Shown: one piece after another, positions 1 to 64,000 of the stretch
Layout of the letters: every line of letters starts with the position of its first letter
Position numbering within the stretch: the first letter of the stretch is position 1
Assembly (NCBI GenBank): GCA_047495785.1
Contig: JBLDXI010000003.1
Span: 4,216,001-4,280,000 of the forward strand
DNA length: 64,000 bases
Direction of reading: 5' to 3'
Origin: Lepidodermella squamata
Taxonomy: Eukaryota; Animalia; Gastrotricha
Made by a program: the position numbers and the translations under genes
The notes under the pieces: model-generated
Databases searched by the model: none
The model's input: the letters and a program-made list of their open reading frames with translations, nothing else
What the model was told of the DNA's origin: nothing

Positions 1-2
1 AA

Positions 3-113
3 AAAAGAGCGAAGATTAAGCGAGACATATTTGAAATTGAAGACAATTCTATGTGGTTAAAAGCTTGTGAAATGGCTAATGACTTGGTTCACGAGATATT
101 CCGCTATTTATGA
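3..113 (+). CDS. possible 3' end of an upstream gene (…DIFEIEDNSMWLKACEMANDLVHEIFRYL*)
   Basis: Open frame from the window edge to TGA with protein-like composition; no family recognised. Confidence 0.25.
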   Translation, partial: KRAKIKRDIFEIEDNSMWLKACEMANDLVHEIFRYL

Positions 114-753
114 CGGAAATTTGACGCGATAATAGAGCGGAGCATGTTCAGGAGGTGGATCGAGGCGCCCGCGGCTGCATCCTTCCTAACACAGCTTCCA
201 CAGCTGCACGGAGAGGGCGCACGAACACGTATCGGAAGCTAGGTGCTTAAGGGTAGCCGAGGGGGTGTGTGGCTTCAATTTTTACCTTCAAAAATCGTAT
301 TCTTGACAATCGAAAATTCTTGAATGGCTGTTATAAATCCGTATGGCGGCTTTAATTGATTCATTTTGACCGTAGTCAACTTCCTGCAATTAACGGAACG
401 TGTAAACATTCCAGGTGAGCACGTGAGAGTGTTTGTTGGCAAGTGTAAGCTGCGATGAATCATATTTAGGTATTGGACGCATAAATTGTCCTTTAGAACT
501 TGATTTATAGCGCTTTTTGAATGAATAAAATACTCCTCTCTTGTCCTCCGAAGCGCTGTTCGACAAGTCTCCTATTTCTGTCCAATAAACTCAGGCGATT
601 GGGAGAATAAAACATCATAGAAAGATAGAATTTCCATTCGAAAACATTTAATCGCTTCGTGATAATAACATTATATGCAAAAACGAAATGCGAAATTAGC
701 CTTATAATTGTGAAACTGCGTTGACAAATGAAAATTCATGCTAACACCAGCCG

Positions 754-1172
754 TTACTTCCCGAATTGGACCCAACGCGGTGCTGAAAAAATTGTCCGAA
801 ATAAAATATTGTTATTTCATGTTGACAAAAATACTTACGTTTTGCGTTGCCGAACCCTGCGTCTCGCTTTCTGTCCTCCTTATGATTTTTGTTGTACCTG
901 CGCAATTGAGGAAACAGGACCTTCATGAAGCGACCTCGTTTTTCCTCGTTCTCCATGTCATCGTCGCCGAGACTCAGGTCATCTAGCTCGAAGTCATCAT
1001 CGCCACGACGTACATAATCGATTTCTGCAATTCGAGATCAAACAAATTGATGATTTATCATTGATGATTGGAAGGTTTTACCTGCAGGTTCCAATAATTC
1101 CGCGCCAACGAAAACAGCTATAAGTGCAACAACGAACACCAAAATTAACAATGTCTTGGAGGACGGTGCCAT
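754..1172 (-). CDS. secreted neuropeptide-like precursor A (101 aa), ends …RKR-DAGFGNAKPPRWVQF-GK*
   Basis: Exons 1172-1082, 1024-839, 782-754 with phase-1 GT-AG introns of 57 and 56 nt; signal peptide MAPSSKTLLILVFVVALIAVFVGA, acidic spacer, KR and RKR sites, terminal G-K amidation signal. Confidence 0.8.
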
Positions 1173-1706
1173 ATTTCCGAGTGAAAGAAATTTGAAAAAT
1201 TCCGATATAACAAAATGTTCAAGGAATGAGCTCAATAATCGCGAATACTGGAAGATTTCCGAGAATCAAGGCATTAATATGCGACGATGGACATATGTCA
1301 CCCTCAGTCAGTCCATCGCGTGGCTTCGATTGAGGCACACGCAAAATTGGGTCACAGCCTCTCATCTTGCCGATGAGTTCGAAATTCGCGTGCCTGAAAA
1401 TTTATAACGCCCTTTATCCTCCCACCACACTATGACTGATCAACGAGTACAGATGAATCACTTTGTTTTTCCCAACTGAGCAACGTGGCTGAATGCTGAA
1501 TGCTGTTTTTAACATCTCAGAGAAAACAATTTATTTGGATAAAACATTCAAACAATATAAAAAGTTGGAAGTTTCACTGCGCACTAAACGAGCAGAACGT
1601 TTCACTTGACATGGCTAAGACCAATTTCAAAAATTAACCAACCAGGTACTACAGTAACTGCGAACGCAACTTATGATAAACGATAAGTATATTAGGGAAG
1701 CATGCG

Positions 1707-2150
1707 TCATCTTCCGAAACCTAGCCATCGAGCTGACATTTTAAAGAAACACAATCATATGAATAAATTATCTAGTCATTGGGTGAATGCCCTCGAAAGG
1801 CGGTTACCATTTCGGTTAATGCTTCCTCCGATCGAAAATTTGTGGTCATCGACGTTGAGGGTGGCGAAGTTGTTGTTGGAAGCTCGGCCACTGAACGTCG
1901 AAATGCGCCTACCTCCAGCACTCGGACTTCGAAAATAGGCTGACGGATGGCGATACAGTTGTTTGGCTTCTTCACTTGACCTTGGATCGTTAGCTTTGAC
2001 GTAGAAAAATGAATAAAAAACAATGCTATAATCGTAATTTTGCAGGTTACCTATTTTCTTCCGCATGGCTTCCCAAAATGCTTCGCAGGTATTTACCATC
2101 ATCAGGGCTAGCATAACGCTCAGTAATAAGCAGAAAAGTTGGCTCTTCAT
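1707..2150 (-). CDS. secreted neuropeptide-like precursor B (103 aa), ends …NRNARWLGF-GR*
   Basis: Exons 2150-2051, 1993-1808, 1732-1707 with phase-1 introns of 57 and 75 nt; signal peptide MKSQLFCLLLSVMLALMMVNTCEA, GRR site, terminal G-R; minus-strand AATAAA at 1530-1535. Confidence 0.8.
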
Positions 2151-2736
2151 TTCAAATACGCAATGAAACTTTCAACTGTATTATTTTATCAATAATGTGA
2201 GGGAGAAATAAATTATAAACGACTCCCTACGACTCAGGCCATGCGGCGAAAAAACAATTACATGCGCTGGTGAGCGCTTTCGAACTGGTGTGTTTAATTC
2301 AATTTGACGACTGGCCGATCCCACGGGGCCACAAAGCGGAAGCACATGTCTTCAAAGTTTTCGTAGGGTTCAGCTGAAAGCAATCTAAGGCTCGGAAAAT
2401 GCGTCACATCGCGCGGCCCTCATTTGACGGTAGCTATGACGCGGTACCAAACTGACAATAGGGCGAGTAGTGTCCATTTTCCGGCTTTTTTCGCCCACCC
2501 ACCTCTTTTTGGGCGATCTCATGTACGGAATAATTGTAAGAGATTACGATTTTTATAGCCCCGAAAACCTTGCCATCAAATTCCATTAAAACCTTAATTG
2601 CTGCTGCAATAATTATTTTATTCATTTTTTTCAACTCGAAATGCTAGGTTATATATTGAAAGTGGATAACAACAACGTCACCATGACTTGAAATCGAAGA
2701 AGTATTCCTGGAGACATCGCTGGATTCACATCCTTC

Positions 2737-3436
2737 TCATTTTCCAAATCCAAGCCAAGAACCTATGTTATAAAATAAGTTATATAAAAATGGTTTCTAC
2801 GCTGTAGCCTTACAAGTTCGTTTATGCACTCGATGCTTCTTAGGAAAGAGAACCTGTGACAGCTTTCCTTGTTCCTCTCCACCGCCGTTGCCGTCATCGC
2901 CTTCCAGAGCAAAATCTGGCGAGTTAATATGAAACAGTTAAAAATAATACGGAGGGGAGGGGGCATAGGGATTACTAAAAGATGGAATCTCAGCATCAGA
3001 GTAGTCGGAAAAAATAGGAGGTCGGTTAATTTCCAAGTACTTTACCAAACGTTTCAAGATTATTTAATTATTAGATTAATTTGTGGCGCTTTTCTACCAC
3101 TTGAGCATTAAATTTAAATAGGAAATTGGTAAGAAAAGCCTTAGGATCATCAATCGAAAGAGTATTGGAAAATGAAAAATGTCTTCGGATTGAACAACGG
3201 ATAAAATTCGTGATCCAATTTTCACGGCAAAGCGTTATTTCATTCTTCTGTTTGAGGGCATAGGTATTAAGTTTGGAATATTTCCTCTGATTCCCCTATT
3301 GCAAGTCTAATAGGTTTTGCCAAATGAAGTTGAAACATTTATTTTTACCTGAACTTTCACAGCAGACTTCTCCGTTTGTAAATATGAGGAATAACGCGAT
3401 AATCGTTAGTAGAACAGCGAAAGCAGTTCTGGACAT
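2737..3436 (-). CDS. secreted neuropeptide-like precursor C (71 aa), ends …KR-TCSWLGF-GK*
   Basis: Exons 3436-3349, 2915-2814, 2762-2737 with phase-1 introns; signal peptide MSRTAFAVLLTIIALFLIFTNG; shares DFxL…EE..G….VLFP with precursor A; minus-strand AATAAA at 2617-2622. Confidence 0.78.
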
Positions 3437-4349
3437 AATTCAGCGAACGATAGTGACCTCGAAATAAGTGTACTTGAAGCAAGTTATGTCGCTGGTTGTC
3501 TTCGCAAATTTGATAACATGCCAACGAGCGCCACAAAAGGCAGTAAACAAGCTCTGAGTAGGTGGCATATGTCAGCGACTGGCTCTTTGCGTGCCGAAGC
3601 AGCTCACGCCCGAGTGGTTCGGACAAAAAACTCGGCCTCATTTGGCGATGAGTGACAATTAAGCGGGGTCACTTTACGTATGAGTTAGCGACGAACAGAT
3701 GGACCACCAGTTAGTTATACGCCCTCAATATATTAATTAACACGTGACGAAAAATGCAACGCTGTCTCGACGCTCATCATTTTACTTTGTGATTCCATCA
3801 ACATTTCCAATTATATATAGTAATAATTGTATATCAACAAATGTGCTTTTTAATGATTTGAATGTAATACATCATGGTAAATGCTTCATCAGTTTTCTTC
3901 TATATTTTTTTTACATAAATTATGTATCCAAGAATTTTAGTAGTAACAATATAACAGCTCAAATGGTCCGAAAAAGTCAACGAAAATTTCATTTTATATT
4001 CGTCTTCAAGGATTTGCAAGCAGAGAAATCACGTTATATCTCTTGTATATAAACAGCGAGAACTGAATGTTGCGACCATGCAGATCAAAAACGCAGACAC
4101 GTATGAATTTATTTACACGCCGGAATTTTAATAGGTAGCAGAAGAAGAGCAGAACAGCACACTCAGCTGACAGCGGAAATGGTCGCGTTAATACACCTTT
4201 GTATCAAGAATTGGAACAAAAAAAAGAATTTGAATAATGCACAACCCTTGCCATCACTCGCGTGATTCGTGTTTACACAGTAATGAATGGTGGTTAATGA
4301 GTAACAATAAATACACTATCGCGTTTCAAAATCTGCTGCTATCGCAATA

Positions 4350-6234
4350 TCAGTTCCATATCGCGTCGAACGCGTCACCCCGGGGAGGCGCCGTCGTCGG
4401 AGCGGCTGGGTTCGTTGTTTTGTTCGGGCCGGGAGGAGATTGTTGAAAGCCAGCGGGTACAAAATTTCCGGTCATGGCGCCGCCCATTCCCATTGAAGCA
4501 TAGCCTTGTTGCTGAAGTGAAAAAAGCGTAATCATAATTTTCGTAAAAAAAAATTTGCGCTCTAATTGAGGATCAGGCCTTGAACAGAAATTCACGAGGA
4601 ATTTTAGCGTAATTTAATTGGATTTTTTAATTAATCGTAAAATTCCAGAAAATTCCGAAACGGCATTCATGGCGAATTCATTGACATTTGTTTCCGCTAA
4701 AATTAAGACTTCTGTAAATTATCTGAATTATAGTTCTTACCATGGGCGGTTGCTGCATTTGCGGCGAAGGGAAAGCACCAAATCCACCGAAAGCGCTTTG
4801 CATCGGCTGCTGCATCGGCTGCTGCATCGGCTGCTGCACCGGCGCTGCCGGGTTGGCACCGAACGCCCCGAATCCCCCGCCTAACGCTGCCGGCGAGGTC
4901 GCATCTGAAAAATTGCGCTGATGGCCATGCATGCTAGGCGGCGAGGCAAAGGCTGACGACTGCTGGGGGAACCCAGCAGGCGGGGCACCGAATGCAGGCG
5001 CAGGTGTCTGCTTGTACAGAGACAGGATGTCATCGAGACCGCCCGAAGCAGGGGCTGCGGGCGCCGCTGCCTGTTGGTTGTTCATCATCGACATCAAGTC
5101 GTAATTCGACACACTGCGCTGGTGGTGTTGGTTCGGGTGGGTCGACGAGTTTTGAGGTGGCGCTGGCGACAGGAACGACAAGTCGTCAAACGCCGATTGT
5201 GTCGCGCTGTGGTTCAACGTCGGCGGTTTCTCGGCTGAGGAAGGCGCAGATGGGGGCGCGATTTGCAGCGAACCCATGCCGGCCGCAAGATTCGCATCGC
5301 TGGACGCCTGGATTGTCTGACTCGGGCCTTCGTCGAAGAAATCGATGATAGCCGATTGTTTCGGTTGACTCACTGGCTGAGCCGGGGCTGTTTGATGCTG
5401 TTGCTGTTGCTGCTGCTGGTGAGAGCTGTTTGGCGAGTGGTGGGATGCTGAGCCGCTGGTTGGTGCCGGGGGTAGGATGAAAGCGCCGCCGGTTTGACCT
5501 CGATGCCGCTCGTGGTGCGGTTCTGGGGCCGATGACGCGGTCGCTTCGAGCGGCTTCGGTCTCGGCGTCTCGAAGTTTATACTCCTGTCAACATAGCGCT
5601 TTTGCTCATATTTAGCGCGAATGAACTGTTCGAGCGCATAGTCCGTCTGCGGCCTGCGGAAATTTTCCGGCAACAGCGCTTCGTAAACCAATTTGGCACG
5701 CCTGTTTCCCATCTGCTGGAGGATTGAAACCTGGTCGTCATTCCTAAAAAAAAGAATAATAAATTGAAACCTTCCGTACCAAAGATGAAAAATTAGCAGT
5801 AAAATTACAAAAAGGAAAGCTAAATTGATGCATCTTGCCTAAAATTCTTCAAATAATTTCTCATTAACCGTCATATTATGATTGTTTATATTGCCTTCAG
5901 CCACCTTATTGATTAATTTCGATTCATTTTTAGGAATGAGATGTGAATTCAGCCTTCAAGCCAACTTAATAAAATCTCGCCAAGCCTACCATGTGTCGAG
6001 ATTGACCGATCTCACGCGGGAGATGTGAACGCCGAGGTTGCGGTGGATTCCGGCACACCGGATGCATAGGAACACGCCGATGTTCCAGGCCGCCCAACGC
6101 GGGCCTTTCGCCTCACAGTCGGCGCAATATTTGTTGTCTTCCTCTTTGAGAATGTCGGCGAGCACGATTTGCAAAAAGTCTTGCCGCGCCTTCTCGTTCT
6201 TCTTCGCAGCTGCTGCCGAGGCCGCAGATGACAT
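4350..6234 (-). CDS. SMAP1: stromal membrane-associated protein (SMAP1/2) ArfGAP
   Basis: ArfGAP zinc finger CADC…[22 protein letters not shown] and 'DDILSLY' motif; exons about 6234-5989, 5743-4741, 4511-4350. Confidence 0.92.
4800..4837 (-). repeat. 12-bp coding tandem repeat (QQPM)x3
   Basis: catcggctgctg repeated three times inside SMAP exon 2. Confidence 0.85.
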
Positions 6235-7299
6235 CGCTCAAGGCCCGGTTAGTTGAACTTTAAAAGAGGCCTAAATATTTGGAAGAAAGCAAATCTTAGT
6301 AGACATTTCTTTTTCAGGACATTTTGTTGCGTTTTCGCTTCATCATTCATGAATTGCCTCTCGTAGAAAATAGAAAAATCGCATTTGTTGAAAGAGTTGA
6401 TGCGTTACAGTACATATCGGTTTCTTTCAACATGGTCGCAATAATAATAATAGTAATAACATAAAGAACAAAAGCTAGATGAACACGGGAAAAAACGGGA
6501 CCGTCGCAATGATTAAAAGCTGTCGGGGCAATCTTCTCTAGACAAGCAATCGAGAGTCACATAGTTGGGCGAGGACGACGAGAGGCTGTCTTTTGAACAC
6601 GCAAAGCCGAAGGGGCACGCCAACTGCCAGCAGTTGAAGCAGAGTAGAATCGAAAGCGCCGCGAAGATCAGCGTGCAAATCGTGCACGGGCGCCGTTCGA
6701 TGAAAAAATCAATAAGATAAATCACCAGGAAAACTGCTTGTTGATGCACATGAAGGGCCATGATGGGCTAAAATATCAATTTTCGTACAGCAGAACACCA
6801 TAATATTTTACCAACTCACTTTAGGTAGGAGGAGAACCGGTAACAGCCATTGTAAACAGTACATTATCTCTAATGTACTGACGAAGTTCAACCGCAATTA
6901 ATCAAAAACGGTTGTCTAAAAAGTGAGTAAAAATTCAACATTTTCGAGAGAATCTTTATTGGCAAAAATCAAAGACATATGAGCCTGTGTATTCTTTTAA
7001 TAACGATAATTCCTCATCATTTCATGACGAGAGCCACTATACAGATATAGGACGCATCGGCTACAGATTTAGTTGACACCGATAGAACGTCTAATTTTTG
7101 TATTTATAATATCCTAACGCACGCCGCTAACCACATCGTCCATATGCTTCGAAATACGCTATATATCACTGGAAAAGAAGCGTTTTGTTTAGTATTTTCG
7201 AAAATATTCCACAAAAGTCGGCATCTACTCGAAAAAATTCGCGTAGATCAATATCGATTGTGAACACACTCGGTAAAAAAGGTGACTGGTTTTGAGGAG

Positions 7300-8491
7300 T
7301 TATGGCAAATGTTGCCGAATTGCGTCCTTGGCCTTAGAATCTAGCTTTTCGGGGAAGATGATGTCGAATTCGACCAGGATATCGCCGAAATTGGCTTGAT
7401 CTTTGGGCAGCGGTAGACCGTATCCGGGTATACGTTTTACCGTACCAGGCTTTATCACGTCGGTCAATTTTAGCCCCACAGACTCGCCTTTCAATGTAGG
7501 GATTTGTAAATCAGCTCCTAGAAGTGCCTAAAATTTGTTAATTACGAATAAATCTTACGCATGTCATGCATTCAATAAAATTACTTGTTTTAACGTGATA
7601 GGTGCTTTATACTTCAAGTCTGAGCCGTCTCGAGTAAAAACAGGATGAGGTTTGTCCTTGATGACAAAGACAACATCAGCAGGAACGGCGCCGGGACGCT
7701 GGTCACCTTTCTTCGGAAAAGTTATTTTCGTGCCAGCTTTCCAGCCTTTCTTAATATCAACTTCCACGATCTCCTCTTCTTGCCGGGATGATCTATTTTG
7801 ATGAATCATTTTATATTAAAAAGAATTAGTAAAGGGTTATCAAACAAACCCTTGTGATGTATAAATAGTGCGTTTGATCTTCATTCGTTTGGTGGCTCCG
7901 GTATAAATGTCTTCCAATGCCACAGGGAGATCACGTACAACAGCGGGGTCTTGTTGTCGTCTTTGGCCCCGAGATTGGAACATTCCCCCATGTCCATGAT
8001 CCATGCCGTCGAAATCGCCTCCATCGAAGCCGCCAGGTCCACCAAAAAACATTGAGCGAGATGAACCAGCACCGCCGAAACCACCAAACATTCCGCCAAA
8101 TGGATCCTCATCGCCAAAAAACATTCTGAATGTCTGGAACGGGTCTCCGTGAAATTCATAAAAGCCCTGCCCTCCAGCTCCATGACCACCTGGTCCATGT
8201 CCACCAGCCCCACCCATTTTCAAACCATCTTCGCCGTATTTGTCGTAAATTTCCTTTTTCTTCGGATCAGATAGCACCTCATAAGCTTCAGCTATTTCTT
8301 TGAATTTCTCCTCGGCATTTGGGGATTTATTCTACAGGAAAAGAAAAACAATAAGGAACTGGCATTCAAACAATTATAAAAATTACCTTGTCGGGGTGAT
8401 ACTTCAAGGCCATCTTTCGATATGCCTTTTTCAATTCATCATCGGAGGCGTCTTTCGTCGTACCCAAAATCTTGTAATAGTCTTTTCCCAT
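7300..8491 (-). CDS. DNAJB4: class II Hsp40 (DNAJB1/4/5-like)
   Basis: J domain [10 protein letters not shown]…YHPDK, G/F-rich region, C-terminal [12 protein letters not shown]; 4 exons. Confidence 0.93.
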
Positions 8492-8624
8492 TTTGATTGA
8501 GTAAGATGTAAATGATCTAATGAAGGAGGTATAGATCAAGATTGATGTCTAAATAAATTTTGATTGAGTAAGATGTAAATGATCTAATGAAGGAGGTATA
8601 GATCAAGATTGATGTCTAAATAAA
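8490..8624. repeat. perfect 67-bp tandem duplication abutting the DNAJB start codon
   Basis: attttgattgagtaagatg…gatgtctaaataa occurs at 8490-8556 and 8557-8623. Confidence 0.95.
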
Positions 8625-9017
8625 GGAAAAATTCAGAAAATAGAAACCATCAAATGACAGAGACACCCTCTATGTTCTATGGCTAATAAGGAATGTATTT
8701 TCCTCTGCTCATGACTTAATGAATAGAGTTTTCGAAGGAACCGAAGATGAATACAGGAAAAGTGTTTCTGCATTCCGTGCCATCCTATATTGCTTAATTC
8801 ATATGCTTGGAGGATATACAAACACTATAAAGTGATAATATAATAATGTGAAACTTTAATTATCAATTTTCCCTATATGAAACGCGTACAACTAAGAGAA
8901 CGTAGTGAGCGTGGACAGTCTCAAGAATATAGTGGAAGGGAGCTAAGAGCGATCATGATAGAGAGTGATAGCTGCGAACAATGGTGAAGCGAGGACGGAA
9001 ATTAGGTCACCTTCTTT

Positions 9018-9042
9018 ATTCCAGAATATTCTAGAATGTTCC
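9018..9042. promoter_or_regulatory. heat shock element (5 alternating nGAAn units)
   Basis: aTTCc aGAAt aTTCt aGAAt gTTCc, about 530 bp upstream of the DNAJB ATG. Confidence 0.85.
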
Positions 9043-10014
9043 ACAAGCCGACAGGTTTCGTTTTCGAATATTCAGATCTTTCGAAAAATGCCGAGGACTT
9101 GCGTAAAATAAAAGTAGGAACAAACAACTATTATAGAAAAGAAACATTATGCATTGTGTTTTGTGCTGAAACATAAGAAAACTGCAAAAACAGATCGGAT
9201 TCGGAGTTCGGCTCGGCGATCGCCAGGTAAAGGTGGGGAACCGAAGCTTCGATGATGAGAACTCCAACGTCGATCAAACTTTTTCAAAAAATTCTGTCGT
9301 TTAATAAAAAATATTTTATTCAAAAAAATGAATTCAAAACATTAGGAAAAATAAATTTGTTCATTAATAATTAGTACAAAATTATGTTGCTGCCGCAGTA
9401 AGACGTGACAAAATCGGCCCGATCGTTTACCGTTTACCGTTAACCCATTCACTGTGACACAATGTTACTGTTAACGATTAACCGTTAGCCGATCATAGCC
9501 GATCATGCTGTTGAAAAGATGTAATATACTGCCTCATTTTTCTCCTGATCAGCCTAGGCCTATACGTAATGTAATGTAGGAATGTAATGTAATCCGAGGC
9601 GATTTTCAAAAACAAATTCGCCATACTTTTTAAAACGCAAGTTTCCCGGAAACTTGGCGAACAATTGGCTCAGATTTCAGCCTTTGGCTGGGAGTGCTTG
9701 GAATGCCGGGCAACCCTTTGGTAATTAGATAGTAATTGGTAATTTCTCCTAATGTTGCTAGTCCGGGTTTTTAAAGGGGCCTCGCTGACTTTCCAAAAGC
9801 ACTCTAACGAGTATGTCCTGTGCACAAACCCTGTCTCAAAGTGAATCTCTTGGTTCTTGGTATCATCTGAGATATATTTGCCACAAACCGGATTCGAATT
9901 TCACAAATAAACTATTCCAAGTTACTTCAAGGTGCAAGCCGAGGAATTTGACGCACGAAGCATGTTGAAGAATAAAATTAGTATTTTTCAGAAAAATGAC
10001 GATTTTTTTATTAA

Positions 10015-11538
10015 TCAACTCCGATGTGAACAAATAATTTCAAAATTAGGTGGTGAGTGAACGATGCCGAGAAGGCCACCGCGAATATCAACGGGCTCTC
10101 TCAAAACGAACCGGAATCTGTGAAGCATAGCAGTGATGAAAATGAAGTATTCAACGCGAGCCAGAGCCTCTCCCAAACAAATTCTCGGGCCAGTACCAAA
10201 TGGCATGAACTGCGACGAGTGTGTTAATAATTTACCGTCAGCGTCAAGCCATCTGTCGCGGTTAAATTCCTCTGGATTTTCCCAGTACTTTTCGTCGTAG
10301 TTTAGCGTTGAAAGACTGTATGCAACAAGAGAATAAGGGGGGCAGTCGTAGCCGCCGATTTTGCAGGATGTTTCTAAATTTGTATGGGTCAGTGCGCCTG
10401 GTACCAAACTGGAGTGGCGGAGGACTTCGCACATAACAGCGTCGATGAAAACCAGCTTCGGCCGATCAGCCAAGGTTGGCAAACGATCTGTATCAATGAC
10501 TTGGTCAATGGCTTCGTGGCATCGAGCTTGCAATTCAGGCCAAGTTGCTAGGTACAACAGCGTCCAACTCAACGCGGTAGCCGTAGTCTCGGTTCCTGCT
10601 ACGAAAAGATCAGTCATCGCATAGCCAAAGCTGTCCAAGTCCATGGCATCTTTTTCTAGCTCTGACTTGATGTAAATGTCAGGAAAATCCCGAATCATAT
10701 CTGGGTTAAAATCGCGCCGATGTATTTCTATAGCTGTGCGCAAAAGCTTGATTGTGTAATCCTGAATTTTTCGGAAGTCTCGGCATTGAGGCGCATCGGC
10801 GAAAAAGCGCCAAAATGGAAGTATGAGGAAAACAGCACTGTCCTTAGCCGATCTTGCTGCTGTGGTTTCTATTAAACCAAGAAGTTCCAACATTTTCGCA
10901 TCTTCGTACTGGAACCTGAAGAAAAAATTCATGAATTAGCTATTCCTATTCCTATATCAGAGATACCGTTTGCCAAATACCAATGAGCAAATTACATTGG
11001 AAACGTTGAGGCTGAGAAGCCTTTTGGGATTGAAAGGTTGCCCCACTCGAACTTCAAGCTCCGGTATGAAATGTCGAACCTCTTCTTGAATGTTGAGAAC
11101 CATCTGCTCTTTACCCATGCCGAAATCGCGCATAGCCTTCATTCCGAAACGGCGGCGGGATCGCCATTCATCATGGTTGGCTGACAGGATTCCAGGTCGC
11201 ACACGCTCGAATCCAGGTAAATGCTTTTCGATTCTCCAGCTGAAGGTCTTCGCCTGAGTAACCAATGTTTCCTGAATGAGAGCACTGTCGGTGAGAAAGA
11301 AGGCACGATGCTGGCCAAGATAAATTGTGAAAATTGATCCATACTCCTTTGCTAATTTTGGAATCAGCTTGAATCTCTCCTTCGAGCTTGACATTGTCAA
11401 TAACATCAATAAGTTGCCGATAAATGGCAGCGGAGTAGGCCCAGGAGGTAGACGGTAAAATAAACGGTCATACGCGATCCTGAAGGAACCATAGGCGATG
11501 AAGAAGATCAGAAGTATTCCGAGGAGAAAAATGATCAT
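10015..11538 (-). CDS. cytochrome P450, CYP2 clan
   Basis: PPGPTPLPFIGN, AGTETT I-helix, EVLR, heme motif FGTGPRICLG; one intron at about 10917-10967. Confidence 0.93.
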
Positions 11539-12154
11539 TTTTTTCTTAGTTTATGACACTAATAATTACTTGAACATAGGCATTTTAAAATCACAAAAGT
11601 TCGAAAATATGTAAATACAAGCTAAGAATTTGCATACAAGCTTACGTTGTGAAGAGTTACATGTAAATCGCGGTTAACCATTTTTTTAGGGGGGGGGGGG
11701 TAATACATATAACTAAAGGTCAAATAATGAAAGAACACGTTTCAAGGGTTCGTGAAAGTAATAGGAGAATGACTCATAACTTCGTGTGTGAACGCCGGTT
11801 ATGCATGAATATAACTTAACGAAAGTATTTTCACTTGAAACTTAATAGTTGCGAGCAGCACAGCTAAATGTAACTCGATCGATCGATAGGCTTGCTTTTT
11901 TTATCGATTTAAAGCTAGCGTAACGGTAGCGTTGTAGGGCGGATTTTGCCTGTTCTACAGCGGCTCATAGGTATTGCGCGAGATATGCATTTTTACAGGA
12001 TAGTTAATAGCAAGAAATTTGCTATAAAAAGTAGCGAATAGTGAGGATGCGCACAACCATTTTGATCGAACCATTTTCATTTTGACATTCCGGTTTAGAC
12101 GACGCTAAACCACATTAAAAAATGTCCAGGAAAATAATAGTTTTTCCAAGTTAG

Positions 12155-12679
12155 TCAAGTTTCCCTTGTTGTCGCAAGTCCACGATAAGGGCTTTCAAAA
12201 GAGCTTTTCTCAAAACATTCGTGCCACTCGAGCGGTACGCCATAATGCCTGCAGATGTTGCGGAACCCGTGAACTTTTGAATTTCCGTTCGCCGACGTGA
12301 ACAAGTACTGCTCGTTGCCTATTGAAGCAGTAAAAATACAATATTTGTGTTCGAGGCGGTGAAGCGATTCTACTGCAGAGAAATTTGATCTAACTATTGC
12401 AGCTTGGTCCAGAGATAGTAAAATTCTGGAGTGGTGTACCATGATCCAGGCGGAGTTTTCGATCTAGCTGCTCTTGGCGAACTTGGCTTTCTCTCGGCGC
12501 AGAAATTTCTCCGCGTCCAATGATAGAAAACTGATATTTCTTCGCTGAGTTCCAATCAAAAGCGCGCTAAATTATTATTAGAACAAAGAATCATTTCGAC
12601 TCGGAAGTAGCCGAAAATTCACACCGGTATCATCTATACGGGCAGCATTACCACGCAACCGCAGATTGTCTCTATTCAT
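12155..12679 (-). CDS. uncharacterised 130-aa protein (3-exon model)
   Basis: Exons 12679-12623, 12566-12395, 12318-12155 joined in frame by GT-AG introns of 56 and 76 nt; acceptor 3 nt before the ATG; no family recognised. Confidence 0.5.
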
Positions 12680-13501
12680 GTCCTGTAAAAGCTTGAATTC
12701 AAAATAAGTATGGATTTTTATGTTACTTAGGTCAAACGCATGTAATCGTAGAAACAACCCGCAAAATTCAGCTAGAAGATTTATTGCAGCTTTATCCGGT
12801 TGTCAAACAATAGAGACAGAAAATTACAATGTTAATCCTTGTTTAGAAATACAAAATTTTATCAGACTGTTTTTTCTTGATAGAATTCGTCGGTGAACAT
12901 TTGATCGCACGCCGTTTCACGACGTCTCGTACGCGGAAGCATCAGCAGAATCGCACTTTTGGATAATATAATATCAACAAGCATACATTATGAAGTAGTT
13001 GCTGACCATTTTTGTGTATAAAAAAACAAACGAGACGAAGAAAAAGAAAGAAAGAAGAACCTCGGCGCATGCTATGAAATAATCAGGCATAAAATACTTT
13101 GTAATATGCATAGAATTATACGTCTGACAAAATTAGAGCTTTCAGGTAGAAAACAGGTTACAGCATCTCTCTTCTTACATATATATTGCGGTGATACATT
13201 TATATAGGTAAGTATGTTGTTCTTTCATAAAAAAGTGAAAAATTATTATTGATGAAATAATAACAATATTCTCATGCGAAAATCGCAGTGGTCAGCAGTA
13301 TAGACGAAGCCCAGCGGGACAGGTTTGCGTAGCCTGACTGTGCGCGAAAAGCGAAGCTTTCAGCAAAAAGCAGTAGAAAATTAGCGGTTATACCTCTTTT
13401 CCCTTTTCAGACATCATGTCATTTCAATCAAGTCAGATGAAAAAATTATGTTTTAAAAAATTATGCAAAGATTGCAGAGCAAATGTAAGCCGGTCGGTGT
13501 T

Positions 13502-14339
13502 TCACACCCAGACTGGTTGAGCAGCTGGAACCGAGGCAACTGTATTGTCCCCAGAATCTAAAATACAAAGCCGCTACAACAATGCTAGGGCTACAGCCAA
13601 AGCGAAACAAACCTCCGTTAGTATGAGCATGGCCATTTTTGGCGATACCGTTGGCCAATCCGGCGGACGACTTGTTGAGATTGTTTTGATACTCGGAGAT
13701 TTGCAGCTCGGCCTCGGCGATGCGTTCGCGGTACCGCTCGATTGCCGATCGCAGCGAACGCTCAGTTTCGCGCTGTTGCATCAACAGCTCGGGCAACGCA
13801 GCTTGCTCAAGCTCCTTAATCTCGGCCGTTACCCTGCTGAATTCATCGGCGAGAAGCGATTTACTAGGAGAAATCGTCTCATCGCCATAACTCTCCGCCT
13901 CTAGTAACAAACTGCGGTTTTCAGCTTCGAGCTGTTTCGCCAGTCGAGTTACGACTCGCAACCTAGCCGCTTGTTCTTTCGTCTCCAGCTTAAGAATAGC
14001 CCGTCTTCGCCGCGCAACGGCCCCATTCGAATTCACCATACCCGGTTGCTGCAAGACCAGTACCAGGCAGCCATCGGCGGGGAATGATAGCGCAGGCCTA
14101 GAGGTTATTTGCCGACGCCAGTTTCTTAGAACTTGCAGGATTTTTGCCTCTGGTGGAATGAAAATCGGTTCGACAGCTCCTGATCCATCGTTGAAGCTGT
14201 CACGCATCAGCAGCAGGCTGTAAGTGCCTGGCTGCGAGCGAAATCGGGCGATGGCGGTGACCAGCTCGCGGCATATTGTTCGTTCGGTGACGCCGGAGAT
14301 GATGCGCGGCCGTCCGTCGACCAGGACTGTCACCTCCAT
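13502..14339 (-). CDS. RASSF8: N-terminal RASSF protein (RASSF7/8)
   Basis: N-terminal RA domain MEVTVLVDGRPRIISGVT, coiled coil; removing a short intron (about 13558-13612) gives C-terminus …QPVWV*, a PDZ-type motif. Confidence 0.85.
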
Positions 14340-14504
14340 AGACGAGGCTGCGTCCTAAGCACAACAATTTTTCTAATCTACCTAGAAAAAATGAACAAAA
14401 AATTAAGGCGAATTAATATAAAAATTCAGCTTTTATTCAGCACAAAATCACTGGAATTGCAGAAAGCAAGAAACGTTTGTAGAAAATTCTAACGTAGGTT
14501 CATT

Positions 14505-16985
14505 TTAGTGATGGTGGCAGAAATAGCCGAAAGTTTCGAGCAGCAGAGGACTCACGGCACTCGCCAGATTTTTCGAGGCTGGAGCGATCGCGGGTGGCAG
14601 GGTCGATTCGCCGTCTTTAGATAGCGCCTCCACCACCACGCCATCAAGTTTCAACTCGTCTTCATTCGAAGTTGCTGCGATGATGAAATCACGAACTGCA
14701 GCAGTAGCCGCTGTCAGGGTGTGTGGGGTAGGCGTGCATTTCGGGCCACCGGCAACCAGGGCGGTGGCGACAGCCGCAACCGCATCACACAGCATATCGG
14801 CAACAGGGCCCGAGGACCACTCAACGAGCAAATAGCCATCGACAGTGCCCAACGCAGGGTCGATTTTCGGGTTACGCATGAACGAAATTTGCAGTGAATC
14901 GCAGAACAGTTTGAAAGCGATAACTGGACTGGTAGCCGGGTCGGCGGCTTTCTCGTCGGTTCCAATGACCTGGACATCTCCGGTCATTTGGCCGAGCGCA
15001 ACGTGCAGAGCTTCGATTTGCAACGAGGAAAACGGCACGGTCATGCGTTGGCGCAGGGTTGCGGTTTGCAGGCCGGCTGTTGCGTGCAGTTCGCTCGAGT
15101 CGACGATGGTGAGGCGGTAGTTGCGTTTGACAGCGACGCCTGATATGCGCTGGCCTGCGCTGGGCGGCAGTTCGGCGAGTCGACCAGCGACTTTCGCCAG
15201 CTTTTCGCCGCGAAAGCGAAACTCTACTGCCTGAGTATTGCGCGGCGTGTAAATACGCATGGGTAGGACGCGCTGTGTCGTGCCCGTCGCCACTTCGCCC
15301 CCCTCAGGCCCGGCCGCCGCCGCAGCTGTCGACTCCTCCTGAAAATGATGCGCAAAACAACAGTAAGTCAATGCCACCAGCAGAAAAACACGTGAAAACA
15401 CCATTCATGCGCACATACGGCCGCGTGGTCGGCATTCAAACGGCCACTTAGCGCACTACCAAAAATATATATAGTACACGTCTAGTGACAATAGCCACTA
15501 GGGCTTGACATTGTCACAAATAATTATTCACGCAGCATACTTAATGCGACTTAAAAATTCAGCAGATTTGTTTCAATCACGCCACCTTAAAATAACAATA
15601 AATCTAACCTGCTGACGATCGAGCGCCGCTTTCAAGCGGGACATTTCAGTCGCCTCGCCGTGAACGAGAACAACATGCGGTGGGCGAATCGCTTGAAGAA
15701 ATTGTGAAGTTTGAGCAAAATCCGTGTGGGCTGAGAATGATACGTAGTCGACAGAGCAGCGCATAGGCAGACGGAACCCGCCGCCGCCCATCGCCGGCAC
15801 CTCGGTCGGGTTCGATAGAATCGTTTTAGCCAACGTGCCTTCGACGCAGTAACCAGCAATGATAACTCCGTTTCGCGTATCAGGGCACCAACGTTCGAAA
15901 AGCTCGCGGGAGAGGCCAGACTGTAACATACCCGGGCTGGCCAGCACCACGCAAGGCCCAGCATCGTCCAACTGCTCGGCAGTTCTAATCGAAGCAATGT
16001 GTTTGAAGACGAAAGGATTCGTGCCAGCTGCTAGTTGCCGCCTCATTCGCTCATTCATAGCGTGGGCAAATGTTTGATAAACTGAAAGACACTTCTTCGC
16101 CAGCTGAGATGCGTAGTAAACAGGCACGTCGTGCAGCTCAGGGTGATTGGCCCAGTACTCGTCGAGAATCAACAGAAGCTCCTGGGTTCTGCCCAACGCG
16201 AAAACAGGCACCAAACATCGCCCGCCTCGGTTGATGATATTATGAACCAAGCCCGTAAAACGATTTTCGCGCTGGTCGCGATTGTCGTGGACGTGGGTGC
16301 CATATGTCGCCTCGACAACGGCAACGTGCGGGCGGGAAGGCGGGATCTCAGCCGCCATTAAATGTCGATCTTCCTCGCAGCTGAAATCGCCGGTGTAGAG
16401 GACACGCACACCCGCAATTTCGACATTAAACATCGCCGCGCCTAACACATGGCCGGCCTGGTAAGACGAGAATCGAATTCCATCGCACTCTACTTGCTGG
16501 TGAAAATCGACAGTAGAAATTCGACCCATCGATTTTTCGACATCTTGCTCAGTGAATAGCAAATCATCAACCGCGAGATGACTGACTCGAATGAAATCAG
16601 CGAGTAGCCACCTGTAAATCGCCTTGGTCGGATGAGTCATGTAACACTTGCCTTTGAAATTTGTGTTCTTGAAGAACCAAGGCAAAGCGCCGCAGTGGTC
16701 CAAATGGAAATGAGTAATCAACAGTAGATCAATTGTTTCCGGGTCAATTATTTCAAAAATCGGCAAAGCGTCATGCCCTTGCCTACCGGGGTGAATGCCG
16801 CAATCGAAGAGAATTCGCTTGTTTTTGTACTCGAGCAAAACGCAAGATCGGCCTACTTCTTGCCCAGCTCCCAATGGTCGAATGATCAGTCGATCCGACT
16901 CTTCGGCGGGAACGGCCGAAGCACCAGTAGTAGCGACATTGCCACTTCCGTCAATAACAACAGACGGGCCGCGATTTCTCTTCAT
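14505..16985 (-). CDS. CPSF3: cleavage and polyadenylation specificity factor 73 kDa endonuclease
   Basis: [23 protein letters not shown] motif, beta-CASP domain; intron 15339-15608; second exon carries the CTD motif [15 protein letters not shown]. Confidence 0.95.
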
Positions 16986-17028
16986 GTTAACAAAATCTAA
17001 TCAACAAGAAAGTTCGAATAAAAAATAT

Positions 17029-18097
17029 TCAATCTTTAACGACTTGGCACTTCAAATCAACAACGACATGTCGAAGAAGTGGTCCGTAAAACTTGACGTT
17101 CGAGACAAACGAGCAAGTCACAGCCCATTTCGAATTTGGATGGGCCAAGGGCAACAGCGAGGAGAAACGAGTTATACATCGATTAGCCTCAGCCAAATTT
17201 GGATCGACCCCGCCAAGTTTTGACAAAGCTTCGGGGGTTAAATCGACTAGTGAATGGACGTGAATTACCCCTCCTGTAACAGGCGATAAGGCCCGACAAG
17301 CGGCTGGCCAGGCCAGTTCGGAACTTGGGATGAGTCCGAGAAAAACCCGTTGGCACACGCCAAGCGGCACGGTCAAGCGGCAGTCTCCTTCGTGAATGAC
17401 ACACCTATCAGGGTCATCGACGTGGTTATCTTTCAGATTACGGTGGAGGGCTTTGATCGCCGCGGGGTTCCATTCGCAGCAATGTAATAACTTTAGCTTA
17501 GTTTTAGGGCATTTAACGAGGAGACTCAACGTGAAATAACCGATCCCTGCAAACATATCGACGGCAATCTCACCGCCGGGAATAACCGGATCTGTATTGA
17601 CTAGTTCGGCGAGGCGCGCTTTTTCCGAAAAATTCCCGACGCTGAACATGGACCGGGTAGCGTCGAATGAGTAAATAATGCCGTTTTCCCGTTTTGTCAC
17701 CCAACACTCATCGGTTGAATCTGATTTAAGATCAGGCGATCGCCATACAAGGGTAACATCTGGCGAGCGGAATTCATCATCCTTAACGCCTCGATATAGG
17801 GCAATTCTAGTAACATGCAACGCAGAAGCAACAGTGCTCCAGATTCTTTCGAAGCCTGAAATTGAGGGAAAATTCGACAAAAATTGATTCAGAAAATAAT
17901 ATGAAATTACCAATGCTCGACCAAAGGCTTGATGTGAAACAGGAACCTTCACGAATGAAAATTAAATCCCCGAATAGTTTCCATTTTCGAGGTAGGTCGT
18001 GTTCCAAGTCTGGCGTCCAGTCTAGTCCGCTGTCAGCGGCAAGTTGTGCCAGACTGTTTGCAACCCTGAGGGCTGGATTAATCGGCTTGTTTCTCAT
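17029..18097 (-). CDS. TRMT12: tRNA wybutosine-synthesizing protein 2
   Basis: DLPRKWKLFGDL, ENGIIYSFD, MFSVGNFSEK, DMFAGIGYF, EWNP, LGLIPSSE; one intron at about 17857-17910. Confidence 0.9.
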
Positions 18098-18844
18098 GGC
18101 AACATCAATTAATCAAATTGTGCTCCTAAAATATGAAATAATGACAACAGTACAATAAATGCTGCTGAATTTAGTGGTTACAGTTTTTATTCACAATGCG
18201 CGGAGGCCAACGCGCGCGCGCAAAACGCACGCGAAAACGAACAACGAAGAGCGTAAAACAAAAGATGACGGCGATGAAGACACACGGTAGCAAGCGAAAT
18301 TGACACTAACTCATACCATAAACGCAAGTACACACACTTGGCATTAGTGTCGCTTCTCGCAGCAGCAATCGAATGAACTAACATAATGTACGCTAATTGT
18401 TACAAGTGGCTAAATGATAATGCGGCATTATTTATTTTCATAATATTAACAAGCGGCATAAATGAAACTTAATGATGAGTGCTCACAACTTCTGCGAAGT
18501 CGCCTGGGATATATTTATTTCATATTTTCACTGCGGTGAGTGCCAAGCTACATATCACGTTTCACGCGTCGTTTTTGACTGAATGAAGGCACCACCAGAT
18601 GATGATGATGATACGCGGCAAGATACATATACACCAATTCAAAGGAAGTGGTATACCTACAAAAACAATGAGAACGAATCAATTGCCACGCACGCACACG
18701 AGAGATACATCATTCGCCAAAAAAAGAAGAAGAAAAATCGTCATCACAACATCACCTATCGCTGCTTGTAATCACACACGTTTTTCTTTTGAATGTTATC
18801 TATTCTGCCTAGCTTCACCGCCTGTTGTTTGTCTGTTGTCTGGT

Positions 18845-19476
18845 CTAATCGTCGCCATGCTCGCTTCCACTGCGACCGTCGTCCGATTCGCGACGTCCGT
18901 TGGTCGCATTTCCGTTGTCGTTTGCGTGATTCGCAGGGCTGCCAGACCTAGAACGGCTCCTGGACCTGAAAAAATGTGGTTAAACAGATTAGACACGCCA
19001 TTTCGACGAGATATATTTCGCAGAAAAGAACTGAAATTGATTTCTCTAGCGCGATCGAGTCGACTTGCATGAATCCTATCGGTCGGAAAAGCCGCTAATA
19101 GCACTAAATTCAGTCCCGCTTTCGACTTAAACCCGTAATTCGCTATTTTACCTGTCGGGATACACCTTTCATAGCTTTGATTTGATGGTTTGAAAATAGT
19201 AGTAGTATTTTGTTTGCGATAGTTGTCGGCGTTGGTGGTGAGAGTGCGAGAGAACAAATCATCGACAGCGCCCAACGCACGAAGCAACCTCGACGAGAGA
19301 CAGACATCGACCTTCGAACAGCCAACTACCCGAAAAGAATGGGTGAGCAGCGCGCGCGCAGTTCGAACGAGAATTTGTGAAATTGAACGCGGTTTGTCTG
19401 AATGGTCTGGGGCAATTTTAGCCACACTGTCTCGTAGTGGTAGTATCAGTCACACGGTGAAAGTTCAGATTTTGTA

Positions 19477-19508
<32 letters not shown>

Positions 19509-20279
19509 TTGGTTTGTATATTGATAGTTTTGGGAGGAGTAGTTTTCGGCTTGTCTCGAAACGAGCTAGTACCGCTAGTCAACGCATCGTAATAAATAAC
19601 AACAAACAATATTTCAAAACCAAAACAATCGAGAAATGCGGAAAATTATTGAGAACAGAACGAAAAAAACGAGGAAAAACTGCTAATGAAATTTTAAGGT
19701 GGAGCGGAACATACCTCGCAGCTGGTGAAGGGCTGCGGCTGTCATTTCTGCGCTTTGCGCGATCAGCTGATGAACGGCTAGCCGGGGGTGGCGAGCGGGA
19801 ACGGGAGCGAGAACGGCGTGAAGGGCGGCGGGGCGAGCGGGAGCGGCGGCGCGGAGGAGGGCTGCGGCTTCGGCTGCGACGGTCACCGCCACGGTCGCGG
19901 CGCGAATAGCCACCGCGGTCTCGTTCCAAATCGCGACCGTGAGGCGTGCCCTTAGCCAGCTCGACGATCACACGCTCGCCGCACAAATCCTTACCGTTCA
20001 GATCGTACACCGCGTCTTCAGCATCACGAGGATTATCAAAGTCCTGCACAAAACCAGCATTATATCAGTTTTCTCAGAGAAACGAATGGACTCACCACAA
20101 AACCATAACCATTCTTGAGCTGTACATCAACGATTTTTCCGTAGCCTTTGAAAAATCGTTCGACATCACGTTGAGTCGCACGGTACGACAAACGACCAAG
20201 ATAAATTCGAGATCGGACAGGCTAATTCAATTAAAAAAATTAGAAAACCAGAAATAAGAGAACGTAAAAACCTTACCAT
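18845..20279 (-). CDS. SR splicing factor (SRSF4/5/6-type RRM plus RS domain)
   Basis: ATG-only exon 1; RRM RIYLGRL…KNGYGFV|[18 protein letters not shown]; RS repeats; last exon 18965-18845 ([11 protein letters not shown]…GDD*) after a 749-nt intron. Confidence 0.9.
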
Positions 20280-20685
20280 GCTGCGTTAATCCTTAATAAG
20301 ACTCAAATCTCACTTAACAGCTCTAGAAACAGACGAAATGAAGATAAATCAATTCTGTCGCTTTTACGCAAAAAGGAATATTTTCCGGAATGAAACAAAT
20401 GGAACAACAAAACAGGCACTGAGGATTGCCGTCGCCAGAAAAAGAAGTCTCAACAATGGAACGTTGAAAAAGTAGTAATTTGTGAGCAAATATTATCACT
20501 TCGTTGATAGTAATCATCATATTATTATTGATTTAACTAACGGATTTTTCACAAACAATGGAAAGAGACATCGCTGGAATTGCTGTTTCTTTATGGCGAT
20601 TCGACTAGACTTGCGCGTATAAAAGACACAAAAATTATAGGAAATATTAAAATTTTCGATTTTTTTTATGGACGAGTGTGGACTC

Positions 20686-23326
20686 TCAATCACCGAGCAG
20701 TTTTTCCACGTCACCAGGAAAATCACAAAGTGTCTTGATATCCGAGTTTGAAATAAGCATCGCCAAATCAGGCGACGCAGGCGCGTGATTGAACAAATCT
20801 GAAAAACCCATTTCTGATCGACAAATGAAATGAAAATTGACCAAATGACCAAGTACCTGAGACTTCATCGACGCAGAAATTCGTAACAAAATTGTGGTGG
20901 TGGCGCGAAAATGACAGAAATTCCATGCGCTCTCGTTCACGGCGCAGCTTTAACAGCAAAAAGCGACGCATCAACTTAGCATGAACCCTCGCTGCCAAAT
21001 TGAGCCTGGGCGCCAAAAATTTGACTTTGCCACCCGCGGCATATCGCTTATCGATCTGCCGCATGTCGTGCAAAAATGGCGGAGGTAGATTGTTGATATC
21101 CGAACTCGGTTGCTTGTTCGAGTCTGGATAGTGGTTGTAGCGCGATCGATGCCGCTTCAGGTCGCCGGGTCGGAAAAATCGCGATGGGCATACACCACAC
21201 GCCAAAGAGCTCAGCGGATCAGCTTCGGTTGGCTCTCGCCTTTCGAAAGCATTTTCATCGCCGTGTCGACGCAACGCGTGCTTCTTCATGTCAGTGTAAC
21301 GATCAGTGCGATAAGGGCAGTGTTTGCAAATGCACTGAAGATTCGAGTTTGAGGTAGCTGAAGTCGGTCGAGAGGAATTGGACGAGCTTGAAATTACAGA
21401 AATCGCGTCGTGCATTATCGGTTTTTGCTGCAGCTGGTCATTCAGGTGAAACGAGGCTAAATGGGTCAGTAAGTCGAATTGCTGCGATGTCACGAACCCG
21501 CAGTCTGTGAAGTGACACGTGTTCACCGCTGTGTTCTCAGACCTCGGAAAATGAGCATGTGCATAATGAACAGCCAGCTGCAGGTAGTCTTTCGCCGTTT
21601 CCTGGCACGACGGACACTTAGCAACGGAACCGCGTTTACACGCATAGGCACTACTATCGGGTCGAAAATGGTGTTTCCGGCCGAGGTGTATCATCAGACT
21701 GCGAAAAATACCGGTCGAAAACTCGCCGCATTTCGGGCAATGCAGCTTGAAACTACTGCTGTCGTCCCCAGCAATAGGCTTCTCCTCGGCATTTTCCGCA
21801 TCGCTGCCAGCAGATATATTACTAACGTTCAAATCCTCGCCTTCTTCAACAGTCGCGAGAGTTCGTCGAATGTTCGACCGCAAAATCCGGCCGGTTTGAT
21901 TTTTGTAATTCTCAAACATGGTGTTAGACACCTGAAGACCGTCAATCATTTTGACAGGAGGAGGACTGGTCTCCACTCCCGTCAGCTGGTTCATCACCCT
22001 TTGTGCTAAATGCGCGATTTCAGTAGGATTTAAATCTTCGTTACGGTGTATTGCCGAGATGAAACTTCCGAGAGATTCAACCAGCAGTTTTGTCTGATCG
22101 TTAGATAACGACCCGCAATTACTGTGACTGTCGCATTCGTCATCAACAGCGCTAAAACTGAGATCGGCATCAATTCCATGAATCGTTTTCAGAGTTATCA
22201 ACTCCTTCGCCATAGCGGAATTTTTCTTCTGGTAAGTGGCAAGCTGGCTTTCAGCATTGTTAACCCGCTTCTTCAGCTGAGCCAACTCTTGCCGTAACGA
22301 CGCTAGTGTCGCCTCGCTTTTACAGCGTTCGCCGTCACGGGTTTTCGTTTCGTTGAGCAATTTTTCCCGAACACTTTTCAGCTCAGCTTTCAGTATGGCC
22401 TCGGCTCTTTTTGATAGCGACAGCTCTTTACGGAGCCTTTCCACCGCTGAGCCGTCGTGCGAGGCCGAAGATGTTTCGCTGCCTAATAGGCACTCCTTAA
22501 CAGCCGCGAATACATTAGGGCTCGCGCGGCTAGAAGCAAGTTTTCGCGCTCGTTTCTTCTTAATAGCCGAAACAAGACTGGGCGATGTTTTAATTGAACG
22601 CTTGGAAGGCGATGACGATTTCAACGGTTTCAAGTCAGCACCATCTAACAGTGCTTTTTTCAACCTCGGCTTTTTCAGGTTTTTTGCTGCTGGTTGCGGT
22701 TCAGGCATCACCTCCGATGACTCATTCGGAGGTAGTTCAACTATTTCTACCACGCCATCCTTCAATTGCGGCTTATTTAGCGGAGGGATCAGCGTGGATG
22801 TAAACTGATCCGGGTCGGAGGCTGAGTGCTCAGTTAACGTTGAAATAGGCGGCAGCTGTGGTCGAGGATTGAATAGGCTATTTGAGGCACGATTAGATGA
22901 TGATCTAGACTGAACGATTACGACAGGGTTAGCCGTTTTCACCGGCTCTTGTACAACAATTATTCTGGAGTTGCAAGTTGGAACACTTTGTGAGTATTGG
23001 GAAGGATTCATTTGAGCTCTGAAAATTTGCTGCTGTTGCTGAGGTAAAACCGATCTCGTAGGAGCTGATTGCTGCTGAACGGGCACTTGATTCAAAGGCA
23101 TACCATACGGGTATCGAAACGTCGGCTGCGGGACTATCGGACCATTATTTGATATCGCTGGGCCGGAAGTGGAGATTAAATTTGAAGAACTCGTTGAGCT
23201 TGAGGCAGCGAGATTGACCGGTCGCAGCAGACCGATCGATGTCTTGAGCAGTTCGTTGATCGGCGGCAACTTTGATTGCTGCAGCAACATGGGAAGCTGC
23301 TTGCTCCCACCGCTGTTCACACTCAT
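20686..23326 (-). CDS. coiled-coil plus multi-C2H2 zinc-finger protein
   Basis: Q/S/P-rich N-terminus, coiled coil, five C-x2-4-C…H-x3-5-H fingers; a short terminal intron leads to …EKLLGD* at 20686. Confidence 0.8.
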
Positions 23327-23439
23327 TTTTCAAGTAAACATTTCTAAACCCTACAAAACATAAAATCACTTGAAATTTGAGCAATGAACTTCTGGCAAAA
23401 TAAAATAATATCGAGAAAGCGCAACAACAACAAGATTGA

Positions 23440-24025
23440 CTACTTGGTGAACGGGTCGACTGTGACGACACAAGCTAGAACATCAGCGCTCAACTTTTTC
23501 TTCGACTTCTCAGGCTTCTCATCCTCAGACGAAGAAGATGACGATGACGATGCATCTTTTTGGCGCTTCAGCTTCAATTCTTTAGCGCGCTTGTTATGAG
23601 CCTCTGTTTGCTTAACCAAGTCTGTCTTCTTACTCTCGAATTCGGCTTCTGTCGACGGTAGAGGGACTTTCGAACTAGAGAGTAGATGCATTTCAGCGGG
23701 CGGATGTAGGAAACCTTTCAGTTTCTTCGACTGCATAGGCAGCGTTTCATCGTCAGATTTTTCACAGAACTCCAGCTCACTACGCGACAGAAAGCCAAAT
23801 GACATCGAAACCGAGTGAACTTATCGATCAATACCTATCGAGATAGCTGAAGAGCTTTTTGGCGAGAAATTTCTTCTGCTCAGCATCTTCATCCTTCGTT
23901 TCGTCCACAGGCTTGATTTCCGGCTTTTTGGAGCCACAAAACGCCGGATCTACCGCACTAGCGAATTTCGCACGGTCTTCATCTTCGCTAGATGAATCCG
24001 AAGAACTTTTCGCCTTTTTCGGCAT
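23440..24025 (-). CDS. CUSTOS: protein CUSTOS (C12orf43-like)
   Basis: SSDSSSEDE…FASAV, FLAKKLFSYLD, second S/E tract followed by ACVV; 2 exons. Confidence 0.65.
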
Positions 24026-24116
24026 TATAACTTGTCTAAACAGCCAAAAAGACGAAATTCTAGTAAGTTCGGTTGTTTTCTTCCGACAGTATACGAATTA
24101 GTAAAAATGGAATAAT

Positions 24117-24610
24117 TTAGGCTTCGACATCTTCGTCGTCTTCGCCTTTCAGATGAGCATGGACTTTGCGCGTTTCAATAATGGCAGTAGCAGTTAAGTG
24201 GAGCAATTCACGAATTCTTCCAAGCAACTGATCGCCACGATCGGTGACTTGCCGCAACTTCTCAGCCGTTTGCAAGCCTTCAGAATTAGCAGCTGTCAAT
24301 GTACGACCCTGCAGCTCAGGGGTGAGATCATCGCTAGGTAGGGCATCGATCAGAGTTTCGATATCTCGAGAAGATCTAGCGATCAACTGGCCGAAAAGCG
24401 CAGCCAAATCTACCAGCATAATACCGAAATAGCCATTGAAGATATTGAAAACTGAAGTTACATACCGTCATTTTGCTGTTGAGCCGCATCGCCTAACGCA
24501 CCCGTTTCTCCAACAGCACGAGCTGATTGTTGAAGAACTCCAATCGCATTGCACATATGTTCGGCAAGCTCATTCATTTTGAATTGAAGCTGAGAAATTC
24601 GATCCGCCAT
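24117..24610 (-). CDS. MED21: Mediator subunit 21
   Basis: MADRISQLQ…LAEHMCNAIGVLQQ and IARSSRDIETLIDALP; 2 exons. Confidence 0.92.
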
Positions 24611-24740
24611 CTCAAGCGAAGATTTAATAAATCACCTAATTAACAGAGACGATGCGATTTTAAAACCCCTTTTCGCCTTCAACTGGCTTTGTCAGTTTCT
24701 TATAAAATGTGGACAAAATTTCTATTAATAAATGTGAATG

Positions 24741-25752
24741 TCATTGAAACAGATCATGCACCATGCTTCTTTGAGGTTGCTGCTGTTGTGAGTGGTGATG
24801 CTGCTGCGACTGCTGTTGCGACGACGAGTGCTGCTGCTGTTGCGGTTGGTGGTGACCGCCAGATGACTGCGAAGATGGAGTTGCCGAGGGTTGTTGCCGC
24901 GGTTTTGGTTGTTTCGTCGTGATCAATTGCACGATTTCAGGGCTGCGGTCGTCAAACGGCCGCCACAAAGTTTCAAAATTATGACATATCATTTTAGTGA
25001 TTTCGAGGATGTTATCCAAGTCAACGGCCAGCTCCGCAAACCAGTCGCGGTGTCGGCAATTATCGCAAACCAGGGCACAGGCGGCGTGCAGGCACGAAAT
25101 TGCGATCATGAAAGGCGGAAATAACAGTGAGATATCTGAGCGAATGCATTCACTGGCAAGGCGCCAAGCTGTGTCAATCTGTCAAAGTTAATCAAGCTCA
25201 TTTGAAATGTTAAGGTAGACTTCTCAAACTAACGAATTCCTGATTCGTATTAACACCCATATCGGCTGCGTAGGTCAGCAGAGGCCGATAAGGATGATAG
25301 ACGATGAGGCAACAATCCATCGCCTCCAACAGGTAGAATTCACATGTGCCTAGTTGCTGAGCAGTGTACGGGAAATTCGGCCAAATATGCTTGTAGTTCT
25401 GCGCCACTACGTTATTCGCCGAATTAACCATCCTCGAGGCGGCATACAAGCAGAATTCTTCAACTTTGGCGGCAAGGCAGAGAGCCGTCACCGAAAGTAG
25501 GAGAGGGTCGATCGATCGAAGCGGGTGCACGCAGTAGAAGCGGCGTAGGTAAACTTGGGCAGTGGCAGCCACTTGCTGGCGCATGTTCATTTGTTTCGCG
25601 AGGCTTTGAATAAATAACGAGTACAGATATAAAATCTTGTGATAGTCTTCTTCGCCCAACATCGTCACATCGTGCTGGCGAAGACGCAGTAGGTCGTTTT
25701 TATCAAACAACCACTGCTGGTAGTGCGAGCTTGTCCAGAAGTTGGCAGACAT
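24741..25752 (-). CDS. CCNC: cyclin C
   Basis: MSANFWTSSHYQQW, RQQVAATA, CEFYLLEAMDCCLIVYHPYRPL, WFAELAVD; 2 exons; Q/H-rich tail. Confidence 0.95.
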
Positions 25753-26360
25753 TTGGTTTAAAACTCCTAAAATTGAAAGAAAAATCGGAGCGGATTATGC
25801 AAATTCTCGTAGTTCTTTTCTGTGCTTTCGAAGGACAAATATAGATATTATTCGATAATATAAATTATAGGCAGGCGCTCAATGGGACAAGTGACACGCA
25901 AGCTCAAAAGCAGCTCAATTGCACGTGACTGACAAAAATACGACGTGATGAGCCAACGCAGGGTTCTGACACCAGAAAGAAACACAAGAGAAGCGAACAT
26001 TGTAGGAGTACAGATCGTCATGTATTTTGTTTTGTTTACAGGAACTCGGTGGTAATTAATATGTACACACGCGGGTGAAATTTACAAAATCTTCAAGGTT
26101 GATCTAAAATCGTCTCATTTTGAGTAAGCCATCAGTTGTTTCTGTTTGCACCAGTCTGTTACAAGCGAAAAGAATAAAACTATACTGTTAACGGCCTAAG
26201 ATGCATAATGCATAATCATAGCAAAAGACAAACTTCTTCATAGAAAATTACAACAATTCATTAAATAGTTTGTATCCGTTGCAATGGAAGACCCACAAGT
26301 TTCAGATGAATGCCTCGTGGAAGCAAAAACTCAAGAATACAAATATCAGACAACATAATA

Positions 26361-28084
26361 TCAGAGTGGTTTGGTGTGATTTTCGGGAAATACTCCGCAC
26401 TTCCCGTCACTTTCCCGCCGGCCTCTCAGCCAGCCATCCTCGGCGTCCTCGTCTGAAAGCCATGGGAGCACCTCGATGATATCGCCTTTCTCGAAGGCCA
26501 ATTCATCTTCTTCGATTGCAACGTACTTGTGTGATGCTCGCACCTTTCGAATAACAGTTTCCTGCGCTGGAGGTTCAACAACTTTGGCGACATGTGGTAC
26601 TTTCGGACTCCGCTCCGGGGCGACGGCGGATTCAGAAGAATCGCGCTTACCGTCAGTAGAATTTGAAGGTGATCGACTCTTGTCATTTCCACTCGCAGAA
26701 TGACCCTCTTGTACTGATTTCTCCATCTCGCTCGATTCGCTTTCAGATTCATCTGAGAGAAAAGGATTACCCGGTGAATCGTCAACACCAGAAGCCTCAG
26801 GCAGTTCAACTAAGTAATGAATACGCGATATTGAGGAAATACAGAGGTAAACGTGAATTTACGCTTCGATATGCGAGGTGGTTTTGAAGGCGCAGTTGGT
26901 GTTGCCGTAGTCGAGTTAGTCGTTGGAGCAGGTGAATGCCTGAAAGTTCAACGATCATCACTAATCGGTCAATTAAAAGTTTAATTACTGAGCCGGAGTT
27001 GGCGCCGCGCTTTTGCGAACTTCGCTATTGCTTAGAGTCGATGACGCCGAATGGGGAATGGTGATACGATGCCGTGGTGTAGGTGATTCTTTGATAGTTT
27101 CTGATCTCGGAATAGCCGGGTATAGTGAACCTGGTGTAGTCGTCGGCGCCGACTCGGAAAACGGATTTGAAGTGTCTGAATTCAACCTAGCAGGTTTGGG
27201 CTTGTGGTCATCAATGGCGTTGGGGCCATCAAATTTGACAACAGCTTTTTTCAAGTATTCTAATAGCTCGCCGTAACACGCCTTGTCCGTTTTAGCAAGG
27301 CTGCCAATATTTCGCTGATAGAACATCACTCGACTCTCGTAAAATTCAGGTAATTCAGCTAATAATTCACTGTCAAGCTTTTCGAACTCGGATTTTCTGG
27401 CCTTGTAATCGATGTCAGCCTGTAATAATTCGAGATTTGAAAACAGAAAAATGACATTTTTAAGGAAAATATACCAAGGCGATTTTGCCAGGGTCCGGCT
27501 TCTTAGCTTGTTGCTTAGCCTCAAGATCTTTCTTTGCAGCTTCGTATTCATCGCGCTTCTTTCTCCGATGACTGATTTTCTTTTTCAATTCTTCGAAACG
27601 GGCGAGGTAATTTCTCTGCTCTTCGACCAACTTCGCAAAAGCAGTTTTGTAATTGTTCCATTCGATAGAGGCGCCACGGAGATATTCTTTCAATTCGTAG
27701 GACGCAACCCAGTCGGTTTCATAGGTTTGCTCGACTATGCTATGAAGCTTCTCTTGACAATCAACCATATCTTCACGAAAAAAATGATTGATGAATAGAC
27801 CGACACGATAACACGAGGAAAGCCAATTTACCTTTCAGGCATTCTTCGTACTTCTGAAAAATTAGGTTATATTGCAACGCGATGGCTCGCTGTCTCTTGA
27901 AATGCTCTTTGTGATCGAGAAACTTAGGATCATCCTCTTTCTTCTTGAATAAATTGCCAAACTTTCCGAACTATAAACGATACTTATAGAACATGCTATC
28001 TCAAATCTTTTCGCAATAACTTACCCCGTCGTTTATTTTCTTGAATGGATTTTTCTCGTGTTTCTCTTTTTTGTCCTCGGCCAT
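26361..28084 (-). CDS. amphiphysin/BIN-like BAR-SH3 protein
   Basis: Helical BAR exons (KKKISHRRKKRDEYE, LLAELPEFYESR) and a C-terminal SH3 (HKYVAIEEDELAFEKGD…GWLRG…GVFPEN); about 6 exons. Confidence 0.85.
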
Positions 28085-28183
28085 GAAATTGCAACAAAAA
28101 TAATTATTCTAAAAACTGAATTTTGAATGAGAGCAGACAGATTTACTGAACGATGAGAGAGCAAAAGAGAAAACATCGAGTAA

Positions 28184-28582
28184 TCAATATCCGTCATTGC
28201 TCCATGACACCGACAACCCTGGATACTGTCGCTTAATAATCCTTTCAGTTATAGTATGGTCCGCTCGTCCGAAACCTTGAGAGTAGCCATAAATAAATAT
28301 CGATTTGCCATCACGGCGAATGCGTCCACCCCCGATGCATTCGTGATGTAACTTGGGTAATTTAAGCTTTGAAACCTCAAATTCGAAAACGTCGTATATA
28401 TCAGCGTGATAGTCACATCTTGCGTATCCGCGCACGCAGTATTTCATTTCTCCGCTTTCGACGTCCACCACTTTGATCAAAATATATTTGAACGTCCCAG
28501 TTTCGTCCAAATCAACACAGGCTATGGCTTTTAGCTTCTCATTGTCGATGTTTTCTCGCGCGTTCATGACAGCAGCCAACAT
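28184..28582 (-). CDS. PHPT1: 14 kDa phosphohistidine phosphatase / Janus-Ocnus family
   Basis: GTFKYILIKV, VRGY…YHADIYD, CIGGGRI, YGYSQGFGRADH, WSNDGY*. Confidence 0.93.
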   Translation of the reverse strand: MLAAVMNARENIDNEKLKAIACVDLDETGTFKYILIKVVDVESGEMKYCVRGYARCDYHADIYDVFEFEVSKLKLPKLHHECIGGGRIRRDGKSIFIYGYSQGFGRADHTITERIIKRQYPGLSVSWSNDGY

Positions 28583-29622
28583 AGAAAGGAATAATAATAA
28601 ATAACCTGTAAAGTGATGACTGACAATTAGCCTGAAAAAATCTCCAGCGACTGAAATACTGCGATTGAAAATTTAGAAATGCAATGCGATTATTAGGCGT
28701 CAGGTCATGCATGAAGACAGACCTAAGACATTTGTTCAGTGTAATTTTTTCTTTAATGACAACTGAAAACTGAAAACACCAAATTCTAATTAACAAACAA
28801 ATAACAACAAGCGGGGGCAAGTGGAAGGATGGCGTAATACAAATGGATAATGGGTGGATTGATGAATAACCCTGTCACAATTTCAGCAGAATTGGTGGAG
28901 GAGATAAGGTTTGATCGCGAAAACATTACGCATAGCTTTGGCGGCGACCGTCGTAGTTCTTGAAAAATTCCGACTGACCCGGTCAATTGAATTTGACTTA
29001 ATTATTTTCTAAACAATGTGATTCAAATTCAAATTATTTTTTTGAGGTGAAAATAATAATTTCCGAAAATGCCGGCAATTTAATTTTTCTGGAATTCTGG
29101 AAAAGTTTTTGATCGAAAAAAGCGAAAATAAAAGCTTTTTTCTTCTTGACAAGTTCCAAACTTCGGTTTGCTTACCACCAATCACCCAATACTGTATGCC
29201 GCACACCGTAGTTATATCTGGTTTAAGTTTCGTGTAAGAAACAGTTTTAATTGTACTTTGTATCGCGCGTTTCAAAACTGAAATAGGCCACAAGATTAAC
29301 CATCGCCCATCGGCTCAACAATCATCGAACGTCTTGTTCAGAACTGCTCAGAACTTAATCCGGAGCTTTTTATCAGAATATGCTTATACTACTTTGAATC
29401 ATAACCTCGTTTAGAAAAATTACGTAGCGTACCAGGTACCAGCGCTGGTTTTCTTCATTCTTCAGTACTGATTCTCAGGGGATTAGAATCAGATCCTTAT
29501 TCATTTGGGCCTTTAGACGATTTAAGCCGCTCGAGCTTGAGCACTTTTGGGTTAATGTTCTAATTTATTTCATATTTAGATTCACTGATCAATCTCGGTT
29601 TTGTTATTATTTTGCAAATTTT

Positions 29623-29982
29623 ATGAGTTCTATACCTGCGACTCCTGCTGCTCCCCAGCAACCTGCGACTCCACAGCAAGCTACCGAAACTACTATCACC
29701 CCGGCTGTTGCCGCAGCATCTCAACAGCTTCCCCCTGTTTCAGCGTCAAATATTCTTTTCAATCAACAGCCTTCCTTTGTCGATCCCAATTTTGCTAGTC
29801 CACAGCAACACGCGACCAAATACGCTCAACTTTTGGCTGTTATAGAAGAACTAGGTAAAGACGTGCGTCCTGCTTACGCTACGAGTAAAGCCGCATCTGA
29901 GCGTCTAAAGCGAAATATTCAAGTTGCTAGAACTCTGGTTCGTGAGTGTCTTCTTGAAGTGGACCGAACTGTCAGAAAGTAA
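29623..29982 (+). CDS. CDK2AP1: CDK2-associated protein 1/2
   Basis: [21 protein letters not shown]…[18 protein letters not shown]. Confidence 0.92.
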
Positions 29983-31014
29983 ATGAAAACTGTGTGGGAA
30001 AGTGAATGGCCGCTTGATGCTGTTTCGGCACGTGTGAACACTTCTACTGGTAATATATTAGTTGCAGCGGCCGCGTATAGATATGAATCCACTTCTAATA
30101 TTCGAGCTGGCGGTGTTCTGTTATATGACTTGGACGTTACGTCGTCTCCATCTCCTCGACTGTCGCAATCGGCCTGTATGATGGGTGCGGGTGTTTACGA
30201 CTGCAGCTGGTTGAATGATAGCAATCATCTGGTAGTCACGTTAGCAAGCGGTGATTTCCTCCTCCTAAATTGTGGCTCTGGTAACTGTATTGCTCCAATA
30301 TCGAAGCTGAAGTTGACAGATTCAGCTGTGTTGACAAATATTGCTTTCAGCGAGAATACCAACGTGTTTTCTTGCGGCGATCACAGTGGCTCTGCTTACC
30401 TGATCGAAAGAATGCAATCTGGTCTATACATGCGAGCTACTTGGCGTGCTCACAAGGATGCGCCGACATGGTCGATCGCCTTCGACAACGAGCGTAATTT
30501 GGTCTACTCTTGCGGCGATGATAGCATGATTTTCGCATGGGATTTGCGGGAAATATCCCCCAACTGCTCATCAGCATGGAGTTTGTCTGGTCATGACGCC
30601 GGTGTTTGTGCTGTGATGCCGATTTCTGGCACAAATATGCTTATTTCTGGCTCGTACGATGAGACAATCCGTGTTTGGGATCTGCGTTATCACGGCGCTG
30701 GCACTTACCCTGTCGATACGCTTAATCTTGGCTGTGGCATATGGAAAATAAAGAAGAGAAAAGTGAACAACTTTTGCTATACTTTGCTGAATGCGTGCCT
30801 TGAAGGTGGAGTAGCTATCGCTGGGCTTGACTGCAGTGTGGGGAAATTGCATCTTCTCAAAAATAACGCCGATCCTGATTGGCAATGCACCAGCGATACA
30901 GACAGCAGCCAATTGGTGTATGGAGTTGACTACACGCCAAATGAATCTTACTTCGTCGCATCGACGCACAGTTCGAAAAACGGCACGGGCCGCCTGCAAT
31001 TATATTCCGTTTGA
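29983..31014 (+). CDS. DPH7: diphthine methyl ester acylhydrolase, WD40 (WDR85)
   Basis: WRAH…WSIAFD, VYSCGDD…WDLR, HDAGV, SGSYDETIRVWDLR, LGCGIWKIK, LVYGVD. Confidence 0.82.
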   Translation: MKTVWESEWPLDAVSARVNTSTGNILVAAAAYRYESTSNIRAGGVLLYDLDVTSSPSPRLSQSACMMGAGVYDCSWLNDSNHLVVTLASGDFLLLNCGSGNCIAPISKLKLTDSAVLTNIAFSENTNVFSCGDHSGSAYLIERMQSGLYMRATWRAHKDAPTWSIAFDNERNLVYSCGDDSMIFAWDLREISPNCSSAWSLSGHDAGVCAVMPISGTNMLISGSYDETIRVWDLRYHGAGTYPVDTLNLGCGIWKIKKRKVNNFCYTLLNACLEGGVAIAGLDCSVGKLHLLKNNADPDWQCTSDTDSSQLVYGVDYTPNESYFVASTHSSKNGTGRLQLYSV

Positions 31015-31175
31015 TTTGTGTCATTTGCTCAAACAAGCTTTAAGCTGCATTTTTATGTCTCTTTGTCGTTTGATGTATCTGGGGTTTAAACCCGCGACTT
31101 TTTGGTTACAATAACATGGTGTCTTCGACAAGTCATGCTCTTTATTTAATTTTTAGATTTTTTAAATCTGAAAGC

Positions 31176-32298
31176 ATGGCTAAACTTGACCAATTGGATC
31201 CACGTTGGATTGTTGAGTTTCGCCCTGACCACAACAATCCGAACAACTGGCATTGGGTGGAGAAAGACGCGTCTGAATGGTCTCGCACCAAGATTAAGGA
31301 GCTTCTGAAGAAGATTGTCGTGGGTGATGAGAAAATCGGCGAGTGTCGCATAAAAGACGTCACCGAGATTTCTGGTGACGTTACGGCAAACAACCGCAAA
31401 GGTAAACTCATTTTCCTGATCGACCTGAAGATTAAGATGGACTGGGAGGGCCGTGTCGGCGGCGACTCGACTGTTTACAAAGGCGAGGTTGTAATTCCTG
31501 AGTTTGATGACGTGAACGTAGACTCGTGCACGATGGAGTGTTCTGTCAAAGCTACCACCGACCCTGCGCTTATGCTCAAAGAAGTCATGCGTACGAAAGG
31601 TATCGATGCGGTCCGGGCTCAACTGGTAGAGTACTTGCGGTTATTAAGGGAAGAGTATAGTCGAGACTTAATTCTGCCCACGCCGAAAGATGCCTCTGCA
31701 AAGTCACCCCCTGTCGCGAAATCAGCCGCACCCGCCTCGTCTAGCAACGGCTCTCAAACCGTGGTTTCGGGGCAACAACCCGTAAAAATCGACTGCACAA
31801 GTCTGTCGTTCGAAGAAGTGTTTCGATGCCCGGCAACTCAAGTCTACATGGCGCTGACCGAAGAAGGTTCACTCAAGGCAATGTGCGGCGGCGAGGCGGA
31901 GGTGAATGCAGTGCCTGGCGGTCGGTTCTCCCTGTATAACGGTGCCATTCAGGGTGAATTCGTAAAACTCGAGCCTTTCAAGCGCATCGTGCAGCGGTGG
32001 CGTCTACGCACTTGGGGCAACGACGCGCATTACTCTGAAGTCACGATGACAATTAACGAAAGTAGCAGTGGCGACACTATCCTTCAATTGTCTCAAACAG
32101 GCGTTCCTACCAAATACTTAGAAGGTAAATTTATCTAACTATTTTGAGCTATTTGAGTTATCTGGAGGACTATATTTGGGCTCGTTATACAGCTATTAAA
32201 TATGTTTTTCTAATATTTCAGATACCAAGAACGGCTGGCATCGCAACTTCTTTGATCGCCTCAAAGCGGTACATGGTTTTGCGGCAATGATGATGTGA
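31176..32298 (+). CDS. AHSA1: activator of Hsp90 ATPase 1
   Basis: DPRWIVE, NPNNWHWVEKDA, NNRKGKLIF, C-terminal AHSA1 domain; last exon 32222-32298. Confidence 0.95.
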
Positions 32299-32793
32299 TC
32301 ACGTATCTCGATGAAAGTCCTCGTCTCCTTCTGCTCTCTACCACATACCAGTCAATAATAAAAACAAAACATGCCTGAAATGTGTGCATGACCGCGAAAC
32401 TGTGTTATGTCTGTCTCCTTGGCGTGTTGCTGTTACAACGCTTCGATTGATAAAGTAGTAGCTCAGCAAAATTTCATTTCCTTCGCCACGAAACTATCGA
32501 TATTATTCCGCCAAAAATGATACGGCATCTCGTTTTATCTCGTACGAAATTTGGAAAATTTGACGAGAAAGTAGGCTTAGGAATGCACTACTGTATCAAA
32601 TTCGACTACCACATGAAAACACGCCCGTGTGTAAAACTACAAATTATGTTTTAGGAAATATTATTGCTGAAAAATGAATAAATTTTTTCAATTGATTTAC
32701 CCGTTTGCTCTTCGATGTTTTTTAGAGTTAATTTCTTACAACACAAATCAACTCAGGAAAATGCTCTGCGGAAGTTCGAGATAGCATCGCACC

Positions 32794-34221
32794 ATGGTGG
32801 TAACTGGCAGCTCACCAGATAAAGCCCCATTACTCATCGCAAGCCCTGTTGCAAGTTTTTACACCAGGAAGATTTTCTCCAAAGTTATAAAATTTGCATC
32901 TTGGCGAGTGACTCAGTTCATTTTCATCTCTGCCTCATTGCTCATCTGTCTGCTGATTTACACAACTTTGAAAGGTTACTCCTCAGAAGTCGCTGAGATA
33001 TCATCAATTTCGAATGCGCCATCGGGAAACTCTACACACCACAAGCGAAAATTGATACTGTTTTGGACGAAGTGGTTTGACGACCCGTTTACAGATCTTT
33101 ATGATAATGGCGGGGTTGCGCCTTTCTTGAAACGCTGCCCGAAGGAGGAGATTTTCGCGAATTGTGAGCTTTCAAGTGACCGCCGTCACGTTAAAGAAGC
33201 CGATGCAGTCGTCTTTCACATACCCGATTTGGTCAACCAATTAAGCCTATTTGGTGGATATGATGTTCCGTCTTATCGCGCCGGTCACCAGCGATATGTC
33301 TTCTACAACCAGGAATCCCCTGTTCATACGCTTACTAGGTATTTCATTTCATCTGAGCCCTCCTTAATTTCTACTGTTTTGAATACTTACAGGCTGAGTG
33401 CTTTCGCCAATTTTTTCAACTGGACTATGACTTATCGGCGCGATAGCGACATTGCAGCTCCTTACGCTAGATTTCGCCATGTTGAATCTGAGACTGAAAA
33501 TTCTAGTCCATCGTTCTCACCGAACATGCTCGTCAACAAAACCGGCTGGGTCGCTTGGGTTGTTTCGCGTTGTTTCACTCACAGCCGCCGTGAACATTTC
33601 GTGAATGAGCTGAGGAAACACATACCTGTAGATATATGGGGCCGCTGCGGCTCGAAACCGTGCGGTGATAGTTGTTTTGATGAAATTCACAAAAAGTACC
33701 GATTTTACATATCGATTGAAAACTCACTTTGCACCGATTACGTGACCGAAAAATTCTTCTCTCGAATGCTAGGCCTTGACGCAGTCACCATAGTATTGCA
33801 GCCTCGTAATGTCTCGGGAACTTCGAAGGATAATTATGCTAGTATCTCACCTCCCGATTCCTACATTGACGCGTCGAAATTTGAATCGCCGAAAGCCCTC
33901 GCTGCGTATCTTCAACAAGTCGGAACAGATTCGTCGCTATTTTCGTCCTTCTTTAAATGGCGCAAAAATTTGACGGTTGTTCGAAATGATTTCGACCAGA
34001 TTTGCAGTCTGTGTAAAGCTCTGCAGAACGATTCATTGCCGCCTAAAGTATACTCGGATATTAAGGAGTGGTGGGTCGGTGGCACCAAGCGAAATCACGA
34101 CGGCTCGTTCGCCCTGGATGCGACCCCGTCTCATTGCCACCCTGGTGCGGAATACAACTCGGAAGGAATGGCGGCATACCCAGCCTATAAAACTCCATTT
34201 TTCATACACATACAAAGCTGA
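32794..34221 (+). CDS. alpha-1,3-fucosyltransferase (GT10)
   Basis: Type II transmembrane segment, QESP, FNWTMTYRRDSDI, YRFYISIENSLCTDYVTEKF; in-frame 54-nt intron 33339-33392. Confidence 0.92.
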   Translation: MVVTGSSPDKAPLLIASPVASFYTRKIFSKVIKFASWRVTQFIFISASLLICLLIYTTLKGYSSEVAEISSISNAPSGNSTHHKRKLILFWTKWFDDPFTDLYDNGGVAPFLKRCPKEEIFANCELSSDRRHVKEADAVVFHIPDLVNQLSLFGGYDVPSYRAGHQRYVFYNQESPVHTLTRYFISSEPSLISTVLNTYRLSAFANFFNWTMTYRRDSDIAAPYARFRHVESETENSSPSFSPNMLVNKTGWVAWVVSRCFTHSRREHFVNELRKHIPVDIWGRCGSKPCGDSCFDEIHKKYRFYISIENSLCTDYVTEKFFSRMLGLDAVTIVLQPRNVSGTSKDNYASISPPDSYIDASKFESPKALAAYLQQVGTDSSLFSSFFKWRKNLTVVRNDFDQICSLCKALQNDSLPPKVYSDIKEWWVGGTKRNHDGSFALDATPSHCHPGAEYNSEGMAAYPAYKTPFFIHIQS

Positions 34222-34454
34222 TTTGATTGAGTTGTGAGAACACCTTATTCATACTCTTATGCATTTTGAAAGTGTGATACTTTATACATTGTTTCGCTTT
34301 TATCAAATCTTCCTGCTTCCCTGCATTACTCAGCTACCATTTTTTTATTGACTGGTCTTTCAAATGTTTTATGAAATCAATCGCTGGCAATATAGTACTC
34401 TTCTACCTGCTGAAATGCTTATGAAATCAAAATTATCTGTTTGCCATGCATGTG

Positions 34455-34787
34455 TGGCGACAAATCGGTTCGCGACTATTGCATCCGTAAACTTTGCGGC
34501 CCGACAATTACGTCCAAAGACATTCTAGCCAAAAAATGTGAGCGACAAAACAGTCCTATTTTGCATAATTTAGGCGACAATTTAGCTGGCGACATTTACG
34601 ACGGCCACAATAGCGCTCTGCTGAAATTATGAACATTATTTGCATGATATAGTCTATATTATTTCGTGTCGAAAAATTATTAAGTTATTTTTAAATTATT
34701 AAAATTAAGGCTAGAACATCGTGGGACGTATTTGTCGGGCGCCAAGTTAACCGGCGGATTAGTCGGGGCGTATTTGTCACCCAACCG
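34455..34787. mobile_element. degenerate foldback/MITE-like element with about 75-bp imperfect inverted arms
   Basis: Left …cccgacaattacgtccaaagacattctagcc (to 34530) versus right ggctagaacatcgtgggacgtatttgtcggg… (from 34709); internal cgacaa sub-repeats. Confidence 0.55.
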
Positions 34788-35469
34788 CAGTGTGATCTAC
34801 CCGCTTTTTTGCGTGTTTGATAACCCGTTGAAAATAGTGTGCTTGTTGAAGTGATTTTACGTTTTGCTCTCACGTTTTTTTTTACCACGAATGCTATCCT
34901 TTTTTTGATTTTTTGTGAAATGATTGCTTGCACCATAACGTTTTTACGAATCGCATATATGGAATCAAAGGCGAATAAAATACCTGGAGGTTTCCAAGAT
35001 ATAAGTGGTGTTATTCTCAAAATGGAAGTCCTTCTGGACGCTTCGAACCTGCCTACAGTGAGTCGGGGTTTTGTTCGTAATCAGAGAATGCTTCTGAAAA
35101 AGTCAGCGGAAAGATATGCGGCGCCGAGCCAACTAAGGCAATAGTGCACAGGCTATTTTCTCGAGGCAAGCCTAAAAAATGACGTGTGGCAAATTTAGAT
35201 AAATATGCCTAGCGATTATACAGCAATTCAGTTGTACGTAGTTCACGAATTGAAGATATCGAGAAAAACGAACTTGCATCGCCAGTGATTATTTAACCTA
35301 GCAAAGCAATAAAGCGATAAAAAGTAGCAGGTGTCCGCTGTGAACTAAAGCAGATTTGATAACGATTGCGGGAATTCCCAAGGCGGATAAAATGCCTACC
35401 TATTTAAGCTTAGAAAATCCAGAATAATGCATTTCTCCAACTTATACACTCGCAAGACCTTTCTTATTC

Positions 35470-36602
35470 ATGACCTTTCTTTGTAGCCTGCTTACCCTTT
35501 TCATATTGTGCTTGGCGCAAACATGGGGCAGCCCAACAAAGCCAGCGTTGAGTTCGAATTTTCCATCTGTTTCGGTAACTACCCCGGAAGTTTTACCTGA
35601 GCCTAAGTCGCTGCTGGTTGGGTCTTTCAACCTGTGGATTTGGGGGAAGTCGAAGCTGCAGAAGAAGAATATTACTGATGTGATTGTCAACATTATTCTG
35701 CGATATGATCTGATCGCCCGTTAGTTCCCTATTCATTTTCAAGATTCCAAGACTATTACACAGTTTCTATGATTTTCAAGTGCAAGAAATTCGAGATGTA
35801 AGCAATTTTTCGGCCAACGAGTTGAAGCGAATGGTTCAGGAGAAAGATCCCGACTATGAATTTGTAGTCAGTGGTCACCTGGGTCGCAGCAGCTCGAAAG
35901 AGCAATATTCGTTCTTTTACCGCAAAAGCAAAGTTAGCCAAACCGATGTATGGCAGTACCCGGACAAAGATGATTACTTCGAGAGGCCGCCATACTTCAT
36001 GCGCTTTACTACCGAAATAGATTATCCATATGGAGCAATCGACATTGCTTTCGCGAACGTCCACACCAAACCAGAGACCACGGTTTACGAGTTAGGGAAC
36101 ATGACCAAGGTATATGATGACATTTATTGGAAATGGAAACCCGCCGTCGTCTTATTTGGAGGTAATTAAAGTAATAAAAGCAGGGCTGAACATTGAGATA
36201 TTTCGTTACACAGGAGACATGAATGCGGATTGCAACTATGTACCCGCATCGAAATGGTCGAGTATTCCATTTTGGACTAATTCAACGTTCGTTTGGCTCA
36301 TTGACAACTCGACCGATACCACAGTCGCATCTCGACAATGCGCTTGTGAGGATGATTAAAAAAAGATGCAACTAAGCAATTTTTTGACTGTTTCTTCTAT
36401 AGATGATCGGTTTGTTGCTGTAGGGAAAAAACTGATGGTTTCCCTTGTTCCCGACACGGCTACGTCATGGCTTTACTACAAGGACATGGGATTCTCTGTT
36501 GAAGAAGCAAAAACGGTTTCCGATCACTTCCCGATTGAGTTTCGATTTTTTTCGAACTGGTTTTACCCGAATGCTGCTGGGCCTAAAACAAGCCAAATAT
36601 AA
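35470..36602 (+). CDS. secreted deoxyribonuclease I family
   Basis: Signal peptide, SFNL…GKSK, RYDLIALQEIRD, LGRSSSKEQY, FERPPY, GDMNADC, YDR, SDHFPIE; 4 exons. Confidence 0.92.
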
Positions 36603-37631
36603 TCTATAACTGACAGACTTTTTTCGTCAGTTTTCCTGGTGCTAATTTTAAATATTCACCTTGTTTAATCATAATATGTTTCTGGTGATGCCATGAACGG
36701 GCATGACGCAATGCGGGCAACAAAGTAGCACCATGGTGTTGACATGAAATGTTCCTTATTATCAAGTGCTTCAAATTGTTCAGTCTCAGCGTCATCATTG
36801 GAGAGAATTTTTAGCGGAGGGATTAAAAGTAAAATTTCCTGTTAATAAAAAGGATTCGAATTTCTGGGATTGGGCTTGGACTTGGGCTTGGAAAATCATA
36901 CGATGGAGGCCGCAAGATTTTTCACCTATTGCGGAAATATTGGATCAAGCCTGTTGTCTTCGTGGGCGGGTAAATTTATCTGCTGACTGTCATTTGCAAG
37001 AAGATTCGGCCACAACTCGCAGCTGGCAGGTTCATTCCAAGATAAAAGAATTTCAGTGCTAAGATATTCCCCCGCAGCTCACAAGATCATCTTCTCAAAC
37101 CTCAAACTTTGCAAACCATCACTTTCCTTTTATGCCTACCTCAAAGTGTAAGTGGATATTTTTTGCTTTGCGGTGAACTGGCAGTAGGTCTAGACACCCA
37201 AACTGTTGAACCAAAAATTTCCAGCTAATTTGCAAGCGGATTGATATTTTAATATTATATACTCTTGAATGAAAAAAAGCATATTTTGCTTCGATTCACA
37301 TGTTCCGGTGCAGTTTACGTTGGAATTCAGAACGAAGTCATGAATGACCACGCATGAAAGCGCAGTTGTGTTTCTTTTTCGCCGCGAATCGAGTTGTTGC
37401 CACGCGACCATGGACGAGGATGAATGACAGCGACGTTTCCGAAAATTGATTACACGCCGATTGGCCCGTATGCGAGGCGGGTTTTGAGTAGCATGCTGTA
37501 TGTTTTCTTATTTTTTTGCAAACAAGGATACTTTAATCGATGATTGAAAATTTTGTTTCTAAAAATCACCTTTATAATGTTTCGTTTTTTGCTTAGAATA
37601 GCACTTACATTTCCGTGATTTTTTTTGCAGA

Positions 37632-38329
37632 ATGGCAAGCTCTCGTATAGGAACAGCCAAGTCTGGAGCAGCTCAATTTTCCGCTACAATCGGGCACTCA
37701 TCAAGCACTTCCCAGTCAACATTACCTCAAAACATTTTAGCTAGCGTCATGAATTTAACGGGCTCCAGCGAACCTGAAAAAGCGCCACCGACATTTTTCA
37801 TCGTTCATTATGGAGGTTAGATTTTGATCTTGGGAAATGCTGCAGTTTACATTGCCTTGAACTCATAGCTAATAAGAAAGTCGTTCTCAATATCAATTGC
37901 CGTTGCGATATGCTGGAACAGACAATTCGACAAAAATGCCTTATCCCGGCTTCAAGTAAAACAACTTTAGTTAACAGCCGTGCAATAATTTCTCCGCAAT
38001 TTCAGCCGATTTCGAAGTTATAGACCCGGATGGCCTTATAGTCAATTTCAGCGGCGGACCTCAACGAGCAGATTTCTTACGCAATCGTTGCCTTTACGTC
38101 GTCCTTCAAAGTGAGAAAATTCCGTGTGATTTTAGTCGCATTTTTGACGTCAAACTTTACAGGGCTACCTACACGCCAATACGTCCCGCTATTGGAAAAT
38201 TTCGAAAAACTGCACCCGGTTCTAGCTGCTCGCTTGCGTGAAATTAACGACAAAATGCAAGAGCAGCCTTCGAAAACAACGGGACCTCAAAAATCCCGCA
38301 ACGCCACATCCAGCACATCGAAATTTTGA
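37632..38329 (+). CDS. CXorf65/C22orf15-family protein
   Basis: Spliced FFIVHYG|ANKKVVLNINC…IRQKC…YVVL…YVPLLEN resembles the family as recalled; 4 short exons. Confidence 0.6.
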
Positions 38330-38623
38330 AATCAAAACGACATTATTTTATTCTCGTTTTTTTTATAGAAAAATTCCAAATTTTATAGTACAAAATTTTT
38401 CAGCTAATCATTGAGGTAGCCATAGATCCGTGGCAGCTGATAATAAAATTGCGCCTGGTGAAATGCAACAAATGTTGTGCTCTGAAAAGAATAGGTCAGG
38501 AACGAACAGTGGTTGAGAATAATGAGATTAAAGGCAGTTCAACAGGAAAAATCATGTCTGAGAGGTAGGTATTATTGCATCACAGTCGGATTAATTTCAC
38601 AGGGTTGTATCGCATCGCAAATG

Positions 38624-41071
38624 TCAATTCTTTGATGTTGCCGGTGTTGCGAAGTAGGCGTGCTGGTTGAGGGCGAGTGGATTACCGGACTGAGGCGACG
38701 GGCGCTGTTGATTGCTGTTAGACGGCGCCGTTGTCACAGAAGCCGCCGTCGCAGCGAAATGGCGCGAAAGAAGAGAGGGCGGCGCGTTGCTGGCTGGGGC
38801 AGGTGGAGCGCCGTTCCCGCCCAGGGCTGAAGCAGATGCCGAGGATCGACGCAACATGCCCGTCGCCGTAGTGACTGCTGTTGCAGGTTGGAAATACTTT
38901 GCGTCTAGCGGCTGGTCAGCAGAGCTGGAAAATAGATAAAAACTTTGAAATAACAAGTACAAAAAATCCCATGACGGAAAAGAAAATCGATTATAAGAAC
39001 AGATACCCAAGTCGAAACACAAAGAAAAAAATTGGGAATTAATAAATTAGAATAAATTAAGGATTAAGAAATCTTAAGGAATAAATTTTTCAAATCATAA
39101 ATTACAGCAAAATTCAATGGATACAATTTTTATAGACGTGTCAAATTCAAATAATTCAATAGTCGTGAGAAGTCGAAAATTTTAAGAAAATAGAGGACTC
39201 ACTTTCTGTCGGTTAGAGGTGCCCTTGTAATTCCAGAAGGGGATAGACGCGAGCGTTCATCCATAAATTTTGGCACCGGAGAAACCTGGGGCAGCTCTTC
39301 GCCCATCCCGTCCATATTCATGTTGTTCGAATCATCTCCAGCTTGGAAAGTCACCTTCTTCTGAAAATGAGCCCAATAAATCATAAATTCAAAGAACTAA
39401 AATGTAGGCCTTACCAAAGTGGAGCGGTGGCTTGAAGCAGATGATACTGACATAGGCGGTGTGTTCTGGTAATTCGTACCAAGTTGCCGTTCGATCAATT
39501 GCTTATTCAGATAGCTAATCATATTTTCATTGGTGTCCAATTGCTTCTTCAAATCTTCCTTCTGCGAAACCATGTCATCAACTTCTTTTCGCAACAACTT
39601 CAACTGGTCTTCTTTCATTGCAACTTGACTGTTCAAATCCACGATATTTCGCTTCAATTGATCAGCGGCTGATTCCGCGTCTTTAAGCTTAGTTTCCTGA
39701 GCCTGCGCAACTTCGACACCTAATCGGACCTTTTCACGAAGTCCTTTGTTGTCCTCGTGAAGTTTCGGGATGATTTCATTGGCCTTCCGAACTTCAGCCT
39801 TCAACATTTTCACCGCATTTTCTTGTTTCGCGATTTGGGCCCGGGCTTGTTCGAGTGCTTCCTCTAAACCATGCTTCTGATCGCGTTCTGCATCAACCAG
39901 CTGTTGGCAGCGCGATAAACTCGACTCTTTATCCCTTAATTGCTCAACTATCGCGTCCAATTTCGTCCTCAGTCGCTCGACTTCTTTCTCGAGTTGATGT
40001 TTTTCGGAGGTCAAAGTTGACACTTCTTTCTTATAACTAGCTAAATCTCGACTAGCACCATCGAGTTCCTCTTTGTAGGTGCTAGCTTTACTCTGCCACT
40101 CACGAACACTTAATTTGAGGGAGTGGTATTTTTCGCTCAGCTCCTTCGCGTCATGGGCAGCTTCCTTATGCCTGCCCTCCAGTTCGCGAACAATTTTAGC
40201 GTGAGCTTGTTCCCAAGTCTCGCGATCTCGATCAAATCTTTGCTGTAAAGCTAGCCTTTCAGAAGCCGATTTCTCGCGTTCTTCCTCCAGAGATTTTTCA
40301 TAACGCTGGATGATTTCGGAATCTCGGGATAGGCCATCATTTCGTAGGCGATCAATTTCTGCCGATTTTACAGCTAATAATTGCTGGGCTGAAGCTAATT
40401 GCCCACCCAGTGTTTCGCTAACTCGATTCAGCTGCTTTCGCAACTCTGTCGAGTCCTGTTTCGAGGTCTTCAAACACTCGGCTAAATAGCGTTTGATCTC
40501 ACGATCGCCAGCTGGCATAACTCGAAGAGCAAGGTGAACAAGATGTTTGAACGGGTTTGTCTCGACAAAATGCATCACAAGCGGCTGGTTGTTCTGTTGT
40601 ATCGAGCCAGGGGTTGGGATGGTATTGCTAGAATTGACTAATTGAAGCACGTAGCGCGGGACTTCGGCGTGTTGTTCGCTAATGCATGTCTTCAGGAGTT
40701 CGACCAATTTCTGAGGAAAAGCGCCGAAATCAACCAGGAGGCCTTGGTCAGACTTCAACCTGAAACAGTTCATCAAAATAAATTAAAACATTTAACGATA
40801 AATGGACTTACGATACGAATTCATCTTCTCCAAGACGAAGTGAGAAGAGGAAGAAGGGGTCGCCTTCCTCAGTCAATCGAACAACCAGTTCCTTCTTCTG
40901 GGTTGAAGAATCGCAAACAACTTCAACGGTTACGTTGATTTCTTTTCTGTAAAATAGGAACGGTTCTGTAATTTCAACCTCGAATTGAAGGCGGAAATGT
41001 TACTTTGATGTCGTTGTGTGATCACTGGTTCTGAATTGGCAATGAACAGGTTGCGAGAAGAGGACATCCAT
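38624..41071 (-). CDS. SASS6: centriole cartwheel protein SAS-6
   Basis: RLTEEGDPFFLF, PISA motif LKSDQGLLVDFGAFP, ETNPFKHLVHL, long coiled coil, ISYLNKQL. Confidence 0.93.
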
Positions 41072-41479
41072 ATTGAACTGCGATATTTAAACGTCTAGCA
41101 ACACACCCAATTTCAATTAAATTGTGCTGGAAAAAGTCAGTGCAGTTTTCTACAAAACGAGCTGCTTTTATTCCTCACGAAGACAAATTTTCATCAAAAA
41201 CAAGACAACGCAGCGATTAAATTGAAGCAAAAGCATGCGTCTACACTTATTCCAAAGTTAATGTTATCAAATGGCGTTGGTCTGAAAAAAATTAAGGAAG
41301 ACAGCTTTAAGCATAAGCAAAATATCGGCTCGTAACAAAGGCTTGTATGCAGATAAACTGTGTGAAATTACAATGTTACAATCAATACATGACTTATGGG
41401 AAGAAACTAATAACAGGTATGAATTGGAAAAAATTAGTATCAAAAGCGTCAACGATTGTTAGTGAGAAACGAACGCAGC

Positions 41480-42845
41480 TCAAAAGTCTTCGTCGATCGA
41501 GAACTTGTGGTCATCTGGCTTCTTTGGGTCTTTCTTGGCCGAGCCCATGACACCCATCTTCTGATACTCACCGACCTTCTTTTCGAAGAAGTTGGTCTTG
41601 CCTTCGAGTGAGATGTTTTCCATGAAGTCAAACGGATTGGTTGACTTGTAGATTTTGGGGCAATCAAGCTCGACAAGGAGGCGGTCGGCGACGAACTCGA
41701 TGTATTGCTTCATCAGGGTGCAGTTGATGCCGATCAGAGCGACAGGCAGAGCATCAGTCAGAAATTCTTGTTCGATTTTGACTGCTTCACGAATGATTTC
41801 AGTAATACGATCAACGCTCGGCCGTTTCATCAAGTGGCGGAACATAAGGCAGGCAAAGTCAGTGTGCAAGCCCTGTGCAATGAGTCATGTGCAGTGAATG
41901 AATGAAAATAATTGAATGTACAAACCTCGTCACGGCTGATGAGCTCGTTGCTGAAAGTCAAGCCAGGCATCAGACCACGCTTTTTCAGCCAGAAGATGGA
42001 AGCGAATGAGCCACTGAAGAAAATGCCCTCGACCGCGGCAAAAGCGACAACGCGCTCACCAAATGAAGCTTCACGGTCGCCGATCCAACGGAGGGCCCAG
42101 TCAGCCTTTTGGCGAACACAGGGCAGTGTCTCGATAGCATTGAAGAGGAAGTCTCTGGATAATTAAAGAGTATGAAGCACTTATCAGTCTAAAGCATAAG
42201 GCTCTTACCTTTCCTGTGGATCCTTGACGTAGGTGTCGATGAGAAGGCTGTACATCTCGGAGTGGATGTTTTCGATGGCCATTTGAAAGCCGTAGAAGCA
42301 TCTGGCTTCAGGCACCTGGACTTCTTGGGCGAATCGTTCAACAAGATTCTCATTGACGATGCCATCACTGGCGGCGAAGAACGCAAGAACATGAGTGATG
42401 AAGTGGCGTTCATCAGGCTTCAGCTTCTCCCAGTCATTGAGATCCTTAGACAGATCGACCTCCTCGGCAGTCCAGAAGGACGCTTCCGCTTTCTTGTACA
42501 TCTGCCAGATGTCGGGATATTGGATAGGCAGAATGACGAAGCGACGAGTGTTCTCGCGCAGCAGAGGCTCCTCGCTATCGAATACCTTCTTGGCGGGAGA
42601 ACCAACGGATCCAAAGCTTAGATGTTGGACCATTTTAGTGGCACTCTTGACATCAGCGGTAGATTTATTTTCCGACGCCGGCGAACGGTCAGTGAAGTTG
42701 TTCAACGCGGTAGAAAATTTCGTCGGGCTGCCAAAGATGTTCTAAATCAAGAAATAATCATTAGTGTCTGTGGCCTCAAGATAAGGTAAAGACAAACCGT
42801 TTGAACGACAGTTTCGTTTTTCTCACCAAGGACTTTTCCAGGCAT
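41480..42845 (-). CDS. RRM2: ribonucleotide reductase small subunit
   Basis: [42 protein letters not shown]-terminal FSIDEDF; 4 exons. Confidence 0.97.
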
Positions 42846-43100
42846 GTTGTTATTAGAGCTTAGTGTGTTAATAGTATACCGAAGGTCCTAGTATATAATG
42901 AATAATGAATAAGATTGACTTGCACAAGAAGGCAGGATTCGAATTTTGCTTGACTTTGCTAGCAAGAACTAAGAACTAAAATGAGAGAGGAGTTTTCCAC
43001 ACCTTATGATGTTTCTTTTGCAGAGAAAATTCTAGGAATGTCGAACAAACCCGAGGCTGCGCCGCTTCTCAAAACGCGGCTCTTCGTTGTTCGGCCATTG

Positions 43101-43126
43101 TTCAAAATTCAAAAAACGCGCGCAAA
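43101..43126 (-). promoter_or_regulatory. E2F/CDE-CHR (DREAM-type) element upstream of RRM2
   Basis: Minus strand TTTGCGCGC-GTTT-TTTGAA-T-TTTGAA: GC box, 4-nt spacer, then CHR hexamer. Confidence 0.6.
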
Positions 43127-45608
43127 GTGAATAATTTTAAAATTTAAAATTGATATAAAAAATTAGCTTTGAAAAATATTTCTCTTTTCTACATGAATTG
43201 GCATGCTGTCCTGGCCGCAGTAGATTTTCAAAAAATGACCTAGAAAGACAGACGTTCGACGATAACCGGTGGCCGCTAGCCTAGTTAACCGGACATTTCG
43301 TCCGTTGATGATTGATCAGCAATATGTATTGACAAGATCAGAGTAAGAAGCACTGTGGTTCACGTATCAACTCGAGCGTATAGACTCCAGGCCAAGAAAT
43401 GAAAATGGAATAATAAGGATAGAAATGACTGTTGATTTTTTTCGTTAGGGTATTTTCATCAATCCACTTCAAACCTCAGACATACCGCCGAAGCGCAGTT
43501 CCCAGAAAATGGTGAATCTTCATTGGTGAGATATCTCTCGTGGCGTATCACACTATGATTTTTTAGCTATAGCCATATTTTTTACCAAAAAATCATTGCG
43601 GTTAACCGGCTTCAAATTTATGACAACACGATAATGGCAAATTGCCCTAACATCTGGCGCATAGCTCTTTGGGAGTTAGCACCAAATATAAAAATTCACT
43701 CAATACACCCAACAATTTATTTGAATAAAAATGACGAGCGCTGTATTATCTGTAACGTCTCTTATTATTATTATTTAGCTCATCTCGACACTTTGATTGG
43801 TTTCTCACAGCGAATGCCAACATACAATACGCTTTTATCGATCTCAAAACCATTCCTTCAATCTTTACCCCGAAATATTTCATTTAAAAAGTTATTATTA
43901 TCACTAACGCGGCGCGCCTGTTTTTCTGCTAGCGTCATTGCTAGCTTCGGCCCTCTGTACCTCAAAGTTTACCATGAGGTCTCTAAATTCGCAATGCTCG
44001 TATTTTTGCCCTTATGCCACCATTACCAAAGCAATGCCCAGTAGCTTCAAATTTCGTATGAAAACATTATTCCTATTGGGAAGAGCTGACATAAGCTACT
44101 GTATAGCCTAGCCTGTCGTGAAAAATCAACAATATCGATTGTTTCAGTTTGTAAAATATATTCCTCTCAATTAGTATGCAATAAATATAGCACGAGCATA
44201 TCGCAATTCTGGCTTGTCTCAATACATGCGGGGGAATAAGAGCAATTTATTGCTTACAAACACTCAAAAAGTCGCGAGCCGAATAACTTGCGCTGTACAT
44301 GTCAGGACTAGCATTAGGTACCAGATGTTCTTAGAGCGCTCTGTATTTTTTGGCTATATATTTGTGCTTCGCTGATATCCTGCGCTCAAGCAGTTCATAA
44401 AATATTCGATATACTCAGCACGACAGCGTTTTTGCGGCTACGAATGAAATTAAAATAGTCTGAACAAGACATGATTTATGACTATATTATGTACAGTGGG
44501 CTGTGAAAACATAATTAACAAGAATTTACTCCTTTATCATGCGCATATTAGAATCCGCACTGAATATGCCCAATATTTGTTTTACATTATTTTCAATTGG
44601 AGGAGTACACGCCATATTATATAATACATGCGCCAAAATACACATCCTTTTATACGATATTTTGCGCGCTGTCGTTGGATCCAATTTGAAATGTGACGCT
44701 ATTATTTTCTGAATGAAATATCGAGCAAAATGGCACGCTCTCCTAAGCCGTAAAGCGTGTACAACACATTTATTTTTTAGAATTTCCTGGATAAAGCCGT
44801 TGTTGTGTAAAATCCATATAAAAAAATGAAAAATTAGCTTTTACTGTAATTGCGTGCTCGCTGCTATATTTCCGCGCGTTTTTTTGTTTTATAGTCGTAG
44901 GGCTTTGCCATTCATAGTACAAGAAAAGAACGTCTTAGACTTGTTGCAGGGGAAGGTCTACAAGGCGCGGTTTTTATGCCTTTACCCTGGAGGAAAATGT
45001 AGGCCTCATTAAATTCCTCGTTTTATTTTGTCGATTGGACGTCACGCTAATTATGACATCGCATTATTGTCAATATTTCGTGTCGAGACCTGTTTAAAAA
45101 TTATTTTACTCATGCTTATTTTATACTGTCAGGTAAAGTCAATGAGATCCATTAGTAAATAGAGGGCGAGGTGCCTCAAACTCACTGCGAATGTGTATTT
45201 ATCATCTATAGGGAAAATCATCGATTTTTATTTTTGTAGGTTCATTTGTGTCGAATTCTCACTTGTCAAGAATCGCATAAGTTATGATAGATGCGCAAAA
45301 CTCTCGTCGCCATTCATATGATAGACGCGCGCTGTGATAATAAAAATCGCGAGCCTCAAAAATGAAAATACGCAGCCTGTGACTACAAATTTTTAAAACT
45401 TGGCACGTGCCGTAGCGCCGGCTTGAAATTATTAAATTAGTCTATTCGCCTCATCAACCGAAATGATTTACAGCCTAGAAACCAACGAGCGAGGTTTCAC
45501 CATCTCACCTGAATGCGACGGTTCATTTTCAGAAATTACTGGCATAATTCAGCTGGATTTCTATTAATTTTTTAGAATTATATTGGATTTTTTATTTTAT
45601 TTTATTTC

Positions 45609-48600
45609 ATGCGTTTGCAGTCCGGTTATTTGTTACATCGCGAGGGCCGATCGGCCGGCGGTCCTCCTGCGATGACTCCTTTTCGAACGTCATGGATTGT
45701 CCTGGAACAGCCGGCTATCAATCAACTTCGACTTGAATTTTACAACTCTCGTGACGAATGCGAAGGCACGGGAAGTCACCCACAGCTAAAATCACCGTTC
45801 CGCTTCATTGAATTCAACGCCGACGATGCTGTTTCGGTAATGACCTGCTACAAGGGCGCCATGTTCCGGCTGCTGCGAACCCGCCCCGCCGCTAATTCAT
45901 TCGAGGGCGTAGTCGAGCATGTCATCGACGAATTCGAGCCATTATCCCCCTCGACACCACCTGCGGGTCAGTGGGTTAAAGCTATTTCGAGTGTCCTAGT
46001 AACAAGTGGCAATTACGCGCCCATGTCGAATAAGGTCACGCCCGAGCTGCTGCTACCCCCGGCCGCGACGTCGACACCGCGCCAGTCTCGTAAACAAATG
46101 CCAGCTCAAATGACGGCGGTAAATGGCAGCGGAGATTCTCACAGTGAAATATTCTCAAAATCGCATAGCAAAACTAATAGCGACTTCTCGGCGATTAACT
46201 TCGACTCAGAACACGCGATTAGCCACCCGTCGCGCTCGTCCGGCCTTGGTGATTCCAATAACAACTCGTCCACAAATATTTACAATTTGCTCGAGTTGGT
46301 TCAATCACAGCGGGCTGAAATTGCGAAATTAGAACGGTTATTAGGCGCCAATAACAGCCGCGATGATTCAGGCGCGGAAAGCAGCGAAAATATTTCACAG
46401 GCGGAGCTTGAAATCTTTCGTCTTCACGACGTCGTGTTAAAATTTCGAAATCGACTGGGGGAAATTTCTGAAAAAACCGTCGCATCGACAACTGATAAAT
46501 TCAAGTGGCGTCAGGCTTATGTGCAATCCATCATCGGTGCCATGAAAATAGTCGTGATGGAGCAAAGATCTGTTGAAAAATTAGAATTGGGCCTGGCGAG
46601 TATTGATTTACACGCGGCTAATATTCAATCGCTGCTCAGTGAGGCGGAACTGCCGTCTCTTAACAAATTAGCAAGCGATGGCCGTTACGTTGACGATTTC
46701 GGGTTTGTTCATAAGTTTTCGAGCTCGAACCCTCACTCTGCTGATATTTTGAACTTCGCCGCCGGCCTGCTGATGGACCACTTCACGGCTCAAATTTGTT
46801 ATTCGATGGAAAATGAAACTTTCTGGAAAATTCACATTGATATGAACAAGCCGTTGAACGAAGCCGCTCTTGAGTCGGCGCTTCTTCACCGGCGCTATAT
46901 TCCAGAACGAATGAGGCCTGAAATTTGGCGATTATTGCTTCAAACCGACGTCCAAGCTGCGAGGTCGAAACATAGAACTGACTATTACTCGTTGCTAGCA
47001 AGAAGCGCCGGGTTTTTCGGGGATCTTGAGACGGATTCTAGTTTTCTAGACAGCGCCTTGACGTTGTTAACTGGAGGTGCTAGCCCGTCGACTTCGTCAC
47101 CAATGGATGAAAATGGCGCGATGAGTTCGACTTTTCTCGACGACTCTTCCGTTGCCGCTAATAACGCTGTCCGCCGCCAGATTTTGGTCGATATTAGGCG
47201 GACTCTGCCGAATAATATCCACTTCGGACGTGAGGGGCGGGGTTTGACCAGTCTTTACCGCGTTCTAGTTTCATTCGCCCGGCACAAACCTCAACTTGGC
47301 TATTGCCAAGGTGCGTAGATTTTTTCGTGTGAAATTTCGAAGATTTTTGAAAATTTAATTTCAATAGGGATCAATTTTATTGCTGCTGTTTTGTTGCTGT
47401 TGTTGGATAACGAGGAGGAGGTTTTCTGGTCTTTAGTGGTGTTGACCGACAATGATCGCTACTTTGGTATTCGGCAATTCGATAGCAGGTAAACCTATTA
47501 TTGGCAAGAACAATTCGGGCAGGCCGAGTGCGCACCTTTTGAAACAACTACAACAAAAAAATGTTGTTTTCCGAGGTTTTCCGATCGAGCTTAACAAATG
47601 AATCTTACTACTAGGAATTGCACAGCCGCGCCTTCGTTTTGAAGTCAAATACCAATTTCAAATATCGAATTTATTAAGTAGTGACTATCTTCATTAAATC
47701 TTAAAAAATCTAAAATAGAAAAAATCCTGGGTGGAACCTAAATTTGGACTGAATATTTAAAATGAAAAATATCATGGATTTCAGGCTAACTGGGGCTCGA
47801 GCTGATCAGAAGCTGATCGTCAGGCTAATGTCGAAGCATTTGCCGCAGCTTCACCGGCACATTGAAAAATACGGTACCGACCTATCGACTTGCTTCATTC
47901 CATGGCTCATGTGCGGTTTCTACGACTGCGTTCCATTCCGAACCCTCCTCCGTATCTGGGACTACTTCTTCATGGCTGGCTACAGCGTTTTCTACCGAGT
48001 AGCCGTTGCTTTAATGAAAGTGCAAGAGCATTCGCTGCTCGAAATCACCGATCCGACGCTTATATTGAAGCATATCAAACTCTTCCCGCATCTCTGCCAT
48101 GACTTCGCGTATCTGTTGAAGGTCGCTTTCGAAGATCTTCAAACCAGTGAACCGTGGCCGTCGTGGGAAGAGTTGCTCAATCAACGGCGGAAAATTATCA
48201 AGGCCATTGAGAAACAAGACATTGCCGCGTCGATGGCTCTACGTCGTCGCCGAACTCCTTCCAGACTATCGCTAACCTCCATGTCTAGCACTACCAACAA
48301 CGCAGCTACAACCCCGTCACCGAGTCTGCCCACAACAATCGGACCAACATTTGTCACAATTGTCGAGGCTGACAAGTATCCGGATGTTTTGGCTACGTCA
48401 TCCCGTTTATTCGTTTGGGTCGACGATCCTGTTTCATCGGCGTCTCTGTTGTACCTTATCACGACGGAAAATGGCGGTAGCAACGGCCATTCGAATGACT
48501 CAAGCTACGACGTTCTATCGACTACGACCATGCCAGGGTTTCCTACTAACGAATCACCCATCAACGCTTCGGCGAATTTAATGACCCGTTTAAATGGCCA

Positions 48601-50926
48601 TCTGATTTTGACCTTTACGCAGTATCGCCACAACCGTGCCTTGATTTCGACGGTTCAATCTACGTCGCTAGGGTGTCTAGATCTGGAGACTGGCCGCGTG
48701 ATCTGGAGCTTTGTCCCATCCAGCGCGAATGAAGATGATCTGTACGCGGTGACAATGATGGATCCGAAAAATGACACACTTTACGCGATAACGCAGTTCG
48801 GTACAATCGTAGTTCTGCCCTGCTCGAAAATGCCAGCGTCTGATGTGACAGCTGAGTCGCTGAAACAACTCACGACCTCGGCTTTCCGACTCTTTACAGC
48901 TTCGCCTATCACATGTGCAGCAATTTTGTCGTTCACTGATTCAGACAACAATCCCAAGTCGATATTGCTGATTGGCGCCGGTTCGTTTGTATATCGTATT
49001 GATCTCAACAACACGGCCGATCGAGCGCCGAGTGACGTTGCGAAGATTCACATTCCACTGACGAGGTCCAGCGATTCAGATGCGAAACAAATGGAGGAAG
49101 ATATGAGTGATGTCAGCCTAGTCAGGCAAATTGTCTCTGCACAAACTGCTGTTAATTCGGACAAAGGTTCGATTACTCGATAAAATTATTTTCCTTGGAC
49201 TAATGTTATAGTTTCAGATTTACTGTTCTGGTGGGCGCTGTGCGACGGCTCGCCGTGCTTGATTCTATACGCTATGAGAAAATCGAATCCTTTGCATTGC
49301 CAGATTTTAACAACACTCAGCGGGACAAGTTGCTCGGTAAATCTTTTTCTCTAAATATTGGCTTTTTTGTTAAAATTTCGAACATGGCAATCGAATAATA
49401 ATCAGCTATCCCCTACTACTGGTCATTTCCGATCGAGTGGTTTGTTGCCGAGTGCGAAAAATGCGCCTCAAGTAATTTGAGAAGGGCTTTTGTGGTTGAT
49501 TTTTGCCCCGAATTTTTAGTAAAGCGCTATACTTCATTTAGGCTTTCTACCCCTGAATTTTATGTTTATATGCTGAGTGTTTCTATTATTTCCAGTCGCT
49601 TCGAATTTCTTTTAATTATTCTATTATAAAATTGAGATTTTCTTCATTTATTTCCAGCCGAATTGTATAATGCTGCTTCCGAGGCCTTCTGCTCGAACTA
49701 TGTCAAGTTGCGAGCCAGCTCAAAACCACGAGGGAATTTCAATAACGTTCAGCAATGCCTCATCGGCGAGTTGCGACGATAGCGATTCGGCGAAGGGTGC
49801 GGAATCTGAATTCGAAGGCCTGCTAGTTGGCTGGCCCAACGGATCTATTTTTCAATGGCACATCAACACCGAGAGACTGTCGTCTTTGTTGGCTAATATG
49901 TCAGCGCCGAGCTTGGACAATTCGACAAACAACTTTCCTTGCAACTGCGGTTGCATTCTACAACCGAGCATTAGCTTGCTACCTTCGGCGCCCAAGTCTT
50001 TCCAAGTTCAATTGTCCTTCCAAAAAGGAGCTCCTTTTGCTTCTGATTCTGACAATGACGTATGGTTTTCGAATTATAATAATTCATAAAATATATTCAA
50101 TGACATTTGTAGAGCGGTAAAAACATTTTGTCCGCAGTGCGGAAGGCTTTTGTGTCGGCTTTTCTGCCTTCGTTATCTAAAAATAACAGCAAGCAGCAAT
50201 TGCTCACTCCAGGGACGTCGAAAACTGGCTCAGCTTCGATGCCTTCTGTGATTACGGCTCCACCGCGTTTTCTACCTACGCGGCAATCTCGCCGCATGCC
50301 GAACCGAAACGGATCGTTTCTGTATTCGACTAGAATCGTTAATTCAACAGCAAATCAAACCGATGCGTCTCAGATTGAAAACACGAGTGATCCTAGCGTG
50401 TCATCGACCGGTCATATAAACCCTTTCTCGAGCACTTTCTCTTCTATCAACGCCAGCAATGGTGTTGAAAGCCCTTTCTCGCCTGTCTCCCCAGTTCGAG
50501 AGTGCAAAATGAACAACTGCTTTCGGCTTCTTTCTGTTTCAAATGTCTTCCGAAGTGACTGCCCTGTTAATTGGATGGCGATGACGCAATGTCATCAAAT
50601 GGGAAAGTAATATTTTTTCATAATTTTTCGGGTTCGCGTTTCAAATATCGGCATTCTCTGTTACAAGGTTGATATGGGCTTTCCAGTTGGAATGGTTGGT
50701 TTGCAAGGAGAACGCAGCCTCAACTCAGCAAGTCGCAATACTGCATATTGGCGACGAGTCAAATGGCATCGCTGAATCCCAGCCGAAAAAGGGCGATGCC
50801 TACTGCTACACCCCTAAATCAACGCGGCATTTGCCTAATTATTTCTTCTCACCCCAACAGCGCTATGACAATTGGAGGACGATAAACGTTGCGATGAAAC
50901 TTCAGCCCGAAAGTAAACCGTCTTGA
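45609..50926 (+). CDS. PH-coiled coil-TBC Rab-GAP (TBC1D2-like) with long C-terminal extension
   Basis: PH-like start (SGYL…W…), YVDDFGF, IPERMRPEIW, QILVDIRRT, GYCQG|INFIAAVLL, FRTLLRIWDYF; about 7 exons; 5' end and last exons uncertain. Confidence 0.8.
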
Positions 50927-53162
50927 ATAATTCTAAGATCATTGACTGTTTCACTTCTACATTTCCTATTGTCACGTGGATCGGAAAATTCGATTCCTTT
51001 GATATATTTTAACTTACTATATACTACATCTCCGGTGAATGTAAAACTCAAAAATGCGCAACTGGTACAGCAAGTCATATTATTTAATAAACTGTCTGAG
51101 CTAAAGGAGAAGGTTGTAATTATTGGAAATATCCCCGACGACCAGAAACAATCGCCTGAAATAAATCACTGTCTAATGGAACGTGGGAATAACAAAATCC
51201 CACGATAAATATACATCAAGCGTCAACTCTAAATTCCTCTCTCAAAAACCGCCCATCACCGCCCATCACCCATTCACAATAAGTCCAAGTCGACGCAAAT
51301 CCCCGCCAACCATTCAAAACGCTGAGCAAGTTAGCGGTCCTATCACCATTTCTTCAGCGCGAAATTTGCCGTGCTGAATGTGTCAAGGTGAAATTCGATC
51401 TCAGTTCGAGACATAACGCGTTGAATCTAGTTGAGATCTTCGAACAGAACAGTCAATTTGACCGGATCAGCTTTGGTTGCGTGAGCACAGGCCAAAGGTG
51501 CTTCCGATCATTTTTCTCACTTCATGGATTATTCGTGACATGTAATAAATTGCCCTGGCTCCTGGTTTGAACCCCTTTCGCAAAAGCACCAGACTTTACT
51601 TATGACTTGTGACCAGGAATGCGCATTTCAACATCCCAGATCCCCGATGTAAAGAAATTTGGAACCTGCCCAATGCGGCGCACTACTGACTAGGTCTATC
51701 GGCTAGGCATGGTGTCTCTTTCAACATATAACTAAAACCCAAGTCAATAAGAGTGGAAGTATACCTATTCTTCAGGAATCATTGAACCAGCGCGTAACTT
51801 CCAGACTTGCGCAACCACATAGTTTCATGCAACACAAACTACTTTTAATTTGTTGTTAAAATAATATAAATAATTTAAAATATATGATTAGTACTGATTA
51901 TGTATAAATATTATAAATTATGTTGTCTTTCACAGTATTTCCGCTTTTCAAAACCGCCCGCGGCTCCTTGGCGTCTTACGGCTTTTGAGTTTTGGCATCA
52001 ATCTTCTAGATTTTAGACTGGCCCTTGGGACAATATCTGCGCAACGCCCTTAGCACATAGCACATAGACTGACTAAAGGTCCACTGTATGTTCTGTTTTC
52101 TGTTACCGGTTACCGGTCACTCTTATAACGACCACGATCACGCGACCGCTATTTAAGATGGAGCTTTGCTCAAGCCGTGCATTTAAGACTACTTGCGTCT
52201 ATGAACCGGTAATTGGCGCTTGGCAGTAGTATTCTATTCGTATCATTTTCGCGTGGTGTTACTTGTTTATTTTCGTATGTTCCTGCTTTTCCAATCATGA
52301 CTTGGAAATGCCCACTTTCCCGTTATTGCAGCCTTTAGAGCGTAAGTCGTGTTGAGTTATCCGTTTACCGTAGCTTACTGTAGGGGGTAGCGGGTTAGAC
52401 CTAATGTGTAATATGTCATATTCAGGAATCATATCCACATACAACATACAGTCATCTACCATGCTAGCTCAATAAAAGATATGTCTTGGACCGGTTCATG
52501 AGCCTCGAAAACTTCGTCGCCAGAAATCTGGAAAGAGCTGGTTACACAAAATGAATTGCATGGACTTACAACCAGGCAGCTTCTTCAATCTCTCGGAAGC
52601 CCTGATATTAGTGGGATTTTACATATTGCATGGTTAATTCCAACGTTAAATCTGATCCTATGAATTGGTTTTATATTGTGTGTTATTATGTGAGCTCCCC
52701 ACCTACCACCATTGACAGGCATTATAACGTTCAGGCCTCTTATGACCCATGAAACTTGTTATCTTAGTTCGAAAAAGTAACAAAACTGGCTGCCATCCAC
52801 GCAATATGCATCGGTGTCAGTACAGTACCGATTATCAAAGCCAAGACCCTTTCGGATTCCTTTTTCGATTTTTTTACTGAAGCTCCAATGATCTGTAGCG
52901 CCGGGCCTTTCACAAATTCAAATTGCAAAACATTGGACTAGTTCAATCTTCGCTGTTTTTTGCGCTCCTAAATCACCGCACGCTTCCCTAATAGCTTGAT
53001 GTTCCGGCGATGTGTATGCACTGCAGTAACGCCCTCAACCTGTCAAACTTCTCCCATAAAGTAATTCGTTGGGCTTCAATAAGAATATTCCTCTTTTTCA
53101 ATCTAGGATTGATGTCATTGTTTATGCCTGGCTTAATTTGTTAATGTCTTGGCGATGATGAC

Positions 53163-56100
53163 ATGGGCAATTGTTTGAAATCGAGCGAGTCATCTGGTAA
53201 TCGTGGCAAGCACGTCCCCTACAAAACTCGTGCATTTAGTGGCGAATCTCCATCATCATCCGGAGATACGCATCCCACACCATCCGACAGTGCTGCTGCT
53301 TCTGTCAGAAGCAATGTCCTTGGAAATTCTCATTCCAATGCTTTGATTCTTCAGAATGGATCTCTGCAGTCGGCGAACTTCTTTAAAGACAGCAAAAGCA
53401 ACGGAAGCGGTTTAATCGGCAATAATAGCACGAGCAATGCGTTTGGTATGTTCAATCCAATTTGTTTGTTTATATTAGCAATTTTGCTTCTCGCTGGCAA
53501 ATTTTATTTGGTTGAAAATCGGTATTAATGTGGTGGCGTTAGGTCATTTGAGGTTATGCTTTCCATTCGCTATCAGCGGTACTCTTATTTATCATGCAAG
53601 CGTAGTTGCCATGACATTTGCGTTTGCCTTTTATTAAGCTTTCATGCCGAACACAAATTGCTATCATTTCTCGTGGCGACAATAGCAACCGTAACATATG
53701 AAAAGTGCATTGGTTTTGTTGTTATTGTTGCATTGTGCATTTGTTGCTACGCGGCGGCAGTGTCCTGGTGGCCGGATGGAACTTCCACTGAACTCTCATA
53801 GTCCTCATTACTGGGTACTTCAAGTGAGTAATAGCCGTGAGAGCTTTGGTGATATACGAGCTCAGGTGGTATAAACGTAGTAGTACTATTTAGTTGGTCA
53901 AGCAAATAGTGTCAGAGAAAGAGAGATAGGAGGGACTCGCCTCTCTACCAGGATCTAGGCTGCTGTTTTATTGTCGTTATTACGGTCGCGTTTGATGACG
54001 TCTTAGATCTTACCCGTCTCCTCGCTCTGGGTAAATGACCGCGTATGGGTTCGTTTGCTGGTTCATTACAGCGTTGCCTTGTTCAAATTTCTCGGACCGT
54101 TGTTGCTGTGCGCGCGCGCTCGCTTGCTCGATGTGTATTTACTGTTTCCTGCGTAGCGCCATGGCAAGGCCTTCCATTTAGTACAACTACGACTACCTAC
54201 AATTGTGTCGTCATCGCTTTCACCTAAAACTACGTCGCCCATCCGCTTGTTTGGCTAGCCCGATGCGAAAAGTCAGAGCCGTCGCGAGTTGCCGTTTCGC
54301 GACTCGCGCGCGCATTGCGTGTGTCGCCTGCGCGCGAGCAGATGTTGTTTGTGGCGAGCGAAAGAATAAACACAAAAATTTACATTTCTACATGTTGTTA
54401 TTTATTAGAAGGCGACGACGGTGTGAAAATACATCTTTTCCTTCATTCACCTTGCATGAGGCGGATAGGCTAATACTGTAATGACTCGAAAGGTTAGTTG
54501 CTCGCTTTTATCGCGCTCGCTCGTGCGACACAATTGCGCTGCGGAAAAAGTGCGGTAGTAAATAATAAATCAATACTGGTGGTTTCGTCATCACTGCCGC
54601 TTGCATGTGGACGTTGCAGATTCGGTGTTATTTTAACATTACCAACCACTGTTTTTGTCACGCTTCAAAAGGCAGCGACTTTTTAGCACTTGCATTATTA
54701 ATGAATATCGCCGCCTGAAAAATTTGTAGTTGTTCGTTAGTTTTGACCCGGCGCGTGCGGTGCGGCAAACATACCTATCCACCTGCCATGCTTGCCGACA
54801 TTCCGAGACGTTCAAGTTGTGTTATTGTTCTTATTATTACTACGGCGCGCGCGCGGCTGGTGATGTTATGTTTGGCGGCGAGTTAAATTTAGCGAAAAGA
54901 TAGACGCACCACGCTCCTAATTTGTAACGCGCCGGGGCTTTCACACAAAATAATTTCCATCTGTGGCCCGTGAAATCCCGACGGCGTCTCTGCCTCGCAC
55001 GTATTTCACGCTGAAGTGCCTTGCCCTCGCGTTTGTTTGGGTATTACCAAAGACCCCACCTTAATGTTTGCAGAGAAAACTGAGTTGTAAGATTTCAAAT
55101 TAACTCATTAGTTCCTGTTTCGCGCCACTTGTCTCGCGCTTTTTATTGCCGCGAGGTAACACGCGTTAATTAAGAATGAAAACGAAGAGTGTATAATAAC
55201 AAGAAGCTGTCAGGGCGCTGATGAGAAAATTAATCGATTTGTGTTTTGTTTGTGTATTAAGGCGGACGCAAACCGGCGTGTACGTGGTTCACAGCGCTCT
55301 ACGACTTCACACAACGTGCCGATGAAGAGGTCTCGTTCAAAACAGGCGACATTCTCGAGGCGAAGGCGAATTCGCGCGAAGAGAAAGGTTTCGTCTATGT
55401 TTTCAACCCGCGAACGGGTATGTCCGGTTGGGCGCCGATCAACTATTTGGCGGAAGACACGCGGCAACCGACAAGTCAAATGTACACAAACATTGAATGA
55501 AAATGATAATAATATTGAATTAAAATTTTGTTCGTCACATCAGATACTATTTCAACGTTAACCGCCGCAAGGCTGAAATTATGCTGATGAGACCAAATTT
55601 GTTTACGGGCACGTTCATTTTGCGGCCGTGCGCCGACCAGTCGGGCAACTACTTTGCGCTATCCGTTCGCAATGTTGACGAACGTGGCATGCCCGAAGTC
55701 AAACACTACAAAGTGCGCATGATGGACAACAACTACGGCTGCTACATCTCTCCGAAACGCACCTTCGATGACATCAGACGACTTGTAGATTTCTACTCAA
55801 GTACGTTTCAGTGACCTAATAAGTGACCTAATGAGGGCGCACAGACAAAAATTAAACACTTGAGAGGGAAATTCGCCGGGATGAGAAAGGAAAAATATTC
55901 AAAGCAAATTCGACGAGATACGAAATTTAAGGTGGATTTTTAATAATATTTTAATTTTCATTATTTTTTCTACAGCAAATAACATTCCCGGTATGTGCCG
56001 TCTAACTCAGAGCTTTCCTCACAATCCCCCGCAAGTACCGCTGCGTGACCTGAACATCCCGAAGGACCAAATCCAGCTAATCGACCGGCTCGGCCAGGGC

Positions 56101-57015
56101 AATTTCGGCGAGGTGTGGAAGGGCCAGTGGAAGACGCTGACCTGCGCCGTCAAGATGATCAAGTCGTCGAACAACAACGGCTCTGCGTCGAGTCCCACCT
56201 CGGACGACATGCTGATCACGGGCGACGGACTGCTGGCGGAAGCTGTCACCATGTCGGCGCTCTTCCACGACAACCTCGTCAAAATCATCGCCGTCTGCAT
56301 CGACGAGCCGCCGTTTTGGATCGTCACCGAACTCATGAACCGCGGCTCACTGCTCGACCTGCTGCGGTCGACCGAAGGCCGGCAGCAGCTCCGTTTCCCC
56401 GGCATGATCGACTGCCTGTACCAGGTCTCGTGCGGCATGGAATACCTCGAGCGCATGAAATTCTTGCACCGCGACCTTCGGGCCGCCAATGTCCTCGTCA
56501 ATGTCGACCACCCTCCTGCTTACGAGATCAAAATCGCCGATTTTGGCCTCGCTAGGCTCCTCGAAGAAGACGTCTACGAACCGAACGGCCGTGGCACGCG
56601 CTTCCCCATTAAATGGACAGCGCCCGAAGCTGCGCTGTACCGCCGCTTCTCGACAAAATCCGACGTGTGGTCGTTTGGCGTTCTCACGTACGAAATCGTC
56701 ACGTACGGAAAAACGCCCTACCCTGGAAAATCAGCGCAAGAAGTCATCGATTTCGTGGAACGGGGCGGCCGCATCGCGAGAGACGAATGTCGCTCCGAAG
56801 AGCCGCCTATGCAATGTCCCGAGCACCTCTATAGGGTGAGTAGTGCCATTTTTCTGCTGAAATATCAACTGATTTTTGTCTTTAATTTTTATCAGATAAT
56901 GCTGACATGTTGGCACCGCGAGCCAGACAAGCGGCCGACTTTCGAATTTTTACGCACGATATTCGAGAATTATTTCGAATCCACAGAAAGCCAGTACCGG
57001 GAAGCTCCGACCTAA
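53163..57015 (+). CDS. Src-family tyrosine kinase
   Basis: MGNC acylation motif, SH3 (ALYDF), SH2 (FILRP), GQGNFG, HRDLRAAN, FPIKWTAPE, C-terminal ESQY; 60-nt intron 56836-56895. Confidence 0.95.
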
Positions 57016-59228
57016 GATTTGCTGCTCCTTATATTTCGCTCTTTGTATCTCTATCCGTCTCTTTTGAAAGCTGGGCAAATGCGTCAATACCGCATTTTAT
57101 TAGTAATATATTTGTGAATCGATTTTTTCTTTTTTTCGAAAGAGTCAAACTCGCCACATTTCTTTTCTCAATAAAAAAGGGTGCGTAGCGCTTCTTGAAA
57201 CAGCAATGAATGACTTAATTGCTCCTTGAAAATTCCAAGCTTTTATGAACCTTCGCGAATCTCGTTTTTTCATGTCTTTTTCATGAGTGTTTTGTTTTGT
57301 TCCCGCTCTCACCGATAAACTGTAATAAGAATATTTAACAGCAACTATGAACCTCACGCATGCAATTGTTCTTTGGCAATGACGACGTCGACGACGAACT
57401 TTTACAATTGGGTATTAAAATAATAATAATAATGTGAAAAATCTCTACATTCCTCATCCCGCAAAGGCGCTTCTTTCTCCCCTTTCGCTCCGACCGTTCC
57501 GTTTTTGTTATTTTATCCCTACAGTTGTTATATATTTATATTGCAGTTGGACGTGAATCATCAATGTTATAGCGCACTTGTCTTGCTGCTTTCTCGCAAT
57601 TTGTATCGGCCCTGGAAAAATTGTTGTGTACAGAAGCCGAAGATCGATTATGAACTGATGATTGCTTTGTCAATATATGCATTTTTTCTACCTGCAGAGT
57701 TTGCTTTTCACGTTGCTACTACAAAGGGTCCACAAGCTAATTATTATCAAACCGACACTGTGTATTTGTATAAAACACACGATTACGGCAAAAATGTACT
57801 TGAAACATTGTTGTGAGTGAATGAAATTGATTTTTTTCCATGAGAGTTCATTTTGCATCTAATCTCACCTGTTTTTACTTGATGTTTTGTAAAATTATAT
57901 TATATTACATTGCGTTTGATTTGTTGTTTTTATCTTGATGATGCGGTTTTCCAAATCAATGCAAACACTTGTTGTTTTGTTTCTTTGTAAGCGAAGCCTT
58001 GATTTCGAGGAAAAAATCGAGGCAGAAATTCAACTCTGATCAAGTATAATTATTCACGGCCTCCGGCTCATCGTGTTCGTTGTGGTTTGCTCTCTTTCTA
58101 TTTTCTTCTTCTACAATAACAATAACAACAACTCTTCTCGCGTTTCATGCTATTCTATTGCGCTATTGCTATAGATAATTTTTAACGATATCTATGCGAT
58201 CTATTATTAAAATTATACAATTATTATTGTTACGACTGGATCTGATTTCGGATGATAATGATGAAATATTATATGAAAATATGCAGTGGAAAGCATACGA
58301 AAGTGGCCATAAAATGAAAATAAATGACAAAAAACGTGAACAACTGCGGTTTTCGTGACTTCAAGACGTAAGATGAAAATGTGAGAGAAAAAAATCGATT
58401 ATTTAACGTGTCGACTGGTTGAATAGGAGTCATGAATCATATCCCATCCCACTCATTCCGGTCTGTGTCGCTATATAATAACACGCTGAGGGTTATTTGC
58501 AGCTCAATTTAAGCCTCAAGTTAACTTGTTTTGATTGAAACTCAGGTCGACATTTTTTACCTGCTTGAGCTGTTTACTACTAATCGAGTGCGTTCTGCGC
58601 ACGAACTCTCGGATTTTCCGGAACTTTTACGCAGTCTCCATTTACCTGCCGTATAAACCGGATCGTCTTTCCAGTAAACGGGACTCGACTGCGTATCTTT
58701 TTATAGAACATCTTGAGGCTATAAAACGTGATTCATTAGAGACAACTTTCGATTGTTTGATGAGTCGCCCGTCCTTAGAAAAGAAGCCTCGTATAGACTT
58801 AATCCGGAAGTCGCCTTCTGCATACTCTGATATATAGAAAAGCGGCGCGAAGTTTGTAGAGGCGGTAAATACGAATTTACTGCACCTCATCGGCTCTAAG
58901 CTGTATTCAGGTCGGCGACAAATCTAGAGGCTTTCACTACCGTATAGTGCATATTATAGACGTGTTATGCGCTTTAAAACCAGGCTATAGCAATAGGTAT
59001 GCAATATGCTTTATGAATAAAGGTACACAAAGGCATTGCCGTGTTTTGCGCGGGTGATGCAAAGTAAAAAAAGCTACGAGCGTGAATAATAGTAAATGCT
59101 ATATAATCATCAGCCGCGTTCGTGTAAAAATAAGACACACTCTTGCATGCTGCGATCTTTTATATAGGCTTCATCATATTATAACATACCTGGCTGCCTG
59201 CTCTGTGGCCCGGAAAGAGCAGCAAAAT

Positions 59229-60642
59229 ATGCGCCAGAAACCATTACGATTCGGGGGTGCCAATTTGCCCGCAGTCGCTATTATTTTCGAGTTGTTGCTA
59301 TTTTGCATCTTCCATTTTGCTGAAACTGGCGCCGCACGAATTGGTGGCGGCGGTCGAGGTAATAAGCTTGTTTTTATCCTGTAATTTTACCAAATTTCTT
59401 GGAAAACAAATTAGTCTCCGCAAACATCATTAACTTATTCCGCTGCTTGTTTCATTTCAGTCGGAGGCGGCAGCGTCCGGGTTGGCGGCGGGTTTAGTAG
59501 CTCAGGAGGCAGCCGAAGCAGCGGATCTTTTGGCTCCGGCGGCCGGGTGGGTGGAGGCAGTAGCGGTTCTAGTGCAGGTGCATATAGGCGACCGAGCGCC
59601 TTCACGCCAAGTGCCAAAACCAGCTACGCCCCAACGGCTGTGAGAACAACAACGTACGGCCGATCTGTCGTCACCTACCGGTCCATTCGCCCCGTATCGT
59701 ACGGCTACTCTGTTCCGGTCCTCGTCTCACCTGTCGTCTATCGACCTATTTTTCTGCCGACACCTTACTTTTTCTACTATCGCCCATTCTACTTCTACCA
59801 TACCCATTATTACTACTACAGTGGCAGTTATTACTATTACCCTAACACAACCCCAACGCCTGGAACTCAGCCGTCGAGCGACGTCCTTCCGATACGTATG
59901 CTTTACTACTTTTTTCAAATAATCGGCTAATTTTATGTAATTCAGGTGCGATATTTGCTAATTTGGGCGAACATTGTGCGAAGTATCCGGAATATGGCAT
60001 TGACGGCCAGGAAGAATACATAATTACCGGACTTGCTCCAAACACCACGAGCCAGTCTAATGCAACTTCCGGCTCGAACTCGACCACGCCTGTGGTCATA
60101 ACGACGGCTGACTGTAATTTCAGCATGATGGGGCCAAAGGATTCTCTTCTTAGAATCGTTTTTAATACAACCAGCTGTCGACGCTGGCCGGTTGGATGTA
60201 AAATTGTTATCACAGATGTTGGCGACATTGGCGATGACACTTCAGATGATGACGTTCCGGATCCGATACTGGTAAATAACCCCGTTAAATTTATTTAGCT
60301 CATCATTTTCGGGATGCACCTTGCCTCGATATAACTTCTCTAATTTGTTGAATTTTTATTACATAGCTGACGATGAATTCAAATATGGACTTATCTTCGC
60401 TAACGATCCGCGGGGATGGAGTATGCACGAAAGAAGTTTTCTCGGTCTCCAACCAAATAGCTGTCAATTTCACGGCATGCCCGAGTGACGCGGCCTTGAA
60501 TTTCGACTACTCCATAGGCGTTGAGGTGGCCGTGGCCGTCGACAGTGCCCACCTCCACGTGCCTTCACTCTTCTGCTTGCTCAACATGCTGATAGTTATT
60601 CTTGGCTGTCGTTTCAAGCAATTGAAAGTTTCAACTGAATGA
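59229..60642 (+). CDS. secreted, probably GPI-anchored protein: G/S/R-rich, Y-rich, CUB-like domain
   Basis: Exons 59229-59358, 59461-59894, 59946-60271, 60367-60642 join in frame; signal peptide and hydrophobic C-terminus. Confidence 0.7.
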
Positions 60643-61190
60643 ACATTGAATTTCGCTATATTTTGACTAACTGATTGACTCTTCCGGTGTTTATCAAGTT
60701 TCCGAATAAAAAATGTGCCGATGTTCTAATATCATTGGAGCGTTTATATGTGCACAAAAATTGGCATTCGTAAATCGCGATCAGGCGAATTTTTCAACTA
60801 TAATGGAATGTCTTAATATAACCTGCAAAGCCAAGCCTGCGCTACGATAACAAGGGAGCTCAATTTTTAAGCTTGAAATGCGTGTCTTAATTACAGCGAT
60901 AGCCTTGTTTTGGCTTGAAATGCTCCATCGCAGGAGAATCAATATAACCCAAATAAACTCTTTTTCACAGGTTTCAATTATTCCACTAATCAATCGTTGG
61001 TATCGGCATCATTCCCAAGTCCTAATCTGGTATCTATCGGTCTCGGACGAGAAATAAGAGCAGGCTCTTGATTTTGATTTTTCAAACGACAAACGCAGAG
61101 GAAAAATAAACGCAATTTTAAAATCGGTTCATTTATTTTAGAAACCACCAACAAAATTGAGATGAAGGCACCAGCATCTTATTATTATAT

Positions 61191-62209
61191 TTATTGCCCC
61201 GCAGTAAATAAACTTTGCAAAAATGAAGCGGAATGGCCCGCTGATTTTGAAGCCTGATGCGGTTTATTTTTTCCTTTCTTTGATGCAGCCAACCGTTCTT
61301 CTTCCGGTTTGTTCTGGTTGTATTCCCATCGCCGCTTTCGAACGGTTTTCGCTTGAGCAGTGGTGTCTGAGCCGTCGACTTTGGTAGCTTCACCAGCGCC
61401 ATCTTCGTCGGGTTTATCACTCTCATTTTTCATCCTCTTCAGTTTCTCGCTGAAATTTAAGTGATCAGCAAAAGATTGAGCTTCGCGTTTCGCCTGGCCG
61501 ACTTCCAGCCTTAGTCTATAAACCAAGAAAAATGATTAAAAACAAGTATTCAAAGATATTGAAATTCAAACCGTTTGTTTTGGACGGCCTTTTCGTAGGC
61601 CATGCGCTCGTTCAGATGAGCCCACTTGAAACCGGATAAATATTTAATATTCCATATTTCTTCCGCCCACGGATGCCTGCGTTTGCCGCCGACTTGCTGG
61701 TTGTTCAACTCGGCCGCAACTTGCTTGGCAACACTCTTATCAGTGAATTCGAGCCAGCCTTCAGAAAATTCTCTAATATGGCTATTTTTCCGCTTCCCTT
61801 TCTTTTCCGTATCCGGCTGTAGATATATCCGACCGACAATGCCAAACTGTTCGAAATACTGTCTGACAAGCTTCACGTTCATTCGTGATGGGATACGCGA
61901 CAAGTAGATAACTCCACATCGAGCTGAAGGGTCATCGTTGTCATCGTCATCGCTGGAAGACTCCGCGCTGCTGGATTCTTCGGAATTCTGCTCGGTTCCC
62001 GATTCCTCCTCATCGTTATTTTCCGGCTCAGAGCCAGATTCGTCGGCAGATTGCTCATCAGACGATTGCTCTAATGATTGGTCTTCGGACTGTGTTTCGT
62101 CTTCCTCTTGTTCTTCCTCGGCATCTTCTCCGGAATCTTCATCGTAACTCTGTAAGGAAGTTTCGCTATCAGGCTCCTCATCGTCACTAGTCGCCTTTTT
62201 TAACCTCAT
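61191..62209 (-). CDS. ABT1: activator of basal transcription 1 / ESF2
   Basis: Acidic N-terminus, GVIYLSRIP, FSEGWLEF, WNIKYLSGFKWAHLNE; 2 exons. Confidence 0.93.
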
Positions 62210-62613
62210 TTAATAAAATCACTAAGAAAATGAAGTTCAAATTTGCAAGTCTGAAGTTGAAGATTTAAACCGGAACGTCAGCAATTTATCGCTGGAAATG
62301 CAGTTTTCGTTTAAAATTACCACATACCGTTAAAAATGTCCACTCAATTTTTTATTTCACATTTTGCTAATAGTTGTAGGTAGTAAAATTACTGGTGCAA
62401 TAAATTAGGGATGAGATCTTTGAATATCACATTGAAGAATTAATTCTCAGGCAAGAAACAAAAACTGATCACAGGCTTTTGATTTTCGGATCAAATGAAG
62501 AGCAGTTGGCGAACATCGTAACAAAAATCAGTCAAAAGCATGATATAAAAGCTATCACAGATGCTAAAACAGATCGTCTCGTTTTCTACGGAGAGACACG
62601 CCAACTCGTTGCA

Positions 62614-64000
62614 CTAGTACTTTTTAGAGACGAAAGTGATTGATTTCGTGGCAACTATAGTTCTACGGTTGGAGACATCAGGCGATTCATCGTCGACGTC
62701 GCTGTCATCACCTCTAACGCTGTTCTCCTCGCTAGGGCTCGAGCTGGACGAAGAGCTTTCGTCACAGCTGGTACCGAGACCGATATTTCGAACAGCGCCC
62801 GAAACGTTCAATCCCAGCCGGGCTGCGGTGAGGTTTGAAGGAGTAGCCGGGTAAGAAGATCCGGATGCAACCGATGCGGCGCCATTCACGTTCTGTTGTT
62901 GCTGCTGGACGGCCATCAGCGCCTCGCCATACCTGGTGTTCGGCATGGGGCAGCCTCCCATCGAAGCGAGGAGGGGTTCGAAGCACCGGCAGAGGTCAGA
63001 TCCGATTTCCTGCAAGTGAACCGGGGTTACTTGCTGACCTCGATAAGCGCCCTGGTCGAACCCGCAGAATGTAGCCTCCAGGGTGTAAGCCGCGATTATT
63101 CCGACCTGGCGCCAACAAACGACTCGAGCAGTTGGTTCTTTCGCCCGCTCGATCATGAAACAGCAGTCCTGAATGCTGAAACCTGGGCTGGTTGTCGCGA
63201 GCAGGCACGGCAGCAACCGCCACCTTGAGTCCTCCTCGCCGGTGACTGGGTCGACAGCTGGGTTGGCCAGATCTCGACGCCGCCACGATTGGTTGGGTGA
63301 GCAGCCGAGGACAAAGACATTCTTCTTACGAGAATGGCCGTGGAAGTCGACGAACGTTAGAATTTGGCGACGTCTGAAGCGCAGCCACGCTAGCAGGCGT
63401 TTACAGTGGAAAATCGACGGCGCGGTGATGGGCGACGGTCGAGTCCATGAACGGTTGAGGTCATCGCCGTAAAGAGAACACCGGTGATTGCCGTTTAATA
63501 CACCATCCACGTTCAGCATTGGAACGATTTTGAAAATGAAACCCTGCCGGCACCTCCGAGCAGACTGCGTGTCGCTGAGAAGGAAATTAAGCACTCCCCG
63601 CATCATCCAACTGCTATTGCTTTCACCTATAGGGGAAATGAAATGAACCACCTTAACAATTCGTAGCAAAAAAAACCTACCAGGATGAACTCGAGATGTT
63701 AGCACTACATACGGCCGTTGTTGCTGAGACTTGTAGGCCGCATTGGACGTGAGGGAAGCTAACAGGGCGGGCATGCCGTTGTTATTGTTTGACAGCGACG
63801 ACTGTTGCTGAATTCCCGGCAAAGACGACGAAGAAGAGGACATTGCAGGGCTCAATGTTGACGAAGTGATCGTAATTATTGGCACGGCATTAGACATTTC
63901 TGATGAACACAGCGTTTGGCAGGTGTAATAGACATCACGCGGCAGGACGCGGTTCTGAATCAATTCAAGCTCGTACATCAACGCGGTATAAGAATACGGG
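62614..64000 (-). CDS. cytosolic carboxypeptidase (AGTPBP1/Nna1-like), 5'-partial
   Basis: SRVHPG|ESNSSW, KIVPMLNVDGV…GNHRC…DLNR, DFHGHS, YTLEATF; in-frame 54-nt intron 63627-63680. Confidence 0.9.
   Translation of the reverse strand, partial: PYSYTALMYELELIQNRVLPRDVYYTCQTLCSSEMSNAVPIITITSSTLSPAMSSSSSSLPGIQQQSSLSNNNNGMPALLASLTSNAAYKSQQQRPYVVLTSRVHPGRFFLLRIVKVVHFISPIGESNSSWMMRGVLNFLLSDTQSARRCRQGFIFKIVPMLNVDGVLNGNHRCSLYGDDLNRSWTRPSPITAPSIFHCKRLLAWLRFRRRQILTFVDFHGHSRKKNVFVLGCSPNQSWRRRDLANPAVDPVTGEEDSRWRLLPCLLATTSPGFSIQDCCFMIERAKEPTARVVCWRQVGIIAAYTLEATFCGFDQGAYRGQQVTPVHLQEIGSDLCRCFEPLLASMGGCPMPNTRYGEALMAVQQQQQNVNGAASVASGSSYPATPSNLTAARLGLNVSGAVRNIGLGTSCDESSSSSSSPSEENSVRGDDSDVDDESPDVSNRRTIVATKSITFVSKKY

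Follow-up and report, generated by a model that had tools for sequence, protein, structure and literature searches.

A clustered trio of expressed precursor genes with predicted W-x-x-F-amide ends, likely neuropeptide precursors of a new orphan family

What kind of product is made by three small genes that lie close together on one strand, share one exon plan and end in nearly the same residues? The genes, here called g1, g2 and g3, have been read from the minus strand of the window (the whole stretch of 64 kb of DNA that was analysed), where all of them fall between positions 754 and 3436; the host, an animal, has a compact genome. The reading that we favour, and hold to be probable, is that the trio encodes small secreted precursors that are cut to short amidated peptides with a W-x-x-F end, likely neuropeptides, belonging to a family without a database match.

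A preliminary description had proposed the exon plan and the ends of the three genes, and all three models are indeed present in the sequence. In each of the three genes the first exon measures 88-100 nt, the middle one 102-186 nt and the tiny last one 26-29 nt (29 nt in g1, 26 nt in g2 and g3), and the last exon always ends W-x-x-F-G-K/R-stop. The six introns were said to be all in phase 1, which holds for every one of them, and all have GT-AG borders. In the leftmost gene, g1 (101 aa; exons 1172-1082, 1024-839 and 782-754), the first exon is signal-peptide-like, with Lys6, a hydrophobic core and V-G-A, and cleavage is likely after residue 24. Intron 1 (1025-1081, 57 nt) is followed by an acidic spacer in exon 2 that carries KR59-60, RR72-73 and RKR82-84 and then the start of the terminal peptide, which is interrupted by intron 2 (783-838, 56 nt) and completed by exon 3 with the end W-V-Q-F-G-K-stop. 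The 11-residue segment from KR59-60 to RR72-73 contains the motif VLFP, which is common to g3, a shared spacer feature that the preliminary description had overlooked.

The middle gene, g2 (103 aa; exons 2150-2051, 1993-1808 and 1732-1707), likewise begins with a signal-peptide-like exon, with likely cleavage after residue 24 and with RKK30-32. Its intron 1 (1994-2050, 57 nt) is in frame, exon 2 contains a spacer, RR62-63 and, together with an N-x-N motif, the greater part of a predicted 38-residue peptide (residues 64-101), and beyond the predicted intron 2 (1733-1807, 75 nt) the last exon ends W-L-G-F-G-R-stop. The right-hand gene, g3 (71 aa; exons 3436-3349, 2915-2814 and 2762-2737), has a predicted, signal-peptide-like first exon in which a Cys-Cys pair lies close to where cleavage would occur, a long predicted intron 1 (2916-3348, 433 nt), a short acidic and Gly-containing spacer in exon 2 with the VLFP motif, KK55-56 and KR61-62, an intron 2 of 51 nt (2763-2813), and a last exon that ends W-L-G-F-G-K-stop. 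The tiny last exons conceal the trio from ORF-based annotation.

The three precursor genes are real. The string W-x-x-F-G-K/R-stop occurs three times in the six frames of the 64 kb, as compared with an average of 0.04, and never more than 1, in 200 simulated order-3 Markov windows, and a window-wide screen for the plan, designed after the genes were known, has returned these three genes only. Across the trio, hydropathy peaks at 2.9-3.8 at residues 5-8 and stays at or below 0.5 beyond residue 30, and the sole strongly hydrophobic stretch of each precursor is N-terminal; the signal peptides have been judged by hydropathy alone. The proposal that these are prepropeptides with amidation signals is borne out by the terminal Gly followed by Lys or Arg in all three models, together with the signal-like starts and the basic sites; the last junction is found in cDNA for g1 and g3, and for g2 the intron is retained. 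A dibasic site precedes each predicted peptide, namely RKR82-84 in g1, KR61-62 in g3 and, for the 38-mer, RR62-63 in g2. The co-orientation of the trio is uninformative, because the window from 1 to 29000 is a long same-strand gene block with short gaps, in which the minus strand carries every one of the 12 Pfam-positive ORFs.

Transcription has been followed in two coded sequencing runs that contain the stretch, X1 and X2. X1 has been judged to be cDNA from its GT-AG joints and its adapter-type loose ends, which we take to be cDNA adapter, and the RNA data are the assembled contigs of this one run, which leave 1-450 and 9001-9900 without cover. Finding the six introns in cDNA had been suggested as a check of the models, and four of them are spliced as predicted: both introns of g1, whose first exon lies within an X1 contig (joints 1024/1082 and 782/839), intron 1 of g2, where X1 covers 2051-2129 of the first exon (joint 1993/2051), and intron 2 of g3 (joint 2760/2812, cut +2). 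Exon 1 of g3 lies outside X1 contig cover, a gap to which, as to contig depth, no weight has been given, and within g3 intron 1 the X1 contig is rearranged by inversions; these have been set aside as library or assembly chimeras, since contigs of the nearby P450 gene in the same run have them likewise. In X2, an allele without 101 nt of g3 intron 1 (window 3012-3114) has been seen, along with small indels nearby.

The check has gone the other way for intron 2 of g2, which is crossed unbroken by the single X1 contig at 1733-1807. Read-through meets a stop at 1776-1778 and leads to a 105-aa product without an amidation signal, and if this intron-retained precursor were the main product of g2, the family would shrink to a pair accompanied by a different secreted peptide. 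The sole g2 contig does splice intron 1 while reading through intron 2, and all five neighbouring GT-AG introns listed are spliced in X1. We nevertheless find it unlikely that retention describes the main product, as the donor of intron 2 (GTAACC) is identical to the proven donor of intron 1, and as contigs lose alternative forms; pieces of the g3 introns occur in X1 too. Moreover, the last exon of g2 has kept the W-L-G-F-G-K/R-stop end, and one K/R exchange besides three silent differences is all that sets its stretch from the W to the stop apart from that of g3; this implies that the exon is translated.

The coding sequence of g1 and g2 is shown to be under selection. A complete count gives 13 coding differences between the X1 contigs and the window in these two genes; ten are silent, an excess with p 4e-5, or 7e-4 when a strong transition bias is allowed for. 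In g2 all five coding differences are silent, lying within residues 66-87 in exon 2, while in exon 2 of g1 five silent differences stand beside three replacements, the latter all in spacer pieces. With X2 added, 12 of 15 coding differences are silent among the X2 rows listed, where intron 2 of g1 has eight variants as against none listed in exon 3, and where g3 has no coding variants among the rows listed.

Kinship within the trio is uneven. Aligned outside the signal and the last eight residues, g1 and g3 reach a score of 59, as compared with 22 +/- 4 for shuffles, none of which (0 of 2000) reach 59, and 13 identities including V-L-F-P are found; as judged from this alignment, the two are paralogues, in which the amidated end is conserved and divergence lies elsewhere. 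The middle part of g2 has no detectable similarity to g1 or g3 (p about 0.9), and only the exon plan and the terminus connect g2 with the other two. The trio is likely to have arisen by an old tandem duplication. A cluster of three related neuropeptide genes has a precedent in the nematode RPamide genes nlp-2/22/23 (PMC8764417), in which the peptide motif is unrelated and the analogy is confined to the organisation.

Three short products had been proposed, and the 15-mer of g1 and the 7-mer of g3 stand, while the short peptide of g2 lacks a preceding dibasic site, the nearest being RR62-63, which leads to the 38-mer. Maturation of prohormones comprises removal of the signal peptide, convertase cuts at KR and RR, trimming by carboxypeptidase E and amidation by PAM. 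For the trio, a signal peptide removed near residue 24 (22-26 in g3) would bring each precursor into secretory granules, convertases of the PC1/3 or PC2 type would cleave at KR or RR, the last K or R would be taken off by carboxypeptidase E, and PAM would turn the terminal glycine into the amide. From g1, a 15-mer amide (residues 85-99) and a non-amidated 11-mer would be released, and the 11-mer, with its VLFP between two dibasic sites, may be a second peptide. From g3, a 7-mer amide with one free cysteine (residues 63-69) is predicted, and from g2 the 38-mer amide, possibly trimmed at the single arginines R70, R94 or R97, with short Gly-terminated pieces as possible further products ahead of RR62-63 and R70. 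The conserved aromatic W-x-x-F-amide end is the part that would likely bind a rhodopsin-type GPCR. The predicted peptides are short and weakly charged, with a net side-chain charge of 0 to +2, and the hydrophobic moment of the terminal peptides is low (0.31 in g1, 0.07 in g3).

Does any described family accommodate such peptides? The preliminary description had recognised none, and this holds for the databases and the literature searched. Protein searches with exon 2 of g1 and with the unspliced g2 ORF have each brought up two candidates, none of which was accepted, a profile of the g1 and g3 second exons has found no match among 1.84 billion representatives, Pfam has matched none of five queries at E up to 10, and the best PDB hits (E 0.79 and 0.2) reveal no homologue; Rfam has given no match. 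In the Atlas, the family-bearing rows are mostly peptide-hormone precursors, with all scores below 0.9, and serve as leads only. Searching was done with single exons or with the g2 ORF in unspliced form, the terminal motif being contained only in one 20-residue Pfam query, and sensitivity was low; taken together, these searches amount to weak evidence of absence.

A DNA pattern of acceptor plus W-L/F-G-F-G-K/R-stop has found no viral match and 45 metagenome loci. The latter have been treated as chance occurrences, because 37 of the 45 lie inside other ORFs of at least 160 aa, because the AT content of their acceptors is at most 0.72, as compared with 0.80 and 0.92 in the window, and because tblastn at these loci has found the motif itself and one match at E 0.09 only. 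Literature searches for WLGFamide with spelling variants, for WxxFamide and for a flatworm family name have found nothing, with subscription journals outside their scope, and W-L-G-F-G and W-V-Q-F-G are absent from the accessible portions of the supplements of PMC8557429, PMC6425005, PMC6188537 and PMC8764417. The trio is thus best described as a real, expressed cluster of likely neuropeptide precursors, likely an orphan family that is new but whose kind is well known. Invertebrates that have been poorly sampled often turn out to have orphan families of neuropeptides (PMC6188537, PMC8764417), so that one more such family would by itself be moderately interesting; the minimum gain is three expressed and clustered neuropeptide-type precursors from a lineage without a close named relative in the protein search.

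Of greater consequence would be a link to kisspeptin, a reproductive hormone, as the end of g2 loosely resembles kisspeptin-type peptides, a likeness that had also been overlooked. The closest known kind, as far as the motifs go, may be the kisspeptin type, which we treat as a lead only. As a special case of the neuropeptide explanation, the trio, and g2 above all, could represent precursors of the kisspeptin type that have diverged and whose peptides act on a GPR54-type receptor, a reading that we rate as quite improbable. Kisspeptin-type precursors are characterised by asparagines in the core, by an L-x-F-amide end and by an intron in phase 1 that follows the signal exon (PMC9400282). The L-x-F-amide is found in g2 and g3, at a chance level of 0.04-0.09, whereas g1 has V-x-F. 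The last ten residues of g2 fit N-x-N-x-x-x-L-x-F in the register of human kisspeptin-10, with a chance of about 3e-4 under g2 composition before multiple testing, but only one N is present in g1 and none in g3, and a molluscan FFamide of the SIFamide family fits the same register (PMC8557429). A phase-1 intron separates signal and peptide exons in all three genes, as it follows the signal exon in KPP1 and KISS, a feature that may not be specific to kisspeptins; KISS and KPP1 have two coding exons as against three here (PMC9400282).

Further likenesses are the position of the peptide at or near the end of the precursor and the F-amide itself. A sea-cucumber KP1 precursor stops right after F-G-K, sea-cucumber KP1.1 has N-R-N-A...R-x-L-x-F-G in common with g2, and amphioxus kisspeptin-type peptides, which end W-S-x-F-G, carry a W three residues before the F (PMC9400282). 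The trio differs in that a third coding exon divides the peptide, that the F-G-L core is absent and that W-S-x-F does not occur. The L-type SALMFamide pattern S-x-L-x-F is matched by g3, which would fit the kisspeptin reading. All these motifs were picked after the match was known, and a SIFamide-like K-P-P in g1 has a chance level (9e-4) comparable to that of the g2 motif. Convergence of short peptide motifs has been warned of (PMC6188537), and with several families matching about equally well, the family cannot be assigned from short motifs.

The host's position bears on this as well. Annelids and molluscs carry kisspeptin-type receptors, and the protostome ligands were still unidentified according to a 2026 paper (PMC13020265); for Aplysia, a receptor of this type has been reported and its ligand not found (PMC12509031). 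That the trio, with g2 foremost, supplies these missing ligands in a lophotrochozoan host seems to us a long shot, more doubtful than the kisspeptin reading as such. Against a kisspeptin-type assignment, an AHSA1 protein encoded further along the window is placed next to an ostracod protein at unstarred support, and loss of the clade-2 receptor has been reported for ecdysozoans (PMC13020265). If the idea were true, the W-x-x-F-amide end would provide a search pattern for the kisspeptin-type ligands of annelids and molluscs, and if the likeness holds, the peptides would be cheap and testable candidate ligands for an orphan receptor type whose deorphanisation the field deems critical.

A non-neuronal origin of the trio, as defence, venom or pheromone peptides secreted by a gland, is also distinctly unlikely. 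Skin and venom peptide precursors are known that follow a three-exon plan of signal, acidic spacer and terminal peptide with a G-K end, and tandem duplication, the absence of homologues and the free Cys of the g3 peptide would suit a lineage-specific secretion. In toxins, the signal is usually conserved and the mature end divergent; the trio displays the reverse, with a conserved mature end and a divergent signal. As the mature end is conserved, as the coding variation is mostly silent, and as the peptides are neither cysteine-rich nor strongly cationic (nor, in g1 and g3, of high hydrophobic moment), a neuronal role is preferred over defence.

Much less survives of the assignments to other described neuropeptide families. 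The W-x-x-F-amide spacing had suggested a tie to gastrin and cholecystokinin (CCK), whose chordate members end W-M-D-F-amide; a single peptide near the C-terminus is likewise common to both, and the Q-F-amide end of g1 recurs in the homologue from C. elegans (PMC6219549). However, the hallmark of CCK and sulfakinin peptides is a conserved Tyr 5-7 residues before the amide (PMC8428848, PMC6219549), and membership fails because this tyrosine, with its (D/E)Y(G) context, is missing from all three peptides, which also lack an acidic run before that position. The F-amide is predicted in all three, but only the W and the F of W-M-D-F are present, and W-M-D-F is itself reported to be chordate-specific (PMC6219549), so that divergent CCK or sulfakinin peptides are a highly improbable account of the trio.

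Equally remote is a derivation from rearranged SIFamide/FFamide-type or allatotropin-type peptides. The K-P-P near the F-amide of g1 and the N-x-N...L-x-F of g2 recall SIFamide and molluscan FFamide, and the G-F-amide ends of g2 and g3, together with a G-F start 13 residues before the end of g1, recall allatotropin. Both proposals fail on precursor layout: in the precursors compared, the peptides sit close to the signal peptide, with a long C-terminal extension behind them, which in SIFamide/FF precursors contains two cysteines (PMC8557429), whereas the peptide of the trio is terminal. The terminal residues differ too, as S-I-F, L-F-F, L-L-F and H-G-F ends do not occur; in the spiralian allatotropins compared, an H-G-F/Y-amide end goes with the long extension, neither of which is found here. 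Allatostatin A and buccalin, with Y/F-x-F-G-L/I-amide in many copies (PMC12509031), have been rejected against the single F-amide copies of the trio, and the LxFamides and SSxxxFamides of xenacoelomorphs, lineage-specific orphans with an L-x-F-amide end, have multi-copy precursors unlike the trio (PMC6188537).

The surroundings of the trio offer some further indications of the host. On the plus strand, the AHSA1 gene (31134-32135) encodes a protein with an unusual N-terminus that is common to a metagenome protein, P0001, to which it is 71% identical, the best named relatives reaching 41-43%; these identities would point to a lineage poorly represented in databases. Trees were made with 15 rows (AU tests) and with 29 rows (quick tree only), and among the named rows the one that lies closest is a protein from an ostracod (SH-aLRT 82 and 91, unstarred), while the AU tests reject none of the placements, with p 0.28 for arthropods, 0.19 for spiralians and 0.12 for hemichordates.

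Judged by the distances between genes, the spacing in parts of the window is operon-like. The ArfGAP start near 6234 has a poly(A) loose end some 65 bp away, at 6300, and on the plus strand 120 bp separate the stop of a WD40 ORF from the AHSA1 start (31014/31134). Several ORFs of 100-850 aa at 18796-23820 and 49616-55561 have no Pfam match above cut-off, among them an 853-aa ORF at 20768-23329 with weak matches of coiled-coil type. Shortly before the DnaJ start, on its upstream side, 67 bp are duplicated exactly and in tandem (8490-8624); this duplication may be real or an assembly artefact. A two-exon BC10/BLCAP gene (6516-6864, minus strand; PF06726) has its intron spliced in X1. At the cytochrome P450 gene (10005-11550, minus strand), 61 differences over 718 bases in one X1 contig suggest that a close paralogue exists elsewhere.

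Follow-up and report, generated by a model that had tools for sequence, protein, structure and literature searches.

The window, the whole stretch of 64,000 nucleotides of Lepidodermella squamata DNA that was analysed, carries the genes for CDK2AP and DPH7 one directly behind the other (Table 1). CDK2AP is a small regulator of chromatin, and DPH7 acts as an enzyme at step 3 of the diphthamide pathway. The CDK2AP stop codon touches the DPH7 start codon with zero spacer and in the same frame (...AGA AAG TAA ATG AAA ACT...), and both open reading frames are intronless, uninterrupted and matched to their relatives over their full length. This layout, described in an earlier note on the same DNA, was confirmed by the sequence and its open reading frames. 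A scan of the 121.2-Mb, 151-contig assembly detected one copy of each gene.

Table 1. Positions of the genes and sequence features around the CDK2AP/DPH7 junction in the window.
Feature	Positions	Strand	Basis and remarks
Ocnus/Janus family gene (PHPT1-like), 132 aa	28184..28582	-	Pfam PF05005, 8.9e-33; divergent neighbour upstream
T-rich acceptor-like site tcatatttag	29570..29579	+	Read from sequence; 43 nt 5' of the CDK2AP ATG
Putative 5' UTR, ATG-free	29580..29622	+	Nearest upstream ATG at 29555, 5' of the acceptor-like AG
CDK2AP (DOC-1 family), first cistron, 119 aa	29623..29982	+	Window ORFs; start ttttATGa (ATG 29623), stop TAA (29980-29982)
TAAATG junction, stop abutting start, in frame	29980..29985	+	Sequence and ORFs
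DPH7/WDR85-like WD40 protein, second cistron, 343 aa	29983..31014	+	Window ORFs (ATG 29983-29985, TGA 31012-31014); profile matches; 55% identity to P0001 (L001)
Spacer 3' of DPH7, ending in T-rich acceptor-like tttttag	31015..31156	+	Sequence; AG at 31155-31156
Aha1 (Hsp90 co-chaperone), first and main exon	31176..32138	+	Pfam Aha1_N 1.2e-31, AHSA1 1.2e-14

The order Ocnus (minus strand), CDK2AP, DPH7 and Aha1 also is found in L001, a 5.9-kb metagenome contig from ENA that represents a distant, gastrotrich-like relative. The Ocnus gene, the divergent neighbour in both sequences, bounds a putative promoter region of about 1 kb. A pronounced T-rich tract (tttttag type) marks the acceptor-like sites of the window, among them the ones ahead of CDK2AP and of Aha1 (31150-31156). 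The site ahead of CDK2AP reads as a candidate acceptor for a spliced leader or a 5'-UTR intron, and its analogue in L001 (tttgttttatag) lies 20 nt before the L001 ATG. The AG of the site before Aha1 sits 19 nt upstream of the Aha1 ATG; the layout of L001 is alike, with a 67-nt spacer. On the plus strand, neither AATAAA nor ATTAAA was detected from 29623 to 30746, the first occurring at 30747, and both are likewise absent from the stretch that separates the DPH7 stop from the Aha1 ATG. Judged from this arrangement, a larger operon may begin with the CDK2AP-DPH7 unit and also include Aha1.

Elsewhere in the window (10015-11538, minus strand), two ATG-initiated open reading frames (193 and 305 aa) share a frame and are separated by 24 nt; they may represent a single gene interrupted by an in-frame stop or a short intron, or a further tight pair.

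Identity of the two proteins

The first open reading frame matched the Pfam CDK2AP model PF09806 with an E-value of 1.6e-17 (64.9 bits; cut-off 26.2), and the whole-assembly scan detected this model at a single locus. The CDK2AP alignment contained 26 invariant columns and a conserved C-terminal helix region, and 11 of 11 sequences stopped at the same column. The last residue of the L. squamata protein is the canonical end of the family, as it is in arthropod, coral and Ciona CDK2AP; with the TAA at the junction, the gene thus terminates at its normal place.

Pfam contains no DPH7 model, and the identity of the second open reading frame was tested through the ESM Atlas, the gene that follows CDK2AP in Daphnia and a search with P0312, a full-length cladoceran relative of the Daphnia DPH7. 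The protein has WD40 repeats and matches propeller profiles, and its 343 residues fall within the DPH7/WDR85 size of about 340-390 aa. Its nearest ESM Atlas clusters were those of 'diphthine methyltransferase' and 'methylated diphthine methylhydrolase' (0.97). Exon 1 of the Daphnia gene, the part compared, shares 95% identity with a protein that JGI names 'diphthamide biosynthesis protein 7'. The best match of P0312 in the 121-Mb assembly was this locus (2.3e-15, residues 10-314), followed by a runner-up at 2.8e-7 over 78 residues, and BLASTP aligned the open reading frame colinearly with P0312 across 308 aa. Generic matches were obtained in other searches: the PDB sequence search returned WD40 proteins alone, with no DPH7 structure among them, and a HMMER search of 1.8 billion representatives with a profile of the two gastrotrich DPH7 sequences was dominated by long multi-WD40 proteins. 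P0001, the L001 protein, was the only close relative in the large protein collection. By these comparisons the 343-aa WD40 protein behaves as the DPH7 orthologue, with a putative demethylation activity.

The identities that the earlier note had assigned to the two genes were thus borne out by PF09806, by the Atlas clusters and by the best match of P0312. Its proposal that the ATG at 29983 is probably the true start of DPH7 is likewise among the options favoured by the evidence; a Met-Lys start and an ATG right behind the CDK2AP stop are kept in both gastrotrich sequences.

The gene pair in other animals

Comparison of synteny in relatives, suggested in the earlier note, found the pair tightly spaced in L001 and in cladocerans. 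In L001 the junction consists of a TAG, 6 nt and an ATG, and CDK2AP and DPH7 are in frame. Codon identity between the window and L001 at conserved residues was 0.37-0.41 across all three genes, a saturated background, and synonymous conservation did not rise at or near the junction or the proposed acceptors (one of six codons was identical at the end of CDK2AP). Saturated codon identity with no rise at the junction implies that the spacer has been held short for a long time and that no embedded nucleotide-level element is visible. The predicted fold at the junction also is not conserved: the window gave an unremarkable z-score of +0.45, and L001 gave -2.66 (140-nt stretch).

Two further features were observed in L001. 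A stable predicted hairpin (1504-1559) begins about 11 nt past the DPH7 AUG and has no counterpart in the window; a hairpin at such a distance past an AUG helps recognition of weak AUGs. Downstream, at 3949-5318, a fucosyltransferase (Glyco_tran_10_N and Glyco_transf_10) is encoded by two open reading frames that overlap by 4 nt, which probably are one gene split by a frameshift or a short intron.

Spacers of similar length were detected in water fleas. The Daphnia pulicaria genome has 9 nt between CDK2AP and DPH7, and metagenome and metatranscriptome contigs of four other cladoceran lineages have 5, 6, 10 and 11 nt; the relative frames of the two genes in cladocerans are 0, 1 and 2. Two gastrotrich-like genomes and no fewer than five cladoceran lineages keep a spacer of 0-11 nt despite saturated synonymous sites, so the tight abutment of CDK2AP and DPH7 is beyond chance.

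Transcripts of the pair were represented by eight near-identical Tara Oceans contigs (JGI, Logan) of a marine cladoceran, each with an uninterrupted 105-aa CDK2AP, 5 nt and a 352-aa DPH7. Three of the eight (L012, L015 and L017) begin with ACATGGGG, which we take for the 3'-terminal part of the SMART template-switch oligo. For low-input samples, an oligo(dT)/SMART kit was part of the Tara protocol (PMC5538240). A fourth contig (L016) has an extra 43 nt in its 5' UTR that resembles a retained intron. The oligo end, the 5'-UTR insert and the presence of both open reading frames identify these contigs as spliced cDNA with a capped 5' end upstream of CDK2AP, which indicates a capped bicistronic mRNA in the marine cladoceran. 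The first cistron of this mRNA (L012) contains nine internal ATGs, where 5.2 are expected, and begins in a strong context (gtgATGg). The nine ATGs and the strong start make leaky scanning implausible in this animal, and reinitiation at the nearby AUG, or a further, unseen transcript, is needed.

The spacing was wider in other arthropods. In an Artemia contig the DPH7 coding sequence begins about 35-45 nt past the CDK2AP stop, and spacers of 160, 496 and 1171 nt were found in the springtail Folsomia, in an Orchesella-like springtail (L058) and in a GC-rich, arthropod-like contig (L077), respectively. In the Artemia-like contig L054 (174-260), the CDK2AP stop is followed by a T-rich acceptor-like tract and then by an ATG one base out of the DPH7 frame; misassembly, initiation at a non-AUG codon or an exon further upstream could account for this. 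The Orchesella-like contig is mRNA-like (242-2234), comprising CDK2AP, the AT-rich 496-nt spacer and an uninterrupted 349-aa DPH7, and ends just past an AATAAA; it possibly represents a bicistronic mRNA whose spacer is long. Five invertebrate contigs (L002, L067, L068, L070 and L089) have same-strand DPH7 exons about 0.7-2 kb from CDK2AP. No DPH7 was found downstream of CDK2AP within flanks of about 2.5 kb in termite-like, Olavius-like (annelid) and Porites coral contigs, within 10 kb in Ciona (L100) and a mayfly (L101), or in contigs L003, L004 and L007. A first metagenome scan with a DPH7 alignment returned no matches.

In one arthropod DPH7 cluster of the ESM Atlas, 16% of the proteins contain a CDK2AP domain, suggestive of merged or fused gene models. 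No paper on a CDK2AP-DPH7/WDR85 pair or bicistron was found in the literature. The pair is ancient, much older than gastrotrichs, and shared with arthropods. Two-gene mRNAs are a known but rare arrangement. The suggestion that such a layout is unusual for an animal nuclear gene was right in part; against it stand the age of the pair, its presence in arthropods and a second TAA|ATG pair in the L. squamata genome.

In that second zero-spacer pair, the TAA of DPM3 is followed directly by an ATG (L102; contig 13, 3896268-3899537, minus strand 1770-1486). The ATG opens a short exon (MSCLVK), which is followed by an intron (gtaatg...tttcag), and the DPM3 frame of 282 nt contains no internal sense ATG.

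Translation of DPH7 and competing explanations

The 360-nt CDK2AP frame of L. squamata contains no internal ATG in any frame. Synonymous codon resampling of the same protein gave a mean of 2.2 ATGs and a probability of 0.049 for none, and every one of 4334 coding stretches of 357 nt taken from the window contained an ATG. The depletion is thus marginally significant at fixed protein sequence. The first cistron of L001 has six internal ATGs, where 3.9 are expected, and an ATG-free first cistron is therefore not a conserved property of the pair. Around the CDK2AP start, position -3 is T and position +4 is A, and the L001 start has C at -3. The DPH7 AUG has T at -3 as well. Inspection by eye of the final ~120 nt of the CDK2AP frame in the window revealed no UGGGA motif (TURBS-like, 18S-complementary), and with 119 codons the first open reading frame is long for reinitiation to be efficient. 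Public assemblies contained no exact match to DPH7, CDK2AP or Aha1 of the window in the look-ups made, and word searches of the protein collection gave no protein of the same species.

The explanation we favour, and consider somewhat more probable than all others together, is that one mRNA carries CDK2AP and DPH7 and that DPH7 is reached by leaky scanning and/or by reinitiation at UAA|AUG. This was one of the options listed in the earlier note and is the one the evidence favours; both the bicistronic mRNA in the gastrotrich and the route that dominates its translation are inferred. The two genes would form one old transcription unit whose single mature mRNA holds both frames, with its 5' end or leader cap probably at the acceptor-like site at 29579. 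Most ribosomes would initiate at the CDK2AP AUG. By leaky scanning, some would skip this presumably poorly placed AUG, traverse the AUG-free cistron and reach the DPH7 AUG; by termination-reinitiation, others would end CDK2AP at the UAA and restart on the adjoining AUG. In L. squamata, leaky scanning would be the main route to DPH7 and reinitiation a possible second one. The internal ATGs of L001 (six) and of the cladoceran (nine), with the strong cladoceran start, mean that leaky scanning cannot be the conserved mechanism. Lineages with numerous AUGs in the first cistron keep a spacing of at most 11 nt, which suggests reinitiation as the constraint that is older and shared.

The alternative that survives best, although we regard it as unlikely, is an operon resolved by spliced-leader trans-splicing at a non-consensus AG within the last 30 nt of CDK2AP (29958-59, 29974-75 or 29978-79), which would yield a monocistronic DPH7 mRNA. 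The CDK2AP mRNA would be cleaved inside DPH7, perhaps via the AGTAAA that overlaps the stop, and, as in SL1-type operons of nematodes, a primary transcript would give rise to either mRNA but not to both. AG dinucleotides do occur 4-25 nt ahead of the DPH7 ATG in both gastrotrich sequences, the AGTAAA hexamer spans the CDK2AP stop, and the unit is flanked by T-rich acceptor-like sites at 29579 and 31156, so the region may belong to an operon. However, the AGs at 29958-29979 have no T-rich tract ahead of them, in contrast to the other acceptor-like sites of the window, and the junction shows no excess of synonymous conservation. CDK2AP also has no canonical poly(A) signal, and the tight junction recurs in cladocerans, for which capped bicistronic cDNA was found. 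The internal acceptors named in the earlier note, cttcttgaag (29950-29959) and gtcag (29971-29975), are present in the sequence, but they are not T-rich, show no excess of synonymous conservation and look weak.

An internal promoter, with DPH7 transcription starting inside CDK2AP to give overlapping, separately capped mRNAs, is improbable. Lineages with spacers of 160-1171 nt, the springtails and L077, may use such a start. In L. squamata it would have to fit into the 360 nt that encode CDK2AP, a protein with a strongly conserved C-terminal half, and it leaves no reason for a spacer of 0-11 nt to be kept across phyla. The 5' ends of the cladoceran cDNA, moreover, map upstream of CDK2AP.

Readthrough of the in-frame TAA, with a CDK2AP-DPH7 fusion as the functional DPH7, is more doubtful still. 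The frames are continuous in the window and across the 6-nt spacer of L001, and the CDK2AP domain in the arthropod Atlas cluster would be consistent with fusion; two in-frame cases, however, are expected by chance at ~1/9. A UAA followed by A, as found here, is a strong termination context, the cladoceran frame varies, and an ATG with Met-Lys is kept right after the stop in both gastrotrichs. The readthrough fusion that the earlier note had entertained is accordingly unlikely.

Least credible of all is an artefact, either a chimeric assembly or a decaying gene pair: the published L. squamata genome was obtained from multiple-displacement-amplified DNA, and this assembly is most likely of that kind with HiFi reads (PMC11660948, which makes no mention of operons or trans-splicing), but both frames are intact, single-copy and conserved, and the same order and tight junction in L001, an independent contig of a distant relative, exclude a misassembled junction.

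Comparison with known systems

The bicistronic reading was compared with four known systems. Green-alga bicistronic mRNAs are read by leaky scanning and have a small first cistron, a weak start and a bias against AUG before the second open reading frame; their spacers are very short at some loci, with even overlapping stop and start codons, but often exceed 100 nt (PMC7896298; PMC11291117). The AUG-free first cistron of CDK2AP, and also of DPM3, is alike. Here, however, the host is an animal, the AUG-free state is not kept in L001 or in cladocerans, and the conserved trait is a spacing of at most 11 nt.

Termination-reinitiation at UAAUG-type junctions occurs in influenza B (M1/BM2), caliciviruses and hypoviruses. 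As in these viruses, stop and start lie within a few bases of each other after a long first open reading frame, and the cladoceran pair, with many AUGs and a strong start in L012, fits reinitiation better than leaky scanning. In contrast to the viral cases, the genes are cellular, no UGGGA is apparent in the first cistron of the window and the junction fold is not conserved.

Spliced-leader operons are found in nematodes and tunicates, and the SL1-type operons of C. elegans have no intercistronic spacer. The locus resembles them in its tight, same-strand housekeeping genes and in the T-rich acceptor-like sites before CDK2AP and Aha1. The CDK2AP/DPH7 junction differs in having neither an acceptor-like tract nor a poly(A) signal, and a stop that touches a start leaves no UTR for either mRNA. 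A search of the literature returned nothing relevant on trans-splicing in gastrotrichs or on termination-reinitiation in arthropods.

The fly CDK2AP gene presumably is CG18292. The Drosophila dicistronic genes catalogued by FlyBase (PMC4528330) are alike in being animal mRNAs with two unrelated open reading frames. The CDK2AP-DPH7 pair was not found in the supplementary tables of that study, where CG18292 is listed for UGA stop-codon readthrough with a 14-codon extension alone (PMC4528330, supplementary file 12).

Few animal mRNAs for two unrelated full-size proteins are described, and the mechanisms of their translation are mostly untested. The CDK2AP-DPH7 pair explains the fusions of these genes in some arthropod annotations and is a warning to annotators that a second cistron is easily missed or merged. 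The broadest reading, which we offer as speculative and rather doubtful, is that protostomes inherited CDK2AP-DPH7 as a bicistronic gene from their ancestor, more than half a billion years ago. DPH7 would then depend on translational coupling at a stop/start of at most 11 nt after an open reading frame of more than 100 codons, a cellular, virus-independent reinitiation that gastrotrichs and branchiopods would have retained and other lineages relaxed or lost. What sets the pair apart is mainly how old it is, together with the zero-length junction and the differences between relatives. The tightest possible junction, a first gene that is AUG-free in one species and not in its relatives, and survival across at least two phyla with water-flea cDNA make it a natural comparison of leaky scanning with reinitiation.
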